Of a stretch of DNA of 64,000 nucleotides, positions 1 to 64,000 are shown piece by piece. Below the pieces are notes generated by a model that saw only the letters and a list, made by a program, of their open reading frames with translations, did no database searches and was not told the DNA's origin. Source of the stretch: Lentisphaeria bacterium. Lineage in GTDB: Bacteria > Verrucomicrobiota > Lentisphaeria > Victivallales > UBA1829. The stretch is from positions 3,298 through 67,297 of the forward strand of contig JAGBXB010000060.1 of the NCBI GenBank assembly GCA_017629515.1, read 5' to 3'. How positions within the stretch are numbered: the stretch's first letter is position 1; each line of letters starts with the position of its first letter. A program made the position numbers and the translations under genes.

Positions 1-141
1 GGAAAGTGCCCGCAGATTTTTCCATTTTTCAGAATTGCTCAAATGATCCACGGCAAGAATATCGGTAATGCCTTCTCTGTTGAGTTTCCAGATCATGGAA
101 CTGCCGATAAGCCCCGCTGCTCCTGTAACGATATATTTCAC
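1..141 (-). CDS. hldD: ADP-L-glycero-D-manno-heptose 6-epimerase, N-terminal fragment (gene runs off the window start)
   Basis: My reverse-strand translation from 141 reads VKYIVTGAAGLIGSSMIWKLNREGITDILAVDHLSNSEKWKNLRALS. It has a Rossmann GxxGxxG plus the GITDILxVDxL block typical of HldD/RfaD. The GTG start at 141-139 is uncertain. Too short for the ORF track. Confidence 0.55.
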   Translation of the reverse strand, partial: MKYIVTGAAGLIGSSMIWKLNREGITDILAVDHLSNSEKWKNLRALS

Positions 142-167
142 CTTTCTGCTCCTGTTTTAAATATTGA

Positions 168-197
168 TATTTTGCTCAATAATATTTTGCTCAATAA
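168..197. repeat. Perfect 15-bp tandem duplication (TATTTTGCTCAATAA x2)
   Basis: Read directly: 168-182 and 183-197 are identical. It spans the stop codon of the 191-601 ORF and lies about 30-55 nt upstream of the hldD start on the minus strand. Confidence 0.9.
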
Positions 198-601
198 TAG
201 AGAGAATCACTTCTTTTATTTTCCCTGCGGATCTGTTCATGCAGTTTGCCGCTGCGGTTTTCCTCCCCGCGCCACGGGAAGATCTGCACCGTTCCCCTGT
301 CCATTGGGCGGGAAACATCCCGGAATTTTCTTCTGTTTTCCTGTTCTTTTTCAAACAGATCGCCCAGCATGGACTTTTTATTTTTCTTTCCCATGTCTGC
401 CTTTTTCCGGTGCATCATTTCTTCGTAACTGTCTCTTTTAAAACCTTTCGGCGCCCCCAGATTCCGGTAGGGTTCCATAGGGTCCCTGGAACGGCAGGAA
501 ATACACGAAAGCAGTAAAACACTCATGGTAAGAAGAAAAGCGATGCTTTTCCTTTGTTTTCCGGTCTTTCCATCCATTTTTTTTCTGTAAAACAATTCCA
601 T
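191..601 (-). CDS. Small, highly charged putative lipoprotein (hypothetical)
   Basis: ORF 191..613. Internal start MELFYRKKMDGK... is preceded by GGGGAAAAA. Signal peptide with lipobox LLLSC|ISC. The rest is Lys/Arg/Glu-rich with no recognisable domain. Confidence 0.4.
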   Translation of the reverse strand: MELFYRKKMDGKTGKQRKSIAFLLTMSVLLLSCISCRSRDPMEPYRNLGAPKGFKRDSYEEMMHRKKADMGKKNKKSMLGDLFEKEQENRRKFRDVSRPMDRGTVQIFPWRGEENRSGKLHEQIRRENKRSDSLYY

Positions 602-619
602 TTTTCCCCACACCGATTA

Positions 620-2059
620 TTATAAATGCCGGATCAATACCATAGTCAAATCATCCTCCTGCCCCTCGCCGTTCTCATAACCGGCAAAATCCTCGATCTC
701 TTTGAGAGTATGATTGAAAAACTCATCCGGTGTCATATTTTTCCGGCAGGATTCCTGGAAAAGTGACCGCAGACGCTTTACTCCGAACTCCTCCTGATGT
801 TCCCTGCTGTCGGTAGCCTCGTTAAGCCCATCGGTAAAAAGAAACGCCCTCATGCCGGGGGTAAATTCCATGCAGAAAGTATCAAAGGAGGTAAATTCAC
901 TGGGCAGAAGTCCGATCCCGGAACCATCCGGATAGAAGGAACGCAGATGGTCGCGTACGAAAAGCATCAATTCCGTATGGCCCGCCCTGGCATATTCAAA
1001 GGAAAAATCCACCCGGTTGAGGATACAGCAGGCAAGAGTCACATATCTTTCATCCCCTGTGGCATTGTAAAGACTTTCGTTCAAGCCGGAAAGAAAATCT
1101 TTGAGAGAGGTGAAGTGCTTGGTATTTGCCCGGATATAACTTCTTGTCATAGTCATTACCATACATGCCGGGATCCCTTTGCCGCAGGCATCGCCGATAA
1201 TGACCATAAGACGGTTGTCATCCAGTTCCACAAAATCGTAAAAGTCTCCGCTGACCTCTTTGGAGGCACGGGTGAACGCATGAATGGAAAACCGCCCCCA
1301 GACGGGGATACTTCCCGGAAGGAGGGACTGTTGAAGCACTCTGGCAAAGTTCAATTCCTGGGAAAGTCTCTGCTGTTCCGCAAGATGGGAATAGGCATCA
1401 AGCACATTCTGGGCAAGAAGTGCCTGTGTGGCAATGAATTTGAATCTTGCGATCTGATCGGCGGAAAAATAATCTCTCTCATTTTCCGCGGTATTGACGG
1501 CGCAGATCACCCCCACCACGTCCCCCTCATTGATCAGAGGTACTGCCATAAGGCAATCTACCGGAATGACAGGCTCATAACTTAAAATACGGGGATCATC
1601 CATGGCATTTTCAAGGATGATATCCTTTCTTGTCTGTGCCACTTCCCCGATGATCCCTTCACCGGGACGGAAAGATTCCCCTTTGATCTGTTCCAGCAGA
1701 TAACGGGGTTTGGTCATGGCATAATTGAGGGAAAGACTTTTACGCACAAGGGGAAAGAGTCCGGAGATCCCGGCTGCTTTGAACACCCCTTCGGTACGGA
1801 TGAAAATACAGACACTTCTGGCATCAATTCGTTCCGCCACATATCTGGCGGTAACATTCATCCATTCATTGAGATTCTGACCGCCTTTCAGATTCCGGGA
1901 GAAAAGGGAGAGAAAATGATTGATCTCCACCGTATTGTGCATGGCACTGCTCAAACGCTGCCGCAGGAGGATGAGACGCATTCTCTGGATGATGCAGATA
2001 ACAAGCAGAACAGTAAAAGGCAGGAGAAGCAGAATAAGGGTTGCTAATGTAATTTTCAT
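620..2059 (-). CDS. Membrane-anchored GAF-domain PP2C/SpoIIE-family serine phosphatase (RsbU-like)
   Basis: 479-aa ORF. N-terminal TM segment, central GAF-like region, and a C-terminal SpoIIE/PP2C pattern (SGDFYDF ... IGDACGKG ... FTDGLNEA ... DDLTMV). Confidence 0.8.
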   Translation of the reverse strand: MKITLATLILLLLPFTVLLVICIIQRMRLILLRQRLSSAMHNTVEINHFLSLFSRNLKGGQNLNEWMNVTARYVAERIDARSVCIFIRTEGVFKAAGISGLFPLVRKSLSLNYAMTKPRYLLEQIKGESFRPGEGIIGEVAQTRKDIILENAMDDPRILSYEPVIPVDCLMAVPLINEGDVVGVICAVNTAENERDYFSADQIARFKFIATQALLAQNVLDAYSHLAEQQRLSQELNFARVLQQSLLPGSIPVWGRFSIHAFTRASKEVSGDFYDFVELDDNRLMVIIGDACGKGIPACMVMTMTRSYIRANTKHFTSLKDFLSGLNESLYNATGDERYVTLACCILNRVDFSFEYARAGHTELMLFVRDHLRSFYPDGSGIGLLPSEFTSFDTFCMEFTPGMRAFLFTDGLNEATDSREHQEEFGVKRLRSLFQESCRKNMTPDEFFNHTLKEIEDFAGYENGEGQEDDLTMVLIRHL

Positions 2060-2192
2060 TTTTTTTCTCCAGCTTCATTTGACTTTTTACCTGACACCTA
2101 TTAACTTTAATCTCAAAATGTATTTTTTTCAAATTCATTTTTATATTTCTTTGCATAAAATCGGTATAAATCAAAGCAAGACAGGTTTTTTT

Positions 2193-2930
2193 ATGAAAAA
2201 ATACAGAGCGGATGAACTTTTATGCCTCCGGGGCCACTGTTCCGGAAAGGAGGAGGCAGCACGCCTCATCATGGCGGGAAAAGTAAGGACTTCTCCTGAT
2301 GCAGTCGTACAGAAAGGCTCACAAATGCTGCCGGAAGATACACCTCTTCTGGTGGATTCGGGCTGCCCCTATGTAAGCAGGGGGGCATTGAAACTCAAAG
2401 ACGCTCTGGAAAAATTTGCACCGGATCTGACAAACTGTATCTGCGGGGATGTGGGAGCCTCCACCGGGGGCTTTACCGATCTCATGTTGAGTAAGAATGC
2501 GGCAAAAGTCTATGCGGTGGACGTGGGCAAAGGCCTTCTGCACTGGAAATTGAGAACAGATGAAAGAGTGATGGTTTGTGAGGGGATCAATGGACGGGAG
2601 CTGAACAAAGAAATCATCCCGGAGGAACTGGATATCCTGGTCATGGATGTTTCTTTCATTTCCTGCACGAAAATCCTTCCTGCGGCGGATCTTCTCATGA
2701 AAAAAGCCTGCCGCGCCTTTATTCTGGTGAAACCCCAGTTTGAAGCCCCCAAACACCTTGTTCCGCCGGGAGGGGTCATTACGGATGAAAATGTACGGCA
2801 GGATTGTTTGAAAAAAGTTCTGCGTTTTGTAGAGGAAAATCTTTCCTGGGAAGTGGTGGATATATCCGACTCCCCTTTGAAAGGACCAAAGGGAAATCTG
2901 GAATTTGTGGCTCACTTTGTGAAAAAGTGA
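2193..2930 (+). CDS. tlyA: TlyA-family rRNA 2'-O-methyltransferase (S4 + FtsJ-like domains)
   Basis: In-frame ATG at 2193 (MKKYRADELL...). S4-like N-terminus, then SRGALKL ... DVGASTGGFTD ... AVDVG ... DVSFIS, typical of TlyA. Confidence 0.85.
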   Translation: MKKYRADELLCLRGHCSGKEEAARLIMAGKVRTSPDAVVQKGSQMLPEDTPLLVDSGCPYVSRGALKLKDALEKFAPDLTNCICGDVGASTGGFTDLMLSKNAAKVYAVDVGKGLLHWKLRTDERVMVCEGINGRELNKEIIPEELDILVMDVSFISCTKILPAADLLMKKACRAFILVKPQFEAPKHLVPPGGVITDENVRQDCLKKVLRFVEENLSWEVVDISDSPLKGPKGNLEFVAHFVKK

Positions 2931-2964
2931 GCCTTGCAGCAGAGTATTACAGAAAAATTCCTTT

Positions 2965-4275
2965 TCACTTACGCAATTCTTCCAGACTCTTTTCCAATGC
3001 ACTGATCCGGTCTCTCTGCACAAGAGCCGTGTGACAGCATTCCCAGATACTGTAAAGAACAAAGGCAACGATCATTCCATTGATGGAGGAGATCCCGTAA
3101 GGAACAAAGTTTGCCACAAGAGCCCCTGCCGCCCAGGCAACAACAGCGGAAAGGCGTACTTTGCATCCTTTATCCAGTTGAGTAAGTTCTTCATAACTTT
3201 TTCCGCATCTGCGTATTACAAAAAAGTCAGCCGCAAGGATGGCTCCCACAGAGGGGATGAGGGAATTGAGGATATTCAGATACCCGCAGAAGTTATTGTA
3301 AAGGATCACCGCAAGAAGCGTTCCCAGAAGACCGTTGAAAAGCACAAGATATCTTTTGGGAATACCGGTAATATTGGAAAACCCCAATCCGGAAGTATAA
3401 AGAGCATTATCGTTGGTCGTCCAGATATTCATTCCCAGAACAATGATACCGGGAATCAGAAGCCCCTGGGCAACAAGTACATTGGAGATATCATTGGTAT
3501 TGTAGAACATTCCGCCTACGGCACCGAAAATAAACATGAGACTGTTGCCGATAAAGAAAGCGACCGCCGTAGTAATGACTGCGTGTTTTCTGTTTTTGGC
3601 AAAGCGTACAAAGTCCGGAGTACATGTTCCGCCGGAGATGAATGAACCCACAGTAAGGGCAATAGCCCCGCTCATGGTGAGAGCCTTTGCCTGATCCGGG
3701 GTGAAGGAGGCAAGGCGGCTCCAGGCGTCAGGATGATCGGCAAAAACTTTCAGCGCAGAAAAACCGCCGCCAATGGCAATGGCGGGAACGGCTATGACGG
3801 AAACAACAGTCAATGCTTTGATCCCCCAATAGGCGGAAGCGGTCATAACTGCTCCGGAAATCAGTACAGGTATCCAGATATTGCATTGTATCCCTTTTGC
3901 TTTCAGATACATCTGTACCGGAATGGCGAACATCGCCACGCCCACGCCGAACCAGCCTACCTGTGTGATCCCCAGAAGAAAAGAGGGGAGGAAAGAACCG
4001 TATCTGCCGAAAGTGTAACGGGAAAGAAGATGCAGAGATAATCCGGTAGTACCTGCCAGATAGGCAAGGATCGCGGTATAGATCCCCAGAATGAGATTCC
4101 CGCAGAGGACAGCAATAATAAAATCTTTCAAAGTCAGCCCTGCCCCCAGAGTAGCCCCAGTCCACATGGAAGCGGAAAAGAAAGTGAATCCCAGCATTAC
4201 AGCAAACATGCCGATAAAGGATTTGCGTTGTTCAAGCGGGACGGTTGTTTGTTCAAAATCAGTGTGGGAAGCCAT
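2965..4275 (-). CDS. codB: NCS1-family nucleobase (cytosine/purine-type) permease
   Basis: Start trimmed to MASHTDF, with AAGGAG upstream. MLGFTFFSASMWTGATLGAGL and GITQVGWFGVGVAMFAIPV closely resemble E. coli CodB. About 12 TM segments. Confidence 0.85.
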   Translation of the reverse strand: MASHTDFEQTTVPLEQRKSFIGMFAVMLGFTFFSASMWTGATLGAGLTLKDFIIAVLCGNLILGIYTAILAYLAGTTGLSLHLLSRYTFGRYGSFLPSFLLGITQVGWFGVGVAMFAIPVQMYLKAKGIQCNIWIPVLISGAVMTASAYWGIKALTVVSVIAVPAIAIGGGFSALKVFADHPDAWSRLASFTPDQAKALTMSGAIALTVGSFISGGTCTPDFVRFAKNRKHAVITTAVAFFIGNSLMFIFGAVGGMFYNTNDISNVLVAQGLLIPGIIVLGMNIWTTNDNALYTSGLGFSNITGIPKRYLVLFNGLLGTLLAVILYNNFCGYLNILNSLIPSVGAILAADFFVIRRCGKSYEELTQLDKGCKVRLSAVVAWAAGALVANFVPYGISSINGMIVAFVLYSIWECCHTALVQRDRISALEKSLEELRK

Positions 4276-4308
4276 GTTTTTCTCCTTTTTGTTATGGGGG
4301 ATTATTAA

Positions 4309-4517
4309 GGTACTGAAAAAAGTCCCCAAAAGTCTGAAAAGTTATTGACTTTGTTCTGCAAATGGAGCATTTTGAATCTGTTACCACTGCGGGCAGCAGC
4401 CCCGAAATGAGATGTATATTTTGAGTGCTTGCTTGTGCACCCGCCCCAAATTACCATTCACAGAACTTTGTCACTATTCTTTTCCTTTGTTCCGGATGAC
4501 TTTTTTCATTACCTCTT
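4309..4517 (-). ncRNA. Copy B of a repeated, apparently structured non-coding element (candidate sRNA or cis-regulatory leader) carrying an 11-codon mini-ORF (4474-4509)
   Basis: 65/70 nt identical, including a 35-nt perfect block, to 52152-52221 on the + strand. Outer helix 4513-4498 pairs with 4324-4309 (15/16). Inner helix 4466-4454 pairs with 4365-4353 (13 bp, 2 G-U). SD AAGAGG + ATG encodes MKKVIRNKGKE*. Confidence 0.55.
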
Positions 4518-5490
4518 ATTGCAAAAATTTACGCATTTTTCCAATTTGTTCTTTGGCAAGAGCGATCAGATCCGTCTTTTCAAATCTTTTTTCATCAAGG
4601 ATATCCATACGCTCTTTCAGATATTCCCCGAAAGTCGTCCCCCGTTCGGCGATTTCCAGAACCTGTTTCCAGTAGGAAATCACATCCCCGGCATATTCCC
4701 GTACCCAGAATGCCCGGCTTCCGGCATCGTAAATAATACATCTTTCCAGAGGGTAGGAACTTTTTTCATACTGGGACTCAATAAATTCCGGAGCCATAAG
4801 GGAATCTCTCTTTACAAGATCGGTTCCGGTAAGGCGGATGGAAAGGGGGGAAGAGGGATCCGGAACGGAAAAACACCCTTCCAGATAGATAAGGAAAGTA
4901 TCCTGATAACCGGGGAAAAGTTCCCGGCATTTTGCATCAGCTTGTGCAAGAATCGTTGCCGCTTGCGGGCCGCCATAGGTAAAAAAGACGATCCTTTTCA
5001 AATCCGTTCCGGCTTCTTTTGCCTCCCGGATCAGTTCAAAAAGAGCATACTGCAAACTTGTACCGGTTGCCACCACATCTCCGATAACAAAAGATGTCTC
5101 ATTGGGGAAATACAATTTTCTGTATGCGTTTTCCGTAATATGCCAGGATTCGGGATCTGCATCATTCCTTGCCCGCTGTGCGCTTAAAAAACAGGTGGTG
5201 TGATTGTTCCAGGAATAGGCGTTGGCAAGGGCTTTTCTCAACCCGAAATTCAATCCCCCCCGCAGGATCTTCACTACCACAGTGGAAGATTCTTTCAATC
5301 CGAAATCGTATGCTTTCAGGATCTTTTCGCAAGCGGAACACAATTTATCCGTATATTGTACTCCTGCGATCACCGGGTCATTGCAGATCCTTCTCGTTTC
5401 CGGGGTACTTGCGATAAATTCCTTTAATAAAAGTCCATTTTCACAGCCATAGATCTTCACATCTTCCTGTGAACAAATTTCTTTAAGCAT
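4516..5490 (-). CDS. Divergent type-I phosphoribosyltransferase, UPRT-like, with a long C-terminal extension
   Basis: VVKILRGGLNFG resembles the Upp PILRAGLGM motif. VIGDVVATGTS matches the PRPP-binding loop (DPMLATGGS). At 324 aa it is about 110 aa longer than Upp and lacks the C-terminal GLGDAGDR motif. Confidence 0.55.
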   Translation of the reverse strand: MLKEICSQEDVKIYGCENGLLLKEFIASTPETRRICNDPVIAGVQYTDKLCSACEKILKAYDFGLKESSTVVVKILRGGLNFGLRKALANAYSWNNHTTCFLSAQRARNDADPESWHITENAYRKLYFPNETSFVIGDVVATGTSLQYALFELIREAKEAGTDLKRIVFFTYGGPQAATILAQADAKCRELFPGYQDTFLIYLEGCFSVPDPSSPLSIRLTGTDLVKRDSLMAPEFIESQYEKSSYPLERCIIYDAGSRAFWVREYAGDVISYWKQVLEIAERGTTFGEYLKERMDILDEKRFEKTDLIALAKEQIGKMRKFLQ

Positions 5491-5569
5491 ATCTTACCTC
5501 TTTTTTTCAATGAAATCCGCTTATAAAATATAGTCCTTTTCAAAGAAAAAGCAACTTCTTTTTTCCTTT

Positions 5570-7486
5570 TTATTCCCCTTTACCGGGAAAAGATGTTTCA
5601 AAAAGAGTAAGAACAAACTTCTTTCTGTAAAGTAATGCCCCCGCCCACGGATCAAGTTGGCAGATTCTTCTGGAAAAAAGACGCGCAGAAAGAGAAACGG
5701 AAAATTTTTTCACCATATTTTTTTCAAGTTTCTTTTCCCCCGTTTCCCCATCCCAGAGCATTTGGAATTCTTTGGTCGTCCACAACGCCGGAGAAAAAAG
5801 GAAAGGAACTTTTCCCATTGATCCGATCAGGTCTTTTGAATAGCAATTGCCTTTTTCCGTCTCAAGATGAAGAACCGGGGGCGGTACTCTCCACAAAAAG
5901 GAAATCATGCGTCCCAATAAGGAATATTCCACACTGAAAGCAGCATAAAGAAGTTTCTTTTCATGGGCGGGCAATTCTATTGTCTCTCCGGCAGTAAAGG
6001 ATATTTCCCGGATCTTCTTTAATTGTTTTTCCTTTCCGGCAGGATCTTTTTTCATAAGGAGAAGTTCCCCTCTGTTTCCGTCAAGCATTTTTTCCGGCAC
6101 ATATTTTCCACACAGAGGCAATATGGAATAATCTGCCTGCATAGGATAACGGTTATCCAGATTTTCCAGACGGAACAGGAGAAAATCCGCCGGAGCGGAG
6201 GAGGTGTGAACTCTGTTAAGGAGAAGCAATTTTTCCGTATAGGCGGAGTAAGTCTGCATCACCGGGCGGGGCAGATAGGTAAAACCCATCTTATGAAGGG
6301 TATCAAATTCCCCGTAAGAATATAAATCACAACTTTTTCCCTGATATGTCCCCTTATTCTGCCACGGGGGGATCTGTTTCTGAAACAGGGGAAGAATATT
6401 CTGAAATGTTACCTTTCTTCCCAGTTCCCAATGAAGATCCGGCAGCTGCTTTGTCATAATGATACAGGGTATCCCCACAGCAATCACAAACAGGGCCGCC
6501 CGGCGCAATAATTCTCCATCTATAACTTTTTCCGGCATATCCTTGCAGAAAAAATATGCGGCAACAGCGGCAAGGTTCAATAATCCCCCGGCAATATGTC
6601 CGGCATCCATACGCACAACCGCATACTTGTAACTTACATATAACGGCAGGGAAAGAGCAAAAAGATACAGGATCTTTTCACAGAAAGACAACTCTTTTTT
6701 CTTCCATGAGAGATATAAAAAGTTCCCCCAGAGAAAGAGAGAAACTGCCAGAGTGATATAAAAATATTCTATATCCACATAAAAGGAACTCATCGCCTTA
6801 TTGAAGCCATCCATGATCTCAAAGGAATAGAGTAAAAAGTTGATAAGTTCCCCGATTTTCTGACCGGTAAGAAGCCAGAGGAGGGGCAGAAACAATAGAA
6901 ATGCCCCGAAAAGAAAACATTTTTTCTGTTTCAGAAATATTCTTATATCCGCCAGTACAAGGGAAAGGAATACTGCCGGGAAAAAGGTAAACTTCATAAA
7001 AACGCATATCGTTCCTGTAAAAGTGAGGAAAAGCAGGAAAAAAATATTTTTCTTATCCGGTTTTTCTCCTGCTCTTTCCAGAATGAGAAGAGGGAAAAAA
7101 ACGAAAAACAGATCATGCAGAGTTGAAAAGACCGTAAAAACAGCAAAAAGACACTTCCACAGAAAGTCTCTTTTATTGCCAAAAAGGAAAAGATCTTTCA
7201 GGGCAAAAAGAAAGAGAAGATTCAAAAATAAAGCAAGAAGATATGCTTCTTTGCTCATGGGATTGAAAAGATACCCCAATGGACCGTAGGTAAAAATAAA
7301 GTCTTTACCGAAAAGGATGTGATTTTCTGCGGCATACTGCAAAGTTTTCATCCAGGAGGGATCAATGGAATCCTCCCCCGGCAGAAAGATTTTCATAACA
7401 GGAAGATGCCAGAAAAAAACAAGGAAAAGCAGAAAATACAAAAGGATTTTTTTCTGTCCGGAGGTAAATTCTTTCTGTGAAAACAT
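5570..7486 (-). CDS. Large polytopic membrane protein, GT-C-like putative glycosyltransferase
   Basis: 638 aa with about 10-12 TM segments in the first ~400 aa and then a soluble C-terminal domain. Acidic EDSID motif in the first extracytoplasmic loop. Its start abuts the stop of a GT2 polyprenyl-phosphate glycosyltransferase gene. Confidence 0.5.
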   Translation of the reverse strand: MFSQKEFTSGQKKILLYFLLFLVFFWHLPVMKIFLPGEDSIDPSWMKTLQYAAENHILFGKDFIFTYGPLGYLFNPMSKEAYLLALFLNLLFLFALKDLFLFGNKRDFLWKCLFAVFTVFSTLHDLFFVFFPLLILERAGEKPDKKNIFFLLFLTFTGTICVFMKFTFFPAVFLSLVLADIRIFLKQKKCFLFGAFLLFLPLLWLLTGQKIGELINFLLYSFEIMDGFNKAMSSFYVDIEYFYITLAVSLFLWGNFLYLSWKKKELSFCEKILYLFALSLPLYVSYKYAVVRMDAGHIAGGLLNLAAVAAYFFCKDMPEKVIDGELLRRAALFVIAVGIPCIIMTKQLPDLHWELGRKVTFQNILPLFQKQIPPWQNKGTYQGKSCDLYSYGEFDTLHKMGFTYLPRPVMQTYSAYTEKLLLLNRVHTSSAPADFLLFRLENLDNRYPMQADYSILPLCGKYVPEKMLDGNRGELLLMKKDPAGKEKQLKKIREISFTAGETIELPAHEKKLLYAAFSVEYSLLGRMISFLWRVPPPVLHLETEKGNCYSKDLIGSMGKVPFLFSPALWTTKEFQMLWDGETGEKKLEKNMVKKFSVSLSARLFSRRICQLDPWAGALLYRKKFVLTLFETSFPGKGE

Positions 7487-8212
7487 TTATTTTTTCCCTT
7501 TTCCGGTAAATGCAAGAAAATACCATTTCAAATATTTGGGGAGCCATTTGAAAAGTTTGAAATTGGATTTCCCGGCGACCCTGTCCACCCAGGAAGTCGG
7601 CACTTCGGCAATTTTTCTTCCCTGTAAAAAGGCTTTTACAGTAAGTTCCAACCCCAGTTCAAAGCCGCCCGTACTTTCGATGACATTTTCAGAAAGAAAA
7701 CTTTTTCTGTAAAGTTTGAAACTGTTGGTCACATCATGTACCGGCACACCGGCAAAAAAGTGCAGGGAAAGTCCCGCACAACGGCTTAACAGTCCCTTGA
7801 AAAAGGGTCCGCCTTTCTGACTGCCCCCTTTCATATACCGGGAAGCACAAACGATATCACAATTTTTCTCTTCCGCCTTTTTTACCATTTCATCAATAAC
7901 TTCCGGGGGATCACACAAATCCGCCATGGAAACAACCACATATTTGCTCTGCGCCTGTTCCAGACCTGTTTTGATGGCATAAAGCACGCCTCTGCCGTAA
8001 GCATTGCGTACTTTTTTGATTTTCCCCTCTTCCACCATATTTTCCGCAAGGAAAGAAGCAAGAGCGGGAAGAGTGGTATCTTCTTCAAAATCATATACAA
8101 TAAGGATCTCGCAAGAAGTTTTCACCTTTGCAAGAAGACGGGTCAGGGCTTCCCGGATATTTTCCCCCTCATTATAGACAGGAAGAACGATGGAAAGGAG
8201 TTTTTCTGCCAT
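7487..8212 (-). CDS. GT2-family polyprenyl-phosphate sugar transferase (Dpm1/ArnC/GtrB-like)
   Basis: LSIVLPVYNEGENI ... VVSMADLCDPPE (DxD-like) ... C-terminal amphipathic/TM tail. Start placed at ATG 8212 (MAEKLL); an alternative TTG at 8227 overlaps the upstream stop. Confidence 0.8.
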   Translation of the reverse strand: MAEKLLSIVLPVYNEGENIREALTRLLAKVKTSCEILIVYDFEEDTTLPALASFLAENMVEEGKIKKVRNAYGRGVLYAIKTGLEQAQSKYVVVSMADLCDPPEVIDEMVKKAEEKNCDIVCASRYMKGGSQKGGPFFKGLLSRCAGLSLHFFAGVPVHDVTNSFKLYRKSFLSENVIESTGGFELGLELTVKAFLQGRKIAEVPTSWVDRVAGKSNFKLFKWLPKYLKWYFLAFTGKGKK

Positions 8213-8223
8213 ATTTACCTGCC

Positions 8224-9246
8224 TCAAATCCCGCCAAGTCTGATCTGTTCCAGAATCCAGGGCATGACTTCATCAAGGATCTCATTCAAAGAGGTTTCCG
8301 CTTTGAATCCCAGAAGTTTTTCCGCCTTTTCCACAGAGGGAACGCGTTTCTGTACATCATATTGGAAAGGGGCATCGGAAGTATAACGGAAAGGCTTTTC
8401 CCCTTTGTAATATTTGTTCCAGATCAATTCCGCAAGTTCCAGTACGCTTGTGGAAGCAGCAGTAGACAAGTTGAAATCCTCATTAATGGCTTCCTCTTTT
8501 TCAATACATAAGCGTATCCCCCTTGCCAGATCGCCGCCATAGGTATAATGACGGATCTGATTGCCGGAACCCAGAATATGCAGAGGATCCTGCCCTTTGG
8601 CGATCTTCTGCACAAGATCCGGCACAACATGACTCATGGCAAGTTTGATGTTGCCGCTTTCGATCTCCGTATCACACAAAGCGCGTTTTTCCCCTGTCCC
8701 AACGCAGTTAAAAGGCCGGATGATGGTGTAGGGCAATCCATACTGTTCAAACGCGCCCTGGGCAAAATATTCACAGGCAAGTTTCTGGAATCCATAGGTG
8801 GAAAGAGGCGGCGGACATTTTCTTTCATCCCCCTCTTTACTGGGGAAAGAATCGGCACACTCATAGACCATACTGGAACTCAAAACATTGATCTTTTTGA
8901 GTTTCGCATGTTTTTTCGCCCAGATCGCCGTATCGAAAGTGGCAGCAATGATCCTCTCATTTTCCGCAAGGAGATCGTAGGCGAGGGTATGAAAATAGGA
9001 GATCCCGCCGATCATGGCGGCAGCCCCTAAAATCTGGTCGCACTCTCCTGCAAGTTCTTTCATAAGAGCAAGATCTTTCACATCCCCTTCCACAAAGTGA
9101 TAATTGGGGTGTTTATCGTAGGATTTTTCCACCTTTCCATATTTGGAAAAGTTATCTATACCGTAAACCGTATGCCCATGGGCAAGAAGTTCTTCCACAA
9201 GATACCCGCAAATAAATCCGGCAGAACCGGTGACCAGAATATTCAT
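8224..9246 (-). CDS. NAD-dependent nucleotide-sugar epimerase/dehydratase (SDR family)
   Basis: MNILVTGSAGFICGYL Rossmann motif, SSSMVY and YGFQK (YxxxK) catalytic pattern. 340 aa. Confidence 0.85.
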   Translation of the reverse strand: MNILVTGSAGFICGYLVEELLAHGHTVYGIDNFSKYGKVEKSYDKHPNYHFVEGDVKDLALMKELAGECDQILGAAAMIGGISYFHTLAYDLLAENERIIAATFDTAIWAKKHAKLKKINVLSSSMVYECADSFPSKEGDERKCPPPLSTYGFQKLACEYFAQGAFEQYGLPYTIIRPFNCVGTGEKRALCDTEIESGNIKLAMSHVVPDLVQKIAKGQDPLHILGSGNQIRHYTYGGDLARGIRLCIEKEEAINEDFNLSTAASTSVLELAELIWNKYYKGEKPFRYTSDAPFQYDVQKRVPSVEKAEKLLGFKAETSLNEILDEVMPWILEQIRLGGI

Positions 9247-9264
9247 GATTTTTTCCTGTTTTTT

Positions 9265-9951
9265 TTAATTCAAACGGGGGATCTTCCCCGCATGACGCAT
9301 CAATTCTCCCGTATCCAGTGTAAGAAGCACCCCGCCATCGTCCGTAATGGAAAGGTATTTCACACATTTGCCGTATTTAAGCACCTGGGGATGTCTTTCC
9401 AGACGGTAAACAAGATGTTCCGCCGCCGTTCCCAGAAATGTTCCGGGAGTCTGGATACTGCCTGCTTTCAGGCTCAAAAGATGCAATTTTATTTTCCCAT
9501 CCTTTACATACGGGACAGCCTCCATATTGAGATTGAGGGCGTTTTTCCCTGCGGGACGGTTTTTGAAAATGTAACACGCCTCCACATGCAGTCTGCCCTT
9601 TTTCCAGTGGAAACGGCTTTTTATACTGCCCTCTTTTGTTTTTACAGTGGTAAACTGGGAGGAAAAATGCAGTAAAGCATTTGTCTCCCGTTCCGTAAAA
9701 CGCATCTTTGCTTCCGGAGGCAGTACGCCCCTGCCATCAGGGGAAAAGGCCCTGGAGATTTTTTTTCCAGCTGTGTTCAAAGGGGAAAAATCCTCAATGG
9801 AGAGATTCGGCCCCTGAAAGGCTCTGGGCTTTTCAAAAAGGCGGTTTTTTACAGAAAAATAAGTAATGATCCCGGCAAGTACAAGGAGCGCAAGAACTGC
9901 CCCTGTCCCTCCCAGTATCCACGAAAGGATCTTTTTCTTTTTTTCTTCCAT
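9265..9951 (-). CDS. Hypothetical single-pass membrane-anchored protein
   Basis: 228-aa ORF with an N-terminal KKKK + TM (ILSWILGGTGAVLALLVLAGIITYF). No recognisable domain. Embedded in the same-strand glycan operon with 15-18 nt gaps. Confidence 0.5.
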   Translation of the reverse strand: MEEKKKKILSWILGGTGAVLALLVLAGIITYFSVKNRLFEKPRAFQGPNLSIEDFSPLNTAGKKISRAFSPDGRGVLPPEAKMRFTERETNALLHFSSQFTTVKTKEGSIKSRFHWKKGRLHVEACYIFKNRPAGKNALNLNMEAVPYVKDGKIKLHLLSLKAGSIQTPGTFLGTAAEHLVYRLERHPQVLKYGKCVKYLSITDDGGVLLTLDTGELMRHAGKIPRLN

Positions 9952-9966
9952 TTTACCGCCTTTTTT

Positions 9967-10902
9967 TCAGAGTTTTCCAACTTCTTTCATCCACTCAAAG
10001 TTATCCCGCAACCCGGCTTCCAGATTGATGACCGGTCTCCAATCAAGATCCCGGGCGGCTTTGGTGATATCCGAACACATGTGCTGACAGACAAAGTCGT
10101 CCGCTTTACCGTATCTTTTTCTCAATTCGGTACGCTCCACAAATTCCAGTCTGGCAGTTGTGCCCAGTACCTTCGCGATAAGACGCACATAATCTTTGAT
10201 CATCAAACTCCAATCGCCGCCGATATTATATACTTCCCCGATGGTAAAGGGTCTCTGGGCGCAGGCAAGGAATGCTCTTCCCAGATCATCCACATGACCG
10301 GGCTGAAGCAATGCTCTGCCGTTTTCCGATACTTCCACTTTTTCCCCGCACAAAATGCGTTTGAAATATTCGGGGTTTCTGCCGCCGAGCCCGTCCAGAG
10401 GCACATCGCCTCTGCCGTAGACATTGCTCATACGCAGAATGGACATGGGGAAACGCTTTTCATTGTACGCACGCTGCAAACACTCATCCTGTCTGATCTT
10501 GTAATTGAAAATGCGTTCCTCCACCTTTCCCTCCTCTTCCGATTCGGATTCCATCATAGGCAGCCATTCGGGAGCAGGGATCCTGCGGGCATCACCATAG
10601 ACCCCGATGGAACCGGTATGGATAAAGTGCCCCACATCCGTTCCCAGAGTATCAATGATGAGTTGCAGATCTTCTGCATCAAGGATGGTATCCACCATAA
10701 TATCCCAGGGACGACTTTTCAGAACTTTTGCAAAATTTTCTTTATCTTTTCTGTCGCACTGGAAAGAACCGGCGATCCCGTCCAGATTGGAACGGGTGCC
10801 CCGGTTCATCACATAAACATTGTAAATGCCGGCTTTCAGAAAGTTTTCCACAATGGCTTTTCCCAGAAAACGGGAACCGCCGATAACAAGTACATTCATC
10901 AT
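9967..10902 (-). CDS. NAD(P)-dependent epimerase/dehydratase-family protein (atypical SDR)
   Basis: MMNVLVIGGSRFLGKAIV Rossmann motif. 311 aa. The catalytic motif is not clear by eye. Confidence 0.7.
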   Translation of the reverse strand: MMNVLVIGGSRFLGKAIVENFLKAGIYNVYVMNRGTRSNLDGIAGSFQCDRKDKENFAKVLKSRPWDIMVDTILDAEDLQLIIDTLGTDVGHFIHTGSIGVYGDARRIPAPEWLPMMESESEEEGKVEERIFNYKIRQDECLQRAYNEKRFPMSILRMSNVYGRGDVPLDGLGGRNPEYFKRILCGEKVEVSENGRALLQPGHVDDLGRAFLACAQRPFTIGEVYNIGGDWSLMIKDYVRLIAKVLGTTARLEFVERTELRKRYGKADDFVCQHMCSDITKAARDLDWRPVINLEAGLRDNFEWMKEVGKL

Positions 10903-10924
10903 ATTTCCGCCTCAAAAAGTTTTC

Positions 10925-11788
10925 TTATGCAAGTTTGTTCCGCAGGAAATCCACTGCCATTTTTATATCGCCCACGGGATTTTCCCCGCACTCTCTTTCC
11001 ACAGTAAGGAATCCCTCATACCCGATCTCTTTGAGAGCGGCAATATAGGCATCCCAGGGAACCATTCCATGACCCAGGGGGACTTCTTTAAAGCCTGCGG
11101 CACGGGCGGAGATCTCCCGTTTGGTACCGTCAGGATTGCGCAAAGAATAGAATTTTGCGGCACTTCCCACATAAAGATTGATGGCATCTTTAGCGTGGGT
11201 ATGCACGATATAGGGGGCAAGGGTCTTTACTGCATAAACAGGATCTTCACAGGAAACGCCCCGGAGGTTGGCGGGGTCAAGGTTCACCCCGATCCCTTTG
11301 GAACCGATATCCTCAATAAAACTTTTCAGTACATCCGCCAGTTCCGGTCCGGTTTCAATGGCAAATACGCACCCTTTGGAGGCGGCATATTCCGCAAGAG
11401 TACGCACATGTTTGAGCATGATGGGATAGACAGGATCCTGTTTGCTTTCCGGAATGTGACCCACGTGAGTGGTAACGACTTTTACGCCAAGTTTAGCAGT
11501 ATTGTCAATGATCTTTTTGGTCATTTCCACTCTTTCAAGAGCTTCAGACTCCACCTGGAAGGAGTTTCCGCCCACATCGCCGCAGATGGCACTTATGACA
11601 ATATTGTTTTTTCTGCATTTTTCCTGCAATTCTTTCAAATCTTCATCCGTACAGTTGGTAAGGTCGATCCCGCCTTCGGGATGCTGTGCATAAAGCTGTA
11701 CGCCATCTACTTTCAGATCCTGACCGGCAAAATCCAGATCCTCATCCAAAGGTTTACGCAAAAGTTCTGCAATAACTCCGATTTTCAT
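10925..11788 (-). CDS. Sugar phosphate isomerase/epimerase (xylose-isomerase-like TIM barrel)
   Basis: 287 aa with the AP-endonuclease-2/TIM-barrel pattern (VTTHVGHIP ... FAIETGPE ... GVNLDPANL ... HAKD). Confidence 0.7.
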   Translation of the reverse strand: MKIGVIAELLRKPLDEDLDFAGQDLKVDGVQLYAQHPEGGIDLTNCTDEDLKELQEKCRKNNIVISAICGDVGGNSFQVESEALERVEMTKKIIDNTAKLGVKVVTTHVGHIPESKQDPVYPIMLKHVRTLAEYAASKGCVFAIETGPELADVLKSFIEDIGSKGIGVNLDPANLRGVSCEDPVYAVKTLAPYIVHTHAKDAINLYVGSAAKFYSLRNPDGTKREISARAAGFKEVPLGHGMVPWDAYIAALKEIGYEGFLTVERECGENPVGDIKMAVDFLRNKLA

Positions 11789-11908
11789 TTTTTTTCTCCT
11801 GATTATTTTTAGTTGAAACAGTTTAAAATAATATATAGTACTTTACCCCTTTTTTTCTCAAAGTCAATTCTTCTTCCGGCAAAATAAGAAAAAAATATGC
11901 AGGAAGAC

Positions 11909-11937
11909 TTGACAATCGTATTACTTTGTATTACCTT
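11909..11937 (+). promoter_or_regulatory. Putative promoter/operator: TTGACA hexamer followed by the direct repeat GTATTAC-N3-GTATTAC
   Basis: TTGACA at 11909-11914. GTATTAC at 11918-11924 and 11928-11934, with 10-bp centre spacing. Located 25-50 nt upstream of the RHH gene start (SD AGGAGG at 11949). The -10 element is not convincing (TACCTT at 17-nt spacing). Confidence 0.3.
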
Positions 11938-11959
11938 ATACACATAACAGGAGGATCTC

Positions 11960-12286
11960 ATGTCCACAGAAAAGAAATCTGCCGTCATAACTTTCAAAGC
12001 GGAGGGGAAAATGCTGGAAGCATTGAACAGTATCCCCAACCGTTCAGAATTTATAAGAGCTGCGCTTTTGAACGCACTTTCTGAAACCTGTCCCCTGTGC
12101 GGGGGAGCGGGCTTCCTTAATGCCAAACAGCGTCAGCACTGGGAAAATTTTACCAGACAACATACAGTCCGTCACTGCCGGAAATGTGATGCCCTCACTT
12201 TTGAATGCAGGGAAGAATCCGGAAAGAAAATGGAAAACAGAAAATGTAAAAATCATTGTCATAAAGAAGAGGAGTGCTGCCAATGA
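11960..12286 (+). CDS. Ribbon-helix-helix (CopG/MetJ-like) protein fused to a CxxC...CxxC zinc ribbon and a Cys/His-rich tail; putative metal-responsive regulator
   Basis: KSAVITFKAEGKMLEALNSIPNRSEFIRAALLNAL shows the RHH beta-alpha-alpha pattern. Then CPLCGG...CRKCD and the tail CKNHCHKEEECCQ. Its stop overlaps the znuA-like start (ATGA). Confidence 0.6.
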   Translation: MSTEKKSAVITFKAEGKMLEALNSIPNRSEFIRAALLNALSETCPLCGGAGFLNAKQRQHWENFTRQHTVRHCRKCDALTFECREESGKKMENRKCKNHCHKEEECCQ

Positions 12287-13260
12287 AAAAATCATCTTTC
12301 AAGATCCTGTCCGCTTTTATTTTTCTTTTTTCTGTGTTTTTTTCTGCCGCCGCAGAAAACGATGGAGGAACGAAAAACATTCTCTGTACCACATTCCCCA
12401 TCTATCTTTTTACAAAAAATATCACCAAAGGCGTAAAGGATGTGAAAGTAACGCTCCTCATCCCTCCCGGTACAGGCTGCCCCCACGATTATACTGTTAC
12501 ACCCGGCGACATGCGGAAACTGGCGGCAAAGAATATGATTCTCGTTATGAATGGAGCTTCTCTGGATGACTTTTTCCTGAAAACAGTAAAAAAAGTGAAT
12601 CCCAAAGCCGTGATCATTGATTCTTCCGGAGATATCCCTCTGCTTTCTTCTGACTCCACTCATAAGCATCCTCACCATTCCCATCATTCTTCCTCCTGTA
12701 ATTCCTGCGGGGATCACGGGGAGGAAACAATGAAAGGCAGAACCGGCAATCCCCATCTTTTTGCTTCGCCCTTTACTGCGTTGAAAGTAGTACAGAATAT
12801 TGGAGAAGGTCTGGAAAAAGCCGATAGCATCCATGCCGCATTTTATCACAGAAACATGGTGGAATATATGGAAAAACTCCGGAAACTCTGCCGGGATTTT
12901 TCCATCGCCGCCGAAAGTTTCCGTATAAGAAAGATCGTTACCCGGCACGATATATTCGATTACCTTGCCTCCCATCTCCATCTGGAAATCGTTGCCCACA
13001 TCCGGGAGGGAGGCGGAACAAGTCTCAATGCAAGGGAAATGCTCCATATCATCAATAAGATCAAAAAAGCCAAAGCTGGCGTCATCTTTACCGAACCCCA
13101 ATATTCCGCAAGAAGTGCCGAAGTCATTGCCAGAGAGTGCAGGATCCCCTTTACGGAACTTGATCCTGTTGCCAACGGCCCGGTGAATGCCCCCCTCGAC
13201 TATTACGAAAAGAGCATGAGCAGAAACCTTGCCGCAATGAGAAAGGTACTTATGCCATGA
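12283..13260 (+). CDS. znuA: Metal (Zn/Mn-type) ABC transporter substrate-binding protein with a His-rich loop
   Basis: Signal peptide, cluster A-I SBP pattern (PPGTGCPHDYTVTPGDM ... LFASP ... HDIFDYL ... FTEPQY), and an internal loop HKHPHHSHHSSSCNSCGDHGEE typical of ZnuA-type proteins. Confidence 0.75.
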   Translation: MKKSSFKILSAFIFLFSVFFSAAAENDGGTKNILCTTFPIYLFTKNITKGVKDVKVTLLIPPGTGCPHDYTVTPGDMRKLAAKNMILVMNGASLDDFFLKTVKKVNPKAVIIDSSGDIPLLSSDSTHKHPHHSHHSSSCNSCGDHGEETMKGRTGNPHLFASPFTALKVVQNIGEGLEKADSIHAAFYHRNMVEYMEKLRKLCRDFSIAAESFRIRKIVTRHDIFDYLASHLHLEIVAHIREGGGTSLNAREMLHIINKIKKAKAGVIFTEPQYSARSAEVIARECRIPFTELDPVANGPVNAPLDYYEKSMSRNLAAMRKVLMP

Positions 13261-14078
13261 CAAATACCCTTGAACATAAAAACTGCGCCTGCTGCCATGA
13301 GCACCCTTCAGCAGTGAAAATAGAAAATCTTTCTGTAAAACTTGGCGGTATATCCATTCTTGATGATATTTCCTTCCATATTCCCCGGGGAGTCTGTACT
13401 GCCGTCGTCGGGCCTAACGGAGCGGGGAAAACCACACTGGTAAAGGCTCTTTTAGGGGATGTGGATCATACCGGAAAAATCCTTTTCCGGCAGGAAAAAG
13501 ACGGATCTTTTACAGAAAAACGCCCGGTATTCGGGTATGTGCCCCAACGTCTGCTTTTTGACCGGCTGCTGCCCCTTACGGTAATGGAATTTCTTGCCGG
13601 TTCATTCTGTCTGCGTCCGGTATTTCTGGGAGTATCCCGTTCTTTCCGGAATACAGCGGAAGAATATCTCAATGAGGTGGATTGTATAAGGGTGAAGGAC
13701 CGGAAACTGGGAGCATTGTCCGGCGGGGAACTGCAAAGGGTGCTTCTTGCTCTTGCGTTGATGAGAAAACCGGAGATCCTCATACTGGATGAACCGGCGG
13801 CGGGAGTGGATTTCAAGGGAGAAAAACTCTGCTGTGAATTGCTGGAAACTTTCCGAAAAAAACAGCAGTTCACCCAGATCATGGTAAGCCACGATCTTTC
13901 CACAGTTGCCGCCCATGCCGCCCATGTGATATGTATCAATCACCGGGTCTTTGCCGAGGGGGATCCGGAAAAAGTTCTGACTTCCCGGGCGTTGTTGGAT
14001 ACATTCGGTCTGCATATGGGAATGGTGGATCTGCATAAGGATTGTCATTGTTCCTGTCACCATCACGGAGGAAAGTAA
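13257..14078 (+). CDS. znuC: Metal ABC transporter ATP-binding protein with a Cys/His-rich C-terminal tail
   Basis: Walker A GPNGAGKTT, signature LSGGELQR, Walker B ILILDEP. The C-terminus ends HKDCHCSCHHHGGK. ATGA overlap with the upstream gene. Confidence 0.8.
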   Translation: MTNTLEHKNCACCHEHPSAVKIENLSVKLGGISILDDISFHIPRGVCTAVVGPNGAGKTTLVKALLGDVDHTGKILFRQEKDGSFTEKRPVFGYVPQRLLFDRLLPLTVMEFLAGSFCLRPVFLGVSRSFRNTAEEYLNEVDCIRVKDRKLGALSGGELQRVLLALALMRKPEILILDEPAAGVDFKGEKLCCELLETFRKKQQFTQIMVSHDLSTVAAHAAHVICINHRVFAEGDPEKVLTSRALLDTFGLHMGMVDLHKDCHCSCHHHGGK

Positions 14079-14079
14079 A

Positions 14080-14934
14080 ATGTTTGCCCGTATTTATGAT
14101 CTTCTCTGTTCTTTTGTTTCTTTCATCCCGTTGGAATGTATGCAGATGCGTTTCATGCAGGAGGCATTTATCGGTATATTGCTTCTTGCTCCACTGGCAG
14201 CGGCGGCAGGGATACAGGTGGTGAACTTCCGTATGGCATTTTTTTCCGACGCCATAGGCCACAGCGTTTTTGCAGGGGTGGCAATCGGTTTGCTTCTTTC
14301 CGTTTCCCCCCATTGGAGTATGCCTGTAACGGCATTACTGGTCGGGGGCGGCATCATGCTTCTGAAACGCTGTTCCCGTCTCTCTTCCGATACGGTCATC
14401 GGCGTATTCTATTCGGCGGTTGCGGCGGCGGGACTTGCCCTTGTAAGCCGTAATCCCGGCGTGGCAAAAGATATGCAGACTTTTCTCTACGGGGATATTC
14501 TTACCGTTTCCGGCGGAGAAATTGCCTATCTCTTTATCCTTTCCCTTGCATTTTATATTTTCCAGATCTTTGCTTTCAATAAACTTATGATCACAGGACT
14601 GGATGAAAAACTGGCAAAAGCCCACAATATTCCCACGGCATTGTACGAATATATCTATGTAGGATTGCTTGCCCTTATTGTCATTGTGGCAGTACGGGCA
14701 ACAGGGGTATTGCTTGTAACAGCACTTCTCATCATTCCCTCTGCGGCGGCGCGCAATCTTGCTTCCGGGGCGGGCAAAATGGTATTTTTTGCTCTTCTTT
14801 TCGGACTTGTTTCCGGAATTGCCGGATTACTGCTTTCCGCACAGGAATTTATCAATGCCTCCTCCGGTGCAATGATCGTACTTACAGCAAGTACCATATT
14901 TTTTATTACACTTTTCTTCCGGAAAAAAGGGTGA
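14080..14934 (+). CDS. znuB: Metal ABC transporter permease (ABC-3 family)
   Basis: 284 aa, 8-9 TM segments, FMQEAFIG... and SDTVIG/AAARN patterns typical of ZnuB/MntB permeases. Confidence 0.8.
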   Translation: MFARIYDLLCSFVSFIPLECMQMRFMQEAFIGILLLAPLAAAAGIQVVNFRMAFFSDAIGHSVFAGVAIGLLLSVSPHWSMPVTALLVGGGIMLLKRCSRLSSDTVIGVFYSAVAAAGLALVSRNPGVAKDMQTFLYGDILTVSGGEIAYLFILSLAFYIFQIFAFNKLMITGLDEKLAKAHNIPTALYEYIYVGLLALIVIVAVRATGVLLVTALLIIPSAAARNLASGAGKMVFFALLFGLVSGIAGLLLSAQEFINASSGAMIVLTASTIFFITLFFRKKG

Positions 14935-15072
14935 GATCTTTTTGGGGATTTTGAAAAAGTTACGGGAAAGAAATATTTTTCAACAGAAAAAAAGAATATT
15001 CCTTGTGGAAAACTTGATTTTTATATTTTCAGAAGTATATTCATAGAGGAACTAAACGCAAGGAGCGGCAAA

Positions 15073-15483
15073 ATGCAGAAATTACCCGGTGGAAATGAAA
15101 CGATACTGCTGGTCGACGATCAGGAAACAGTATGGGATTTTCTTATTGAAGCATTGCAGAAACTGGGCTATTCCGTACTTCTTGCGGAAAACGGTCTGGA
15201 TGCAGTGGAGATCTGTAAAGCAAATCCCGGAGAGATCGACCTTGTTCTTCTGGATATGATCATGCCCAAACTTGGCGGGCACGGTGCTTTTTATCAGATC
15301 CGGGCGGTGGATCCCAATATCAAAATTCTGCTTTCCAGCGGTTTTGTAGCACAGGAAGCAGTGGATGATCTTCTTGCCAACGGTGCCGCAGGCTTCCTCC
15401 CCAAACCCCACAGGATCAAAACTCTTGCAGAAGAGTTGCGCCGGATTCTTGACGGAAAAGATCCTGCCGGAACCAAAGAGTAA
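15073..15483 (+). CDS. Stand-alone response-regulator receiver domain (CheY-like)
   Basis: ILLVDDQE ... DLVLLDMIMPKLGG ... LLSSGF ... FLPKP. Acidic pocket, phospho-acceptor Asp, Ser and Lys are all present. No output domain. Confidence 0.85.
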   Translation: MQKLPGGNETILLVDDQETVWDFLIEALQKLGYSVLLAENGLDAVEICKANPGEIDLVLLDMIMPKLGGHGAFYQIRAVDPNIKILLSSGFVAQEAVDDLLANGAAGFLPKPHRIKTLAEELRRILDGKDPAGTKE

Positions 15484-15504
15484 AAATCATCTCTCTTTTG
15501 TCTG

Positions 15505-15568
15505 TTTCTGCCCTTTGCTGCGCTTCTGTCCATATCTGCGCCCGTGGCAGAAAGTATTTTTATTTTTT
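15505..15568 (+). terminator. Possible intrinsic terminator after the receiver gene
   Basis: TTTCTGCC (15505-15512) pairs with GGCAGAAA (15546-15553), followed by GTATTTTTATTTTTT. The 33-nt loop is long for a canonical terminator. Confidence 0.3.
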
Positions 15569-15681
15569 CAATTCCCCCGTGTAAAAACATTTTTTCTTCC
15601 GTTCTCACCTCAAAAATCCTCTCTCCTCAAACGGAATGTTTGACGCGTCATGTGTTGCAAAAGCAAAAAAGATAAACAGGG

Positions 15682-16089
15682 ATGAAAAAAATGAGGAAAA
15701 GAGCTTTTGCAGCAAAGGAAGAAATGTGTTTTACCGAAAACAGCAGAGTGGAAATTTCCGTGGAACCGGATATCTATTTTGATGAAGACCCCGGTTCTGT
15801 GCAATTTTCTGCGCCACATTCCGGTAAAGAACCGCCTTTTTATACATTTTCCAATGCCGTCTTTTTTCTGGAATGTATGGAAAAACTGCTTTCTCTTGTC
15901 CATTCGGGAAAAGAGTTGAAAATATTGCGGATGCGCCTTAATGGAATGAGTTACAGAGAGATCGCCGCTTCTTTGCATATCGGTCTGGCAAGCATCAACC
16001 GTTTTATCCGGCGCATCTCTCTGCGCAATGAAGAGGTGGGCTTTCTGCTGGAAAATGCCCCCGCACTCCGTAACAGAAATATTCCTTGA
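15682..16089 (+). CDS. Small sigma-70 region-4 / LuxR-type HTH protein (no region 2)
   Basis: C-terminal LKILRMRLNGMSYREIAASLHIGLASINRFIRRI is a region-4-type HTH. The N-terminal 70 aa has no recognisable domain. Confidence 0.55.
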   Translation: MKKMRKRAFAAKEEMCFTENSRVEISVEPDIYFDEDPGSVQFSAPHSGKEPPFYTFSNAVFFLECMEKLLSLVHSGKELKILRMRLNGMSYREIAASLHIGLASINRFIRRISLRNEEVGFLLENAPALRNRNIP

Positions 16090-16142
16090 AAATCCTTTTT
16101 TCCGGTGTATATTTACTGCCGGAAAACAAAAAAGGATATCCC

Positions 16143-17402
16143 ATGGAAAAAAAATTTTCACAACTTCTGCTTGCCTTTCTCAAAAGCAGACAGGCACTTA
16201 TTCTCATACCGCTTTGCATGATCCTGCATATTTATTCCATGATGTCCCTGATCCACAGCAAACATCTCTGGGAAATAACAGATCCCTACATCCTTTCCGG
16301 CTATTTTCTTTCCTATGAACAAGGACTGATCCCCCGGGGACTGATCGGCACAGTTTACAGCCTTATGACAGGATTCATTTCAGGAAATATGTTTTTTGCC
16401 CTGCTTTTTGCAGGAACAGTTCTGTTTTATCTTTTCTGCTTTTATCTTCTGCTTTTCCGTATCCGGAAGGAAGAGGATCAGAACACGGCTGAAAATCTTG
16501 CGCTGGCAGGGCTGCTGCTTTTTTCCCTGCCTCCGGTATGGACTTATACCCTTTCCAACTTTGCAAGATTCGATATTTTCCTTTTTGCCATTACTCTTTT
16601 CAGCGTGATTTCCATTTTCAGGGATTCCTTCTGGAAATACCTTGTCCTTCTGCTTGTCCCGGCGGGAGTAATGATCCATGAGATCTTTCTCATTCTTTTT
16701 CTGCCGCTTATCTGTGCAACAGCCTTCTATAAAACCGAATGGAAAAACAAACGGTCCATACTGTATCTTTTTCTGCTTTTTCTTTCCTGCATGGGTTCCT
16801 TATACATTCTTTATCTCATGCGGAAAAATATGCCTTCAGCGGAAGTACTGGATGCTCTCTGCATCAAAAACAATAATATGGGAAACATGGATAAACTGGG
16901 AATCGCCATTTATGCAGATAAAACCTATCTCCAGCATCTTTCCTACGCCTTCAGAAGCACCATACTGACCGATTATGCACTGGGGTATATCGTATCCTTT
17001 TTTGTCTTTCTTGCCGCGGGTTTTTATCCTTTTACACTATGGAAAAAAGCATACAAAACTCTGCCGCAGGGAGAAAAGCTGCTGCGCTGGAAATTTATTT
17101 TCCTTCTGATTGCCGCCCTCATTCCCAATCTTGCCTGCATTATTGCAACCGACCACTCCCGCTGGCAGACAGCTTTTCTGCTGGATATAAATCTTGTGAT
17201 ATTTCTGCTTTTCAGTGATGAAAAACTCTCTCTGAAACTTCCCGCACCATCACAGAAAACTGTTCAATGGATTTTATGGGCATCTGTAACAGCAATGGTA
17301 TGCGGCATGACCACAGAGTGTCATTTTTCCAATGTTCTTACGGGAATATGCCTCAAGATCGCAAGGGGATTCAAATATTTTTATACGCTTTTCTTTTCCT
17401 GA
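16143..17402 (+). CDS. Polytopic integral membrane protein, function unknown
   Basis: Start at MEKKFSQ. About 10-11 hydrophobic segments. No motif recognised. Confidence 0.55.
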   Translation: MEKKFSQLLLAFLKSRQALILIPLCMILHIYSMMSLIHSKHLWEITDPYILSGYFLSYEQGLIPRGLIGTVYSLMTGFISGNMFFALLFAGTVLFYLFCFYLLLFRIRKEEDQNTAENLALAGLLLFSLPPVWTYTLSNFARFDIFLFAITLFSVISIFRDSFWKYLVLLLVPAGVMIHEIFLILFLPLICATAFYKTEWKNKRSILYLFLLFLSCMGSLYILYLMRKNMPSAEVLDALCIKNNNMGNMDKLGIAIYADKTYLQHLSYAFRSTILTDYALGYIVSFFVFLAAGFYPFTLWKKAYKTLPQGEKLLRWKFIFLLIAALIPNLACIIATDHSRWQTAFLLDINLVIFLLFSDEKLSLKLPAPSQKTVQWILWASVTAMVCGMTTECHFSNVLTGICLKIARGFKYFYTLFFS

Positions 17403-17416
17403 CAGGATAGGCTTTT

Positions 17417-18700
17417 TCAGGAACGGGGACAGAGAAAAATACTCCCTGCGTGTTTTACATCAATACCTTTGAGCATACAGCGTAAAATATTCAGCCCCAC
17501 CGCCGCACTTCTTGCCCGGATCTGATCCCGGCTTCCGCGGAAAAGATATCTGCCCACATGGAAATTTTCCCGGCAATATACCCCGATATAGACCAATCCC
17601 ACAGGCTTTTCCTCTGTTCCGCCTCCGGGTCCGGCTATTCCGGTGACGGAAATACCGCAGGATGTCCCGAAAGCCTTTTTCAACCCTTCCAGCATTTCAG
17701 AAGCACATTCACTGCTCACAGCACCATGCTCCGCAAGAGTGGAACTTTTCACCTTCAGAAGATTTTCTTTCACACTGTTGGCGTAACTTACGATCCCGCC
17801 TTCATAAACCTCCGATGCTCCCGGTACATTGGTGATCAGCTGGGAGATCATTCCTCCGGTACAGGATTCCGCAAGAGAAAGAGTGTGATTTTTTTCTTTC
17901 ATAAGGAAAATCACCTCTTCCGCCACCGTTTTCGCCTTATCGGAAAGAAGTTCCTTTTCAAACTCTTTCCGGATGGATTCTTTGGCACTTTCCACACTCT
18001 TTTCACATTCAGAAGTAATAAAAAGTTTCACAAATTCAGGGGCGGCACAATAAGCTACCGAAATCGCGGGAAAGGCGGCAAGAATATTCTGCATCCTTTC
18101 TTCCACTCTGGATTCCCCCACTCCGGCAATATGGAAAAGGAAAGAATATAATTTACTGTCCAATGCCTTTTTTATAAGCGGCATCACCTGGAAATCAAAC
18201 ATGGGATTCAATTCAGAGGGCGGGCCCGGCATCATTACAATATATTTCCCCGGAAAAGGATCCTTTTCCCCCAGTTCCAGATAGATCCCCGGCGCAGTCC
18301 CGTAATGGTTGGGAATAAGGACAGAATTTTCAGGAATATCCGCCTGGGAAAGAAAATGCAGAGGCAGATCACTGCCCCTTCTCATACTTGCCCATCTTTC
18401 CATGATTGCCTTTACCGCCTCACTGTTCCGGTATAATTTACGGCCCAGAAATTCGGCAACAGCAGGTTTGGTCAGGTCATCGGAAGTCGGCCCGAGTCCG
18501 CCGGAAACAAGAACAAAGTCCGTTTCTTTCATCAGGATCCCCAGAGCATTGACCACATCTTCCGCTTTATCCGGTACTTCCAGAGCCATTGCCGGAAAAA
18601 TCCCCTCCTGCAGGAGTTTTGAACCCATATAACCGAGATTCGTATTGATGACCGCTCCTTTCAGCAGTTCATCGCCTATACACAATACTCCTATTTTCAT
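17417..18700 (-). CDS. cinA: CinA-family protein (MoCF-biosynthesis-like domain + nicotinamide-nucleotide amidase PncC domain)
   Basis: MKIGVLCIGDELLKGAVINTN ... SGGLGPTSDDLT ... C-terminal LSLAESCTGG ... GPGGGT pattern. Confidence 0.85.
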   Translation of the reverse strand: MKIGVLCIGDELLKGAVINTNLGYMGSKLLQEGIFPAMALEVPDKAEDVVNALGILMKETDFVLVSGGLGPTSDDLTKPAVAEFLGRKLYRNSEAVKAIMERWASMRRGSDLPLHFLSQADIPENSVLIPNHYGTAPGIYLELGEKDPFPGKYIVMMPGPPSELNPMFDFQVMPLIKKALDSKLYSFLFHIAGVGESRVEERMQNILAAFPAISVAYCAAPEFVKLFITSECEKSVESAKESIRKEFEKELLSDKAKTVAEEVIFLMKEKNHTLSLAESCTGGMISQLITNVPGASEVYEGGIVSYANSVKENLLKVKSSTLAEHGAVSSECASEMLEGLKKAFGTSCGISVTGIAGPGGGTEEKPVGLVYIGVYCRENFHVGRYLFRGSRDQIRARSAAVGLNILRCMLKGIDVKHAGSIFLCPRS

Positions 18701-19440
18701 TTCCGGCTTGTTTCCTTTCTTCTCTGTGCTGCTTTTTTTGCTCTGTATTCCACATCATCCTCTTGCGCCTGTTTTTCCATTTCAGGAGTGACAAGGGCGG
18801 TTTCATTGAGTTTCTTCCGCAATATTTCCCGCCATTGATCCACCTCTTCATCCGTAAGATCCGGCGGGATCCGGATCATTTTTCCATATACGATAGTGAT
18901 TTTTGCCCAGGGTTTGGGGATCTGGAACCTATCCCAACTTTTCAGTTCCCAATAGGAGGAATAATTTACAGAAACCGGCAGTACTTTCACTCCCATTTCA
19001 CTTGCCATACGCACAGGCCCGCGGCTCATGGAATAACGGGGTCCTCTGGGTCCGTCCGGAGTCATTGCCACATACATCCCTTTTTTCAGACATTCCACCG
19101 CCTCCCCCATCACCTGCACACTTTTCCGGGAGGAAGAACCCCGGATGGTTTCCAGATCCCAGAGTTTGCACAGATCCGCAATATACTGTCCGTCACGGGA
19201 GGCACTGATCAAAGCGGCAGTTTTTTTTCTCTTTTTCAAAGGGCACATCACAGGGAAAAAGAGAAGCCGGTTATGCCAGCAAATGGCAACGGCGGGAGCG
19301 TCTTCAGAAGAAACAAATCCTTCCGGGTCGATTACCTCTGTCCGCATGACATACCGCAAAAAAGAGATAAGTTTTGCAGGAATATAAAACAGAAAGTCAG
19401 GCAGTTTTTTGATCTCACGGAATTTTTGTTTCAGGGACAT
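18697..19440 (-). CDS. DUF374-type lysophospholipid-acyltransferase-family protein
   Basis: AICWHNRLLFFP ... LISASRDGQYIA ... GSSSRKS ... AMTPDGPRGPRY matches the DUF374/LPLAT pattern. 4-nt overlap with cinA. Confidence 0.65.
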   Translation of the reverse strand: MSLKQKFREIKKLPDFLFYIPAKLISFLRYVMRTEVIDPEGFVSSEDAPAVAICWHNRLLFFPVMCPLKKRKKTAALISASRDGQYIADLCKLWDLETIRGSSSRKSVQVMGEAVECLKKGMYVAMTPDGPRGPRYSMSRGPVRMASEMGVKVLPVSVNYSSYWELKSWDRFQIPKPWAKITIVYGKMIRIPPDLTDEEVDQWREILRKKLNETALVTPEMEKQAQEDDVEYRAKKAAQRRKETSRK

Positions 19441-20110
19441 GATGCTTTTCCTTTTTTTCTTTGCAAAGGCAATTGCGGCACAATTCCTTTATAACACATC
19501 TTTCACATGCCGGACGCCTTGCCACACAGCACTTGCGTCCGTGGATGATCAGAAGATGGGACAACTCCCCCAATTCCCCCTTCCGCTCTTCCGGAAAGGC
19601 ATTACAGAGTATTTCTTCGATCTTTACCGGATCTTGTGTTTTCACCAATCCGATAAGATTGCTCAACCGTATCACATGGGTATCCACCGGCAGGCCCGGA
19701 AGGCCGAAAGCATCCGCCAGAACCACATTGGCTGTCTTTCTGCCCACCCCGGGAAGAGTGATAAGTTCCTCCATAGTAGAAGGCAGTCTGCCGTCAAATT
19801 CCCCGCAGATCTTTATGGAGGCTTCCTTAATATGACGGGCTTTGGCACGGTAATAACCGCACTTATGCACAAGATGTTCTATTTGAGAAAGTTCCGCCTT
19901 TGCAAATTCTTCCGGAGTGGAAAAGTGACGGAACAATTCCTCCGTCACTATATTGACAGTATTATCCGTACACTGGGCGGAAAGAATGGTGGCAACAAGC
20001 AGTTGAAAGGCACTTTCGTGATTCAGAAAACACTTCTGGAAACCATATTCCTCATAAAGGCGGGTATAGATCTCCACAAGGCGTTTCTTCAAACCTGCCG
20101 CCTCTTTCAT
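19415..20110 (-). CDS. nth: Endonuclease III (HhH-GPD DNA glycosylase/AP lyase with 4Fe-4S cluster)
   Basis: LVATILSAQCTD ... LPGVGRKTANVVL ... PVDTHVIRL ... C-x6-C-x2-C-x5-C (CVARRPACERCVIKELC). Start set at MKEAAG (SD GGAAGGG). The ORF could extend to 20203. Confidence 0.85.
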   Translation of the reverse strand: MKEAAGLKKRLVEIYTRLYEEYGFQKCFLNHESAFQLLVATILSAQCTDNTVNIVTEELFRHFSTPEEFAKAELSQIEHLVHKCGYYRAKARHIKEASIKICGEFDGRLPSTMEELITLPGVGRKTANVVLADAFGLPGLPVDTHVIRLSNLIGLVKTQDPVKIEEILCNAFPEERKGELGELSHLLIIHGRKCCVARRPACERCVIKELCRNCLCKEKKEKHHVPETKIP

Positions 20111-20239
20111 ACTTTTTTTCCCTTCCGGCTTTTTCTCTTTTGACGGATGGGCTTTCAAAGTGACGGCAAAATCTTTTTTCCCCACAAAAAAACCTCTTTT
20201 CAAGTGTTTGACGGAAAAGTGACGGAGTTATTTTTCCCG

Positions 20240-21082
20240 TTAAATATGGGTGTCTTCCACTCTTTTCAGGAGTCCCACCCATACTAAAATACTGGCAATA
20301 AGCCCCCAGAGGACATAGCCATTGACCAGAATGGCGATCGTCCATACAGGATAATTTTTTCTCCAAATCGCCTCCCCTGTCAACGCCGCGATGATCAGGA
20401 TGAGAACTGCCAGACGCCGTTTGTTATGGAATGCAGAGAAAAACCATTTGCCGAAATGCTGATAGGGGATGGTGCTTACCATGAGAAGCCCCAGAAATGC
20501 TGCATACCAGGGCAGAATGGAAATGAGTTTCAGCATGGAATTTTTATCAGAGTGTTCCACAGCAAAAAGGAAAATCACACTGCAGATGGCTGCCGCCGCA
20601 CCGGGGGAAGGTATACCGGAAAAGCGGTCGGAACTCTTTTTTTCCTGCATGGCATGAACATTATATTTGGCAAGACGCAATGCCGCACCGCCGAGATAGA
20701 TGGCAGCCAGACACCATACCAGAATAAACGCATCACTTCTCACCTCTGAAAGCCGGTGTGCCATGACCGCCACCAAAGTAGCCGGAGCCACACCGAAAGT
20801 AACCATATCTGCCAGAGAATCCATCTGGATACCGTGGAGACTTGCCGCATTGAGCAATCTTGCCGCATAGCCGTCGAAAGCATCAAAGACCATGGCACAG
20901 AGGATCATAAAGGCACTGAATGCAAAAATGGAACTGCTGGTTTCCACATTGGAAGGATCATAAACAAGCAGTGTATGAAGGATCGCGGCAAAACCGCAAA
21001 GGGAATTGCCCAGAGTAAGTGCATTGGGGATCCATTTCAGGTATTTTACCAAAGGAACAAGACTTGTCACCACTTTTTTCAT
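20240..21082 (-). CDS. pssA: CDP-diacylglycerol--serine O-phosphatidyltransferase (CDP-alcohol phosphatidyltransferase family)
   Basis: DAFDGYAARLLNAASLHGIQMDSLADMV fits DGx2ARx8Gx3Dx3D. Multi-TM. Sits next to psd. Confidence 0.8.
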   Translation of the reverse strand: MKKVVTSLVPLVKYLKWIPNALTLGNSLCGFAAILHTLLVYDPSNVETSSSIFAFSAFMILCAMVFDAFDGYAARLLNAASLHGIQMDSLADMVTFGVAPATLVAVMAHRLSEVRSDAFILVWCLAAIYLGGAALRLAKYNVHAMQEKKSSDRFSGIPSPGAAAAICSVIFLFAVEHSDKNSMLKLISILPWYAAFLGLLMVSTIPYQHFGKWFFSAFHNKRRLAVLILIIAALTGEAIWRKNYPVWTIAILVNGYVLWGLIASILVWVGLLKRVEDTHI

Positions 21083-21113
21083 GTCATTACCTCACAGTTA
21101 TTTCATTGTTGTT

Positions 21114-21815
21114 TCAATCCATTTTTTCCCTGCAGAACAAAGCCAGCACACTTTTCCCGGCAAAGACCCTTTCTCCGATATTGGCAGTAATACTCACCGG
21201 GCTCTTGGCAGGCAGATAAAGTTCCGTCCGTGATCCGAAATGGATCATTCCGTATTTTCTGCCTTTTTTCAGAATATCCCCCTCATTGGCATCGCAGACG
21301 ATCCTGCGCAGACGGGAACCGGAGATCTGGCGCAATGCCACAGGAAAGGAAGTTCCCTCCATTTCCCCTGTCCCTCCCAGAAGTACAAAGGCATTTTCCT
21401 TTGTCTTTCCGGCAACGGAACACTCTCTGCTGCTTTTTACTGTTATATTCATGGCACAGGGCACACGGTTTACATGCACATCAAAGACGGATTGCACGAT
21501 CCCGATGCGTAAAATATCGTAAGAACCGAACAATTCCCGTAATTGGGCATCTTCACAGGAGGCGTTGGGAATAAGTTCCATATCCTTCACGATCCCGTCT
21601 GCCGGGGAAACCAGTTCACTTTTATCCTGTCCCACGACCCGGTGGGGATCACGGAACAAAGCAAGAAACATCCCCCAGAAAAGCAGGGAAAATGCCAGAA
21701 GAAAACAGCCGCCGGAAAGAGAGAAATACATGAGGCCACAGGAAAAAACAGCCAGAAGCAGCAATACAAAGGTTGCTGTCAGCCATTGTTTTCTGCCATA
21801 TTTTGCCAGTCTCAT
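21114..21815 (-). CDS. psd: Phosphatidylserine decarboxylase proenzyme (short PSD-B/archaetidylserine-type)
   Basis: GMIHFGSRTELYLP contains the G-S-[ST] self-cleavage site. N-terminal TM helices. Start trimmed to MRLAKYG to avoid overlap with ruvC. Confidence 0.75.
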   Translation of the reverse strand: MRLAKYGRKQWLTATFVLLLLAVFSCGLMYFSLSGGCFLLAFSLLFWGMFLALFRDPHRVVGQDKSELVSPADGIVKDMELIPNASCEDAQLRELFGSYDILRIGIVQSVFDVHVNRVPCAMNITVKSSRECSVAGKTKENAFVLLGGTGEMEGTSFPVALRQISGSRLRRIVCDANEGDILKKGRKYGMIHFGSRTELYLPAKSPVSITANIGERVFAGKSVLALFCREKMD

Positions 21816-21859
21816 TTTTTCCTCTGTCGTTGTATAGTTTCCGGTTTTCTGTGTAAAAA

Positions 21860-22369
21860 TTATATTTCCCTGCACAAAGAAGCCAATGCCCCACCCTGCC
21901 GGCAGGCAAGGTTGCCATGACATATCGCCAGAGCCAGTGCATCCGTGGAATCATCGGGAATATCGGCAACATTCAGAGAACACAACGAAGCAAGAACATT
22001 CGCCACCTGTTCTTTGGATGCTGTCCCCAGACCGACTGCCGCTCTTTTGGCAGTTTTCGGGGAATACTCATAAACGGGGATCTTATGGATGGCGGCGGAA
22101 GTCATCACCGCCCCCCTTGCAAGAGAAAGAATCATTGCTGTTTTCACATTCCTGTTGACAAAAGCCGTTTCCATGGAAAGAGCCTCCGCTTTGAATGTTG
22201 CGATCAGTTCCCCGATCCCCAGAAAGATCCTTCTCACACATTCCGTATGTTTCAGATCCGCCTTGTTATGGATGACTCCGCAATCCAGTACCCGGATGGA
22301 GTTGTGATCCATTTCCACAACTCCGTACCCGGTTTTCCGCATTGCGGTATCAACGCCAAGAATAATCAT
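21860..22369 (-). CDS. ruvC: Crossover junction endodeoxyribonuclease RuvC
   Basis: MIILGVDTAMRKTGYGVVE ... SMETAFV ... DSTDALALAICH, the classic RuvC acidic residues. 169 aa. Confidence 0.9.
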   Translation of the reverse strand: MIILGVDTAMRKTGYGVVEMDHNSIRVLDCGVIHNKADLKHTECVRRIFLGIGELIATFKAEALSMETAFVNRNVKTAMILSLARGAVMTSAAIHKIPVYEYSPKTAKRAAVGLGTASKEQVANVLASLCSLNVADIPDDSTDALALAICHGNLACRQGGALASLCREI

Positions 22370-22390
22370 ACGGAATATAAGGAAGAAGAA

Positions 22391-23149
22391 TTATTCTTCA
22401 TCCATCTGTTCCATGATCTCATCGGAGATCTCGGAATTCTGATGAACATTCTGCACATCATCCAGTTCTTCCAGTTTGTCCACAAGGCGCATAACCTGCT
22501 GGGCAGCCTGGACCGTTTTGATCTCAACGGTATTGTCCGGTTTACGGATGATGGCGGCTTCGGAACATTCGATCCCGGCATCTTCCAGAGCTTTGGCGAT
22601 ATCGGTGAAAGCATCCGGTGCGCCCCAGATTTCAGCTACGCCGTCTTCCACGATAATATCTTCTGCACCGGCTTCCAGCACGATGTCCATGAGTTTTTCT
22701 TCATCGGCATTGGCTTCATCGGTAATGACAAAGTGGGCTTTTCTCTGGAACATCCAGGAAACAGCACCGCTGGCGGCAAGGTTACCGTTGTTGCGGTCGA
22801 AAGCAACACGCACATCACCGATGGTACGGTTTTTGTTGTCTGTCAGACATTCCACGATGAAAGCGGTTCCTTCGGGACCATAGCCTTCATAAACGATTTC
22901 TTCATAGTTCACATTCCCCAGTTCACCGGCACCTTTTTTGATGGCGCGGTCGATATTTTCACGGGGCATATTTGCAGATCTTGCTTCGATAAGGGCAAGA
23001 CGCAGTCTGGGGTTGTTGTTGGGGTCTTTCCCGCTCTGTTTCACGCAGACCATGATCTCTTTTGCCAATTTGGAAAAGATCTTGCCTTTCTTTTTGTCAG
23101 AAGCCTCTTTTTTGTGCTTGATGTTAGCCCATTTACTATGACCGGACAT
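22391..23149 (-). CDS. yebC: YebC/PmpR-family DNA-binding transcriptional regulator
   Basis: MSGHSKWANIKHKK ... PRENIDRAIKKG ... YEGYGPEGTA, diagnostic of the family. Confidence 0.9.
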   Translation of the reverse strand: MSGHSKWANIKHKKEASDKKKGKIFSKLAKEIMVCVKQSGKDPNNNPRLRLALIEARSANMPRENIDRAIKKGAGELGNVNYEEIVYEGYGPEGTAFIVECLTDNKNRTIGDVRVAFDRNNGNLAASGAVSWMFQRKAHFVITDEANADEEKLMDIVLEAGAEDIIVEDGVAEIWGAPDAFTDIAKALEDAGIECSEAAIIRKPDNTVEIKTVQAAQQVMRLVDKLEELDDVQNVHQNSEISDEIMEQMDEE

Positions 23150-23309
23150 GATTACCGCCTTTCTTTTGTTTTTTTATTTTTATCCTTAAAACATCTTTCC
23201 TGTCCTGTTCCAAAGATTTTTTTCTATAATTTAATATAGCACACATCCAGTGATTTGTCAATACTTGATTGTTACAGGGAGCGTTTGCAGAAAAGGAATA
23301 AAGAAGTTG

Positions 23310-24134
23310 TCAGGAGGGAAAAGAAGCAAGAAACGCCCGGTGAAACTCTTTATCCCCGTATTTATCTGCACATCCCGCCAGAAGTTCCTCTTTTGTGTAA
23401 TTGGAAAAAAGATCCTTTACCAGGATCTTTTTTCCCTCCGTATCGATATGGAAAAGCACCTGCCATGTACGGCAGCCGATACGGTATTCCTGATCTTTAT
23501 TCTCCACTTTTTTTACTCTTTTCCGGGAACTGTCCAAGGGGGAATATTTCAGCTGGATACGGCAGAAATTTTCCACATCCAGTGAGGAAAGACCGGCAAG
23601 GAAACGGCTTTTTTCCAGAAAAATTTCTGTAAAAGCGATCTCATACCCCATATCGGAGATCTTATCATGCCAGCCCGCTGCAGAAGAGGGAAACGCATCC
23701 GCCTGGGGGATATACGGCTTGATATCAAATACGGGAGTACCGTCCAGTATATCGCACGGCCCGATAAGAAGCCCGTTCTTTTCCACAGAAAGCAGTTCCA
23801 CACAACTCAACCCTATGGGATTGGGCCGGTGGGGGGATCTTGTGGCAAAAAGGGAATACTTTTTCCCGTCGGGGGAAACCGGAGGCCGTACCATGGGATT
23901 CCAGTGATCCCAGTTGAGATGAAAACAGAAAACGACCCAGATACGGTCAAATCCGACAAGATCTTTTGCCGCTTCCGCATACCGGGGCTCATCTTTCACC
24001 CATTGGATAAAGGCCGGAACTCCGGAAAATGCCGCCTGCCGGGGCATTTCATACCGGTAACGGGAAGAAGTCCTTACATAGCCGATGGCTTTGAAAGGAA
24101 AAGAAGTTATACTTTCTGTGATCTCTTCCGGCAT
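23310..24134 (-). CDS. trmO: TrmO/TsaA-family tRNA methyltransferase-like protein with a C-terminal extension
   Basis: IGYVRT ... DRIWVVFCFH ... ATRSPHRPNPIGLSCVELL ... DILDGTPVFDIKPYIP matches the YaeB/TrmO signature. Confidence 0.75.
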   Translation of the reverse strand: MPEEITESITSFPFKAIGYVRTSSRYRYEMPRQAAFSGVPAFIQWVKDEPRYAEAAKDLVGFDRIWVVFCFHLNWDHWNPMVRPPVSPDGKKYSLFATRSPHRPNPIGLSCVELLSVEKNGLLIGPCDILDGTPVFDIKPYIPQADAFPSSAAGWHDKISDMGYEIAFTEIFLEKSRFLAGLSSLDVENFCRIQLKYSPLDSSRKRVKKVENKDQEYRIGCRTWQVLFHIDTEGKKILVKDLFSNYTKEELLAGCADKYGDKEFHRAFLASFPS

Positions 24135-24137
24135 GAT

Positions 24138-24815
24138 TTACTTTTCCAATGCAGGATCTTCCATACCCAGAAAATGAAACGCATCTTTCCGCAAGCCGCA
24201 GGAATCACATTTCCCGCATGCTCTGCCGTCGGCAGAAGGATTGTAACAGCTGTGGGTGTCGGAATAATCCACTCCCAGGGAAAGTCCCAGAGAGATGATC
24301 TCATGTTTTTTCAGGTTCTGCAGCGGCGCATGGATATTGAATTTCCATCCCTCATCCACGGCGCATGTTCCCAGCCGTGCCGTTTCCGCAAAAGACCGGA
24401 TAAAATCCGGCCGGCAATCGGGATAACCGGAATAGTCTATGGAATTTACGCCGATGAAAATATCCTTTGCCCCGATACTTTCGGCAAAAGCCGTGGCAAA
24501 AGAGAGAAATACCAGATTTCTTGCCGGTACATAAGTGGAAGGCACTCCATGCTCTTCCGGGATATAATCCGGGATCTCTGCCGTTTTTGAAGTAAGGGCG
24601 GAGGCTTCCGGCACTCCCAGACGGAAAGAGACCAGATGAAATTCCGCCCCCGCTTTTTCCGCATTTTTTCTGGCAAGGGATAACTCTATATCATGTCTCT
24701 GACCGTAATCAAAGGTAAGGGCATGAAGTTCAAATCCTTCTTTTTTTGCGATGGCGAGGCAGGTGACAGAATCCAGCCCGCCGCTTAAAAGTACAACCGC
24801 CTTTTTCACGTTCAC
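24138..24815 (-). CDS. queC: 7-cyano-7-deazaguanine synthase
   Basis: KAVVLLSGGLDS PP-loop and a C-terminal Zn-binding Cys cluster (CY...CGKCDSC). 225 aa. Confidence 0.9.
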   Translation of the reverse strand: MNVKKAVVLLSGGLDSVTCLAIAKKEGFELHALTFDYGQRHDIELSLARKNAEKAGAEFHLVSFRLGVPEASALTSKTAEIPDYIPEEHGVPSTYVPARNLVFLSFATAFAESIGAKDIFIGVNSIDYSGYPDCRPDFIRSFAETARLGTCAVDEGWKFNIHAPLQNLKKHEIISLGLSLGVDYSDTHSCYNPSADGRACGKCDSCGLRKDAFHFLGMEDPALEK

Positions 24816-25123
24816 AACCCCAGTTTTGCTTCCAGTGCCTCACAGCTCATCAAACCGCCCAGGCGTTTTTCCACTTTCCCGCCGCGGATAAAGAAAAGAG
24901 CGGGAATGGTATCCACATTCCACTCTGCGGCAAGGGCGGGATATTCATCCACATCCACTTTTCCCACAATGATATCCGGATGCTTTGCGGCAAAATCTTC
25001 CAGTACGGGGGCAAGACGGCAGCAGGGACCGCACCATTGCGCCCAGAAATCGACAAGAACGGCTTTCTCCTGTTGGGAAAGGAGTTTTTTCAAAGATCCT
25101 TCATTCAGATGCACTACTTCCAT
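24812..25123 (-). CDS. trxA: Thioredoxin
   Basis: VDFWAQWCGPC active site. 103 aa from MEVVHLNEG. 4-nt overlap with the queC start. Confidence 0.9.
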   Translation of the reverse strand: MEVVHLNEGSLKKLLSQQEKAVLVDFWAQWCGPCCRLAPVLEDFAAKHPDIIVGKVDVDEYPALAAEWNVDTIPALFFIRGGKVEKRLGGLMSCEALEAKLGL

Positions 25124-25124
25124 T

Positions 25125-25334
25125 TTACTTCTCCTTGTAATACAGTTGGCAATGACAATACCCCTCAAATTCCGGATCGGCGATCTGCCGGCGGAATTCC
25201 TCACAAATACATATATTTTCCGGTATTTTTTTCAACCTGCAGGGACAGTATCCATTTTTCTTCTCCAATACAGCAAGAAGTTTGGAAACCATCTCCTTAT
25301 CTTCATTGAAACGCACTTTTTCCGGTAACAGCAT
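25125..25334 (-). CDS. Small ferredoxin:thioredoxin-reductase catalytic-subunit-like protein (CPC/CxC/CHC)
   Basis: 69 aa containing CPCR ... CIC ... CHCQLY, the three Cys pairs of the FTR catalytic-chain fold. Its stop is 1 nt from the thioredoxin start. Confidence 0.6.
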   Translation of the reverse strand: MLLPEKVRFNEDKEMVSKLLAVLEKKNGYCPCRLKKIPENICICEEFRRQIADPEFEGYCHCQLYYKEK

Positions 25335-26087
25335 TTTTTCCTCCCTTTCATCACAACCTTAATGTAGCACTTCTGCCGGAAAAATACAAGGAGCAGATTA
25401 CTTTTTGTACGAGGGAATTTCAAAAGTCCTCCCGGAAAAAACTTCTCAGGGAGGCACAATAAAAAATCTGTTGCAGAGATGTATTTAAAGAATAACAATA
25501 CGATAAACGGCTTCTTTTTTCCTGTCCGTTTGATAATAATTTTACCGAACAACGATATAATCAAATCAGTTATGACATTCTTTCCCCGCAGGAAAATCTC
25601 CTATTCCCCTGCTGCCCTGAAAGAAATCTGCAAAGGGTTCCTGTTACCCTGCAGATCTGTGACCACAAAAAATTCCCCGGTCATATCCATTTTGATACAG
25701 AAAAATTTATGACACCGGTACGGAAAAAAATATACCGGAAGAGAATTTTCTGCCAATAAGATCATTACGGTCAGAGTTCTGCCTGCTGTTCCCGGCAATT
25801 CCCATATCCTTGAAAAACACAGTGTTACCCCGGATCTGGCAGCCTCACCCCTTCCAAAAAAATGACAGTGAGATATTAAAAAAATATTCGATACTACCGG
25901 ATTTTATCGCAAATTACACATAATTTCAGAAAAAAACGGTTTTTTTTGAAAAAAAATCAGATTTTTTAAAGATATCAACTTGTATTTTGCATTAAGTTAA
26001 TCCATTGTTATTAGCGGGTTATCAAAAAACAGCATGGTGCTGTCTTTTTGTGAAGAATACCTTGAACAACGAAAATAATGGTGTATT

Positions 26088-26303
26088 ATGTCAAGAGAAA
26101 AAGGAAAAGTAAAGTGGTTCAACAACTCCAAAGGGTATGGTTTCATTGCCAGAAACGAAGGGGAAGATATTTTTGTGCATTACAGTGCTGTCAAAGTAGA
26201 TGGTTACAAAACCCTTAAAGAAGGTCAGGATGTGGAATTCACCGTTTCCACAGGTGCCAAAGGCTTGCAGGCAGAAGATGTTGTTCCTGTGCAGGAAGCC
26301 TGA
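26088..26303 (+). CDS. cspA: Cold-shock protein (CSD, CspA family)
   Basis: GKVKWFNNSKGYGFIARNEGEDIFVHYSAV carries the RNP-1 and RNP-2 motifs. 71 aa. Confidence 0.95.
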   Translation: MSREKGKVKWFNNSKGYGFIARNEGEDIFVHYSAVKVDGYKTLKEGQDVEFTVSTGAKGLQAEDVVPVQEA

Positions 26304-26423
26304 AAACCTGTAAAATAACATTCTCCGATCCGGTGGAAGCCTGTGCCGGAAAATGTGTTCTGTCTTCTGTTGCGGCAGTTTGCGGTACTTCCCGGATCAG
26401 GGGATCAATAAAAGAAAGCAGAG

Positions 26424-26461
26424 CGTTGCATGACTTTAAAAGTATGCAACGGTCTTTTTTT
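26424..26461 (+). terminator. Rho-independent terminator of cspA
   Basis: CGTTGCAT (26424-26431) pairs with ATGCAACG (26444-26451), then GTCTTTTTTT. Confidence 0.7.
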
Positions 26462-26480
26462 GTCTTGACAACATGTTTTT

Positions 26481-27119
26481 TCAATCAATGACGCTGTCGG
26501 AAGGATAATCGATAAAAGGATTGTTTTCCTTTTCAAATCCGATACTTGTACTGTATCCGTGACCGGGGAATACTTCCACATCGTCCCCGTATTTTTCCAG
26601 AATGGTTTTCAAAGATGCCAGAAGAGTCTTCGTACTTCCTCCGGGAAGATCCGTCCGCCCCACAGAAGCACGGAAAAGGGTATCTCCGGAAAAGAGGGCA
26701 TTATATTCTTTGAAGTAATAGCAGACGCATCCGGGGGTATGTCCGGGAGTATGCAAAATTTCCAGAGCCGGATCTTCCGGAGGGAATTCCGCCAGTGCCG
26801 GGAGATTTTCTGCCGCAGGATAATAAGGGGGAATGGCATTCATGGGGCTTTCATACATTTTTTTATCCTCCCCATGCAGATAAACGCGTTTGACGTTCAG
26901 AAGATCTGCGCACTTTTTCACTGCGGCGATATGATCTATATGGGCATGGGTCAGGAGGATAACGGCCTCCTCATAAGAAAACTTTTCTGCCGTCCGTACA
27001 ATATCTTCCGCATCTCCTCCGGGATCAATGATATAGAGGATCTTTCCGGAGGGAGAGGGTACAAGATAACAATTCACCTCAAAAACCCCCACCGGGATCA
27101 TTTCAAAACTTCTGCTCAT
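26481..27119 (-). CDS. MBL-fold metallo-hydrolase (glyoxalase-II-like)
   Basis: LLTHAHIDHI, HTPGHTPG, GDTLF and PGHG motifs. 212 aa. Confidence 0.85.
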   Translation of the reverse strand: MSRSFEMIPVGVFEVNCYLVPSPSGKILYIIDPGGDAEDIVRTAEKFSYEEAVILLTHAHIDHIAAVKKCADLLNVKRVYLHGEDKKMYESPMNAIPPYYPAAENLPALAEFPPEDPALEILHTPGHTPGCVCYYFKEYNALFSGDTLFRASVGRTDLPGGSTKTLLASLKTILEKYGDDVEVFPGHGYSTSIGFEKENNPFIDYPSDSVID

Positions 27120-27163
27120 AGATTATTTCTCCTTTAAAAAAATTCAAAAATTGTTCAAGGTAA

Positions 27164-27676
27164 TCAAAAAAGACTTTTTCTTCTTATATCGTTTCCATGC
27201 TGATCTCTGCGGGCTGTCGGCAGAAGATCCTCTCCGTCTCCTGTATCACTTTTTGCTTTGCCGGTGCAATAGAAGATCACTTGAAAATGCTTTGCAATAT
27301 TTCCATGTCTTTCCCAGGGGCGCACATATTGAAGATCCAGTGACGCCTTTCCGGGGGCAATGACCTCAAATTTCAATATTCTGTACCCCGGCGCACCGCT
27401 TTTCATTCTGTCAGAAGCACTGGAAGAGATAAAAGAATCCCGGCACAACCCCAGAAGAACAGGATCAAAGGGAGAGGCAAATTTCCATTGATAGCCGGTT
27501 GTGGGATTGGAGGAAAGTTTTACCGTAATGAAACTGCCGGTTTCCACCTGAAAAGTTCTTCCGGAATCCTTTTCAGACAATTCCAGTATTTTTTCACTCA
27601 TACAGCCGCATGAAAATAAAAGAGCCGCAGAGAACAGTACTGTCAGGATGCTGTGTATATAAAAATCTTTTTTCAT
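27164..27676 (-). CDS. Chagasin/ICP-family (I42) cysteine-peptidase-inhibitor-like lipoprotein
   Basis: Lipobox LLFSC|GC. VKLSSNPTTGYQWKF matches the NPTTGYxW loop of chagasin-family inhibitors. Start set at MKKDFY; an alternative TTG lies at 27733. Confidence 0.65.
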   Translation of the reverse strand: MKKDFYIHSILTVLFSAALLFSCGCMSEKILELSEKDSGRTFQVETGSFITVKLSSNPTTGYQWKFASPFDPVLLGLCRDSFISSSASDRMKSGAPGYRILKFEVIAPGKASLDLQYVRPWERHGNIAKHFQVIFYCTGKAKSDTGDGEDLLPTARRDQHGNDIRRKSLF

Positions 27677-27742
27677 TTTCTCTCTTGAAATTACCTCCGG
27701 AGGATAATTTACATTCCCTGCAACTTTTTTCAAGGGAAATTT

Positions 27743-28333
27743 TCATATAAAAGAGGTTTTTTCCCTGCGTTCCATACGGCGGCATAAAAAAGAGGAAAGT
27801 TTTGCCAGACGGAGAAGTTCATTTGCCGCAAGTTCCGCCGAAGAAGGGTAAAAAACCATTTCTGAACGCATACTTTCCGCCGTTTCATCCGCTAAAAGAT
27901 CCGAATCATATCTTTCGATACTGATCCATGACCGGAAATCTTCCATGGAACGGATATGAAAGGATCTTGCTCTCTGCATGACCGGTTCTTCCGGCGGAAA
28001 AAGACGGTACTTTTTCATCCGGATATATATTTCATATACCTCCTTTATCTCACAGAAAAAATCCCTGCTGCGGAAAAAAAAGATCTTCTGCCGGGAAAAA
28101 GAACTCTCTTCACGGCAATTTTCCTCCGCAAGAAACCCGTCGGAAGCCGAAACAAGGGCATTTTGACTTGCAAACAGAAGTTTTCTCCTTAAAAAAGTAA
28201 AAGAAGAGTGAAAAAGATATTTCTTTGCAAAATGTGCGTTTGCTGTATGCAAAAACAGAAAAAATTGAAAATCTTTTCTGTTTTTATATTCCCCCTCCGG
28301 AAGAGGGATCTCATCCTGTAAAAGATACATCAT
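27743..28333 (-). CDS. Hypothetical protein
   Basis: 196-aa ORF whose start overlaps the upstream stop by 4 nt. No recognisable motif. The coding call rests on operon context only. Confidence 0.4.
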   Translation of the reverse strand: MMYLLQDEIPLPEGEYKNRKDFQFFLFLHTANAHFAKKYLFHSSFTFLRRKLLFASQNALVSASDGFLAEENCREESSFSRQKIFFFRSRDFFCEIKEVYEIYIRMKKYRLFPPEEPVMQRARSFHIRSMEDFRSWISIERYDSDLLADETAESMRSEMVFYPSSAELAANELLRLAKLSSFLCRRMERREKTSFI

Positions 28334-29208
28334 TTTTCCTCTTCTTCTTCCAGTTCCTGCAATACTTCCACAATATTTTTCCCCCGGAAAGCAGGATTGA
28401 TCCCGAATCTTGTAAGGGGGAAATCGAATTTTACCGGATCTTCTGGATCAAAAGAGGCGAATTTTTCCGTGATCTCTTTTGCTGCCGGCAAACCGGCACT
28501 TTTAAGAGAAGTAAACCCCAATACCTTTGCCATACGGAACATGTGGGTATCCAGAGGGACAAGAAGTTTCTTTGGCGGGATCTTTTTCCATGTTCCTGTA
28601 TCCACATCCCTGTTTCTTACCAGAAAACGCAGCATGAGAAAAGGGCGTTTACAGGCACTTTTTCCGGAAGGGACAGGGAAAAGAAAGTGTTTGCTTTCCG
28701 GAAAATAATAACAGAGATTTTTACCGAAATTTTCCAATGCAGGAAGAATATCCTCATCATTTTTTTTGTCATATCCGGCAAGGAAAGCATTTTCCAGCGA
28801 GCCGTAAAGGTTCAATAATCTGCCGGCACCGGCAAGAAAAAGAGCCATGGAGCTGCCTTTGACGAACCGGTATTGAAAATCGGCAAAAACTTTCTGCAAT
28901 TCTTCCGGAGAGTTTTTCTTCAATACTTCCGCAAAATCTTTTCCCGGGAGAGAAGAGAGGATCCTCAACACTTTTTCAATACTTGCAAGGATCGCCTCCA
29001 CTCTGCCGAAAGCAAGGGAACAGGCAATAAGGGCAACGACCTCCCTCACCTCTTTTTTCCTGTATTTATGGAGAAAAAGCAGAGGATCAGGCTCAATATA
29101 CTCTTTTCTTGCCATGAGAAAGTAAAGCCGCCCGAAACTCTTTCCGGACGGCACATACTTTTTCAGAACTTTTTTTCTTACAGAAATTTTCTCTTTTTTG
29201 CAAGTCAT
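28330..29208 (-). CDS. TIGR02757/DUF2400-family protein (HhH-like, function unknown)
   Basis: DPLLFLHKY ... VVALIACSLAFGRVEAI ... PLDTHMFRMAKVLG ... DPEDPVKFDF fits my recollection of the DUF2400 pattern. Not verified by search. Confidence 0.55.
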   Translation of the reverse strand: MTCKKEKISVRKKVLKKYVPSGKSFGRLYFLMARKEYIEPDPLLFLHKYRKKEVREVVALIACSLAFGRVEAILASIEKVLRILSSLPGKDFAEVLKKNSPEELQKVFADFQYRFVKGSSMALFLAGAGRLLNLYGSLENAFLAGYDKKNDEDILPALENFGKNLCYYFPESKHFLFPVPSGKSACKRPFLMLRFLVRNRDVDTGTWKKIPPKKLLVPLDTHMFRMAKVLGFTSLKSAGLPAAKEITEKFASFDPEDPVKFDFPLTRFGINPAFRGKNIVEVLQELEEEEEK

Positions 29209-29233
29209 AAAAAGAAACTGAAAATTTTATTGC

Positions 29234-29392
29234 TTACGCAGGTTTGAAAGCATCCTTCCCCACACCGCAGTCCGGACAGAGCCAATCAGAGGGCACATCT
29301 TCCCATTTTGTTCCGGGAGCGATCCCTGTTGCAGGATCCCCTTTTTCGGGATCGTACTGAAAACCGCATACTTCGCACACATACTTTTCCAT
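29234..29392 (-). CDS. Rubredoxin
   Basis: Not in the ORF track (52 aa). My translation is [52 protein letters not shown], with the CxxCG ... CPxCG motifs. Confidence 0.9.
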
Positions 29393-29440
29393 AGTATATA
29401 ACTCCTTCTTTTTATTTTTATTTCCGGTAAATATTCCGGC

Positions 29441-29833
29441 TTAACCGATCTTTTTTTCCCAGAGTCCGTGGATATTGCAGTATTCCCGCAAAACCATCCC
29501 TGAAGCCAATTTCACAGGGAAAAATGCTTCCGGAACCATCCCTGCTTTCAGATATTCCCGGAATACTTTTGTACCGTCAATGACTTCGATCCATTCGATA
29601 TGATGCTGTTCCGTCATGGGATGCAGTACATTTTCCCCTATTTTTACAATAAGACCATATTCCCCTTCCACAGGAAAAGGCACATGTTTTTCCAATTTTG
29701 TATCTGCTGTCTTCGCCTCCAGTTCCTCCATCGGCTCGGTACAGCATACAACGCATTGGGTACAGCCCTGATCGCTGACAGTTTCCACAGTAAGTCCGCA
29801 ACTGGCACAACGCATAATCGTGTTCTTTTTCAT
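29441..29833 (-). CDS. dfx: Desulfoferrodoxin (2Fe superoxide reductase)
   Basis: N-terminal desulforedoxin Cys pattern (CASCG ... CC). SOR centre residues EKHVP ... HPM ... HHIEW ... CNIHGLW. Confidence 0.9.
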   Translation of the reverse strand: MKKNTIMRCASCGLTVETVSDQGCTQCVVCCTEPMEELEAKTADTKLEKHVPFPVEGEYGLIVKIGENVLHPMTEQHHIEWIEVIDGTKVFREYLKAGMVPEAFFPVKLASGMVLREYCNIHGLWEKKIG

Positions 29834-29986
29834 GTTTCCCCCCTTTTTTCATGAAAAATTCTGCGATCTCCGCAACAGAATCCCCGTGATCCTGAAACAA
29901 TCAAGCGGAAATCTCTCTACGGATAAAATAACACAGGGAAATGAAAAAGCAAATGAAAAGAAAGAAAAAAACTTTTTTTTCAAATT

Positions 29987-30997
29987 TTATTCATTTTCGG
30001 CTCTGGCACGGCGTGTCATAAGTTCCGTAACAGCCTCCCGGGGGTCTTTTTCCTTGTAGATCACATCATAAACCGCATTGACGATAGGGGTTTCCACGCC
30101 GCATTTCCAGGCAAGATCTCTGGCAGATTTGGCTGTTTTCACCCCTTCTGCCACGGTCATTCCCATTTCGGCAGTGATCTCACTTATTTTCCTGCCTTTC
30201 CCCAGTTCCTCCCCGACAAATCTGTTGCGGGAGTGTCTGCTTGTGCATGTCACGATAAGGTCACCGATACCGGAAAGCCCTGCAAAGGTGCGTTCATCCC
30301 CGCCGAGGGAAATTCCCAGACGGGTCAGTTCCGCTATTGCTCTTGTCATCAACGCAGCTTTGGGATTGTCCCCCATCCCCATCCCGTCAATGATCCCTGC
30401 GGCAACTGCATACACATTTTTCAATGCGCCGCCCAGTTCCACTCCCGTAAGGTCGGAAGAGGTGTAAATACGGAAATAGGGATTCATAAAAGTATCCCTT
30501 GCTTTTGTGGCAAGATCCTGATCGGCGGAAGCAAGGGTAACAAGAGTTGGCATTTTCCGGGATACCTCTTCGGCATGACTGGGACCGGAAATGGCGCAAT
30601 ATTGCAGATCTTTCCCCAGGATCTCTTTACAGATACCGCTCATGGAAAGAAGTGACCCCACTTCAATACCTTTGGCAATATTGACAAGAGCGTGTTTTCC
30701 GGGATCAAAACAATTTTTGAGTTTTTCCAGCGTTCCCCGCATATACTGGGAAGGGGAGGCAAGGACGAGAAGTTCCGCATTTTCCACAGCATTTGCCATA
30801 TCCTCTTCTATAAGGATAGTTTCCGGTACGGCAACGCCTTTAAGGAATTTATTTTCCCTTTTTTCCCGGATCTCCCGGAGATTTTCCGGAAAAGGTCCCC
30901 ATAAAATAGTATTTTTTCCGTTTCCGGCAAGCACCATTGCCAGTGCTGTACCCCAGGCACCATCTCCAAGTACTGTCACATTCTGAAAAGAGTTCAT
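29987..30997 (-). CDS. gpsA: NAD(P)H-dependent glycerol-3-phosphate dehydrogenase
   Basis: VTVLGDGAWGTALA ... GPSHAEEV ... GALKNV ... typical of GpsA. 336 aa. Confidence 0.9.
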   Translation of the reverse strand: MNSFQNVTVLGDGAWGTALAMVLAGNGKNTILWGPFPENLREIREKRENKFLKGVAVPETILIEEDMANAVENAELLVLASPSQYMRGTLEKLKNCFDPGKHALVNIAKGIEVGSLLSMSGICKEILGKDLQYCAISGPSHAEEVSRKMPTLVTLASADQDLATKARDTFMNPYFRIYTSSDLTGVELGGALKNVYAVAAGIIDGMGMGDNPKAALMTRAIAELTRLGISLGGDERTFAGLSGIGDLIVTCTSRHSRNRFVGEELGKGRKISEITAEMGMTVAEGVKTAKSARDLAWKCGVETPIVNAVYDVIYKEKDPREAVTELMTRRARAENE

Positions 30998-30998
30998 A

Positions 30999-31682
30999 TT
31001 ATTTTTCCCCGTTGTCTGTATTGTCTTTCTTTTTCACAAATCTGCTTTCCGTACCATTGAGAAGTCGTTTGATGTTGGAAATATGCTTGACAATGGCAAG
31101 AACACCAAGAAGGATAAACAACGCCAATTCCATATCGGACACATTCCAGAGTCCCAGTTTCCCTGCCCCCCAGGCAAATACCGGCAGAAGAGCAGCAGCA
31201 AAAATACTGGCAAGAGAAACATACCGGAAAGCAAAGAAAAGAGCTGCCCACACGATCCCGGAAGCAAGAAGTGCAGGAGGATTCAAAGCCAGAACCGCTC
31301 CCGCTGCGGTGGAAATACCCTTGCCGCCTTTAAATTTCAGCCATACAGGGAAAATGTGTCCGGCAACAGCGCAAAATGCGGCAAGAGAGGGGAGAAGTCC
31401 CCAGGGATCGGCAAAACAGCCTTTCCGGCAAAGGAAAGTTACCAGAGCCACCGGAAGAGCACTTTTGAGAAAATCGCAGAAAAAGCACCCTTTCCCCCAC
31501 CATTTTCCCACAACTCTTGTTACATTGGTTGCGCCGATGTTGCCGCTGCCGTGTTCTCTTATGTCGATCCCTTTCATCTTTCCAATGAGGAAGCCGAAAG
31601 GGATACTGCCGGCAAGATAAGAAAAGATAATCGTTGCGGCAATGGAAAGTGCCGGAAGGTTGTTTTCCACAAAAGTCATCAT
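30999..31682 (-). CDS. plsY: Glycerol-3-phosphate acyltransferase PlsY
   Basis: YLAGSIPFGFLIGK ... DIREHGSGNIGATNV ... FKGGKG. Start trimmed to MMTFVEN. Confidence 0.9.
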   Translation of the reverse strand: MMTFVENNLPALSIAATIIFSYLAGSIPFGFLIGKMKGIDIREHGSGNIGATNVTRVVGKWWGKGCFFCDFLKSALPVALVTFLCRKGCFADPWGLLPSLAAFCAVAGHIFPVWLKFKGGKGISTAAGAVLALNPPALLASGIVWAALFFAFRYVSLASIFAAALLPVFAWGAGKLGLWNVSDMELALFILLGVLAIVKHISNIKRLLNGTESRFVKKKDNTDNGEK

Positions 31683-31787
31683 ATTTTCTCCTTTTCTGAT
31701 TTGTCTTTTTGTTCCGGTAAGGCTATATTTATACAGAAGGAACTCCATCCGCACAAAAATAAAAAAATAAAACCGGGTCTATATATT

Positions 31788-32957
31788 ATGCCTCCAAAAT
31801 CTGATTTTTCAAGTAAAAACGCAAAAAGTTTATCCACTTTCCCCTCAAAATTGATTATCGGAAATGCCGTAAACAGTGCAGATATCCTTTACGGAAGCCG
31901 TTTCCGTGCGGAAGATGATTTTATCTACTTTGAACATGAAGGCAGAAAGGGCATCGTCGTATCCTCTCTGGAATATTCCCGTGCGCTGGAACAGGTGAAA
32001 AAAGGTGTGGAAGTACTGGAATACTCCTCCCTTATGCGTAAAAACGATCTGGCAAAAGGGATATCGGCGGAAGTGGCTCTTTCCCGTTTTCTGCAGGTAA
32101 AAGAGTGGCTTGTACCTGCCTCCTTTCCTTTCGGAAAAGCAGTGAATCTCTGTAAGGAGGGAATTTCTGTCCAAAGTGCCGACGGGGGCTTTTTTCCGGA
32201 AAGGGAGGTGAAAACGGAAGAGGAGATCGCCTGTATCCGGAAAAGTGTTCACGCTGTGGAAGAGATCATGAAAGAGTTGCAGAATATGATCCGGGAAGCC
32301 AGAGTAAATTCACAAAATTACCTTGTCCTTGCAGATAAGGTACTGACCAGTGAATACTTGCGCCGGGAACTGGAAAGCAATTTCAAAAGAATGGGTTTTA
32401 CAGCCAATCATACCATCATCGCCTGCGGAAAAGATGCCGCCGCTCCTCACAATACCGGTCATGGCCCTCTCCGGGCAGGGGAGACGATCGTGGCAGATAT
32501 TTTCCCCAGGGATGACGAAACATTCTACTGGGGGGATATGACCCGTACTTTTGTAAAAGGCAAAGCCCCCCTGCATGTAAAAAAAGCCTTTGATGCCGTA
32601 AAAGGAGCCTCCCTGGCGGCATTTAAAGTCCTCCGTGCGGGTTCTTCCGGTGCAGGAGTCCATGCAGTTGCGGCAGAATATCTGAAAGAAGCGGGTTTCG
32701 TAACGGGAAAAGATGAAAACAACCTCCCCTGCGGATTTTTCCACGGTCTGGGACACGGAGTGGGATTGGAGATCCATGAGGGTCCCCGGCTTTCCCCCTC
32801 GTACCCCCAAAAACTTGTGGCGGGAAATGTGGTAAGCGTTGAACCGGGATTATATTATGCCTCCTGGGGGGGCATCCGTCTGGAAGATCTTGCCGTTGTA
32901 CGGGAAGAGGGGGCGGAAGATCTCAATACGATGGAAATGGAATTGGAGATCCCCTGA
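31788..32957 (+). CDS. M24-family Xaa-Pro aminopeptidase/dipeptidase
   Basis: Internal ATG at 31788 of ORF 31083..32957; the upstream part is antisense to plsY. DMTRTF ... HGLGHGVGLEIHE ... VEPGLY ... IRLED are metal ligands of the pita-bread fold. Confidence 0.85.
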   Translation: MPPKSDFSSKNAKSLSTFPSKLIIGNAVNSADILYGSRFRAEDDFIYFEHEGRKGIVVSSLEYSRALEQVKKGVEVLEYSSLMRKNDLAKGISAEVALSRFLQVKEWLVPASFPFGKAVNLCKEGISVQSADGGFFPEREVKTEEEIACIRKSVHAVEEIMKELQNMIREARVNSQNYLVLADKVLTSEYLRRELESNFKRMGFTANHTIIACGKDAAAPHNTGHGPLRAGETIVADIFPRDDETFYWGDMTRTFVKGKAPLHVKKAFDAVKGASLAAFKVLRAGSSGAGVHAVAAEYLKEAGFVTGKDENNLPCGFFHGLGHGVGLEIHEGPRLSPSYPQKLVAGNVVSVEPGLYYASWGGIRLEDLAVVREEGAEDLNTMEMELEIP

Positions 32958-33066
32958 TTGGGGCGGGTATTTTCCCAAAAATATTTTTTCTGTTGAAAAT
33001 ATGGCAGAAGTGTGCTATATTATCAGTATTGAGTAATAGTCTGAAACAAAACAGGAAAAAAACATT

Positions 33067-33696
33067 ATGAAAAAAACATTGGCCGTGGCTCTTTCCGCCC
33101 TCTTCGCCTCCCTCATCCTTACATCCTGTCAGGATCCCTGGATGACCAACACTTCCCGCAATGCCATTGAACAGTACATGATCGCAACAGTCATTGAACG
33201 CATCAGCGGAGCAGCAGATTTCAAAAAGTATAAAGGCAAAAAAGTCTATATGGACTACTCTCTTGCCAATCCCCAGGTGGATAAACCCTATTTGCAGGGA
33301 AGATTGGAAATGGAACTTTCCCGTTTGAACTGCATCGTTGTGGACAAACAGGAAAAAGCCGATATCATGATCCAGGTGCTTGTAGGTGTACTTGCCACTG
33401 ACTACAAACGTTTCCTTATCGGTACACCCCCGCTTCCCATTCCCATGCCCAGCACCTCTTTGGAATTTGCCATTCCGGAAGTGGCGTTCTTCAAAAGATT
33501 CCAGCGCATTGCCTACGGCAGAATGGCTTTCAATATCTTTGACGCCAAAACCAGGGCCCCGCTGGAAGTCATCCCCTACATCAATGGCAGTGCCCAGTAC
33601 AACAATTACGCCATATTGCTCTTCCCTTTCACCACCAGCGATATGGATATGAAAGATACCACCTCCGGCAAAATGAATTTCAGTGTGATCGAATAA
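33067..33696 (+). CDS. Hypothetical lipoprotein
   Basis: Signal peptide with lipobox LILTSC|Q. 209 aa. No domain recognised. Confidence 0.55.
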   Translation: MKKTLAVALSALFASLILTSCQDPWMTNTSRNAIEQYMIATVIERISGAADFKKYKGKKVYMDYSLANPQVDKPYLQGRLEMELSRLNCIVVDKQEKADIMIQVLVGVLATDYKRFLIGTPPLPIPMPSTSLEFAIPEVAFFKRFQRIAYGRMAFNIFDAKTRAPLEVIPYINGSAQYNNYAILLFPFTTSDMDMKDTTSGKMNFSVIE

Positions 33697-33756
33697 TTGA
33701 ACACACTGGAATAATTGCTGTCAAAAGAAAAAACAACATTACTTGAGGAGCAGAAA

Positions 33757-34734
33757 ATGAGATTTCTCATTACAGGCGGAGCTGGTTTTATCGGCAGTTT
33801 TCTTACAGAATCTCTCATTGCAGACGGTCATTTTGTTACTGTCATTGATAATTTTTCCACAGGAAGCATGGCAAACCTTGCCTCCGTGGAACATAACCCT
33901 TCCTTACGGATCATTGAAGATGATATTCTCACTGCTCCCAATATCAAATCCCTTGTAGCGGCAAATGATTGTGTCATCCATCTTGCCGCTGCTGTGGGAG
34001 TGGAAAAAGTCGTCCGGGATCCTGTCCAGACCATCATCACCAATGTTCACGGTACAGAGCGGATCCTCACTGCCGCTGCCGAATATTCCAGAAGATGTAT
34101 TATTGCCTCCACCAGTGAAGTTTACGGAAAATCCGACGCTCCTTTCTTCAAGGAAACAGATGATCTGCGCATCGGTTCCTCCACCAACTCCCGCTGGTCT
34201 TATGCATGCAGTAAACTTCTGGATGAATTTTTCCTTATGGCATTTTACCGCAATCACGCTCTTCCCGGTACGGTGGTGCGTTTCTTCAATACCGTCGGCC
34301 CCCGTCAGAGCGGAAGATACGGTATGGTACTGCCCCGGTTTGCTGCGGCAGCCCTGAAAGGAGAGGATCTGCCGGTATATGGTACAGGGGAACAGACCAG
34401 ATGTTTCTGCCATGTGAAAGATGTGGTCAGGGCATTGCGTCTCCTCATCAATGACGACCGTACCTATGGTAAGATCTACAATATCGGAACCACCAGACGC
34501 ATTTCCATTGAAAATCTTGCCAAACTGGTTATCGAAAGAGCGTCATCCCCCTCCGGCATAAAGAAGATCCCCTACGATCAGGCGTATGAACCGGGTTTTG
34601 AAGATATGCTCAACCGGGCGCCGGATTGCAGTGCTCTGCATACTCTTACCGGTTGGGAACCGGAGATCTCCCTTGAAGAAATCATCGATGATGTAACAAC
34701 TTATGCCAAAGCAAAACTTGACGGAAGGATTTGA
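33757..34734 (+). CDS. NAD-dependent nucleotide-sugar epimerase/dehydratase
   Basis: MRFLITGGAGFIGSFL, STSEVYG and YACSK (YxxxK). 325 aa. Confidence 0.85.
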   Translation: MRFLITGGAGFIGSFLTESLIADGHFVTVIDNFSTGSMANLASVEHNPSLRIIEDDILTAPNIKSLVAANDCVIHLAAAVGVEKVVRDPVQTIITNVHGTERILTAAAEYSRRCIIASTSEVYGKSDAPFFKETDDLRIGSSTNSRWSYACSKLLDEFFLMAFYRNHALPGTVVRFFNTVGPRQSGRYGMVLPRFAAAALKGEDLPVYGTGEQTRCFCHVKDVVRALRLLINDDRTYGKIYNIGTTRRISIENLAKLVIERASSPSGIKKIPYDQAYEPGFEDMLNRAPDCSALHTLTGWEPEISLEEIIDDVTTYAKAKLDGRI

Positions 34735-34735
34735 A

Positions 34736-35935
34736 ATGAAAGAAGAAACCGCCATCAGTCTTTTTGAAAAATATGATCTTACCAGGATCATCTCCTCCTC
34801 CAACGCCGCCTCTATGGCAGTGGATCTTCTTGTACGCCAGGATGCAAAAAGGCTCCTGATCTGTATGGGTTCCGCCTCTGCCAATCTTCCCGACAGTGCT
34901 TTTATTTCTTTTTTGAGAGCCATGGGCTGCTGGAAGCCGGAAATGACCTATTGCGACAACATCCCCGCGGAACCGGCAACAGAGGATGTACGCAGAATAG
35001 TAAAACAAATGGAACAAAATGATGTGGAATATGTCATAGCCATCGGCGGCGGAAGTGTAATGGATGCGGCAAAAGCGGCATACCTTTCCTATCAGAGCAA
35101 AAAAGATGTGACGGAACTTTTCGGTGTCAATAAAATTTCTTCCGTCACTTCTGCAAGTGATTTCAAGAGAGTTATTTGCATACCGACCACCTCCGGAACC
35201 GGTTCGGAAGCCACTCCCTATTCCAACATTGTGGACAATGAATCCAAAGTAAAGAAACTTATTGTGGAACAGGCCATCATACCCCAATGGGCGTTCCTTT
35301 CTCCCTCCTTTACAAAGAGTATGCCCCTTTCCCTGACAGTCACCACAGCTCTGGATGCTCTTGTGCACTCCATTGAAAGTCTTTTGAATAATTCTTCCCC
35401 GGACGCTCCTGCCGAAGCTGAAGAATGGGCATTGACCTCCATCTCTCTTATTGCGGAAAATCTGCCCAAAGCTGTTGCCGATGGAAATGATCTGCAAGCA
35501 AGAAAAGCTCTTTCGGAAGCGGCGGCTCTCGGCGGGATGTGTATTACCCACCGTCCTACCAGCCTCCCCCATCTTGCCAGTTTCTCTCTTTACGGGAAAG
35601 TCACTCACGGTCAGGCAGTTGCAGCACTTCTTCCCGGATTCTGGGGTTATTACATCGAAGAGGAAAGTGTTGCAAATGCCACCATGAAACTTGCCGGGAT
35701 CTTTTCCGGTGAAAAAGAAACCGATGCTTCTTCCGTCATCGAATCCTATAAAAACTTTGTCCGCAGTGTGGGCGGAGCCCCCTCCCCCGGCGAACTGGGA
35801 TTGGATAAGAGTCTCATAGAAAAAATCTCTTCCGACGCTCTTCTCAACCCCGTCAAACTGCAAAGTTCCCCCAGAAAGATCAATTTGGATGACGCTTCCG
35901 GCGTCATTTCCGGCATACTGGAAAAAGCGTGGTAA
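34736..35935 (+). CDS. Iron-containing (group III) alcohol dehydrogenase family protein
   Basis: VIAIGGGSVMDAAKAA ... PTTSGTGSE ... ALDALVHSIE. Start at MKEETA, 1 nt after the upstream stop. Confidence 0.8.
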   Translation: MKEETAISLFEKYDLTRIISSSNAASMAVDLLVRQDAKRLLICMGSASANLPDSAFISFLRAMGCWKPEMTYCDNIPAEPATEDVRRIVKQMEQNDVEYVIAIGGGSVMDAAKAAYLSYQSKKDVTELFGVNKISSVTSASDFKRVICIPTTSGTGSEATPYSNIVDNESKVKKLIVEQAIIPQWAFLSPSFTKSMPLSLTVTTALDALVHSIESLLNNSSPDAPAEAEEWALTSISLIAENLPKAVADGNDLQARKALSEAAALGGMCITHRPTSLPHLASFSLYGKVTHGQAVAALLPGFWGYYIEEESVANATMKLAGIFSGEKETDASSVIESYKNFVRSVGGAPSPGELGLDKSLIEKISSDALLNPVKLQSSPRKINLDDASGVISGILEKAW

Positions 35936-35980
35936 GGAGGAAAGAATTTTCTGCACCACAAAAAACAAAAGGGGGTCTGT

Positions 35981-37126
35981 ATGAAAATTGTGATCGCACC
36001 GGACAAATTCAAAGGCAACATGACGGCACCGGAAGTCTGCGGCATCGTCAAACGGGCATTTCTGAAACATCTGCCGGATGCAGAAATCGTCACACTCCCA
36101 ATGGCTGACGGCGGCGAAGGAACAGTTGACGCCGTCATTTCCGCTACCGGCGGAGCCCTCCATTCTATCGTCGTACAAGGCCCTATGGGAGAAAAAGTGA
36201 CGGCGAAATACGGCACATTCCGTACAAGTGACGGACGATTGACGGGTGTAATGGAAATGGCATCTGCCAGTGGACTTGCTCTTGTCCCGCCGGAAAAACG
36301 CAACATACTCAAAGCCTCCACCTACGGTACCGGGGAAGTGATTAAAGCACTGTTGGATATGGGGGTAAGTGAGATCGTCATTGGTATCGGCGGCAGTGCC
36401 ACAAATGACGGAGGCGCAGGGATGGCCCAGGCTCTTTCTTTTCATCTGCTGGATAAAGAGGGCAGGGAACTGACTCCCGGCGGAGGAGAATTGATCCATC
36501 TGGCAAAAATTGACGCCTCGGAAGCCGATAAGCGTCTGGCAAATGTAAAGTTCCGTGTCGCCTGCGATGTGACAAATCCCCTGCTGGGGGAAAACGGGGC
36601 TGCTGCCGTATATGGTCCGCAGAAAGGGGCGGACAGCCACTCCATTCCCATTCTTGAAGCAGGTCTGACCCGTCTGGCAGAGGTATGGAAAAGTGACGGA
36701 ATGTTGGAAGATGTGACGGAAGCAGGTGACGGAGCAGCCGGCGGATTGGGCGCGGGTTTACGGGCATTCTGTAAAGCGGAAAAAGTCTCCGGCGCGCATC
36801 TTGTGATGGATGTGCTTGAATATGAGAAACATCTGCAGGGATCCGATCTTGTGATTTTAGGGGAGGGCTGTACCGATTCCCAGACGGATTCCGGCAAAAT
36901 ATGTTCGGAAGCGGCGAAAACGGCAAAGAAACACCATGTCCCTGCCCTGCTGCTTTCCGGGGCTCTTCTGGGATCGCCGGAAACTTTTGCGGAAACTTTT
37001 GATTGTGCGTTCAGTACCTCTACCGGAGGACATAAAAATATAGAGGAAACATTGAGTGCCGGAAAAAAGGATCTTTATTTTACCGCACTCAATATTGCCG
37101 CCCTGGTAAAACTTATGCAGAAATAA
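35981..37126 (+). CDS. glxK: Glycerate kinase
   Basis: MKIVIAPDKFKGNMTAPEV ... PMADGGEGT ... IGIGGSATNDGGAGM ... VITGEG-like LGEGCTDSQT. Confidence 0.85.
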   Translation: MKIVIAPDKFKGNMTAPEVCGIVKRAFLKHLPDAEIVTLPMADGGEGTVDAVISATGGALHSIVVQGPMGEKVTAKYGTFRTSDGRLTGVMEMASASGLALVPPEKRNILKASTYGTGEVIKALLDMGVSEIVIGIGGSATNDGGAGMAQALSFHLLDKEGRELTPGGGELIHLAKIDASEADKRLANVKFRVACDVTNPLLGENGAAAVYGPQKGADSHSIPILEAGLTRLAEVWKSDGMLEDVTEAGDGAAGGLGAGLRAFCKAEKVSGAHLVMDVLEYEKHLQGSDLVILGEGCTDSQTDSGKICSEAAKTAKKHHVPALLLSGALLGSPETFAETFDCAFSTSTGGHKNIEETLSAGKKDLYFTALNIAALVKLMQK

Positions 37127-37145
37127 CAAAACAACAGGCAGAAAA

Positions 37146-37775
37146 ATGAAAAATATCTCCCGTTACGGCACAGTCCTTATTCTTTCCGGTCCCAGCGGAT
37201 CGGGCAAATCCACCCTTACCGCAAGAGCATTGACGGAATTTCCCTCACTCTCTTTCTCCATCTCCTGCACCACCCGCGCGCCCAGGGGAGCGGAAAAAGA
37301 CGGCGTGGATTATTATTTCCTTACGAAGGAAAAATTTGAGGAACATATTGCCGCAGGGGATTTTCTGGAATATGCCTGCGTTCACGGTAATTTCTACGGC
37401 ACATTGCGGTCGGAAGTGGCGAAAAGAGTGGAAGAAGGCAAAGATGTGCTGCTGGATATTGATGTGCAGGGAGCGCAGAAAATATTGGAAAAAACTCAAA
37501 GCGATCCTTTGCTTGCCAAATGTGTGGAAACTCTTTTCATCGCTCCGCCCTCCTATACGGAACTGGAACGCAGACTCCGGGGCAGGGGGACGGACAGCGA
37601 GGAATCCATTGTAAAAAGACTGGGAAATGCCCGTAAGGAGATGGCATGTTATGACAAATATGGTTTTCTTATCATAAATGACGATGTGGAAGAATCTTAC
37701 GCAAAATTCAAAAGCCTTGTCATCACTTTGCAGAACAGTACAAAACGTTTGAAAGAGGAGCCTTTCCATGAGTAA
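37146..37775 (+). CDS. gmk: Guanylate kinase
   Basis: ILSGPSGSGKST P-loop, SCTTRAPRGAE..GVDYYF and YGT motifs. Confidence 0.9.
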   Translation: MKNISRYGTVLILSGPSGSGKSTLTARALTEFPSLSFSISCTTRAPRGAEKDGVDYYFLTKEKFEEHIAAGDFLEYACVHGNFYGTLRSEVAKRVEEGKDVLLDIDVQGAQKILEKTQSDPLLAKCVETLFIAPPSYTELERRLRGRGTDSEESIVKRLGNARKEMACYDKYGFLIINDDVEESYAKFKSLVITLQNSTKRLKEEPFHE

Positions 37776-38328
37776 GAAAAAAATCATTCTTGGCGTTACA
37801 GGCGGCATTGCGGTTTACAAAGCGGCGGATCTGTGTTCCAAACTTACCGCCAATGGTTTTGATGTATATCCGGTCATGACGGAAAATGCGTTGAAACTTA
37901 TTTCTGCAAAAATTTTTCTTACCTTGTCCCGTAATCCGGTGATGACTTCACTCTGGGAAGAAAAAGAGTGGAAACCGGAACATGTGGCACTTGCAGAGGA
38001 GGCGGATCTTATGGTGGTTGCGCCCTGCACCGCCAATTTTATAGGTAAATTTACTTACGGGATCGCCGATGATGCCCTTTCCACAACAGCCCTCACCTTT
38101 GCCGGAACAGGGAAAAAGATTTTGCTTGCTCCTGCCATGAATAATAATATGTGGGCAAGTCCCGCTGTTATGGAAAATTGCAGAATTTTACGGGAGAGAA
38201 AAGTAGAATTTGTCGGCCCTGCGGAAGGCTCACTTGCCTGCGGAACAAAAGGGGCGGGCAGGATGAGTGAAGTACCTGAAATTCTTGAAAAGATCAAACT
38301 TCTTGCAGAAGATATCTATCCATGCTGA
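37768..38328 (+). CDS. coaC: Phosphopantothenoylcysteine decarboxylase flavoprotein, stand-alone CoaC domain
   Basis: KKIILGVTGGIAVYKA ... VAPCTANFIGK ... APAMNNNMW ... LACG..GAGRM. It ends about 14 aa after GRM, where CoaBC fusions continue into CoaB. Confidence 0.8.
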   Translation: MSKKKIILGVTGGIAVYKAADLCSKLTANGFDVYPVMTENALKLISAKIFLTLSRNPVMTSLWEEKEWKPEHVALAEEADLMVVAPCTANFIGKFTYGIADDALSTTALTFAGTGKKILLAPAMNNNMWASPAVMENCRILRERKVEFVGPAEGSLACGTKGAGRMSEVPEILEKIKLLAEDIYPC

Positions 38329-41135
38329 CAGATGCACAACAGCGGGCAGCCGCTAAAAAATTTGCAGCCGAATGGCACGGCAGAGGATATGAAAAAGGCG
38401 AAACTCACGCTTTTTGGATGGAACTGCTTCACATGGTTTGCGGAGTAGTTAATCCGGCACAGTTTATTACTTTTGAAAGTCAGGTTGTATTGGGGCATAC
38501 CTCTTTTATTGATGCTTACATCCCCGAAACCCGGGTGATGATCGAGCAGAAAAGTAAAGATGTTGACCTCAACAAGCCCGCAAAACAGTCAGATGGATCA
38601 ATGCTTACCCCTTATCAGCAGGCGAAGCGTTACTCTGATGAGCTGGAACTCTCCAAAAAGCCCCGTTATATTGTGGTTTGCAACTTCCAGGAGTTTCACA
38701 TTCACGATATGGAGCATCCCCACGATGAGCCGGAAGTGCTGAAACTACCTGATCTTCCCAAAGAGTATCACCGGCTTGCCTTTCTGACCGATGTCAACAA
38801 GGCGCACCTCAAACGGGAAATGGAACTCTCAATCAAAGCCGGAGAAATCGTTGGCAAAATCTATGATTGTATCCTCAAACATTATCACGATCCCTCTGCC
38901 GAAAGCACGCTGAAAAGTTTGAATATGCTTTGCGTGCGGCTGGTATTTTGCCTTTACGCGGAAGATGCCGGGATTTTTGTCAAAGACCAGTTTCACGATT
39001 ATCTGGCGAGATTTGATGCAAGAGATATTCGCAGAGCGTTGGTGGATTTGTTCAAGGTATTGGATACGCCGGAAGATAAACGCAAAAGTCTGTATCTGGA
39101 CGATGATCTGGCGGCGTTTCCTTATGTCAACGGTGGACTTTTTGCCGAAACGGAAATTGAGATCCCGCAATTTGATGATACGGTAAAAGAACTGCTGCTG
39201 GCAAAAGCAAGCGATGACTTCAATTGGAGTGAAATTTCCCCAACTATTTTTGGAGCGGTCTTTGAAAGCACCCTGAACCCCGAAACCCGCCGTTCCGGAG
39301 GAATGCACTATACCAGTATTGAAAACATCCATAAAGTCATTGACCCCTTGTTTCTGGATGAGTTGAAAGCAGAACTGGAAGAGATTTTGAGTATCAAAGC
39401 GGTCACAAACCGCAACAAAAAACTCTTTGCATTTCAGGATAAACTTGCTTTTTTGACCTTCCTTGATCCGGCTTGCGGTTCGGGCAACTTCCTGACGGAA
39501 ACCTATCTGTCGTTGCGTAAACTGGAAAACAGAGTAATTGAAGTTCTGCATGGTGTGGGACAGCAGTTTTTACTCAATCCGATAAAGGTCAGTATCGGGC
39601 AGTTTTACGGTATTGAAATCAATGACTTTGCGGTAACGGTTGCGAAAACTGCGCTGTGGATCGCCGAAAGTCAGATGATGAAGGCTACGGAGGATATCGT
39701 TCACACCGACTTGGACTTCCTGCCCCTGAAATCTTACGCCAACATCATTGAGGGTAACGCTCTGCGGATAGATTGGAACAGTGTCATTCCCAAAGAAAAA
39801 CTCAACTATATCATGGGCAACCCGCCGTTTGTGGGTTTCACTTTTATGAGTAAGGAACAAAAGGATGAAATGGCATTGTTATTCAAGGACGTTAAGAATC
39901 TTGATTATGTTTGTGCATGGTACAAAAAAGCATCCGATTATATTCAAGGCACAAATATTGAAGTAGCCTATGTCTCTACAAATACAATTACTCAAGGTGA
40001 AACTGTTGCACGCTTTTGGGATTTTATGCAGGATAATTTCATAAATTTTGCGTATCGGACTTTTCAATGGGATAGTGAGGCGAATTTGAAAGCTCATGTT
40101 CATTGCACTATTATTGGTTTTGCAAAAAGTCATCGAAGCAACTGCTACATATATAACGAATCTTCAAAAGATTTAGCATCTAATATCAATCCCTATTTGA
40201 TAAACGGACCTAATATTGTTGTGAAAAGCAGAAACACCCCTATCTGCGATTCTCCCAAAATGATTTATGGAAACAAACCTGCTGATGGTGGACATCTGAT
40301 CATAGAAGAAGAGGACTACAAAGATTTTGTTAAGAAGTGTCCTAAAGCTGTAAAAATGATCAAGCCGCTGATTGGAGCTGCTGAATATATAAAAGGAAAG
40401 AAACGTTGGTGCTTGTGGCTTGTAGGCATCTCTCCCTCTGAACTGAAAGAATGTCCTGAAGTGTTGGAAAGAGTAAAAAAATGTCAACAAGCAAGAGAAA
40501 GCAGTATTGCTGCCGGAATCAGAAAGTTTGCAGCAACACCAACTCTATTTGCTCAACGGACACAACCTACGGATGTAGATTTCATTATCATTCCAAGAGT
40601 ATCATCTGAAAGTCGGTTGTATATTCCAATGGGATTCATAAAATCAGGTTCAATTGTTACAGACCTTGTGCAAATTATACCGAATGCCACGCTTTTCCAC
40701 TTTGGCATATTAACAAGCAGAGTCCATATGGCATGGATGCGGGTTGTTGCCGGACGGTTAAAATCAGATTACCGTTATTCCAAGGATATTGTTTACAACA
40801 ACTTCCCATGGCCTCTGTTGGACGGATCGGACATATCTGACGGATTGGATAAGTCAGATAAGTCAGATAAGCCCAATAAGTTCAATAAATCTGGTCTTTT
40901 TGACAGTATTTCCAAAACAGCACAGGCAATTTTGGATGCCAGAGCGTTGTATCCGGATTGCAGTTTAGCCGACCTTTACGATGAAGCAACGATGCCCCCC
41001 GAACTCCGGAAAGCACATCAAGCCAACGATAAAGCTGTAATGAAAGCCTATGGTTACGCGCCAAATATGACCGAGCCGGAAATCGTCGCCAATCTGATGA
41101 AACGCTATCAGGAATTGACAGCAAAGGAGAAATGA
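38322..41135 (+). CDS. MmeI-family type IIL restriction-modification enzyme (nuclease, N6-adenine methyltransferase and TRD in one polypeptide)
   Basis: Collinear with MmeI as I recall it: D-x10-ExK nuclease (IDAYIPETRVMIEQK), LAAFPYVNGGLF, HYTS, FLDPACGSGNFL (motif I), IMGNPPFVG (motif IV), YVSTNTITQGE, RWCLWL, YRYSKDIVYNNFPWP, LADLYD..TMPPELRKAH. Confidence 0.85.
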   Translation: MLTDAQQRAAAKKFAAEWHGRGYEKGETHAFWMELLHMVCGVVNPAQFITFESQVVLGHTSFIDAYIPETRVMIEQKSKDVDLNKPAKQSDGSMLTPYQQAKRYSDELELSKKPRYIVVCNFQEFHIHDMEHPHDEPEVLKLPDLPKEYHRLAFLTDVNKAHLKREMELSIKAGEIVGKIYDCILKHYHDPSAESTLKSLNMLCVRLVFCLYAEDAGIFVKDQFHDYLARFDARDIRRALVDLFKVLDTPEDKRKSLYLDDDLAAFPYVNGGLFAETEIEIPQFDDTVKELLLAKASDDFNWSEISPTIFGAVFESTLNPETRRSGGMHYTSIENIHKVIDPLFLDELKAELEEILSIKAVTNRNKKLFAFQDKLAFLTFLDPACGSGNFLTETYLSLRKLENRVIEVLHGVGQQFLLNPIKVSIGQFYGIEINDFAVTVAKTALWIAESQMMKATEDIVHTDLDFLPLKSYANIIEGNALRIDWNSVIPKEKLNYIMGNPPFVGFTFMSKEQKDEMALLFKDVKNLDYVCAWYKKASDYIQGTNIEVAYVSTNTITQGETVARFWDFMQDNFINFAYRTFQWDSEANLKAHVHCTIIGFAKSHRSNCYIYNESSKDLASNINPYLINGPNIVVKSRNTPICDSPKMIYGNKPADGGHLIIEEEDYKDFVKKCPKAVKMIKPLIGAAEYIKGKKRWCLWLVGISPSELKECPEVLERVKKCQQARESSIAAGIRKFAATPTLFAQRTQPTDVDFIIIPRVSSESRLYIPMGFIKSGSIVTDLVQIIPNATLFHFGILTSRVHMAWMRVVAGRLKSDYRYSKDIVYNNFPWPLLDGSDISDGLDKSDKSDKPNKFNKSGLFDSISKTAQAILDARALYPDCSLADLYDEATMPPELRKAHQANDKAVMKAYGYAPNMTEPEIVANLMKRYQELTAKEK
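40821..40892 (+). repeat. Degenerate 9-bp tandem array (8 units) inside the MmeI-family gene
   Basis: gacggatcg gacatatct gacggattg gataagtca gataagtca gataagccc aataagttc aataaatct encodes DGS DIS DGL DKS DKS DKP NKF NKS. It lies between the conserved NFPWP and AQAILDAR blocks. Confidence 0.85.
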
Positions 41136-41138
41136 TTT

Positions 41139-41759
41139 ATGGCAAAAGAATCTTCTCTCATTCCTCCCCACGGCGGTTATCAGAAACTCATCACTTATAA
41201 ATTGGGAAATCTTATCTATGATGCCACAACAGCATTCTGCAATCAATACATAGATATTAAAGACAGAACCCATGACCAGATGGTACAGGCTGCCCGTTCC
41301 GGCGTTGCCAATATCATAGAAGGGTCTGTCGCCAGTGCTACAAGCAGAAAAATAGAATTGAAACTTACCGGTAGTGCACGAGCTTCCCAGGAAGAACTTG
41401 TGGCAGATTATCTTGCTTTTCTCCGTCAGCGTTCCCTGCCAATCTGGGATCCGGAATCAGGTGAGGCAAAAACTGTCCGGGCTGCCAAACCGGAAGATTT
41501 ATCTCAACTCCGCCAACTTATGGCTTTTTTAGTGTCCGATAAGTCCGATAAGTCCGATAAGTCCGATAAAAAACTGCTCAAACAGGAAGTTGCCGCCAAT
41601 ACCATGATTTGCCTGATCAGACAGGAAACATTTCTTTTAGACCGTCAGATTTCACGCCTTTGTGCAATTTTTGAAAAAGAGGGCGGCTTTACGGAACGCC
41701 TTTACAGGATCCGTTCTCAAAACAGAACGCAGAAAATGGATAACTCCAAACCGGAATAA
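41139..41759 (+). CDS. Four-helix-bundle protein (23S rRNA intervening-sequence-protein family) with a C-terminal suffix domain
   Basis: YQKLITYKLGNLIYDATTAFCNQY ... QMVQAARSGVANIIEG matches the 4HB family pattern. C-terminal GGFTERLYRIR block. Starts 3 nt after the RM gene stop. Confidence 0.65.
   Translation: MAKESSLIPPHGGYQKLITYKLGNLIYDATTAFCNQYIDIKDRTHDQMVQAARSGVANIIEGSVASATSRKIELKLTGSARASQEELVADYLAFLRQRSLPIWDPESGEAKTVRAAKPEDLSQLRQLMAFLVSDKSDKSDKSDKKLLKQEVAANTMICLIRQETFLLDRQISRLCAIFEKEGGFTERLYRIRSQNRTQKMDNSKPE
41534..41569 (+). repeat. Perfect 9-bp tandem repeat GTCCGATAA x4 inside the four-helix-bundle gene
   Basis: Read directly. In frame, encoding (SDK)4 in the linker between the two domains. 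Confidence 0.95.
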
Positions 41760-41764
41760 AAAAT

Positions 41765-42523
41765 TTATTGTTTCACCATGTCTTTCAGAACAAGGGAAAC
41801 CTCTTTTGCCGTGAGACGTCTTGCCATGCCCACAGGCAGATCTTTCATAAAAAGAGAACCCACAGCAACGCGTTTCAACCGTTTAGTCTCTTTATGGCAA
41901 CTTTCCATCATGCGCCGGATCTCACGGTTTTTCCCCTCCATAAGCACAAGAAGATATTTATTATCGTGAAGATGCTTTACTTCCTTTGCTTTCAATACAT
42001 CCCTCCCGTCCCGGATGCCGGTAAGAATACGGGTCACATCTTTTTCCGAAAGAGGGGAATTCAGGGATACTTCATAGGTTTTACTTATCCCGTAACGGGG
42101 ATGGGTCAATTTTTCTATGAAACTTCCGTCATTGGAAAAAAGGATCATTCCTTCCGAATCTTTATCCAGCCGCCCTGCCGAAACCACTCTGTAATCCCCT
42201 TTCGGGATCAGATCCACCGCTTTCTTTTTAGCATGAGGATCATCCATCGTGCAAACATACCCTCTGGGCTTATGCAACATGAAATAAATATAAGCTGTTA
42301 CAGGCTTGACAACCTTTCCGTCAAATGTGACGGTATCTTTTTCCGTCACTTTACTGGCGGCACGCAAAGCTTTTTCCCCGTTGACAAATATCCGCCCTTC
42401 CCGGATCAATCCTTCCGCCGCCCGTCTGGCACACACTCCGGCAGAGGAAAGAAATTTGGCAAGATTCATCTCCCCGGCAGGATTTTTTTCTTCTGCACCA
42501 ATATCCGTCAGATTTTCCGGCAT
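41765..42523 (-). CDS. rluB: Pseudouridine synthase, RsuA/RluB family (S4 domain + catalytic domain)
   Basis: MNLAKFLSSAGVCARRAAEGLIREGRIFVNG (S4) ... YFMLHKPRGYVCT ... GRLDKDSEGMILFSNDG. Confidence 0.85.
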   Translation of the reverse strand: MPENLTDIGAEEKNPAGEMNLAKFLSSAGVCARRAAEGLIREGRIFVNGEKALRAASKVTEKDTVTFDGKVVKPVTAYIYFMLHKPRGYVCTMDDPHAKKKAVDLIPKGDYRVVSAGRLDKDSEGMILFSNDGSFIEKLTHPRYGISKTYEVSLNSPLSEKDVTRILTGIRDGRDVLKAKEVKHLHDNKYLLVLMEGKNREIRRMMESCHKETKRLKRVAVGSLFMKDLPVGMARRLTAKEVSLVLKDMVKQ

Positions 42524-42561
42524 AATTCCGTCACTTCCATAAATTATTGTTATTCAATGCG

Positions 42562-42894
42562 TCACTCGTTTTCACCGGAGAGGGCACCGGGCAGTTCTTT
42601 ATTGCCGGAACACTCTTCTTTTTCCATAACGGAACTGCCCACAACGGTACTTTCCACATCCACATAATCCCCGTCGGGATCACTTGTTTCCTCCTGCCAT
42701 CTCCCGTTATGGAAAGTATTGCCCACATCTTTCCGGCGGAATGTACCGAAACGGAACACTCTGCCTGACCAGAAAATGGAAAAGATCAGAAGCACCACCA
42801 AAAGGGGGATGATGAAAAAACTGAACAGAAACACTGCCAGAGGCAATGCCACCAATATAAAAAAGAGGAGCTTGAAAAGAGTTGCTTTTTTCAT
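42562..42894 (-). CDS. Small membrane protein, hypothetical
   Basis: 110 aa with two N-terminal hydrophobic helices and an acidic C-terminal tail. No motif recognised. Confidence 0.4.
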   Translation of the reverse strand: MKKATLFKLLFFILVALPLAVFLFSFFIIPLLVVLLIFSIFWSGRVFRFGTFRRKDVGNTFHNGRWQEETSDPDGDYVDVESTVVGSSVMEKEECSGNKELPGALSGENE

Positions 42895-42906
42895 CGTTTA
42901 TTCCCG

Positions 42907-44256
42907 TCATTTTTCTTCCGTCACAGGAATTTGCGATCCGGCATTTTCATTATTCATTGATACGGAATCATTTACATCCTTTACTTTTTCCGTCACTTCC
43001 ATCTTTTTCCCTCTGTTTCTTCTGCCATGGGAGTGATATTTCACCTTTTTCACCCGGGGGACAAAACCTGGATCAGGCAGCAGGGAAGACCATTCCTCCC
43101 CCATTTTCCAGTTGACTTCGTTCTGGATATAAGCAAGTTCCCTGGCGTGGGAATAGGATTTGTTCCGGGGCAGGGCTGCCACATCCTCTTCTTTCATATT
43201 CTGCACCCCTTTGATCCTCTGCTGCATCATCAAAATCTTTACTGCCGCCATGACAGAACGGCGGGTGGGAGTCTGGGGTTTGAGGACTGCATGCAGGAGA
43301 CTGTCAAAATCATCAAAGGAGGGTTTATTTTCCCATAACGAACCGGGGAAAGGCTCTTTCCCCTCATTGGTCATATAGACTCTTTCCGCAAAGGGGAGGG
43401 TGAAAACACTCATCCCCACAGAGATACTGTCCCGGTAAAGTCCCGCCATGACCCGTTTATTGCGTTCTTCCAGCAATTCAAGGAAATAGCGGCACTGCTC
43501 CGTTTCATAATTTTTGTCGATATAAGGCAGGAAATATTTCAGGAACCCGTACTGCCGGAATACTTTAAGGATATTATGGGAATAGGGGTTTTTCAAAATC
43601 TTTTCCAGTTCCAGAGTGAGCCGGGAGGGGGAAACAAGGGTAATAAGATGCAGGGATTTTCCGATGGCTTCCTCTGTTTCCTTTTCAATACTGAAACCGT
43701 ATTGTCCGGCAAGTTTCAATGCCCGCAGGATCCTTACCGGATCTTCCTCAAAGCGGATCATGGGATCTCCGATACATCTTACGATCTTTGCATCCAGATC
43801 CGCTCTGCCCATTTTGGTATGGTCGGCATATTCATTCTCCACCGGATCATACAAAAGGGCGTTGACCGTAAAATCTCTGCGGAAAGCATCCTCTTCAGCA
43901 GTTCCGAACTCATTATCCTGAAAGATCATGTGTTCAGGGGCAGGGCGGTCGCTTTTCCGGAAAGACTGCTGATCGCTTGTAGGACGGCGGCGGAAAGTAC
44001 TGATCTCAATGATCTCGTCCTTATGGAAAAGATGCACAAGCTGGAATCTCCTGCCGATAAGCAGTGTTCTGCGGTCACGGAAGACCTTTCTCACCTCTGT
44101 CGGCGTGGCGGAAGTGGCAATATCATAATCTTTGGGTTTTCTTCCCAGCAGCAGATCCCGGACGGCACCGCCTACGATATAGGCTTCAAATCCGGCAGCC
44201 TGCAAACGGGCGATGATCCCGGTGATATGGGGAGCGATCTCTTTCTGAATGTTCAT
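42907..44256 (-). CDS. pcnB: Poly(A) polymerase I / tRNA-nucleotidyltransferase-family protein
   Basis: YIVGGAVRDLLLGRKPKDYDIATSATP ... IGRRFQLVHL ... RRDFTVNAL. Basic C-terminal tail. Start trimmed to MNIQKEI. PAP versus CCA-adding cannot be settled by eye. Confidence 0.7.
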   Translation of the reverse strand: MNIQKEIAPHITGIIARLQAAGFEAYIVGGAVRDLLLGRKPKDYDIATSATPTEVRKVFRDRRTLLIGRRFQLVHLFHKDEIIEISTFRRRPTSDQQSFRKSDRPAPEHMIFQDNEFGTAEEDAFRRDFTVNALLYDPVENEYADHTKMGRADLDAKIVRCIGDPMIRFEEDPVRILRALKLAGQYGFSIEKETEEAIGKSLHLITLVSPSRLTLELEKILKNPYSHNILKVFRQYGFLKYFLPYIDKNYETEQCRYFLELLEERNKRVMAGLYRDSISVGMSVFTLPFAERVYMTNEGKEPFPGSLWENKPSFDDFDSLLHAVLKPQTPTRRSVMAAVKILMMQQRIKGVQNMKEEDVAALPRNKSYSHARELAYIQNEVNWKMGEEWSSLLPDPGFVPRVKKVKYHSHGRRNRGKKMEVTEKVKDVNDSVSMNNENAGSQIPVTEEK

Positions 44257-44287
44257 AGTAGTCTTTATTTCCAATCTGAAAAGTTCT

Positions 44288-45967
44288 TTATTTCTGGGGG
44301 ACAAGGATCGCGCCGGGCGTATTTTTCTGTATAACAGTATTCACCCGGTCAAGTTCCGGATTGCGTTGCGGGTAATCTGCGTTGAAATGCAGTCCCCGGC
44401 TCTCTTTTCTGCTGGATGCGGAATCAATGATCAACTCCGCTACTGTGGCAATGTTCCGCAGTTCCACAAGGTCGCTTGTGATATGGAAATCCCAGTAATA
44501 TTTTTCGATTTCCGATTGAATATTGCGGATGCGGCGTTTGGCGCGTTCCAGGCGTTTATCTGTACGGACGATACCCACATAATCCCACATGAAACGGCGG
44601 ATCTCATCCCAGTTATGGGCAATGACGATAAGTTCATCGGAATTGGTGGCATTGCCGGTAGTCCATTCGGGAATGGAACTTTTCGGACGCTTTGCTATCA
44701 GTTCCTCCAAACATTTTTCAATGTGTTCCGCTGCAAGTTTGGGCATAACGATCCCTTCCAGCAGACTGTTGCTGGCAAGGCGGTTTGCCCCGTGGAGACC
44801 CGTACAGGCATTCTCCCCTACGGCATAAAAACCTTTGATCTCGGTAGTTCCATCCACCCCGCAAAGGACTCCCCCGCAGGAGAAATGGGCTCCGGGAACG
44901 ACCGGAATGGGCTGTTTTGCCATATTGATCCCCAATTCTTCACACTGTTTGAAAATATGGGGAAAGCGTTTACGCAAAAATTCCTCGCTCTTATGGGTCA
45001 TATCCAGATAGGCACATGCCTGACCGGTGCGTTTGAGTTCCGTATCAATGGCTCTTGCCACCACATCTCTGGGAGCAAGGCTTTTCAGAGGGTGGTAATT
45101 TTCCATAAAGGAGGTGTATTCCCCCTTTTTGTACTGCATTTTCAAAGTACCGCCCTCGCCGCGCAAGGCTTCACTTATAAGAAAATTTTTCACCCGGGGA
45201 TGATAAAGGAGGGTGGGGTGGAACTGGTAAAATTCCATATTGGCGATCTTTGCATTGGCACGGTATGCCATGGCGACACCGCCGCCGCAGGCAATATCGG
45301 CATTACAGGTGCATAAATATACTTTTCCGCATCCGCCGGTGGCTATGGAGGTGGTATAAGCGGAAAAAGTCATTACTTTCCCTGTGGTATTATCAAGGAC
45401 GTACGCCCCCAGGCACATATCCTCTCCATCCCAGCCCAGGCGGGAAGTAGTGATAAGATCCACGGCGATATGATTTTCAAAGATCTGTATTTTCGGGTTT
45501 TTCCGGCAGGCTTCCACAAGGGCGCGCTCGATCTCCGCTCCGGTAATATCTCCGGCATGGATGACCCGGCGTTTCAGGTGGCCGCCCTCTCTGCCCAGAT
45601 CCAGTTCGTCTTTGTGACGGGGCAGTTTATCGCCCAGATCCCCTCTGGTGGTGAATCTTGTACCGATATCCATAAGCCACCTGATCCGTTCGGGACCGGC
45701 TTCCACAATGGCTTTGACTGCCGCAGGATCACAAAGAAAGCCGCCGGCATTGATGGTATCAGTAATATGTTCTTCAAAAGTATCCGCATGATCCATCACA
45801 CAGGCTATACCGCCCTGGGCAAGTTTGGAGTTGCAGTCATCCACTGCCCCTTTGGTGACAACAGCGATCTTTCCGGAAGACTTTTCCGCCAAAGCCAATG
45901 CACTTGACAACCCTGCCAGTCCGCTGCCTATGACCAAATGGTCGAAAAAGTTTTCATTCTTCTGCAT
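44288..45967 (-). CDS. nadB: L-aspartate oxidase
   Basis: DHLVIGSGLAGLSSAL FAD motif, succinate-dehydrogenase/fumarate-reductase flavoprotein pattern (HPT, GLHGANRLASNSL), about 559 aa without an Fe-S partner gene. Confidence 0.8.
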   Translation of the reverse strand: MQKNENFFDHLVIGSGLAGLSSALALAEKSSGKIAVVTKGAVDDCNSKLAQGGIACVMDHADTFEEHITDTINAGGFLCDPAAVKAIVEAGPERIRWLMDIGTRFTTRGDLGDKLPRHKDELDLGREGGHLKRRVIHAGDITGAEIERALVEACRKNPKIQIFENHIAVDLITTSRLGWDGEDMCLGAYVLDNTTGKVMTFSAYTTSIATGGCGKVYLCTCNADIACGGGVAMAYRANAKIANMEFYQFHPTLLYHPRVKNFLISEALRGEGGTLKMQYKKGEYTSFMENYHPLKSLAPRDVVARAIDTELKRTGQACAYLDMTHKSEEFLRKRFPHIFKQCEELGINMAKQPIPVVPGAHFSCGGVLCGVDGTTEIKGFYAVGENACTGLHGANRLASNSLLEGIVMPKLAAEHIEKCLEELIAKRPKSSIPEWTTGNATNSDELIVIAHNWDEIRRFMWDYVGIVRTDKRLERAKRRIRNIQSEIEKYYWDFHITSDLVELRNIATVAELIIDSASSRKESRGLHFNADYPQRNPELDRVNTVIQKNTPGAILVPQK

Positions 45968-46136
45968 TTTTTTGCACCTTTTTTAAATCCGGGAGTTTTA
46001 TTTTTTCTTTTATGGATTAAATTACACTCATTTAGCAGATTTTTCTATTGTAAAAACAAAAATATTCTGGAAATATCCCGTTTCAGAGCATTTTTTCCCT
46101 TTCCGGAGGGAAAGAAAAGGGGATTTTGGAGGTAAT

Positions 46137-47966
46137 ATGATGACTGCCGGAAGCGTGACAGAAGAAAAAACAATGAAGGAAGCAAAACTTCTTGCCTTCC
46201 TTTCCGGGAAAAAAAGAACTTTTACGGAACTCATACTCTGCGCTCTCTGCGGATGGGCGTACTGTCTGATCTTTGAGGGATTTTCTCTGCATTTTCTTGC
46301 CTGGGCGGGAATAGTGCCTCTTTTCCTCCTTGTTTATTCCAAAAGTCCCTCAAAAGCTTTTTTCTACGGGTTTGTCTGGGGATATTTCTGGCATCTGGGA
46401 TCTTTTTTCTGGCTGCGGGAGATCTTTATTGCCATCCCCTTTGCCCTTGCGGCAGTTCTGGGATTTTTTAACGGTGTCTTCGCCTGGTTCCTGCCTTTCT
46501 TTTTCAAGTACCTGCTTATGAAACAATCTCTCCTTGCACTTGAAGCGGATCAGCGCATTTCTTTTGACCGCTTTCCGGCATATTCCCAGATCCTTTTTGC
46601 CTTTGCAGCAGCATCTCTCTGGACTGTATTGGAATATATCCGCAGTCACATCTTTACGGGGCTGCCCTGGAATCTGGTGGGGGCAAGTCAATGGAAAATG
46701 TTGAATATCATACAGATAGCAGATATTACCGGCATATACGGCATAACCTTTCTCATTATTTTTATGAATGCCTCCCTTTTTCCCCTTTTCCTGTACCTTG
46801 CCGGATCTTTCATCCCCCCGTCCTCCCCTTTGCGCACAGCATTTCCCATGCCCTGCCCGGTAATAAAGGAAAACGGCAGAAAAAAATTGGTGTATCAGAG
46901 ACCTGCAGCCCTTCTTCTTGCCCTTGCGTTTATCGCCGCTTCCAGCAGTTATTCTTCCGTTTCTTTGCAGAAATACAGCAGAAAAAGTCAGGAGGGTATC
47001 TTGTTTCATGCCGGGATCGTCCAGCCGGATCTGAGTCAGCGGCGTCACGGCGGAGATGATTCTACAAAAGAAGCCATTGCCGTATGCACAGCATTGAGTG
47101 AAGCTCTATTCCGGCGGAATGACGCAAAACCCCATACAGTCATCTGGCCGGAAACAGCCGTCCCCTGTCCATTCAATGCCGCTATGGAAAACTCTTCTTT
47201 ACTGCGTCAGGAACTCTACCGGATGATCCAAAAATATGATACACCGTTCCTGTTCGGTGCCATAAGACTGGATAAAAATGCCGGAAACAATGAACTGCTT
47301 ATCTATAATTCCGCTTTATTGTGGGAAAACGGCAATAAATTAAGTTCTTTTGACAAAGTACATATCGTTCCATTCGGGGAATTTGTCCCTTACGGAGAAA
47401 AATTCCCTATCCTCAACCGTCTGGTGGGAATGGGCAGAAATCTCAACAGGGGGACGCATTTCACACCATTGGAACTGCATAAGAAAGTGAAAGCGGGAAT
47501 CTCTATATGTTACGAAGATGTATTTACTTATGTCTCACGCAATCATGTACTCAATGGAGCAAATCTTCTTTTGACCATCACCAATGATGCCTGGTATCCG
47601 ACAAGTTATGAACCCTCCCAGCACTTTGCCAACTCCCTTTTCCGTGCTGTGGAGTACCGCCTCCCTTTCCTCCGGGTGGGCAATATGGATTATTCCGCCC
47701 TGATCGCCCCCACCGGGCAGGTGATACAGGCTCTTGCAACAAAGGAAGACAGTTCCCCTGATCCCGCGTTCAGAGGGAGGAAAAGCGGGATCCTGTCTGT
47801 AATGGTTCCGGAAAAACCCCGGCTTACTTTTTATGCAAAATACAGGGATATTTTTACCGGAATATGTTTTTTCCTCCTGATCCTTCTGCTGGCAACAGCC
47901 CTGCTGAATTATAAAAGTTTCAAAAATATTCTTCTGGAAAGCTTTCAGAAAAAAGAAGAAAAATAA
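46137..47966 (+). CDS. lnt: Apolipoprotein N-acyltransferase
   Basis: GGAGG SD. About 8 N-terminal TM helices, then a CN-hydrolase domain (WPE ..., GISICYEDVF, TNDAWY). Confidence 0.85.
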   Translation: MMTAGSVTEEKTMKEAKLLAFLSGKKRTFTELILCALCGWAYCLIFEGFSLHFLAWAGIVPLFLLVYSKSPSKAFFYGFVWGYFWHLGSFFWLREIFIAIPFALAAVLGFFNGVFAWFLPFFFKYLLMKQSLLALEADQRISFDRFPAYSQILFAFAAASLWTVLEYIRSHIFTGLPWNLVGASQWKMLNIIQIADITGIYGITFLIIFMNASLFPLFLYLAGSFIPPSSPLRTAFPMPCPVIKENGRKKLVYQRPAALLLALAFIAASSSYSSVSLQKYSRKSQEGILFHAGIVQPDLSQRRHGGDDSTKEAIAVCTALSEALFRRNDAKPHTVIWPETAVPCPFNAAMENSSLLRQELYRMIQKYDTPFLFGAIRLDKNAGNNELLIYNSALLWENGNKLSSFDKVHIVPFGEFVPYGEKFPILNRLVGMGRNLNRGTHFTPLELHKKVKAGISICYEDVFTYVSRNHVLNGANLLLTITNDAWYPTSYEPSQHFANSLFRAVEYRLPFLRVGNMDYSALIAPTGQVIQALATKEDSSPDPAFRGRKSGILSVMVPEKPRLTFYAKYRDIFTGICFFLLILLLATALLNYKSFKNILLESFQKKEEK

Positions 47967-47986
47967 CCATTTGCAAGGATAGTAAT

Positions 47987-48955
47987 ATGATCGAAATAAC
48001 AGAAAAGACAGATAAAGACCTGCGGGATTTTCTCGTCTATCTGCGGGCGGAAAAAAATGCTTCCAGCCATACTTACGGAAACTATTTTCTGGATATTCTC
48101 CATTTTGCCCTGCTTCTTTTCAAACTGGATGCAAAGGAAAACTCCATCGACTGGAAAGAGGTGACAGTACAGGATGCCAGAAAATATATCGTTTTGTTAC
48201 AGGAAGAATCCCTTTCCCGTACATCCATCATCCGTAAAGTATGTGCCATGCGTTCCTTTTTCCGGTATTTACTGCGTGAGGAAAGGATCACGGTAAATCC
48301 TTTTTCCGGTCTCACCTCCCCGAAAAAGGCGAAATTACTGCCGAAATATTTTACTGTTGCGGAAGTAGGCAGACTTCTGGATTCCGTCTCCCCTTACTGG
48401 CAGGATGCCCGGATAAAAGGGTTGTCCAAAAGTGATGAAAGTGCCGCGTTTTCCGCATTAAGAGATTCCGCCATACTGGAAGTCATCTATTCCGGCGGTT
48501 TGCGGATCAGTGAAGCGGTGGGCCTGAATATGGGTTCCATCGACCTTATAAGCGGCGTGATGCTGGTAAAAGGCAAAGGGAAAAAAGAAAGATACTGCGC
48601 TCTGGGGGGACCTGCGGAGAGAGTTTTGCGTAAATACCTTGCCGCAAGGAATATAAGAAACTCTGACAGAAACAAAAACGCCCCTCTTTTCCTCAATCAG
48701 GATGGGGGCAGACTTACGGCAAGAAGTTTCCAGAGAAATTTCAAACTCTATCTTCTTCAAGCGGGTCTTTCCCCGGATATGACCCCCCATAAACTGCGTC
48801 ACTCTTTTGCCACACATCTTCTGGATGCCGGGGCAGACCTGCGCAGTGTACAGGAACTTCTGGGACACGAAAATTTAAGCACCACCCAGATCTATACCCA
48901 TATAAGTGCAGAACGGTTGAAAAATGTTTATGATATGGCTCATCCCAGAGCATAA
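47987..48955 (+). CDS. xerC: Tyrosine site-specific recombinase, XerC/XerD type
   Basis: SAM-like N-domain. GLRISE ... KGKGKKER ... HKLRHSFATHLL ... LGHENLSTTQIYTH gives the catalytic R-K-H-R-H-Y set. Housekeeping flanks. Confidence 0.8.
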   Translation: MIEITEKTDKDLRDFLVYLRAEKNASSHTYGNYFLDILHFALLLFKLDAKENSIDWKEVTVQDARKYIVLLQEESLSRTSIIRKVCAMRSFFRYLLREERITVNPFSGLTSPKKAKLLPKYFTVAEVGRLLDSVSPYWQDARIKGLSKSDESAAFSALRDSAILEVIYSGGLRISEAVGLNMGSIDLISGVMLVKGKGKKERYCALGGPAERVLRKYLAARNIRNSDRNKNAPLFLNQDGGRLTARSFQRNFKLYLLQAGLSPDMTPHKLRHSFATHLLDAGADLRSVQELLGHENLSTTQIYTHISAERLKNVYDMAHPRA

Positions 48956-48975
48956 AAAGGAAAGGCATACGCAAA

Positions 48976-50916
48976 ATGAATAAACAGGAAATACAGGAAA
49001 ATCCCCCCACCATTACAGAAAACGGAGAAAAAAGGCGTACCCTTTCCATTATAGCAGAACTGTATGTCCTTTTCCTTACTTTTCTTCTGCCTCTCAAATT
49101 CGGTACTCTTGTAGGAGTCCCGGAACTTCCCGCTACATACTGGAACAATTTTACAGGTATTCTCATCGGTTCATGGCCGGTTCTCACCTTTCCCGTCTTT
49201 GCCGGATTCGGACTTGCCCTCACACTTCTTTTTGCCTTTCCCCGGAAATATGCAAATCTCTCCATGATTGTTTTGGGAGTTTTATGGTGTCTTTTTGCCG
49301 CAAGTTCCCTTACCGGGATCATTCACGCCACCACATGGGATTTTTATGAACACAATGTTATTTATGTATTCGGAACTGCCGCATACGCCCTCTCTCTCAT
49401 GAACCTTTTTTCCAACAACAGAAAATTCGGGAAATATCTTCTGGGATTCCTTGTTGCCGGATTTGTCCTTTCCCTTTATTCTGCCATAATGCAATATACT
49501 GTCGGATTTCAGGATCTTACGGAATACTATGAAAAAAGGAAACTGGAAAGCGGTGGCCAGTTCTATTTTGACAAATTCGGCAGACGCCTTGCGGAATACA
49601 GGATCTCGGCAGATTTTTCCTCCGGGAATGCCTATTCCGGTTATCTGCTTTTGCTTTTCCCCATCGTTCTTTCCCTTCTCTGTATTGCGGGGGGGAGAGT
49701 GACCCCGCCTCTTCCGGCAAAGATTCTGCTTATGACCCCCACAGCAATACTGTTTCTTTTTCTTTTGCGGCAGACCAAAAGCCGGGGCTGTTTCCTTGCA
49801 CTGATCGCCGGTTGTGTCGTAACGGCACTTGCATTCCGGTACAGGAAAAAAATATTCCTTGCCATTTGCAGTTTTTTTGCCTGTTCCTTTGCCGGGTTCT
49901 GCCTTCTTATCGCTCTGGACAGAGGGCCGGAATCCATTCTTTTCCGGCTGGATTATTTCAAAGCGGCGATCCGTATGATGCTGGACTATCCTTTTGCCGG
50001 GGCAGGGTGGGGGGAATTTTTCCATAACTACTTCATCTATAAAGACCTGATCAATGATGAAGCACCCCATACCCCTCATAATTTCCCCTTTACAGTCGGT
50101 TCCCAATGCGGGATCGGGGCATTTCTCATCTCCTCGCTTCTGATCCTTATCCCCCTTGCCGTTGCATTTCTGCTTTTAAAGAAACAGGGGACAATGCAAC
50201 GGAAAACACAGGAGGAAAAAGAGCAATTTATTCTTTCCTGCGGTCTTTTGACAGGTTTTGCCGCATGGTTTTTCCATTGTCTGTGTGAAATTGATTTTGA
50301 GACTCCCGGCTCTTTCTGTACGGCAGCAGCGGTCGCTTTTCTTATCCTCAACAACCCGGATATGGAAAAACTTTTTCCCCGCTTCTCCCTTGCCTTTCTT
50401 GCGGAAAAGAAATATTTTCCAAAGCTCCGGATCATATTTTCTCTCTTTTTCATCATATTTTCTCTGGGACTATTGTTCCGGATCAGTTGGAAAGCCCCCA
50501 CCCTGATTACTGCGGAAATGGCTTTTGACAGACTCTTTACAGGCGTAAACCCCCATTTCGGAAGACTGGGAGAAAAAATGGCGCAACCGGAGGAAGCGGC
50601 AAAACTTTTGCAGGAAGCAGTCAAAAGGATGCCGGAAAGTCCTTTCCCCTGGGATACGGCATCCCATTATGTCGCCGCACTGGGGCCCGCCTATGCCAAT
50701 GAAGCCATCGCTCTGGTCGTCGAGGCACAGAAACGCTCCCCGAAACGGGCATCCTATTACTACCGGCAATCTCTGGCATACCGGAGACTGGGGGATATAC
50801 CCAAAGCTGTGGAGATGTTGAAAAAAGCCCGGCAGTGTTCCCCGAAAAATCCGGAATATTTTGATGAAAGACAGAATTGGAACACCCGTTATGAAGATAC
50901 CGGTTCCCTCTGGTAA
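48976..50916 (+). CDS. O-antigen-ligase-like (Wzy_C) polytopic membrane protein with a C-terminal TPR region
   Basis: About 12 TM helices. The periplasmic loop GAGWGEF ... PHTPHNFPF ... GIGAFL resembles the Wzy_C/WaaL motif. The C-terminal 130 aa have TPR-like repeats. Confidence 0.65.
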   Translation: MNKQEIQENPPTITENGEKRRTLSIIAELYVLFLTFLLPLKFGTLVGVPELPATYWNNFTGILIGSWPVLTFPVFAGFGLALTLLFAFPRKYANLSMIVLGVLWCLFAASSLTGIIHATTWDFYEHNVIYVFGTAAYALSLMNLFSNNRKFGKYLLGFLVAGFVLSLYSAIMQYTVGFQDLTEYYEKRKLESGGQFYFDKFGRRLAEYRISADFSSGNAYSGYLLLLFPIVLSLLCIAGGRVTPPLPAKILLMTPTAILFLFLLRQTKSRGCFLALIAGCVVTALAFRYRKKIFLAICSFFACSFAGFCLLIALDRGPESILFRLDYFKAAIRMMLDYPFAGAGWGEFFHNYFIYKDLINDEAPHTPHNFPFTVGSQCGIGAFLISSLLILIPLAVAFLLLKKQGTMQRKTQEEKEQFILSCGLLTGFAAWFFHCLCEIDFETPGSFCTAAAVAFLILNNPDMEKLFPRFSLAFLAEKKYFPKLRIIFSLFFIIFSLGLLFRISWKAPTLITAEMAFDRLFTGVNPHFGRLGEKMAQPEEAAKLLQEAVKRMPESPFPWDTASHYVAALGPAYANEAIALVVEAQKRSPKRASYYYRQSLAYRRLGDIPKAVEMLKKARQCSPKNPEYFDERQNWNTRYEDTGSLW

Positions 50917-51089
50917 GATATACTGCCGGAAGTAGAACACTTGATTGCAGACTTTTGAGAGTTGCCTCCGGGGAGAGAGGGGAAAGAAAAAAAACGGAAA
51001 AAAATACATTTGAAGGTTTTATTCCTGAAAAAATGCGCTATATTATAAAATGTGAAAAAAAGATCAACTGATAAAACAAGGATGAGATC

Positions 51090-51965
51090 ATGAAAAAAAT
51101 GCGTTTTGCTCTTCTGGTGCTTGCCTCCGCCATGCTGTGTTCCGTGCTGGTTTCCTGTAACAAGGATTATACCGGAAAGGAAAAGACCCACCCTGTATTC
51201 GTCAAAGCAGGCACAGCCCAGAACAGCGGGGATTATGCGGAAGCTGCCAAACTGTATGAGGAGTTTCTTCTTGTTGCCCCCAAATCTGCCGAAACCCACA
51301 TGCGCCTTGCCGCACTCTACGGTGACAATCTGGATTCCCCGCTCAAAGCCATTTATCATTATGAAAAAGTCATTGAATTGAGACCGGATGATACAGCAAA
51401 CAATGATAATATCAGTTCTTTTATCTCTGTGGCAAAGAAAAAACTCTTTGAGGATCTGAAGAGCCAATATCAGGATACGGATAAGGAAAATGCCGTAAAA
51501 GCAGAGTTGGAAGCGACAAAGAAAAAACTGGAAGACTATAAAGCGTATGCCGCAAAATTGCGTGCCGCTTATGTTCAGCTTGGAGAAAAATGCCGTAAAG
51601 CTCTGAAATACTATCAGGCGGCAAATGGCAAACAGCGTAATGCAGTTTCATCCGCTCAAAAGGATAAAAAAAGTTCTGCAAATGTGAAAAAAGAGGATAA
51701 AAAGGTTTCTGTAAAAGCCGGAAACAATTCCGGAAAAACCTCCCGGAATACTGCTGTTGCAGCAAAAACACCGGCAAATAATTCCGGTATCATCGGGAAA
51801 CATACTGTGAAAAAAGGAGAGACCCTCCACTCCATTTCCAGAAAATATTATGGTACTTCCCGTTACTATAAACTGATTGCCGAAGCCAATAAAGGGAAAC
51901 TTCCGGCAAATCTGGGTGTCAAAGCGGGCCAGGTTCTGGTTATCCCGCAGAAACCCGCAAAATAA
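51090..51965 (+). CDS. TPR + LysM domain lipoprotein
   Basis: Lipobox VLVSC|N. TPR-like N-terminal region, Lys-rich linker, and C-terminal LysM (HTVKKGETLHSISRKYYG...YKLIAEAN...LKAGQVLVIP). Confidence 0.7.
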   Translation: MKKMRFALLVLASAMLCSVLVSCNKDYTGKEKTHPVFVKAGTAQNSGDYAEAAKLYEEFLLVAPKSAETHMRLAALYGDNLDSPLKAIYHYEKVIELRPDDTANNDNISSFISVAKKKLFEDLKSQYQDTDKENAVKAELEATKKKLEDYKAYAAKLRAAYVQLGEKCRKALKYYQAANGKQRNAVSSAQKDKKSSANVKKEDKKVSVKAGNNSGKTSRNTAVAAKTPANNSGIIGKHTVKKGETLHSISRKYYGTSRYYKLIAEANKGKLPANLGVKAGQVLVIPQKPAK

Positions 51966-52028
51966 AGCAGGGGATGTTTTCATCCGTTGACAGGATATGT
52001 CAGAATTGAAAACATCCTGTATAGATAC

Positions 52029-52104
<76 letters not shown>

Positions 52105-52140
52105 TTTTTTTATTGCTTTTCTGCGAAAAATTTTTAACGA

Positions 52141-52307
52141 AAGAGGAAATTAAAAAAGTCATCCGGAACAAAGGAAAAGAATAGTGGCAAAGTACTGTAA
52201 AAGGTAATTTGAGGCGGGTGCCCTCTGCGGCAACAAGTTCAAAATACTTTTTTTACAGGGTAAAGTCAATAAATTTTCTGGCTTTCGGAGAGTTTTGAAA
52301 TTGCCTC
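52141..52307 (+). ncRNA. Copy A of the repeated structured non-coding element (candidate sRNA or leader), 37 nt downstream of tRNA-Trp
   Basis: Homologous to 4309-4517 (-). Outer helix 52143-52157 pairs with 52293-52307 (12/15). Inner helix 52195-52204 pairs with 52249-52258. Conserved 3' hairpin AAAGTC...GGCTTT at 52262-52285. Mini-ORF frame is retained, but with ATT in place of ATG. Confidence 0.55.
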
Positions 52308-52322
52308 GAAAGAGAGGGTATC

Positions 52323-52892
52323 ATGGTATTATCTGCTGCAAAGTTTTTTTTCTCCGTCTGTTTTCTTGTGATCTTCTGCTCCTGCAGGTTTTTGCCGGAA
52401 CCGGGAAATGAGCGTACACATTATTACGATCTGGGAATCCCGGAACGCGCCCAACTTGCTGCCGGAACGCGGGTAACGGTATTGCCTTTCACCGTTCTTT
52501 CCGGAGAGAGATTCCGTATGGTGGAAAGAAAACAGTTCCTTCTGGAAAACGATGACTGCAACAAATGGCAGATGCCTCCGGGTTCTCTTGTGACAAAATA
52601 CCTTACATTGTATTTCCGTCAGAACCTTTCCGCGCCCGGAAAAGCCACCCGGAATATTATAGTGGGCGGAACAGTCACAGCATTTGAAAATGACGGCAAA
52701 AACGCCATTCTGGGACTTGTATACCGCATTACCTTTCCTGAAATCAAAGGGACAAAGTCGACTCCTGTATCAAGAAATATTCTTATAGAGGAAAAACTGC
52801 TGAACGGTTCTCCCGCCTCGTTCGCCTGCGCCATGTCAAAGGCAATGGGAAAAGCGGCACAATATATAGTAAAGGATATAGAAAATAAATGA
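52323..52892 (+). CDS. PqiC/YmbA-like ABC-transport auxiliary lipoprotein (DUF330-like)
   Basis: Lipobox IFCSC|R, followed by the HYYDLG motif and a size (189 aa) typical of the family. Weak, motif-level call only. Confidence 0.4.
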   Translation: MVLSAAKFFFSVCFLVIFCSCRFLPEPGNERTHYYDLGIPERAQLAAGTRVTVLPFTVLSGERFRMVERKQFLLENDDCNKWQMPPGSLVTKYLTLYFRQNLSAPGKATRNIIVGGTVTAFENDGKNAILGLVYRITFPEIKGTKSTPVSRNILIEEKLLNGSPASFACAMSKAMGKAAQYIVKDIENK

Positions 52893-53725
52893 CATTTCTG
52901 TTGGAAAATATGTATTGGAAAGCGGCAGTTCTTGGTATTGTTCAGGGACTTACTGAATTTCTTCCAGTAAGCAGTACGGGGCATCTTGTCCTTGCGGGGA
53001 AATTTCTGGAAATAGCCCCGGAGGAAAGTACATTTTGCGCCATGTTCAATATCGTGGTGCAGTTGAGTTCCATTCTTGCAGTAGTCATTTATTTCCGCAA
53101 ACAACTTCTGCCGGAAGCGTTTTTCAGGGAAAAAGAGTGCCGGAAAGAGACTCTTGGTCTCTATTGGCGTACAGCGGCGGCAGTTCTTCCTGCATTGGGG
53201 ATCGGATATCTCATCAAAGACTATGTGGAAGAGTGGCAGAAAAATCCTTATATTGTTGCCGCTGCGTTGTTTGTTGGAGGTATTGTCCTTATATTCATCG
53301 AAAAGGTCATGAAGAGAGAAAAAGTCATTGAAAAGATCACACAGTTTCCTTATATCAAAGCTGTTGGCGTGGGATTTTTCCAGTGTATTGCCATGATCCC
53401 CGGAGTATCCCGTTCTGCGGCAACCATTATCGGAGGATTGGCATTGGGAGCGTCCAGACCTCTTGCAGCGGAATTTTCCTTTTTCCTTGCCATTCCCACC
53501 ATGGCGGCGGCCTCCGGGTATGCACTTCTGAAACACGGCGGAAATCTCTCCATCAAAGAGTGGATCGCCACAGGAATCGGGTTTATTGTCTCTTTTCTGG
53601 TCTCCTGGGGAGTCATTGCATGGCTGATGAACTTCATCCGGAAGCGTTCTTTCCAGGTATTCGGTTATTACCGTATCCTGCTGGCAGTTTTTGTAGTCAT
53701 TTATTTCTTCTGGCTTAAAAAGTAA
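52889..53725 (+). CDS. uppP: Undecaprenyl-diphosphate phosphatase
   Basis: GIVQGLTEFLPVSSTGHL ... PGVSRSAATI ... typical BacA/UppP motifs. 4-nt overlap with the upstream gene. Confidence 0.9.
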   Translation: MTFLLENMYWKAAVLGIVQGLTEFLPVSSTGHLVLAGKFLEIAPEESTFCAMFNIVVQLSSILAVVIYFRKQLLPEAFFREKECRKETLGLYWRTAAAVLPALGIGYLIKDYVEEWQKNPYIVAAALFVGGIVLIFIEKVMKREKVIEKITQFPYIKAVGVGFFQCIAMIPGVSRSAATIIGGLALGASRPLAAEFSFFLAIPTMAAASGYALLKHGGNLSIKEWIATGIGFIVSFLVSWGVIAWLMNFIRKRSFQVFGYYRILLAVFVVIYFFWLKK

Positions 53726-53900
53726 ACATTTTAATCCCCTCTTTCCTTTCTTTCTGCATGTGTCTTTTTGTTTTATAAAGCAGTCATATTATACACTTTT
53801 TTTTAAGAAATATACCACAGGATTTTTCTTGTAATTTTCAAAAAGTACATTATGTTTAATAGATAAAAGGTGTTTTACAACAAATCAAAAGGAGTAAGAA

Positions 53901-55289
53901 ATGAAAAAAAGCACAATCTTTTCCGTTATTTTCCTTCTTGCCGGGATGTTTTCTTTTGAATTTATCCTTGCGGCATGGGAAGAACCCGTACTTACCATTT
54001 ACATCACCCGTCATGCCCAGCGCGGCCCCCGGAGCAAGTGGGCGGAAGCCGACAGAACCAAACAGATGGTGGGTGAATTTCTTGACGGCAAATATATTCC
54101 TCCCTCCGGAGACTCCATTACTCCCCTCGGAGTGAAACAGTGTGAACTGCTTGGCGCATATCTGAAAAAACTCAACTTCAAAGGGAAAGTATATTCCTCC
54201 CCCAATTTCCGTGCCATGCAGACTGCTGTTGTCACCACCAATGCCATTGACCCGAAACTCCAGATCATTCCCGAACCCGGTCTGCAGAGCGGCGGAAACC
54301 GTAAAGAACCTGCCAAAGGAATGAGTTGCGGGGAATTACAGAAGCGTTTCCCCGGTAAAGTCGTTTCTGTGGAAATGCCGGAAAAATGGCAGCTTGCCGG
54401 TGAATTTACGGCAGATGACCGGTATAAACGCATGGATAAATTCTTCAATGAACTGCTGAAAAAGGAACCCAAAGGGGAAGTACTTCTTGTGGGACACTCT
54501 TCCACTATTCCCTCTCTTCTGGGTGTGCTGAACAAAAGGATCGTGGACAGAAGACTGCATGTGAATGCTTATTATGTATGGAACTGCTGTCTGCATATTT
54601 TCAAACTGGATAAAAACGGGAAAGTCGTATTTTCTTCTGTGGAAAACTATAATTACCTGCCGGAAGAGATGCGTACACAGAATTTCGGCAAACCCAATTC
54701 CAGAATCAAACCCCGCAACAATTTTGTTCTGCCTGCAAAAGGGGCTGCTTCCGCTGTACCTGCCACTTCTGTTAAAAAGAGTCCGGCAGTTTCTGCTGCT
54801 CCTGCGGCAAAAAGCACTCCCAAACTGGGCAATGTATTGAAAAACGGGGATTTTTCCATTCTTTCCAAAGTTACAGCAAGAAATCTGCGTCCCATGAAAA
54901 ACTGGGAATACAAGGGAACTCTTTTCCCTGCCCCCTGGGAACTGATGGGAAGAGGAAAAGCAGAGTTGAAAGAAAAAGCCTTTGAAGGGAAAAATGTTCT
55001 GTGCGTGGAAGGCAATTATGCAAGACTCTGCCAGGATATTGCCGGAACAGGGGTCACAGCCTATACTTTCACATGCAAAGCCAAAGGCAACTGCAAACTG
55101 GAAGGCGTTATGTATTTTCAGGGAAAAAGTGCTGCCGCTTCTCCGGTAACACTTACCAATGAGTGGAAAGAAATCAAGTTTACTTTTACCGTTCCTGCGG
55201 AAGCAAAATACCGTGTATTGAGTATCCGGCTTACAGGAGAGAAAGCCCGGGCGGAATTTGCCGATTGCAAATTTATTGCAGAAAAATAA
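53901..55289 (+). CDS. Secreted histidine-phosphatase-superfamily enzyme fused to a C-terminal jelly-roll (CBM4_9-like) domain
   Basis: Signal peptide. IYITRHAQRG (RHG motif) and LLVGHSS (second catalytic His). A Pro/Ala/Ser linker, then NGDFS ... W ... tail resembling carbohydrate-binding modules. Confidence 0.6.
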   Translation: MKKSTIFSVIFLLAGMFSFEFILAAWEEPVLTIYITRHAQRGPRSKWAEADRTKQMVGEFLDGKYIPPSGDSITPLGVKQCELLGAYLKKLNFKGKVYSSPNFRAMQTAVVTTNAIDPKLQIIPEPGLQSGGNRKEPAKGMSCGELQKRFPGKVVSVEMPEKWQLAGEFTADDRYKRMDKFFNELLKKEPKGEVLLVGHSSTIPSLLGVLNKRIVDRRLHVNAYYVWNCCLHIFKLDKNGKVVFSSVENYNYLPEEMRTQNFGKPNSRIKPRNNFVLPAKGAASAVPATSVKKSPAVSAAPAAKSTPKLGNVLKNGDFSILSKVTARNLRPMKNWEYKGTLFPAPWELMGRGKAELKEKAFEGKNVLCVEGNYARLCQDIAGTGVTAYTFTCKAKGNCKLEGVMYFQGKSAAASPVTLTNEWKEIKFTFTVPAEAKYRVLSIRLTGEKARAEFADCKFIAEK

Positions 55290-55310
55290 AATTTTACAAT
55301 GGAGATTTTT

Positions 55311-58300
55311 ATGAAAAAAGCCTGTTTTTCCGCTATTATATTTCTTTTTCTCTTTACTTTTCTTCTTCATGCCTCTTCCTACACTCTTTCCCCGGCATTG
55401 AAAAAGGATAAGGACGGATTTCTTTCTTTCGATCCGTCTTTTTCTGCCAGAAAGGAATATGCGTACGAATTGAATCCGCCTCTTCCCGGAAGACCTGCGG
55501 AAGTATTGATCCGTCCCAAAAGCAGTACCCGCATCCGCTTTGTTTTTGAAAAGGGGGAAGTATTCAATATGCATTTGGAGATCCACCCCCTGCGGGCAAC
55601 TGTTCCTGCGGATAAACGCAACAAGATCGAAGCAAAAAATCTTGTTCTTACTGATGCAATCATCCATTTAAAGGTCGAACCTTATGCCCATCCTTTCAAC
55701 CCCCAGATCGTCTCCCAGTTTTTTGTGAAACCGGATATCCGCAATATGGCTCCGGCAGAGGTCGCCAAACTGGATCTGGCAAAACTGCCCAAAGCCTCTG
55801 AACATACATTGAAACTGGCGGTCAAACTCAAAGATGGAAAAAGTCATCTTTATCTGGACGGCTCTTTTGCCGGTATTCTGCCTTTCGGCAGATTGAGACA
55901 GTGTCAGATCTATCTGAAAGGCAGAGAATCCATCAAAGAGATCACGAAAAATACATTTTCCAATGTTCACGGAACACTTTTTGAGCAGCTGGATCTTTCC
56001 CACAGAGCCTCTTCGGAACTTGCGGCAAAAGTTTCCCTTGATGAGAAACTGCCTTTTTTCATTTCTGAAAATATTACTCATGCACTGGATTTGAGAGAGT
56101 GCCGCAATCTTTTCGGCAGTGTGAAAGGGTATGCGGAATGTGACCGTACCCGTTATGCTTTTGACGGATTTACCTCTTCCAGACTTTTCAGTATGCCCCT
56201 TGCCCAGTACAACAAAGCATACATTCTCTGTGCGCCGCTGCCCGTCAAAAATCCCAAAGAGTATGAACAGGCGTTTTCCCTGCGGATAACACGGTATGCC
56301 CCCTTTGCCCGTTCCATGGTACAGATGCCGGGAAATTTCATTGATTTTACCGGAAAATCTCCGGATGTAAAAAAAGTCGGCTCTGCCAAAGTAAAAGTTG
56401 ACGGCAAAGAAGTTTCCATCCCCCTTTACCTTGCCGGTGTGGAACTTGACCACAATGCTCTGCACAATATTCTTTTTACCAATACCACAGCCAAACTGCC
56501 CTTTTCCAACTATCTGGATGTGGAATTCCAGGAGGGGAAAGAACCCCGCAGATTGAAAGACAGAAACCGGAAAAAAGCTTCTGTTGCCGTATTTGCCCTG
56601 ACATTGGAAAGAACTCCTGTTGTTTTACAGGAAGTCCAGAAAAGCAAGGGAAATATTTTTGAGGGAGATGAGCCTTTCCATATCGGTCTTACCGGAACTG
56701 CGGAAAAAGCAGGGGAATACCTTTTGAAATACGATGTTTATACCCTCGAAGGTAAAAAAGTTCTTTCCAAATCCCGGAAAGAAAATTTTTCCAAAGGGGA
56801 AAAGAGAGATATTTCCATTGTGGAAAAATTTTCTGAAAAAGGCTATTTTGAAATAAAGATCGGTCTTTATGATGCTTCCGGCAGAAAAACAGCGTTCAGA
56901 AATTCCTCTTTTGTTATGCTTCAGGAAAATACAAGAAAAGCAACACGGGAGGAAAGTCCCTTTATGCAATGGCTTGCCGGCAAAGTTCACCTTATTCCCA
57001 TGTATAACAAACTGGGAATATTGAATTTTTCCTCTTCCTACAATATGCCGGAAAAGGATGTTCCCAATTTCCATCTTGTGCAGTTCCCCGACCTCATCCG
57101 CAGCATCTATCCGGATAAAAGCGTGCTTACCGCAGATGAGGAAGCATGGAAGAAAATGGATAACGATCTTCTTTATGTACTGGGCCAGTATGTAAAAAGA
57201 TTCCCCAACACCAGAAGGATACTTCTTTACCATGAAAGTTATCCCAACCAATATGGAGTCATCCCCAATACCATTCTCAATAAAGAACCCCGGAAATTTG
57301 ACGCAAAACGGGAAAAGATCGAACAGGCAAGGGTGAAAGCAGCCACCAGATATTGCAAAATGATCCGGAAACACTTCCCCCACCTGAAAATCATCTTCGG
57401 CAACTCCTGTTACGCCCAGGAGATGCTGGAAACTTATGCGGCAAGAGGATTTGACAAAACTCTCATCGACTTTGTAGGCAGTGAGGGACTGGGGTCCTGG
57501 CACGCACTGCCTGAATCGTTCAGTTTCTGGAATCCCTGCGGAAGTTCCTATATTTTACGGGAAACGGCTCTTGCCAACGGCTATAAAGCCCCCGTAACGG
57601 CTACTTACGAATGGTGCTGCCGGGGCAGTAATCCTGTTCCCTGGGAAAAAAGTGAAAAAGAAGGTTTCCTGCGTCAGGCAAGAGAATATGCCAGAGATCT
57701 TTTGATCGCGTTCTCTTTCGGATATGAAAATATTCCCATACAGTGCGGTCAGAATGCAGATACCTCCTACGGTGACGGCAGAACATACGGTTCCGACGGC
57801 GGATTCAATGTGGATCTGCTGCCCAAACCTTCCATTGCCATGTTCGGCACCATCACAAGGATCCTGGATCAGGCAAAGTTTATCCGTATGATGCCGGATA
57901 TGCCTTTTGTTTACTGTTACGAATTTGTACGCAAAGACGGGAAATATGTCTATGCGTACTGGACAGCGGACAGAATTGCAGAGTGCCGTTTCACTTTTGC
58001 AAACGATCAAAAAATCGTCAGGGAAGATCTTTACGGCAGAAGAAGCATCCTTTCTCCGGTGAAAAATTCCTTCACCGCAACAGGAAACAATGTACCGCAA
58101 TATTTTATTTCCAAAAGCAGGATGCTTTCTGCCCGGATCCTTTCCCGGAAGTTTGATCTTCCCGCCGCTCCGGAAAAGAAAAAAATCCTTTCCGCCATTC
58201 CTCTCATAACAGAAAACTTCCTTGTGACAAACGAAGAGGATTTCTTCCTTTCCAAACAGAAAGAGGAAGAGCGTCATCCTTTCAAGATCAAAAACCGTAT

Positions 58301-58802
58301 TCCGGCGAAGGTTTCCAGTTACATGGATAAGGATAAAGGAAAAACACTCAAAATCGCCTTTGATGTTTCTTCCCTGCCGCAGAACGACCGCTGGAACCAC
58401 GGGGGATATACGGTCATCCGGTTCAAAACCCCCATGGATGTCCCCCGGAACACCGATTATCTGGGGATATGGGTGAAAGGCAATGATTCCATGGGAAGAT
58501 TCGCCTGGGAAGTCACAGATCAGAAAGGCAGAAAATATGTTTCCCACCTGGGATACCGCAATGAATTGAAATTCGGCGACTGGCAGTTCCTTTCCATGCC
58601 GTTGAATCCGCAACTTGCCGGAGGAACTGTGGGATTCGGTTATCAGTGGATGAACCCCAACCGTATCAAGAGTATGTACGGCCCTGTCAAAATAACCGGA
58701 ATAGTGGTTTCCACCACAGTCAAAAGGGAAGAGATCTTCCGACTCGGCAAGGTGGAAAAACAGGAAATACTTCTGGGAAATGCTTTTGCTTTCCGTAAAT
58801 AA
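55311..58802 (+). CDS. Large secreted protein of unknown function (about 1160 aa)
   Basis: GGAG SD + ATG at 55311. Signal peptide MKKACFSAIIFLFLFTFLLHASS. No catalytic motif recognised by eye. The C-terminal ~150 aa look like a beta-sandwich/CBM-type domain. Confidence 0.6.
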   Translation: MKKACFSAIIFLFLFTFLLHASSYTLSPALKKDKDGFLSFDPSFSARKEYAYELNPPLPGRPAEVLIRPKSSTRIRFVFEKGEVFNMHLEIHPLRATVPADKRNKIEAKNLVLTDAIIHLKVEPYAHPFNPQIVSQFFVKPDIRNMAPAEVAKLDLAKLPKASEHTLKLAVKLKDGKSHLYLDGSFAGILPFGRLRQCQIYLKGRESIKEITKNTFSNVHGTLFEQLDLSHRASSELAAKVSLDEKLPFFISENITHALDLRECRNLFGSVKGYAECDRTRYAFDGFTSSRLFSMPLAQYNKAYILCAPLPVKNPKEYEQAFSLRITRYAPFARSMVQMPGNFIDFTGKSPDVKKVGSAKVKVDGKEVSIPLYLAGVELDHNALHNILFTNTTAKLPFSNYLDVEFQEGKEPRRLKDRNRKKASVAVFALTLERTPVVLQEVQKSKGNIFEGDEPFHIGLTGTAEKAGEYLLKYDVYTLEGKKVLSKSRKENFSKGEKRDISIVEKFSEKGYFEIKIGLYDASGRKTAFRNSSFVMLQENTRKATREESPFMQWLAGKVHLIPMYNKLGILNFSSSYNMPEKDVPNFHLVQFPDLIRSIYPDKSVLTADEEAWKKMDNDLLYVLGQYVKRFPNTRRILLYHESYPNQYGVIPNTILNKEPRKFDAKREKIEQARVKAATRYCKMIRKHFPHLKIIFGNSCYAQEMLETYAARGFDKTLIDFVGSEGLGSWHALPESFSFWNPCGSSYILRETALANGYKAPVTATYEWCCRGSNPVPWEKSEKEGFLRQAREYARDLLIAFSFGYENIPIQCGQNADTSYGDGRTYGSDGGFNVDLLPKPSIAMFGTITRILDQAKFIRMMPDMPFVYCYEFVRKDGKYVYAYWTADRIAECRFTFANDQKIVREDLYGRRSILSPVKNSFTATGNNVPQYFISKSRMLSARILSRKFDLPAAPEKKKILSAIPLITENFLVTNEEDFFLSKQKEEERHPFKIKNRIPAKVSSYMDKDKGKTLKIAFDVSSLPQNDRWNHGGYTVIRFKTPMDVPRNTDYLGIWVKGNDSMGRFAWEVTDQKGRKYVSHLGYRNELKFGDWQFLSMPLNPQLAGGTVGFGYQWMNPNRIKSMYGPVKITGIVVSTTVKREEIFRLGKVEKQEILLGNAFAFRK

Positions 58803-58925
58803 TCTGCCGGAATACCGGGAAAAACAACATACATGAGAAGCGTGTAACGCTTTCCCGTATGCTCTGTTCCCCGGGATTTTTCCTGCGCCACTTACGGAAC
58901 TTTGATCCTTTTCCGGATCCATCCG

Positions 58926-58975
58926 GGGTTGTTGCCCACCTTTTTTGAGGTTTTGCAACAACCCTTTTCTTTTTT
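58926..58975 (+). terminator. Rho-independent terminator of the 1160-aa gene
   Basis: GGGTTGTTGC (58926-58935) pairs with GCAACAACCC (58955-58964), followed by TTTTCTTTTTT. Confidence 0.7.
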
Positions 58976-58990
58976 ACGAGTTGTGATAAA

Positions 58991-60220
58991 TTACAGACCT
59001 TGAAGATGTGCCGCTTCTTTCCAGATGGCGGCGGCTTTGGCATTGAGTAATGTGATTGCCCCTGCTTTTTTGCCTTCTTTCAGCATTTTTCTTGCTTCCT
59101 GCAGCGTTTCTTCATATTCGGCAAAGGATTTTTTCTCAAAAGCAAGCCATGCTTCCGGAATGGGGGCTTCCAGACCTTTTTTATCAAATTCTGCCCAGAC
59201 AAATTTACTCCAGGAGAGATCGGTCATTCTCTTATCCAGTGTTTCCACGCAGATGGGGACAGGTACGCAGATACCGTGTCTGGGATGACCAATGGTAAAA
59301 TAAGCTGTGGAAAGAACATGAGGAAACTCTTTATCGATCACCAGAGTGGAGGAGGAATTGGTATATTTGAAACAGACACTTCTGGGATTGGGGGAATCTT
59401 TGGGTACGGTATGAGTACGGGCAAGGGCGAGACTGTCGGCAACAGTGATCTTTCCATTTTTCCGCAATGCTTCATTTAAGGAGGTCAGGGCAACAAAAGC
59501 TCTCACACTGCTGTTGATGTAACTTTTGATATTATTTTCTGTCCGCTGTGCCATTCCGGGATTGTACCAGATATTGGCACGGACGGCATATCCATTGTCA
59601 TACCGGACGGGGGAGACGAATTTTGCGGTCATTTCGCATACATACCCTTCTTTTGTATCCATAAAAAAGAAGATGGAACCGCTCTGTTTGTGATAGTAAT
59701 CTTTTTCTTTGATGAATCCTTCCAGTTTGGCAACTGCCTCTTTTGCGGTATCGCAACTTTCCAGAATGGCTCTCAAAATGGCGGGAGTACCTTTTTTTGT
59801 TTTATCCGTATTGTTTTCCACACATTTTTCCCCGCTGTTCACCACAACGGCAAGTCCGGAAGCGTTCATTCCCATACAGGGGGCCTGATAATTGGGGGCT
59901 GAATTACCCAGTCCCACCCATTTGCGTTTGACTGTTTTTGTTTCTTTCGACCAGAATGTGATAAGGTTTTCCCAGAAGTTTTTTTCAACTTCCGCAACTT
60001 CCTCTTTCCCTATGAGAACGGCAATATTTCTGCTTGTGGCATCCCGGTTCTTATGGAGAAAGTTGGTATTGTTTTTCGTAGCATCGGAAAAAACCATCCA
60101 GGAGGTACATTCGTGACCGGGACCGTTTTTCTCTTCTTCCGCAGTAATATCCATCAGTGGAAAATTACAGGAAAGAACTGCACACAAAATTTTGGAATAC
60201 AACCATGGATTTTTTTTCAT
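58991..60220 (-). CDS. Secreted Ntn-hydrolase-like peptidase (C69/C45-type, Cys nucleophile)
   Basis: AAGGAG SD + ATG at 60220. Signal peptide, then CTSWMVFSDATKNNTNFLHKNRD, resembling the N-terminal nucleophile block CT[ST]...ARNED of C69 dipeptidases. Confidence 0.5.
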   Translation of the reverse strand: MKKNPWLYSKILCAVLSCNFPLMDITAEEEKNGPGHECTSWMVFSDATKNNTNFLHKNRDATSRNIAVLIGKEEVAEVEKNFWENLITFWSKETKTVKRKWVGLGNSAPNYQAPCMGMNASGLAVVVNSGEKCVENNTDKTKKGTPAILRAILESCDTAKEAVAKLEGFIKEKDYYHKQSGSIFFFMDTKEGYVCEMTAKFVSPVRYDNGYAVRANIWYNPGMAQRTENNIKSYINSSVRAFVALTSLNEALRKNGKITVADSLALARTHTVPKDSPNPRSVCFKYTNSSSTLVIDKEFPHVLSTAYFTIGHPRHGICVPVPICVETLDKRMTDLSWSKFVWAEFDKKGLEAPIPEAWLAFEKKSFAEYEETLQEARKMLKEGKKAGAITLLNAKAAAIWKEAAHLQGL

Positions 60221-60404
60221 TTTTTTCTCCTTTTCCGGGAAATTCACATTACAAGAAATCTGCCTGTAAAAGTAATGTAGCACCGGAAGAAAAAAAGACA
60301 AATATTTTTTACCGATAATTTTATAAAAAGATATTTACTTTCTCCTTTCACAGTGTATATTGAGTAATATCATAGTATGCTTTTCCAACAGAAAGGATCA
60401 TAAA

Positions 60405-62663
60405 ATGCGGGAAGAACTCGTTGCTTTACATAAAGAATTGCGTCGTTATTTCGGGGAAAACGGCGGACAGAAATGTCAGGATGCTTCCAGACTTGCCCGC
60501 AAAGAGGAAATCATGAAAAATATGGATGATTTTTCCGCTGAAAATCCCTCTGTTTCCCCCCTTGCATTGCGGAAAAAACTCTATGAAAAGATCAGTGAAA
60601 AATTTGAACCGGTCCTTTTCCCCGATTCCCCTTTCTATAACGGGATCGAGGGCAATGGCGGCTGGAACTGTTCCACCCCCTCCTTATGGCTTCTTGTCCA
60701 TCAGGAAATGCCTTTCAGAAAAGAAGCGGTAGAAGATATTGAGCGTTTCACCATTGCAAGACAGGAGTGTTTTTTTCTTTCCTCCAACTTTTTCACCGAT
60801 CTTGCCCATCATGCCCCCCCCATCCCGCAGGTACTGGAAAAAGGATTCAAAGGGATCCGGGAAGATGCCCGGAACCTTCTTTTGCAAAATCTCTCCCCGG
60901 AAGAAAAAGAGTATGTAAAAACTCTGATCGCCGGATTGGAGGCAGTAAAAGTCATACAGGAAAAGTACCGGAAAAAGGCTCTGGAATATCTGGAAAAAGG
61001 CAATTTGACTTTTTTACAGAAAAAATTTATGCAGATGGTTGCTCAAAGTGCCGCAAGATCCCCCTGGGAAAAGCCGCAAACATTTTATGAAGCCCTCAAT
61101 ACCTGTGCTTTTGTGCGGGAGATCATGGGGGAACTGGACGGCTTGCGTACCAACAGTTACGGAAGAGTGGACGCATGGCTTGTTTCCTATTATGAAAAGG
61201 ATCTGAAAGAGGGCCGCATAACGGAAGAGGAAGCGTATGACCTCATCTGCCGTTTTCTCCTTGCCGCCGACTCTCTCTATGACCATGACAGTATGGTGAA
61301 CGCCTATTCCGAACATGAAAACGAGATCACCCTCACACTGGGCGGCTGTGATAAAGAGGGCAAGGAAGTTTTCAATTCCCTCACGCGTCTTTTCCTCCGT
61401 GCTTACAGGGAAAATGATCTTGTCTATCCCAAACCTCACTGCCGTTTTTCCGCAAACTCCTCAAAGGAATATCTGCGTCTTATTACCGACGATATTCTTG
61501 CGGGAAGAGGTATTTATACCCTCAACAACGATGATTCCCTTATCCCCGCCCTTGTGAAAGACGGCAAAACTCTTTCCGATGCCCGTTCCTATTGCTGTAC
61601 CGGGTGCTGGGATATTGCCATACTTGGAAAAGAGGACAATGCCGGGGGCGGGTATTTCAACCTGGCAAAAATTCTGGAATGTTCCATCTATGAAAAAGAA
61701 AGCAGAGAAGTATTGGAAAAACTTCATTACTCTTTCCTTTCCCTTGAAAATGCCTCTTCTTTTGAAGAATTTTATGAAAAAATCATGGCAAACACTCTTA
61801 CCGTACTGCATGACCGCCTTGCCACCCAGGGGAAAAACGGAAAACGATACGGCAAAATGATCCCTGCCCCCCTGAATTCCGGTTGTTCCCATGCCTTTAT
61901 GGAAAGTCATAAAGATTTCATGTCCGGCGGACAGACATACAGCCCCAGTGCCGTTTCTTTCTGTTTCTTTGCTGATTTTCTGGATTCTCTCCTTGCAATA
62001 AAGGAACTTTGTTTTGAGAAAAAAATATGCTCACTTCCCGCGCTTCTGCAAGCTGTAAGAAACAACTGGCAGGGGGAAGAGGGGGAATTTTTACGCAAAA
62101 ATGTCCTGCGTTCCTCCCATTGGGGGGATAATAAGGAAGTCACCCGGACTCTGGGGAGAAGGATCTTTGAAGAACTTTACAGTTTTCTCCGGAAGTATGA
62201 AAATGAAAAAGGCGGAAAATATCAGGCCGGATTCTGGTGTTACCGGGAATTCCGTTTCTGGGGGGAAAAACTCAAAGCCCTGCCCGACGGAAGAAGAAAC
62301 GGGGATCTTCTGGCTCAAAGTCTGAATCCCTCCCACTTCCGCTGTCATGAAGATATTACAGGCGTACTGCAATCTCTTGCATGTCTGGATATGGAAAAGG
62401 TTGCCGGAAACAGTGTGGTCAATCTGATGCTGGAACGTTCCGGCATAACAGAGGAAACAGCAGAAAACCTTGTACGTACTTTTGCCAGACTCCAACTTCA
62501 ACAGCTGCAATTAAACTGTGCAGGCAGGGAAGAACTTTTCGATGCAATGCTTCATCCGGAAAAACATCAGAGTCTTTTTGTAAGGATATGCGGTTTTTCC
62601 GCTAAATTTATCTCTCTTTCCCCCCAATGGCAGAAAGAGATCCTTGAACGCACTTCCTTCTGA
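60405..62663 (+). CDS. Glycyl-radical enzyme (PFL-like superfamily), subfamily unknown
   Basis: C-terminal glycyl-radical loop FVRICGFSAKFISL ... EILERT lies 23 aa from the end. Candidate thiyl loop SYCCTGCWD lies about 319 aa upstream, matching the PFL Cys-Gly spacing. Start at ATG 60405 (SD AAAGGA). Confidence 0.75.
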   Translation: MREELVALHKELRRYFGENGGQKCQDASRLARKEEIMKNMDDFSAENPSVSPLALRKKLYEKISEKFEPVLFPDSPFYNGIEGNGGWNCSTPSLWLLVHQEMPFRKEAVEDIERFTIARQECFFLSSNFFTDLAHHAPPIPQVLEKGFKGIREDARNLLLQNLSPEEKEYVKTLIAGLEAVKVIQEKYRKKALEYLEKGNLTFLQKKFMQMVAQSAARSPWEKPQTFYEALNTCAFVREIMGELDGLRTNSYGRVDAWLVSYYEKDLKEGRITEEEAYDLICRFLLAADSLYDHDSMVNAYSEHENEITLTLGGCDKEGKEVFNSLTRLFLRAYRENDLVYPKPHCRFSANSSKEYLRLITDDILAGRGIYTLNNDDSLIPALVKDGKTLSDARSYCCTGCWDIAILGKEDNAGGGYFNLAKILECSIYEKESREVLEKLHYSFLSLENASSFEEFYEKIMANTLTVLHDRLATQGKNGKRYGKMIPAPLNSGCSHAFMESHKDFMSGGQTYSPSAVSFCFFADFLDSLLAIKELCFEKKICSLPALLQAVRNNWQGEEGEFLRKNVLRSSHWGDNKEVTRTLGRRIFEELYSFLRKYENEKGGKYQAGFWCYREFRFWGEKLKALPDGRRNGDLLAQSLNPSHFRCHEDITGVLQSLACLDMEKVAGNSVVNLMLERSGITEETAENLVRTFARLQLQQLQLNCAGREELFDAMLHPEKHQSLFVRICGFSAKFISLSPQWQKEILERTSF

Positions 62664-62664
62664 A

Positions 62665-62713
62665 AATAAAAAACAGAAAAAGATATTGTGAGAGACACAA
62701 GAGGTCTCTCACA
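62665..62713 (-). terminator. Terminator hairpin between convergent genes (T-run on the minus strand)
   Basis: TGTGAGAGAC (62687-62696) pairs with GTCTCTCACA (62704-62713). On the minus strand it is followed by ATATCTTTTTCTGTTTTTTATTTT. Confidence 0.6.
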
Positions 62714-62769
62714 GGAGGGCTGCTGCAAACGATCCGGTGCAACAACCCCTGTATATATTTTTCCGGCAA

Positions 62770-63960
62770 TTATTTTACTGCAAGAACTGCCTTTTTGAAT
62801 CCTTCGGCAGAACGGAGAATGACTTTTTCCGATACACAGAAGGTGGTACGGAAATATCCGGGACAGCCGAAAGCACTTCCGGGAACAACAAGGATGTGTT
62901 CTTTCAAAAGAGCGTCAATGAATATTTTCTCATCCTTCGTGGGGGATTTGGCAAAGAAATAAAACGCTCCTTTGGGCATAGTAAATTCGATTCCTGCATC
63001 GGAAAGGACTTTTGCCATGGCATTTCTTCTGCTGCGGTAAATATCCAGATCCACTTTCGCATCCAGGCACTCCATAAGGATCTTCTGACCGATGGCGGGC
63101 GCATTCACATACCCCAGGATACGGTTGCAGAGGATGAGGGCATTCATCAATTCCTCCACATCTGCCATTTCAGGATTGGCGGCAATGTAGCCAATGCGCT
63201 CCCCGGCAAGGGAAAGGGTCTTGGAGAAAGAACCCACCACAAGAGAGTGTTCAAAATAAGTGAAGAGGGAGGGGATGAAAGTATCATCATAATTCAGGAA
63301 CCGGTAAGGCTCATCCGCGAGCACATAAATCGCCCTTGCGTATTTTTCCTCCGCTTCTTTCACCACTTTCCCCAATGCGGCAAGTTCTTCTGCCGTATAG
63401 ATCTGACCGGTGGGATTGTGGGGGGAATTGATAATGATCGCCTTGGTCTTTTCATTGATGGCTCCTGCAAGGGCATCCACATCCAGTTCAAAGGTAAAAT
63501 CTTTGGAGGGGACGGTTTTCAGTTTCCCCCCGAAATTGCCTGCATAAGCACCATATTCCACAAAGTAGGGGGCGGGAGTGAGTACTTCATCGCCTTCGGA
63601 GAGAATGGCACGGAAAACCGTATTCAATCCCCCGGCTGCGCCCACAGTTACAACCACATGGTTTGCGGAAAGAGTTTTTCCCTGTTCCACGGAAAGTTTT
63701 TCTGCCAGCATACTGCGCAAAGCAGGATACCCGGCATTGGGCATATAGCCTATGGCAAAGGGTTCAGCAGCCCCTTTTGCGATTTTTGCAAGGGCTTCCG
63801 CCACCTGGGGCGGAGGGGGAAGGTCGGGATTCCCCAGACTGAAATCATATACATTATCCTCCCCGTACTGTTTTTTCAGTTCGATTCCTGCTTCAAACAT
63901 CTTTCTTATACCGGAGGAATTGGCAAGAAAACCTTTGATCTCTTCTGTAACGGTCTGCAT
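62770..63960 (-). CDS. Class-I PLP-dependent aminotransferase (aspartate/alanine type)
   Basis: 396 aa. NSPHNPTG, SFSKTLSLAGERIGY (PLP Lys) and a C-terminal R...F pattern. Confidence 0.85.
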   Translation of the reverse strand: MQTVTEEIKGFLANSSGIRKMFEAGIELKKQYGEDNVYDFSLGNPDLPPPPQVAEALAKIAKGAAEPFAIGYMPNAGYPALRSMLAEKLSVEQGKTLSANHVVVTVGAAGGLNTVFRAILSEGDEVLTPAPYFVEYGAYAGNFGGKLKTVPSKDFTFELDVDALAGAINEKTKAIIINSPHNPTGQIYTAEELAALGKVVKEAEEKYARAIYVLADEPYRFLNYDDTFIPSLFTYFEHSLVVGSFSKTLSLAGERIGYIAANPEMADVEELMNALILCNRILGYVNAPAIGQKILMECLDAKVDLDIYRSRRNAMAKVLSDAGIEFTMPKGAFYFFAKSPTKDEKIFIDALLKEHILVVPGSAFGCPGYFRTTFCVSEKVILRSAEGFKKAVLAVK

Positions 63961-64000
63961 GATATTTTTCCTTTTTTTTATTCAGTGTGAGGTCATTGTA

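What the first reader, a model, noticed from the sequence alone, without database searches (positions are those of the whole stretch)
52141..52320. Repeated about 165-nt non-coding element right after tRNA-Trp: rod-like fold, conserved internal loop, compensatory base changes (copy A)
The stretch 52152-52221 matches the minus strand of 4506-4437 at 65 of 70 positions, including a 35-nt perfect block (AAAAAAGTCATCCGGAACAAAGGAAAAGAATAGTG). Similarity resumes in a 3' module (AAAGTCAATAAnTTTTCnGnCTTTnGGnGA). Both copies fold by hand into the same architecture. (a) An outer helix joins the two ends; here 52143-52157 pairs with 52293-52307. (b) A large internal loop has a nearly invariant 5' strand, and its 3' strand forms a small hairpin (52262-52267 with 52280-52285). 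(c) An inner helix pairs 52195-52204 with 52249-52258. (d) The apex is variable. Where the copies differ inside helices, pairing is kept. In the outer helix, G-C in copy B becomes T-A here; this is the ATG to ATT change with its partner C to A. In the inner helix, T-A becomes A-T. Several other changes are G-U compatible. A closed rod with a big conserved bubble, sitting next to a tRNA, resembles stable regulatory RNAs such as 6S RNA. Alternatively it could be a 5' leader, since it ends 16 nt before the SD of the PqiC-like/uppP operon. I do not recognise it as any riboswitch or RNA family I know.
Basis: seen in the sequence. Interest (0 to 1): 0.75.

Follow-up and report, generated by a model that had tools for sequence, protein, structure and literature searches.

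The report
Small palindromic mobile repeat in operon spacers
The two look-alike stretches are copies of a small hairpin-forming, non-coding insertion element that has landed in two operon spacers of an uncultured gut Lentisphaeria bacterium; this is a familiar kind of bacterial "junk-or-tuning" repeat, not a new regulatory RNA such as 6S.

Summary
The repeat is real. Copy A is 52143-52307 (+) and copy B is 4307-4515 (-). They share a 35-nt identical block and a 3' module, and each folds into one long, stable rod (z -4.1 and -6.6). No Rfam family matches either copy, 6S included.

Orthologous loci settle what it is. In related Lentisphaeria, tRNA-Trp sits 25-70 nt from the lipoprotein/uppP start, and the 324-aa gene sits 18-35 nt from the cytosine permease. 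None of these spacers holds the element, so both copies are lineage-specific insertions of about 165 and 209 bp. Each is bracketed by a 4-5 bp direct repeat, CGAAA for A and AATAA for B (joint chance about 2e-4 to 1e-3). The termini are 18-nt imperfect inverted repeats (GAGG...CCTY).

This is the anatomy of a MITE-like, bcr1/ERIC-type palindromic intergenic repeat that is co-transcribed with its host operons. Pairing is kept on the transcribed strand: 0 of 47 pairs broken, 2 compensatory pairs, and 13 G·U against 2 A·C arm mismatches.

The proposed big conserved bubble with a small hairpin is not supported. Copy number is the weak point: I found only 2 copies in about 77 kb of this species and none elsewhere. 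This is a new member of a known kind, of modest interest.

The parts
52143..52307 (+). Copy A of the palindromic element (about 164-165 nt). It lies between tRNA-Trp and the SD of the lipoprotein/uppP operon.
   Evidence: The sequence was read directly and aligned to copy B. The MFE rod is -49.0 kcal/mol, z -4.1. The element is absent from the same spacer in relatives L012-L016 and L020-L022.
4307..4515 (-). Copy B of the element (209 nt). It lies between the stop codon of the 324-aa phosphoribosyltransferase-like gene and the SD of the cytosine permease gene.
   Evidence: Seen. The rod is -72.7 kcal/mol, z -6.6. Relatives L066, L069-73 and L074 have only 18-35 nt at this position.
52138..52142 (+). 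Left flanking direct repeat CGAAA of copy A. Its partner is at 52307-52311, and the first C of that partner may equally be the last base of the element.
   Evidence: Read from the sequence. The chance of a flanking 5-mer match with +/-1 nt slack is 0.014 per element.
52307..52311 (+). Right flanking direct repeat CGAAA of copy A.
4516..4520 (-). Left flanking direct repeat AATAA of copy B. It contains the TAA stop codon of the upstream gene.
4302..4306 (-). Right flanking direct repeat AATAA of copy B.
52152..52186 (+). The 35-nt block in the 5' arm that is identical in both copies (its twin is at 4472-4506 on the minus strand).
   Evidence: 2 matches in the window, 0.00 expected.
52262..52285 (+). 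Conserved 3'-arm module AAAGTCAATAAnTTTTCnGnCTTT (its twin is at 4329-4352 on the minus strand). It pairs across the rod with the 5' block.
4396..4439 (-). A 44-nt apical segment found only in copy B. It forms extra apical hairpins and repeats the TCAAAAT motif.
4474..4509 (-). An 11-codon mini-ORF (MKKVIRNKGKE) behind the terminal GAGG in copy B. In copy A the same frame (52149-52184) begins with ATT instead of ATG. It is probably not a gene.
   Evidence: The ATG-to-ATT change is matched by C-to-A in the pairing partner.
52029..52104 (+). tRNA-Trp (CCA), the ancestral upstream neighbour of the lipoprotein/uppP operon. It is context, not part of the element.
   Evidence: ARAGORN and Rfam. The tRNA is conserved next to the operon in all relatives.

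Best explanation
The two stretches are copies of a small, non-autonomous, palindromic insertion element. It is MITE-like and closest in anatomy to bcr1 of the Bacillus cereus group and to ERIC/Correia repeats. The host is an uncultured ruminant-gut Lentisphaeria species.

**Shown.**
- Each copy was inserted into a short A-rich spacer inside a transcription unit, in the lineage of this species only.
- Each insertion duplicated 4-5 bp of target.
- Each copy has imperfect inverted-repeat termini of about 18 nt, and the whole element is one long imperfect palindrome.
- It has no real coding capacity.

**Inferred.**
- A transposase encoded elsewhere mobilised it through a staggered cut.
- Because both copies lie co-oriented between co-directional, tightly linked genes, they are transcribed as part of the operon mRNA and fold into a self-contained RNA rod of 165-209 nt.
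- That rod is kept intact by selection on the sense strand. It most likely acts, if at all, as a double-stranded processing or stability determinant (an RNase III/RNase E type target or a protective hairpin) between tRNA-Trp and the lipoprotein/uppP message, and between the two cistrons of the pyrimidine-salvage operon.
- It does not change predicted access to the downstream ribosome-binding sites.
For: **Insertion.** In relatives with 46-66% identical lipoprotein, tRNA-Trp is 25-70 nt from the start codon and the element is missing. In relatives with 74-84% identical permease, the upstream gene is 18-35 nt away, against 240 nt in the window.

**Flanking direct repeats.** CGAAA flanks copy A and AATAA flanks copy B, and the two differ from each other. 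Chance is 0.014 per copy with +/-1 nt slack, about 2e-4 jointly, or 1.3e-3 with +/-2 nt slack.

**Termini.** The arm-to-arm alignment starts with inverted-repeat ends that I counted by eye as 14/18 (A) and 16/18 (B) matching. The element also matches its own reverse complement (E 2.7e-4).

**Rod fold.** The outer-helix pair probability is about 0.94 with flanks included. SD accessibility is unchanged compared with the reconstructed empty site: 0.29 against 0.27, and 0.55 against 0.54.

**RNA-level constraint.**
- 47 consensus pairs, none broken in 4 sequences; 2 double-sided and 12 G-U-compatible one-sided changes.
- The sense strand folds better than the antisense: z -4.1 against -2.3, and -6.6 against -4.75.
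- Arm mismatches are 13 G·T against 2 A·C.

**No known RNA family.** No Rfam family matches.

**Precedent.** bcr1 is about 155 bp, has a non-conserved genomic distribution, is flanked by 5-bp direct repeats, is transcribed, and shows compensatory changes that keep the RNA structure. MITE-type repeats are co-transcribed and some regulate mRNA stability (PMC3184786).
Against: - Only two copies are known. There is none elsewhere in the window, in 13 kb more of the same species, or in about 200 kb from relatives.
- Exact-word scans found none in 185,579 GTDB species genomes, JGI metagenomes or viral contigs, and blastn found none in plasmid or phage records.
- No parent insertion sequence or transposase was identified.
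- The duplication length is ambiguous by 1 nt between the copies (4 or 5 bp).
- No true empty site at over 95% identity is available. All strains of the species sampled carry both copies.
- The two copies differ by about 13-26%, and the 5' arm is much better conserved than the 3' arm. A plain transposase-recognition model does not predict this.
- The G·U excess could partly reflect a transcription-associated C-to-T bias.
- There are no expression data.
Confidence: 0.68

Rival explanations
1. It is a dedicated cis-regulatory leader or riboswitch-like RNA that controls translation or transcription of the downstream gene (lipoprotein/uppP, cytosine permease). In this view the invariant 5' strand is a ligand- or protein-binding site.
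For: - Both copies sit immediately upstream of an SD and are co-oriented with the gene.
- A 35-nt block is invariant.
- Pairing is kept through G-U and compensatory changes on the sense strand.
Against: - It is absent from the orthologous leaders in every relative examined.
- The two downstream genes are functionally unrelated.
- The fold is a near-continuous rod without a pocket or bubble.
- Predicted SD accessibility is the same with and without the element.
- No Rfam riboswitch or leader reaches threshold. The best hits are rimP at 26 bits against a 47-bit cutoff, and preQ1-II at 17 against 47.
- Flanking direct repeats point to insertion.
Confidence: 0.1
2. It is a trans-acting stable small RNA gene, 6S-like or otherwise, present in two paralogous copies.
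For: - The closed rod-like fold of 165-209 nt has a strong z-score.
- One copy sits next to a tRNA.
Against: - There is no 6S (RF00013) or other Rfam match at E<=10.
- There is no central open-promoter-like bubble.
- No promoter-like or terminator-like site is shared by the two copies.
- Copy B begins at the stop codon of the upstream gene, inside an operon.
- It is absent from related species, whereas 6S is near-universal and syntenic.
Confidence: 0.04
3. It is a leader-peptide device. The terminal GAGG acts as an SD for the 11-codon ORF MKKVIRNKGKE, and translation of that ORF melts the 5' arm and changes downstream expression.
For: - In copy B, GAGG-N5-ATG is followed by an 11-codon ORF.
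- The ORF lies exactly in the invariant block.
Against: - Copy A has ATT in place of ATG, and the change is compensated in the pairing partner. This argues that pairing, not the start codon, is kept.
- The putative SD and start are buried in the outer helix (P unpaired 0.01).
- There are no synonymous differences that could show coding constraint.
- No similar peptides were recoverable.
Confidence: 0.05
4. It is a non-mobile segmental duplication. One copy was pasted into the second site by illegitimate or microhomology-mediated recombination, and the flanking short repeats are by-products or chance.
For: - Only two copies are known despite wide searching.
- An AAATTTTT 8-mer lies 7 nt upstream of both sites.
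Against: - Both sites are insertions relative to the outgroups, so neither is an ancestral 'home'.
- Both have their own, different flanking direct repeat at equivalent element ends.
- The copies are too diverged (74-87% identity) to be a recent one-step copy, yet they keep the palindrome.
Confidence: 0.1

Closest known systems
bcr1 repeats of the Bacillus cereus group (Okstad 2004; Klevan 2007; reviewed in PMC3184786)
   Same: - The size class is similar (about 155 bp against 165-209 bp).
- The genomic distribution is not conserved between relatives.
- Both are flanked by 5-bp direct repeats.
- Both are intergenic and transcribed with neighbouring genes.
- Base-pair compensatory changes maintain an RNA-level double-stranded structure.
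   Different: - There is no sequence similarity.
[quoted passage not shown]
- As I recall, the bcr1 target repeat is a fixed TTTAT, whereas here the two duplications differ (CGAAA, AATAA).
- bcr1 has tens to more than 100 copies per genome; here the copy number is unknown (2 seen).
- The phylum differs (Bacillota against Lentisphaerota).
ERIC / IRU (Enterobacteriaceae) and Correia / nemis elements (Neisseria): classical bacterial MITEs
   Same: - They are imperfect palindromes of 100-160 bp with terminal inverted repeats.
- They insert in intergenic, transcribed regions, often on the 5' side of genes.
- They fold into long RNA hairpins that can be cleaved by RNases and alter mRNA stability.
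- Size variants arise from internal insertions or deletions.
   Different: - Those families duplicate a TA dinucleotide, not 4-5 bp.
- Correia elements carry promoters and an IHF site. No promoter-like site is shared by the two copies here.
- Those families have high, documented copy numbers.
6S RNA (Rfam RF00013)
   Same: It is a closed rod-shaped fold of about 180 nt.
   Different: - There is no covariance-model match.
- There is no large central bubble.
- It is not conserved in relatives.
- It has no own promoter or terminator.
- It is embedded in operon spacers with flanking duplications.

Membership tests
MITE (miniature inverted-repeat transposable element) | Terminal inverted repeats | tested here: met
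   The 5' end against the reverse complement of the 3' end gives 14/18 (A) and 16/18 (B), counted by eye on the alignment. The whole element is an imperfect palindrome.
MITE (miniature inverted-repeat transposable element) | Target-site duplication flanking each copy, different between copies | tested here: met
   CGAAA flanks copy A and AATAA flanks copy B. Joint chance is about 2e-4 to 1.3e-3. The length is ambiguous by 1 nt (4 or 5 bp).
MITE (miniature inverted-repeat transposable element) | Presence/absence polymorphism at orthologous sites (evidence of insertion) | tested here: met
   Both sites are empty and short in related species. There is no polymorphism within the species: all strains carry both copies.
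MITE (miniature inverted-repeat transposable element) | Small size and no transposase coding capacity | tested here: met
   The elements are 165 and 209 nt. The only conserved frame is an 11-codon ORF that lacks ATG in copy A.
MITE (miniature inverted-repeat transposable element) | Multiple dispersed copies per genome | tested here: inconclusive
   There are 2 copies in about 77 kb of this species. The rest of the genome could not be read, and no copies were found in any public collection scanned.
MITE (miniature inverted-repeat transposable element) | A related autonomous IS with matching terminal repeats | not testable with these tools
   The terminal sequence does not recur in the window. 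No ISfinder library or complete genome was available.
bcr1-like transcribed palindromic repeats | Sequence homology to bcr1 | not tested
   No bcr1 sequence was available for comparison. The resemblance is in anatomy only, so this is an analogue, not a member.
6S RNA (RF00013) | Match to the 6S covariance model, and a central bubble flanked by closing and terminal helices | tested here: not met
   There is no hit at gathering threshold or at E<=10. The rod has only small internal loops.
6S RNA (RF00013) | Conservation as a gene across related species | tested here: not met
   It is absent from orthologous loci and from about 200 kb of relatives' DNA.
Riboswitch / conserved cis-regulatory leader | Conserved upstream of orthologous genes, with a ligand-pocket architecture | tested here: not met
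   The orthologous leaders lack it. It has rod architecture. No Rfam cis-regulatory family reaches threshold.

The most novel reading that the evidence does not exclude
The element is not passive. It would be a mobile RNA 'cassette' kept under selection at the RNA level. Its 35-nt invariant purine-rich 5' strand would be the docking site of a host or element-encoded factor (an RNA-binding protein, an RNase, or a guide-like partner). The element would then install the same post-transcriptional control, such as processing of tRNA-mRNA or intercistronic junctions, wherever it lands, always in the sense orientation just upstream of an SD.
Probability: 0.12. Interest if true: 0.6.

Novelty: new member of a known kind. 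Interest (0 to 1): 0.27.

Why it matters
- It stops a false lead. A rod-shaped, compensatory-looking 'new regulatory RNA next to a tRNA' is in fact an inserted palindromic repeat.
- It documents a previously undescribed repeat family in Lentisphaeria. I found no MITE-type elements reported for this poorly studied, uncultured gut lineage: one literature search returned a single paper, which I did not open.
- It is a clean example of how such elements mimic structured-RNA signals (stable fold, G-U-compatible changes). Comparison with orthologous empty sites resolves the question.
- If the sense-strand pairing bias holds up over more copies, it would add a further case, as reported for bcr1, of RNA-level selection on a mobile repeat.

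Tried and rejected
**Searches for more copies.**
- Exact-word scans with element cores gave only chance hits or none. GTDB species genomes with a 20-mer gave 4 chance hits. JGI metagenomes with an 18-mer gave 40 chance hits. Viral contigs with two patterns gave 0.
- blastn in 'distant' mode against plasmids and phages gave no match.
- A chimeric query of all conserved six-frame peptides of the element, meant to catch spurious ORFs called over other copies, gave nothing at E<=10.
- nhmmer and a covariance model (R1) run over the window plus about 250 kb of fetched loci found only the known copies.
- Extending the same genome by contig look-ups added 13 kb and no new copy. One look-up was wasted on a wrong start codon.

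**Other dead ends.**
- Rfam at gathering and permissive thresholds gave nothing credible.
- The promoter/terminator scan found no site shared by the two copies.
- An SD-sequestration switch (CCUC pairing with either the 5' GAGG or the downstream SD) is rejected. The rod closes with P of about 0.94, and SD accessibility equals that of the reconstructed empty site.
- Strain-level SNP density in the element (1.2-1.4%) is similar to the flanks (0.05-1.9%). This gives no signal of special conservation or divergence.

Full report
**1. The observation.**

The window holds two related stretches. Copy A lies just after tRNA-Trp (tRNA at 52029-52104). Copy B lies on the minus strand around 4300-4520. 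Positions 52152-52221 and 4506-4437 agree at 65 of 70 positions and share a 35-nt identical block. A 3' module, AAAGTCAATAAnTTTTCnGnCTTT, is also shared. Both motifs occur exactly twice in the window, against 0.00 and 0.01 expected from shuffles. This pair is the largest repeat in the 64 kb. blastn, nhmmer and a covariance model find no third copy, whole or partial.

Each copy folds into one long rod that is far more stable than shuffles. For the finding's own intervals the values are -50.4 kcal/mol (z -3.9) and -73.7 kcal/mol (z -6.2). For the elements trimmed to their ends the z-scores are -4.1 and -6.6.

The two double-sided compensatory changes he named are real.

His 'large conserved internal loop with a small hairpin' is not. 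That hairpin has probability 0.00, and the two 'loop' strands pair with each other across the rod.

**2. What it is.**

No Rfam family matches, either at gathering thresholds or at E<=10. That includes 6S and every riboswitch or leader model.

The source is an uncultured Lentisphaeria bacterium known only from gut-type metagenome assemblies and MAGs. The exact proteins occur on ENA/Logan contigs and on NCBI MAG contigs, and named homologues are 'Lentisphaeria', 'Victivallales' or 'Oligosphaeraceae'.

Comparison with orthologous loci decided the matter.

- **Copy A site.** Homologues of the downstream lipoprotein (46-66% identity) were traced to their contigs. The synteny LysM protein, tRNA-Trp, lipoprotein, UppP, histidine phosphatase is conserved. 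But the tRNA is only about 25-70 nt from the lipoprotein start codon and nothing resembling the element is there. In the window that distance is 218 nt.
- **Copy B site.** In relatives with 74-84% identical permease, the 324-aa upstream gene ends 18-35 nt before the permease start, against 240 nt in the window.

Both copies are therefore insertions of about 165 and 209 bp that arose in this species' lineage, into short spacers inside transcription units.

**3. Ends and flanks.**

Both copies start with GAGG(A/T)AAT and end with CCT(C/T). The terminal 18 nt are inverted repeats, 14/18 and 16/18 (my count on the alignment). The whole element matches its own reverse complement.

Copy A is bracketed by CGAAA (52138-42 and 52307-11). 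Copy B is bracketed by AATAA (4520-16, which includes the upstream gene's TAA stop, and 4306-02). Removing element B plus one AATAA restores a spacer that aligns with the closest relative, L066.

A simulation on the window gives a probability of 0.014 per element for such a 5-mer match, allowing +/-1 nt at each boundary. That is about 2e-4 for both, or 1.3e-3 with +/-2 nt. The exact duplication length is ambiguous by one base (4 or 5 bp).

Terminal inverted repeats, target-site duplications that differ between copies, small size, no coding capacity and empty orthologous sites are the defining anatomy of a MITE-like element.

**4. RNA-level signal.**

Both copies are co-oriented with the genes on both sides, so they should be transcribed in the sense orientation. 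In the consensus structure of A, a strain variant of A, B and a strain variant of B:

- none of 47 pairs is broken;
- 2 pairs change on both sides;
- 12 pairs change on one side through G-U.

The sense strand folds better than the antisense strand, also relative to its own shuffles. Among transition-type mismatches between the arms, 13 are G·T, which pair in sense RNA, and 2 are A·C. A and B are not fully independent, so this is suggestive and not a proper test.

The five strain polymorphisms fall in unpaired or loop positions or make wobble pairs. SNP density in the element equals that of the flanks.

The rod is self-contained. With natural flanks it closes with P of about 0.94. The predicted accessibility of the downstream SD equals that of the reconstructed empty site. 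A simple SD-masking switch is therefore not supported.

**5. Mechanism proposed.**

- *Shown:* insertion with short duplication into A-rich intra-operon spacers, the palindromic architecture, and a stable sense-strand fold.
- *Inferred:* mobilisation in trans by an unidentified transposase; co-transcription with the host operons; and a role, if any, as a double-stranded processing or stability element between tRNA-Trp and the lipoprotein/uppP message and between the two cistrons of the putative pyrimidine-salvage operon. In that operon the upstream gene is a below-threshold phosphoribosyltransferase-like match and the downstream gene is a cytosine/purine permease.

This is how ERIC and Correia elements are reported to act. 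bcr1 shows the same combination of 5-bp direct repeats, non-conserved location, transcription and compensatory changes (PMC3184786).

**6. Rivals.**

- *6S-like sRNA:* it fails the covariance model, the bubble, conservation, and the requirement for its own promoter and terminator.
- *Conserved leader or riboswitch:* it fails conservation at the orthologous leaders, and the two downstream operons are unrelated.
- *Leader peptide (MKKVIRNKGKE):* it is undermined by ATT replacing ATG in copy A with a compensating partner change, and by burial of the SD and start in the outer helix.
- *One-off non-transpositional duplication:* this cannot be excluded, because only two copies are known.

**7. Weak points.**

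Copy number is unknown. No copy was found in GTDB representatives, JGI metagenomes, viral contigs, plasmids or phages. No parent insertion sequence was found, and there are no expression data. The much better conservation of the 5' arm (35 nt identical) than of the 3' arm is unexplained. Gene conversion between copies, or an extra constraint on that strand, are both possible.

**8. Verdict.**

The feature is real. It is a new, lineage-restricted member of the known class of palindromic, MITE-like intergenic repeats that are co-transcribed as RNA hairpins. It is not a new class of regulatory RNA. Interest is modest.

Noticed in passing
window 52128-52135 (+) and 4523-4530 (-): The same 8-mer, AAATTTTT, lies 7 nt upstream of both insertion points. 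At copy B it is ancestral coding sequence of the upstream gene (K-F-L, also present in relative L066), so it is not part of the element. It may reflect a target-site preference of the unknown transposase, but with n=2 this is only a hint.
   Followed up: partly
window 52029-52325; L012-L016 and L020-L022: tRNA-Trp is followed within 25-70 nt by the start codon of the PqiC-like lipoprotein/uppP operon in all related Lentisphaeria loci. That leaves little room for a separate promoter, so the tRNA and the mRNA probably share one transcript. The LysM, tRNA-Trp, lipoprotein, UppP, histidine phosphatase order is conserved.
   Followed up: partly
window 52255 and 52281 (variants in L007 and L010): Two strain variants of copy A carry A-to-G at 52255 and G-to-A at 52281. 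These are exactly the bases found at the aligned positions of copy B. This suggests gene conversion between the copies, or retained ancestral polymorphism.
   Followed up: partly
L016:1-120: In one relative's contig the 5' half of tRNA-Trp is replaced by unrelated sequence joined within the tRNA. This is either an assembly chimera or a sign of integration or rearrangement at the tRNA gene.
   Followed up: no
L013:20-75: One relative has a GC-rich, terminator-like hairpin (CCTTCCGG...CCGGACGGAAGG) between tRNA-Trp and the lipoprotein gene, in the same spacer where the window's lineage acquired the palindromic element. This spacer repeatedly accommodates hairpins.
   Followed up: no
window 4516-5490 (-): The 324-aa protein upstream of the cytosine permease is tightly linked to it across Lentisphaeria. 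It has no Pfam or NCBIfam family above threshold, only a sub-threshold phosphoribosyltransferase match (20.9 bits against a 26.3-bit cutoff). It may be an uncharacterised pyrimidine-salvage enzyme.
   Followed up: partly
L026, L030, L038, L040, L042, L044, L046, L047, L054, L058, L062, L065 (JGI soil/peat-type contigs): The chance 18-mer scan hit a well-conserved, unrelated sequence (…GTTTGTCTCAACCCTGCCGGACTCATCCGGAACAAAGGAAACGAAG…) that recurs in a dozen environmental contigs. It has nothing to do with the element and was not examined.
   Followed up: no
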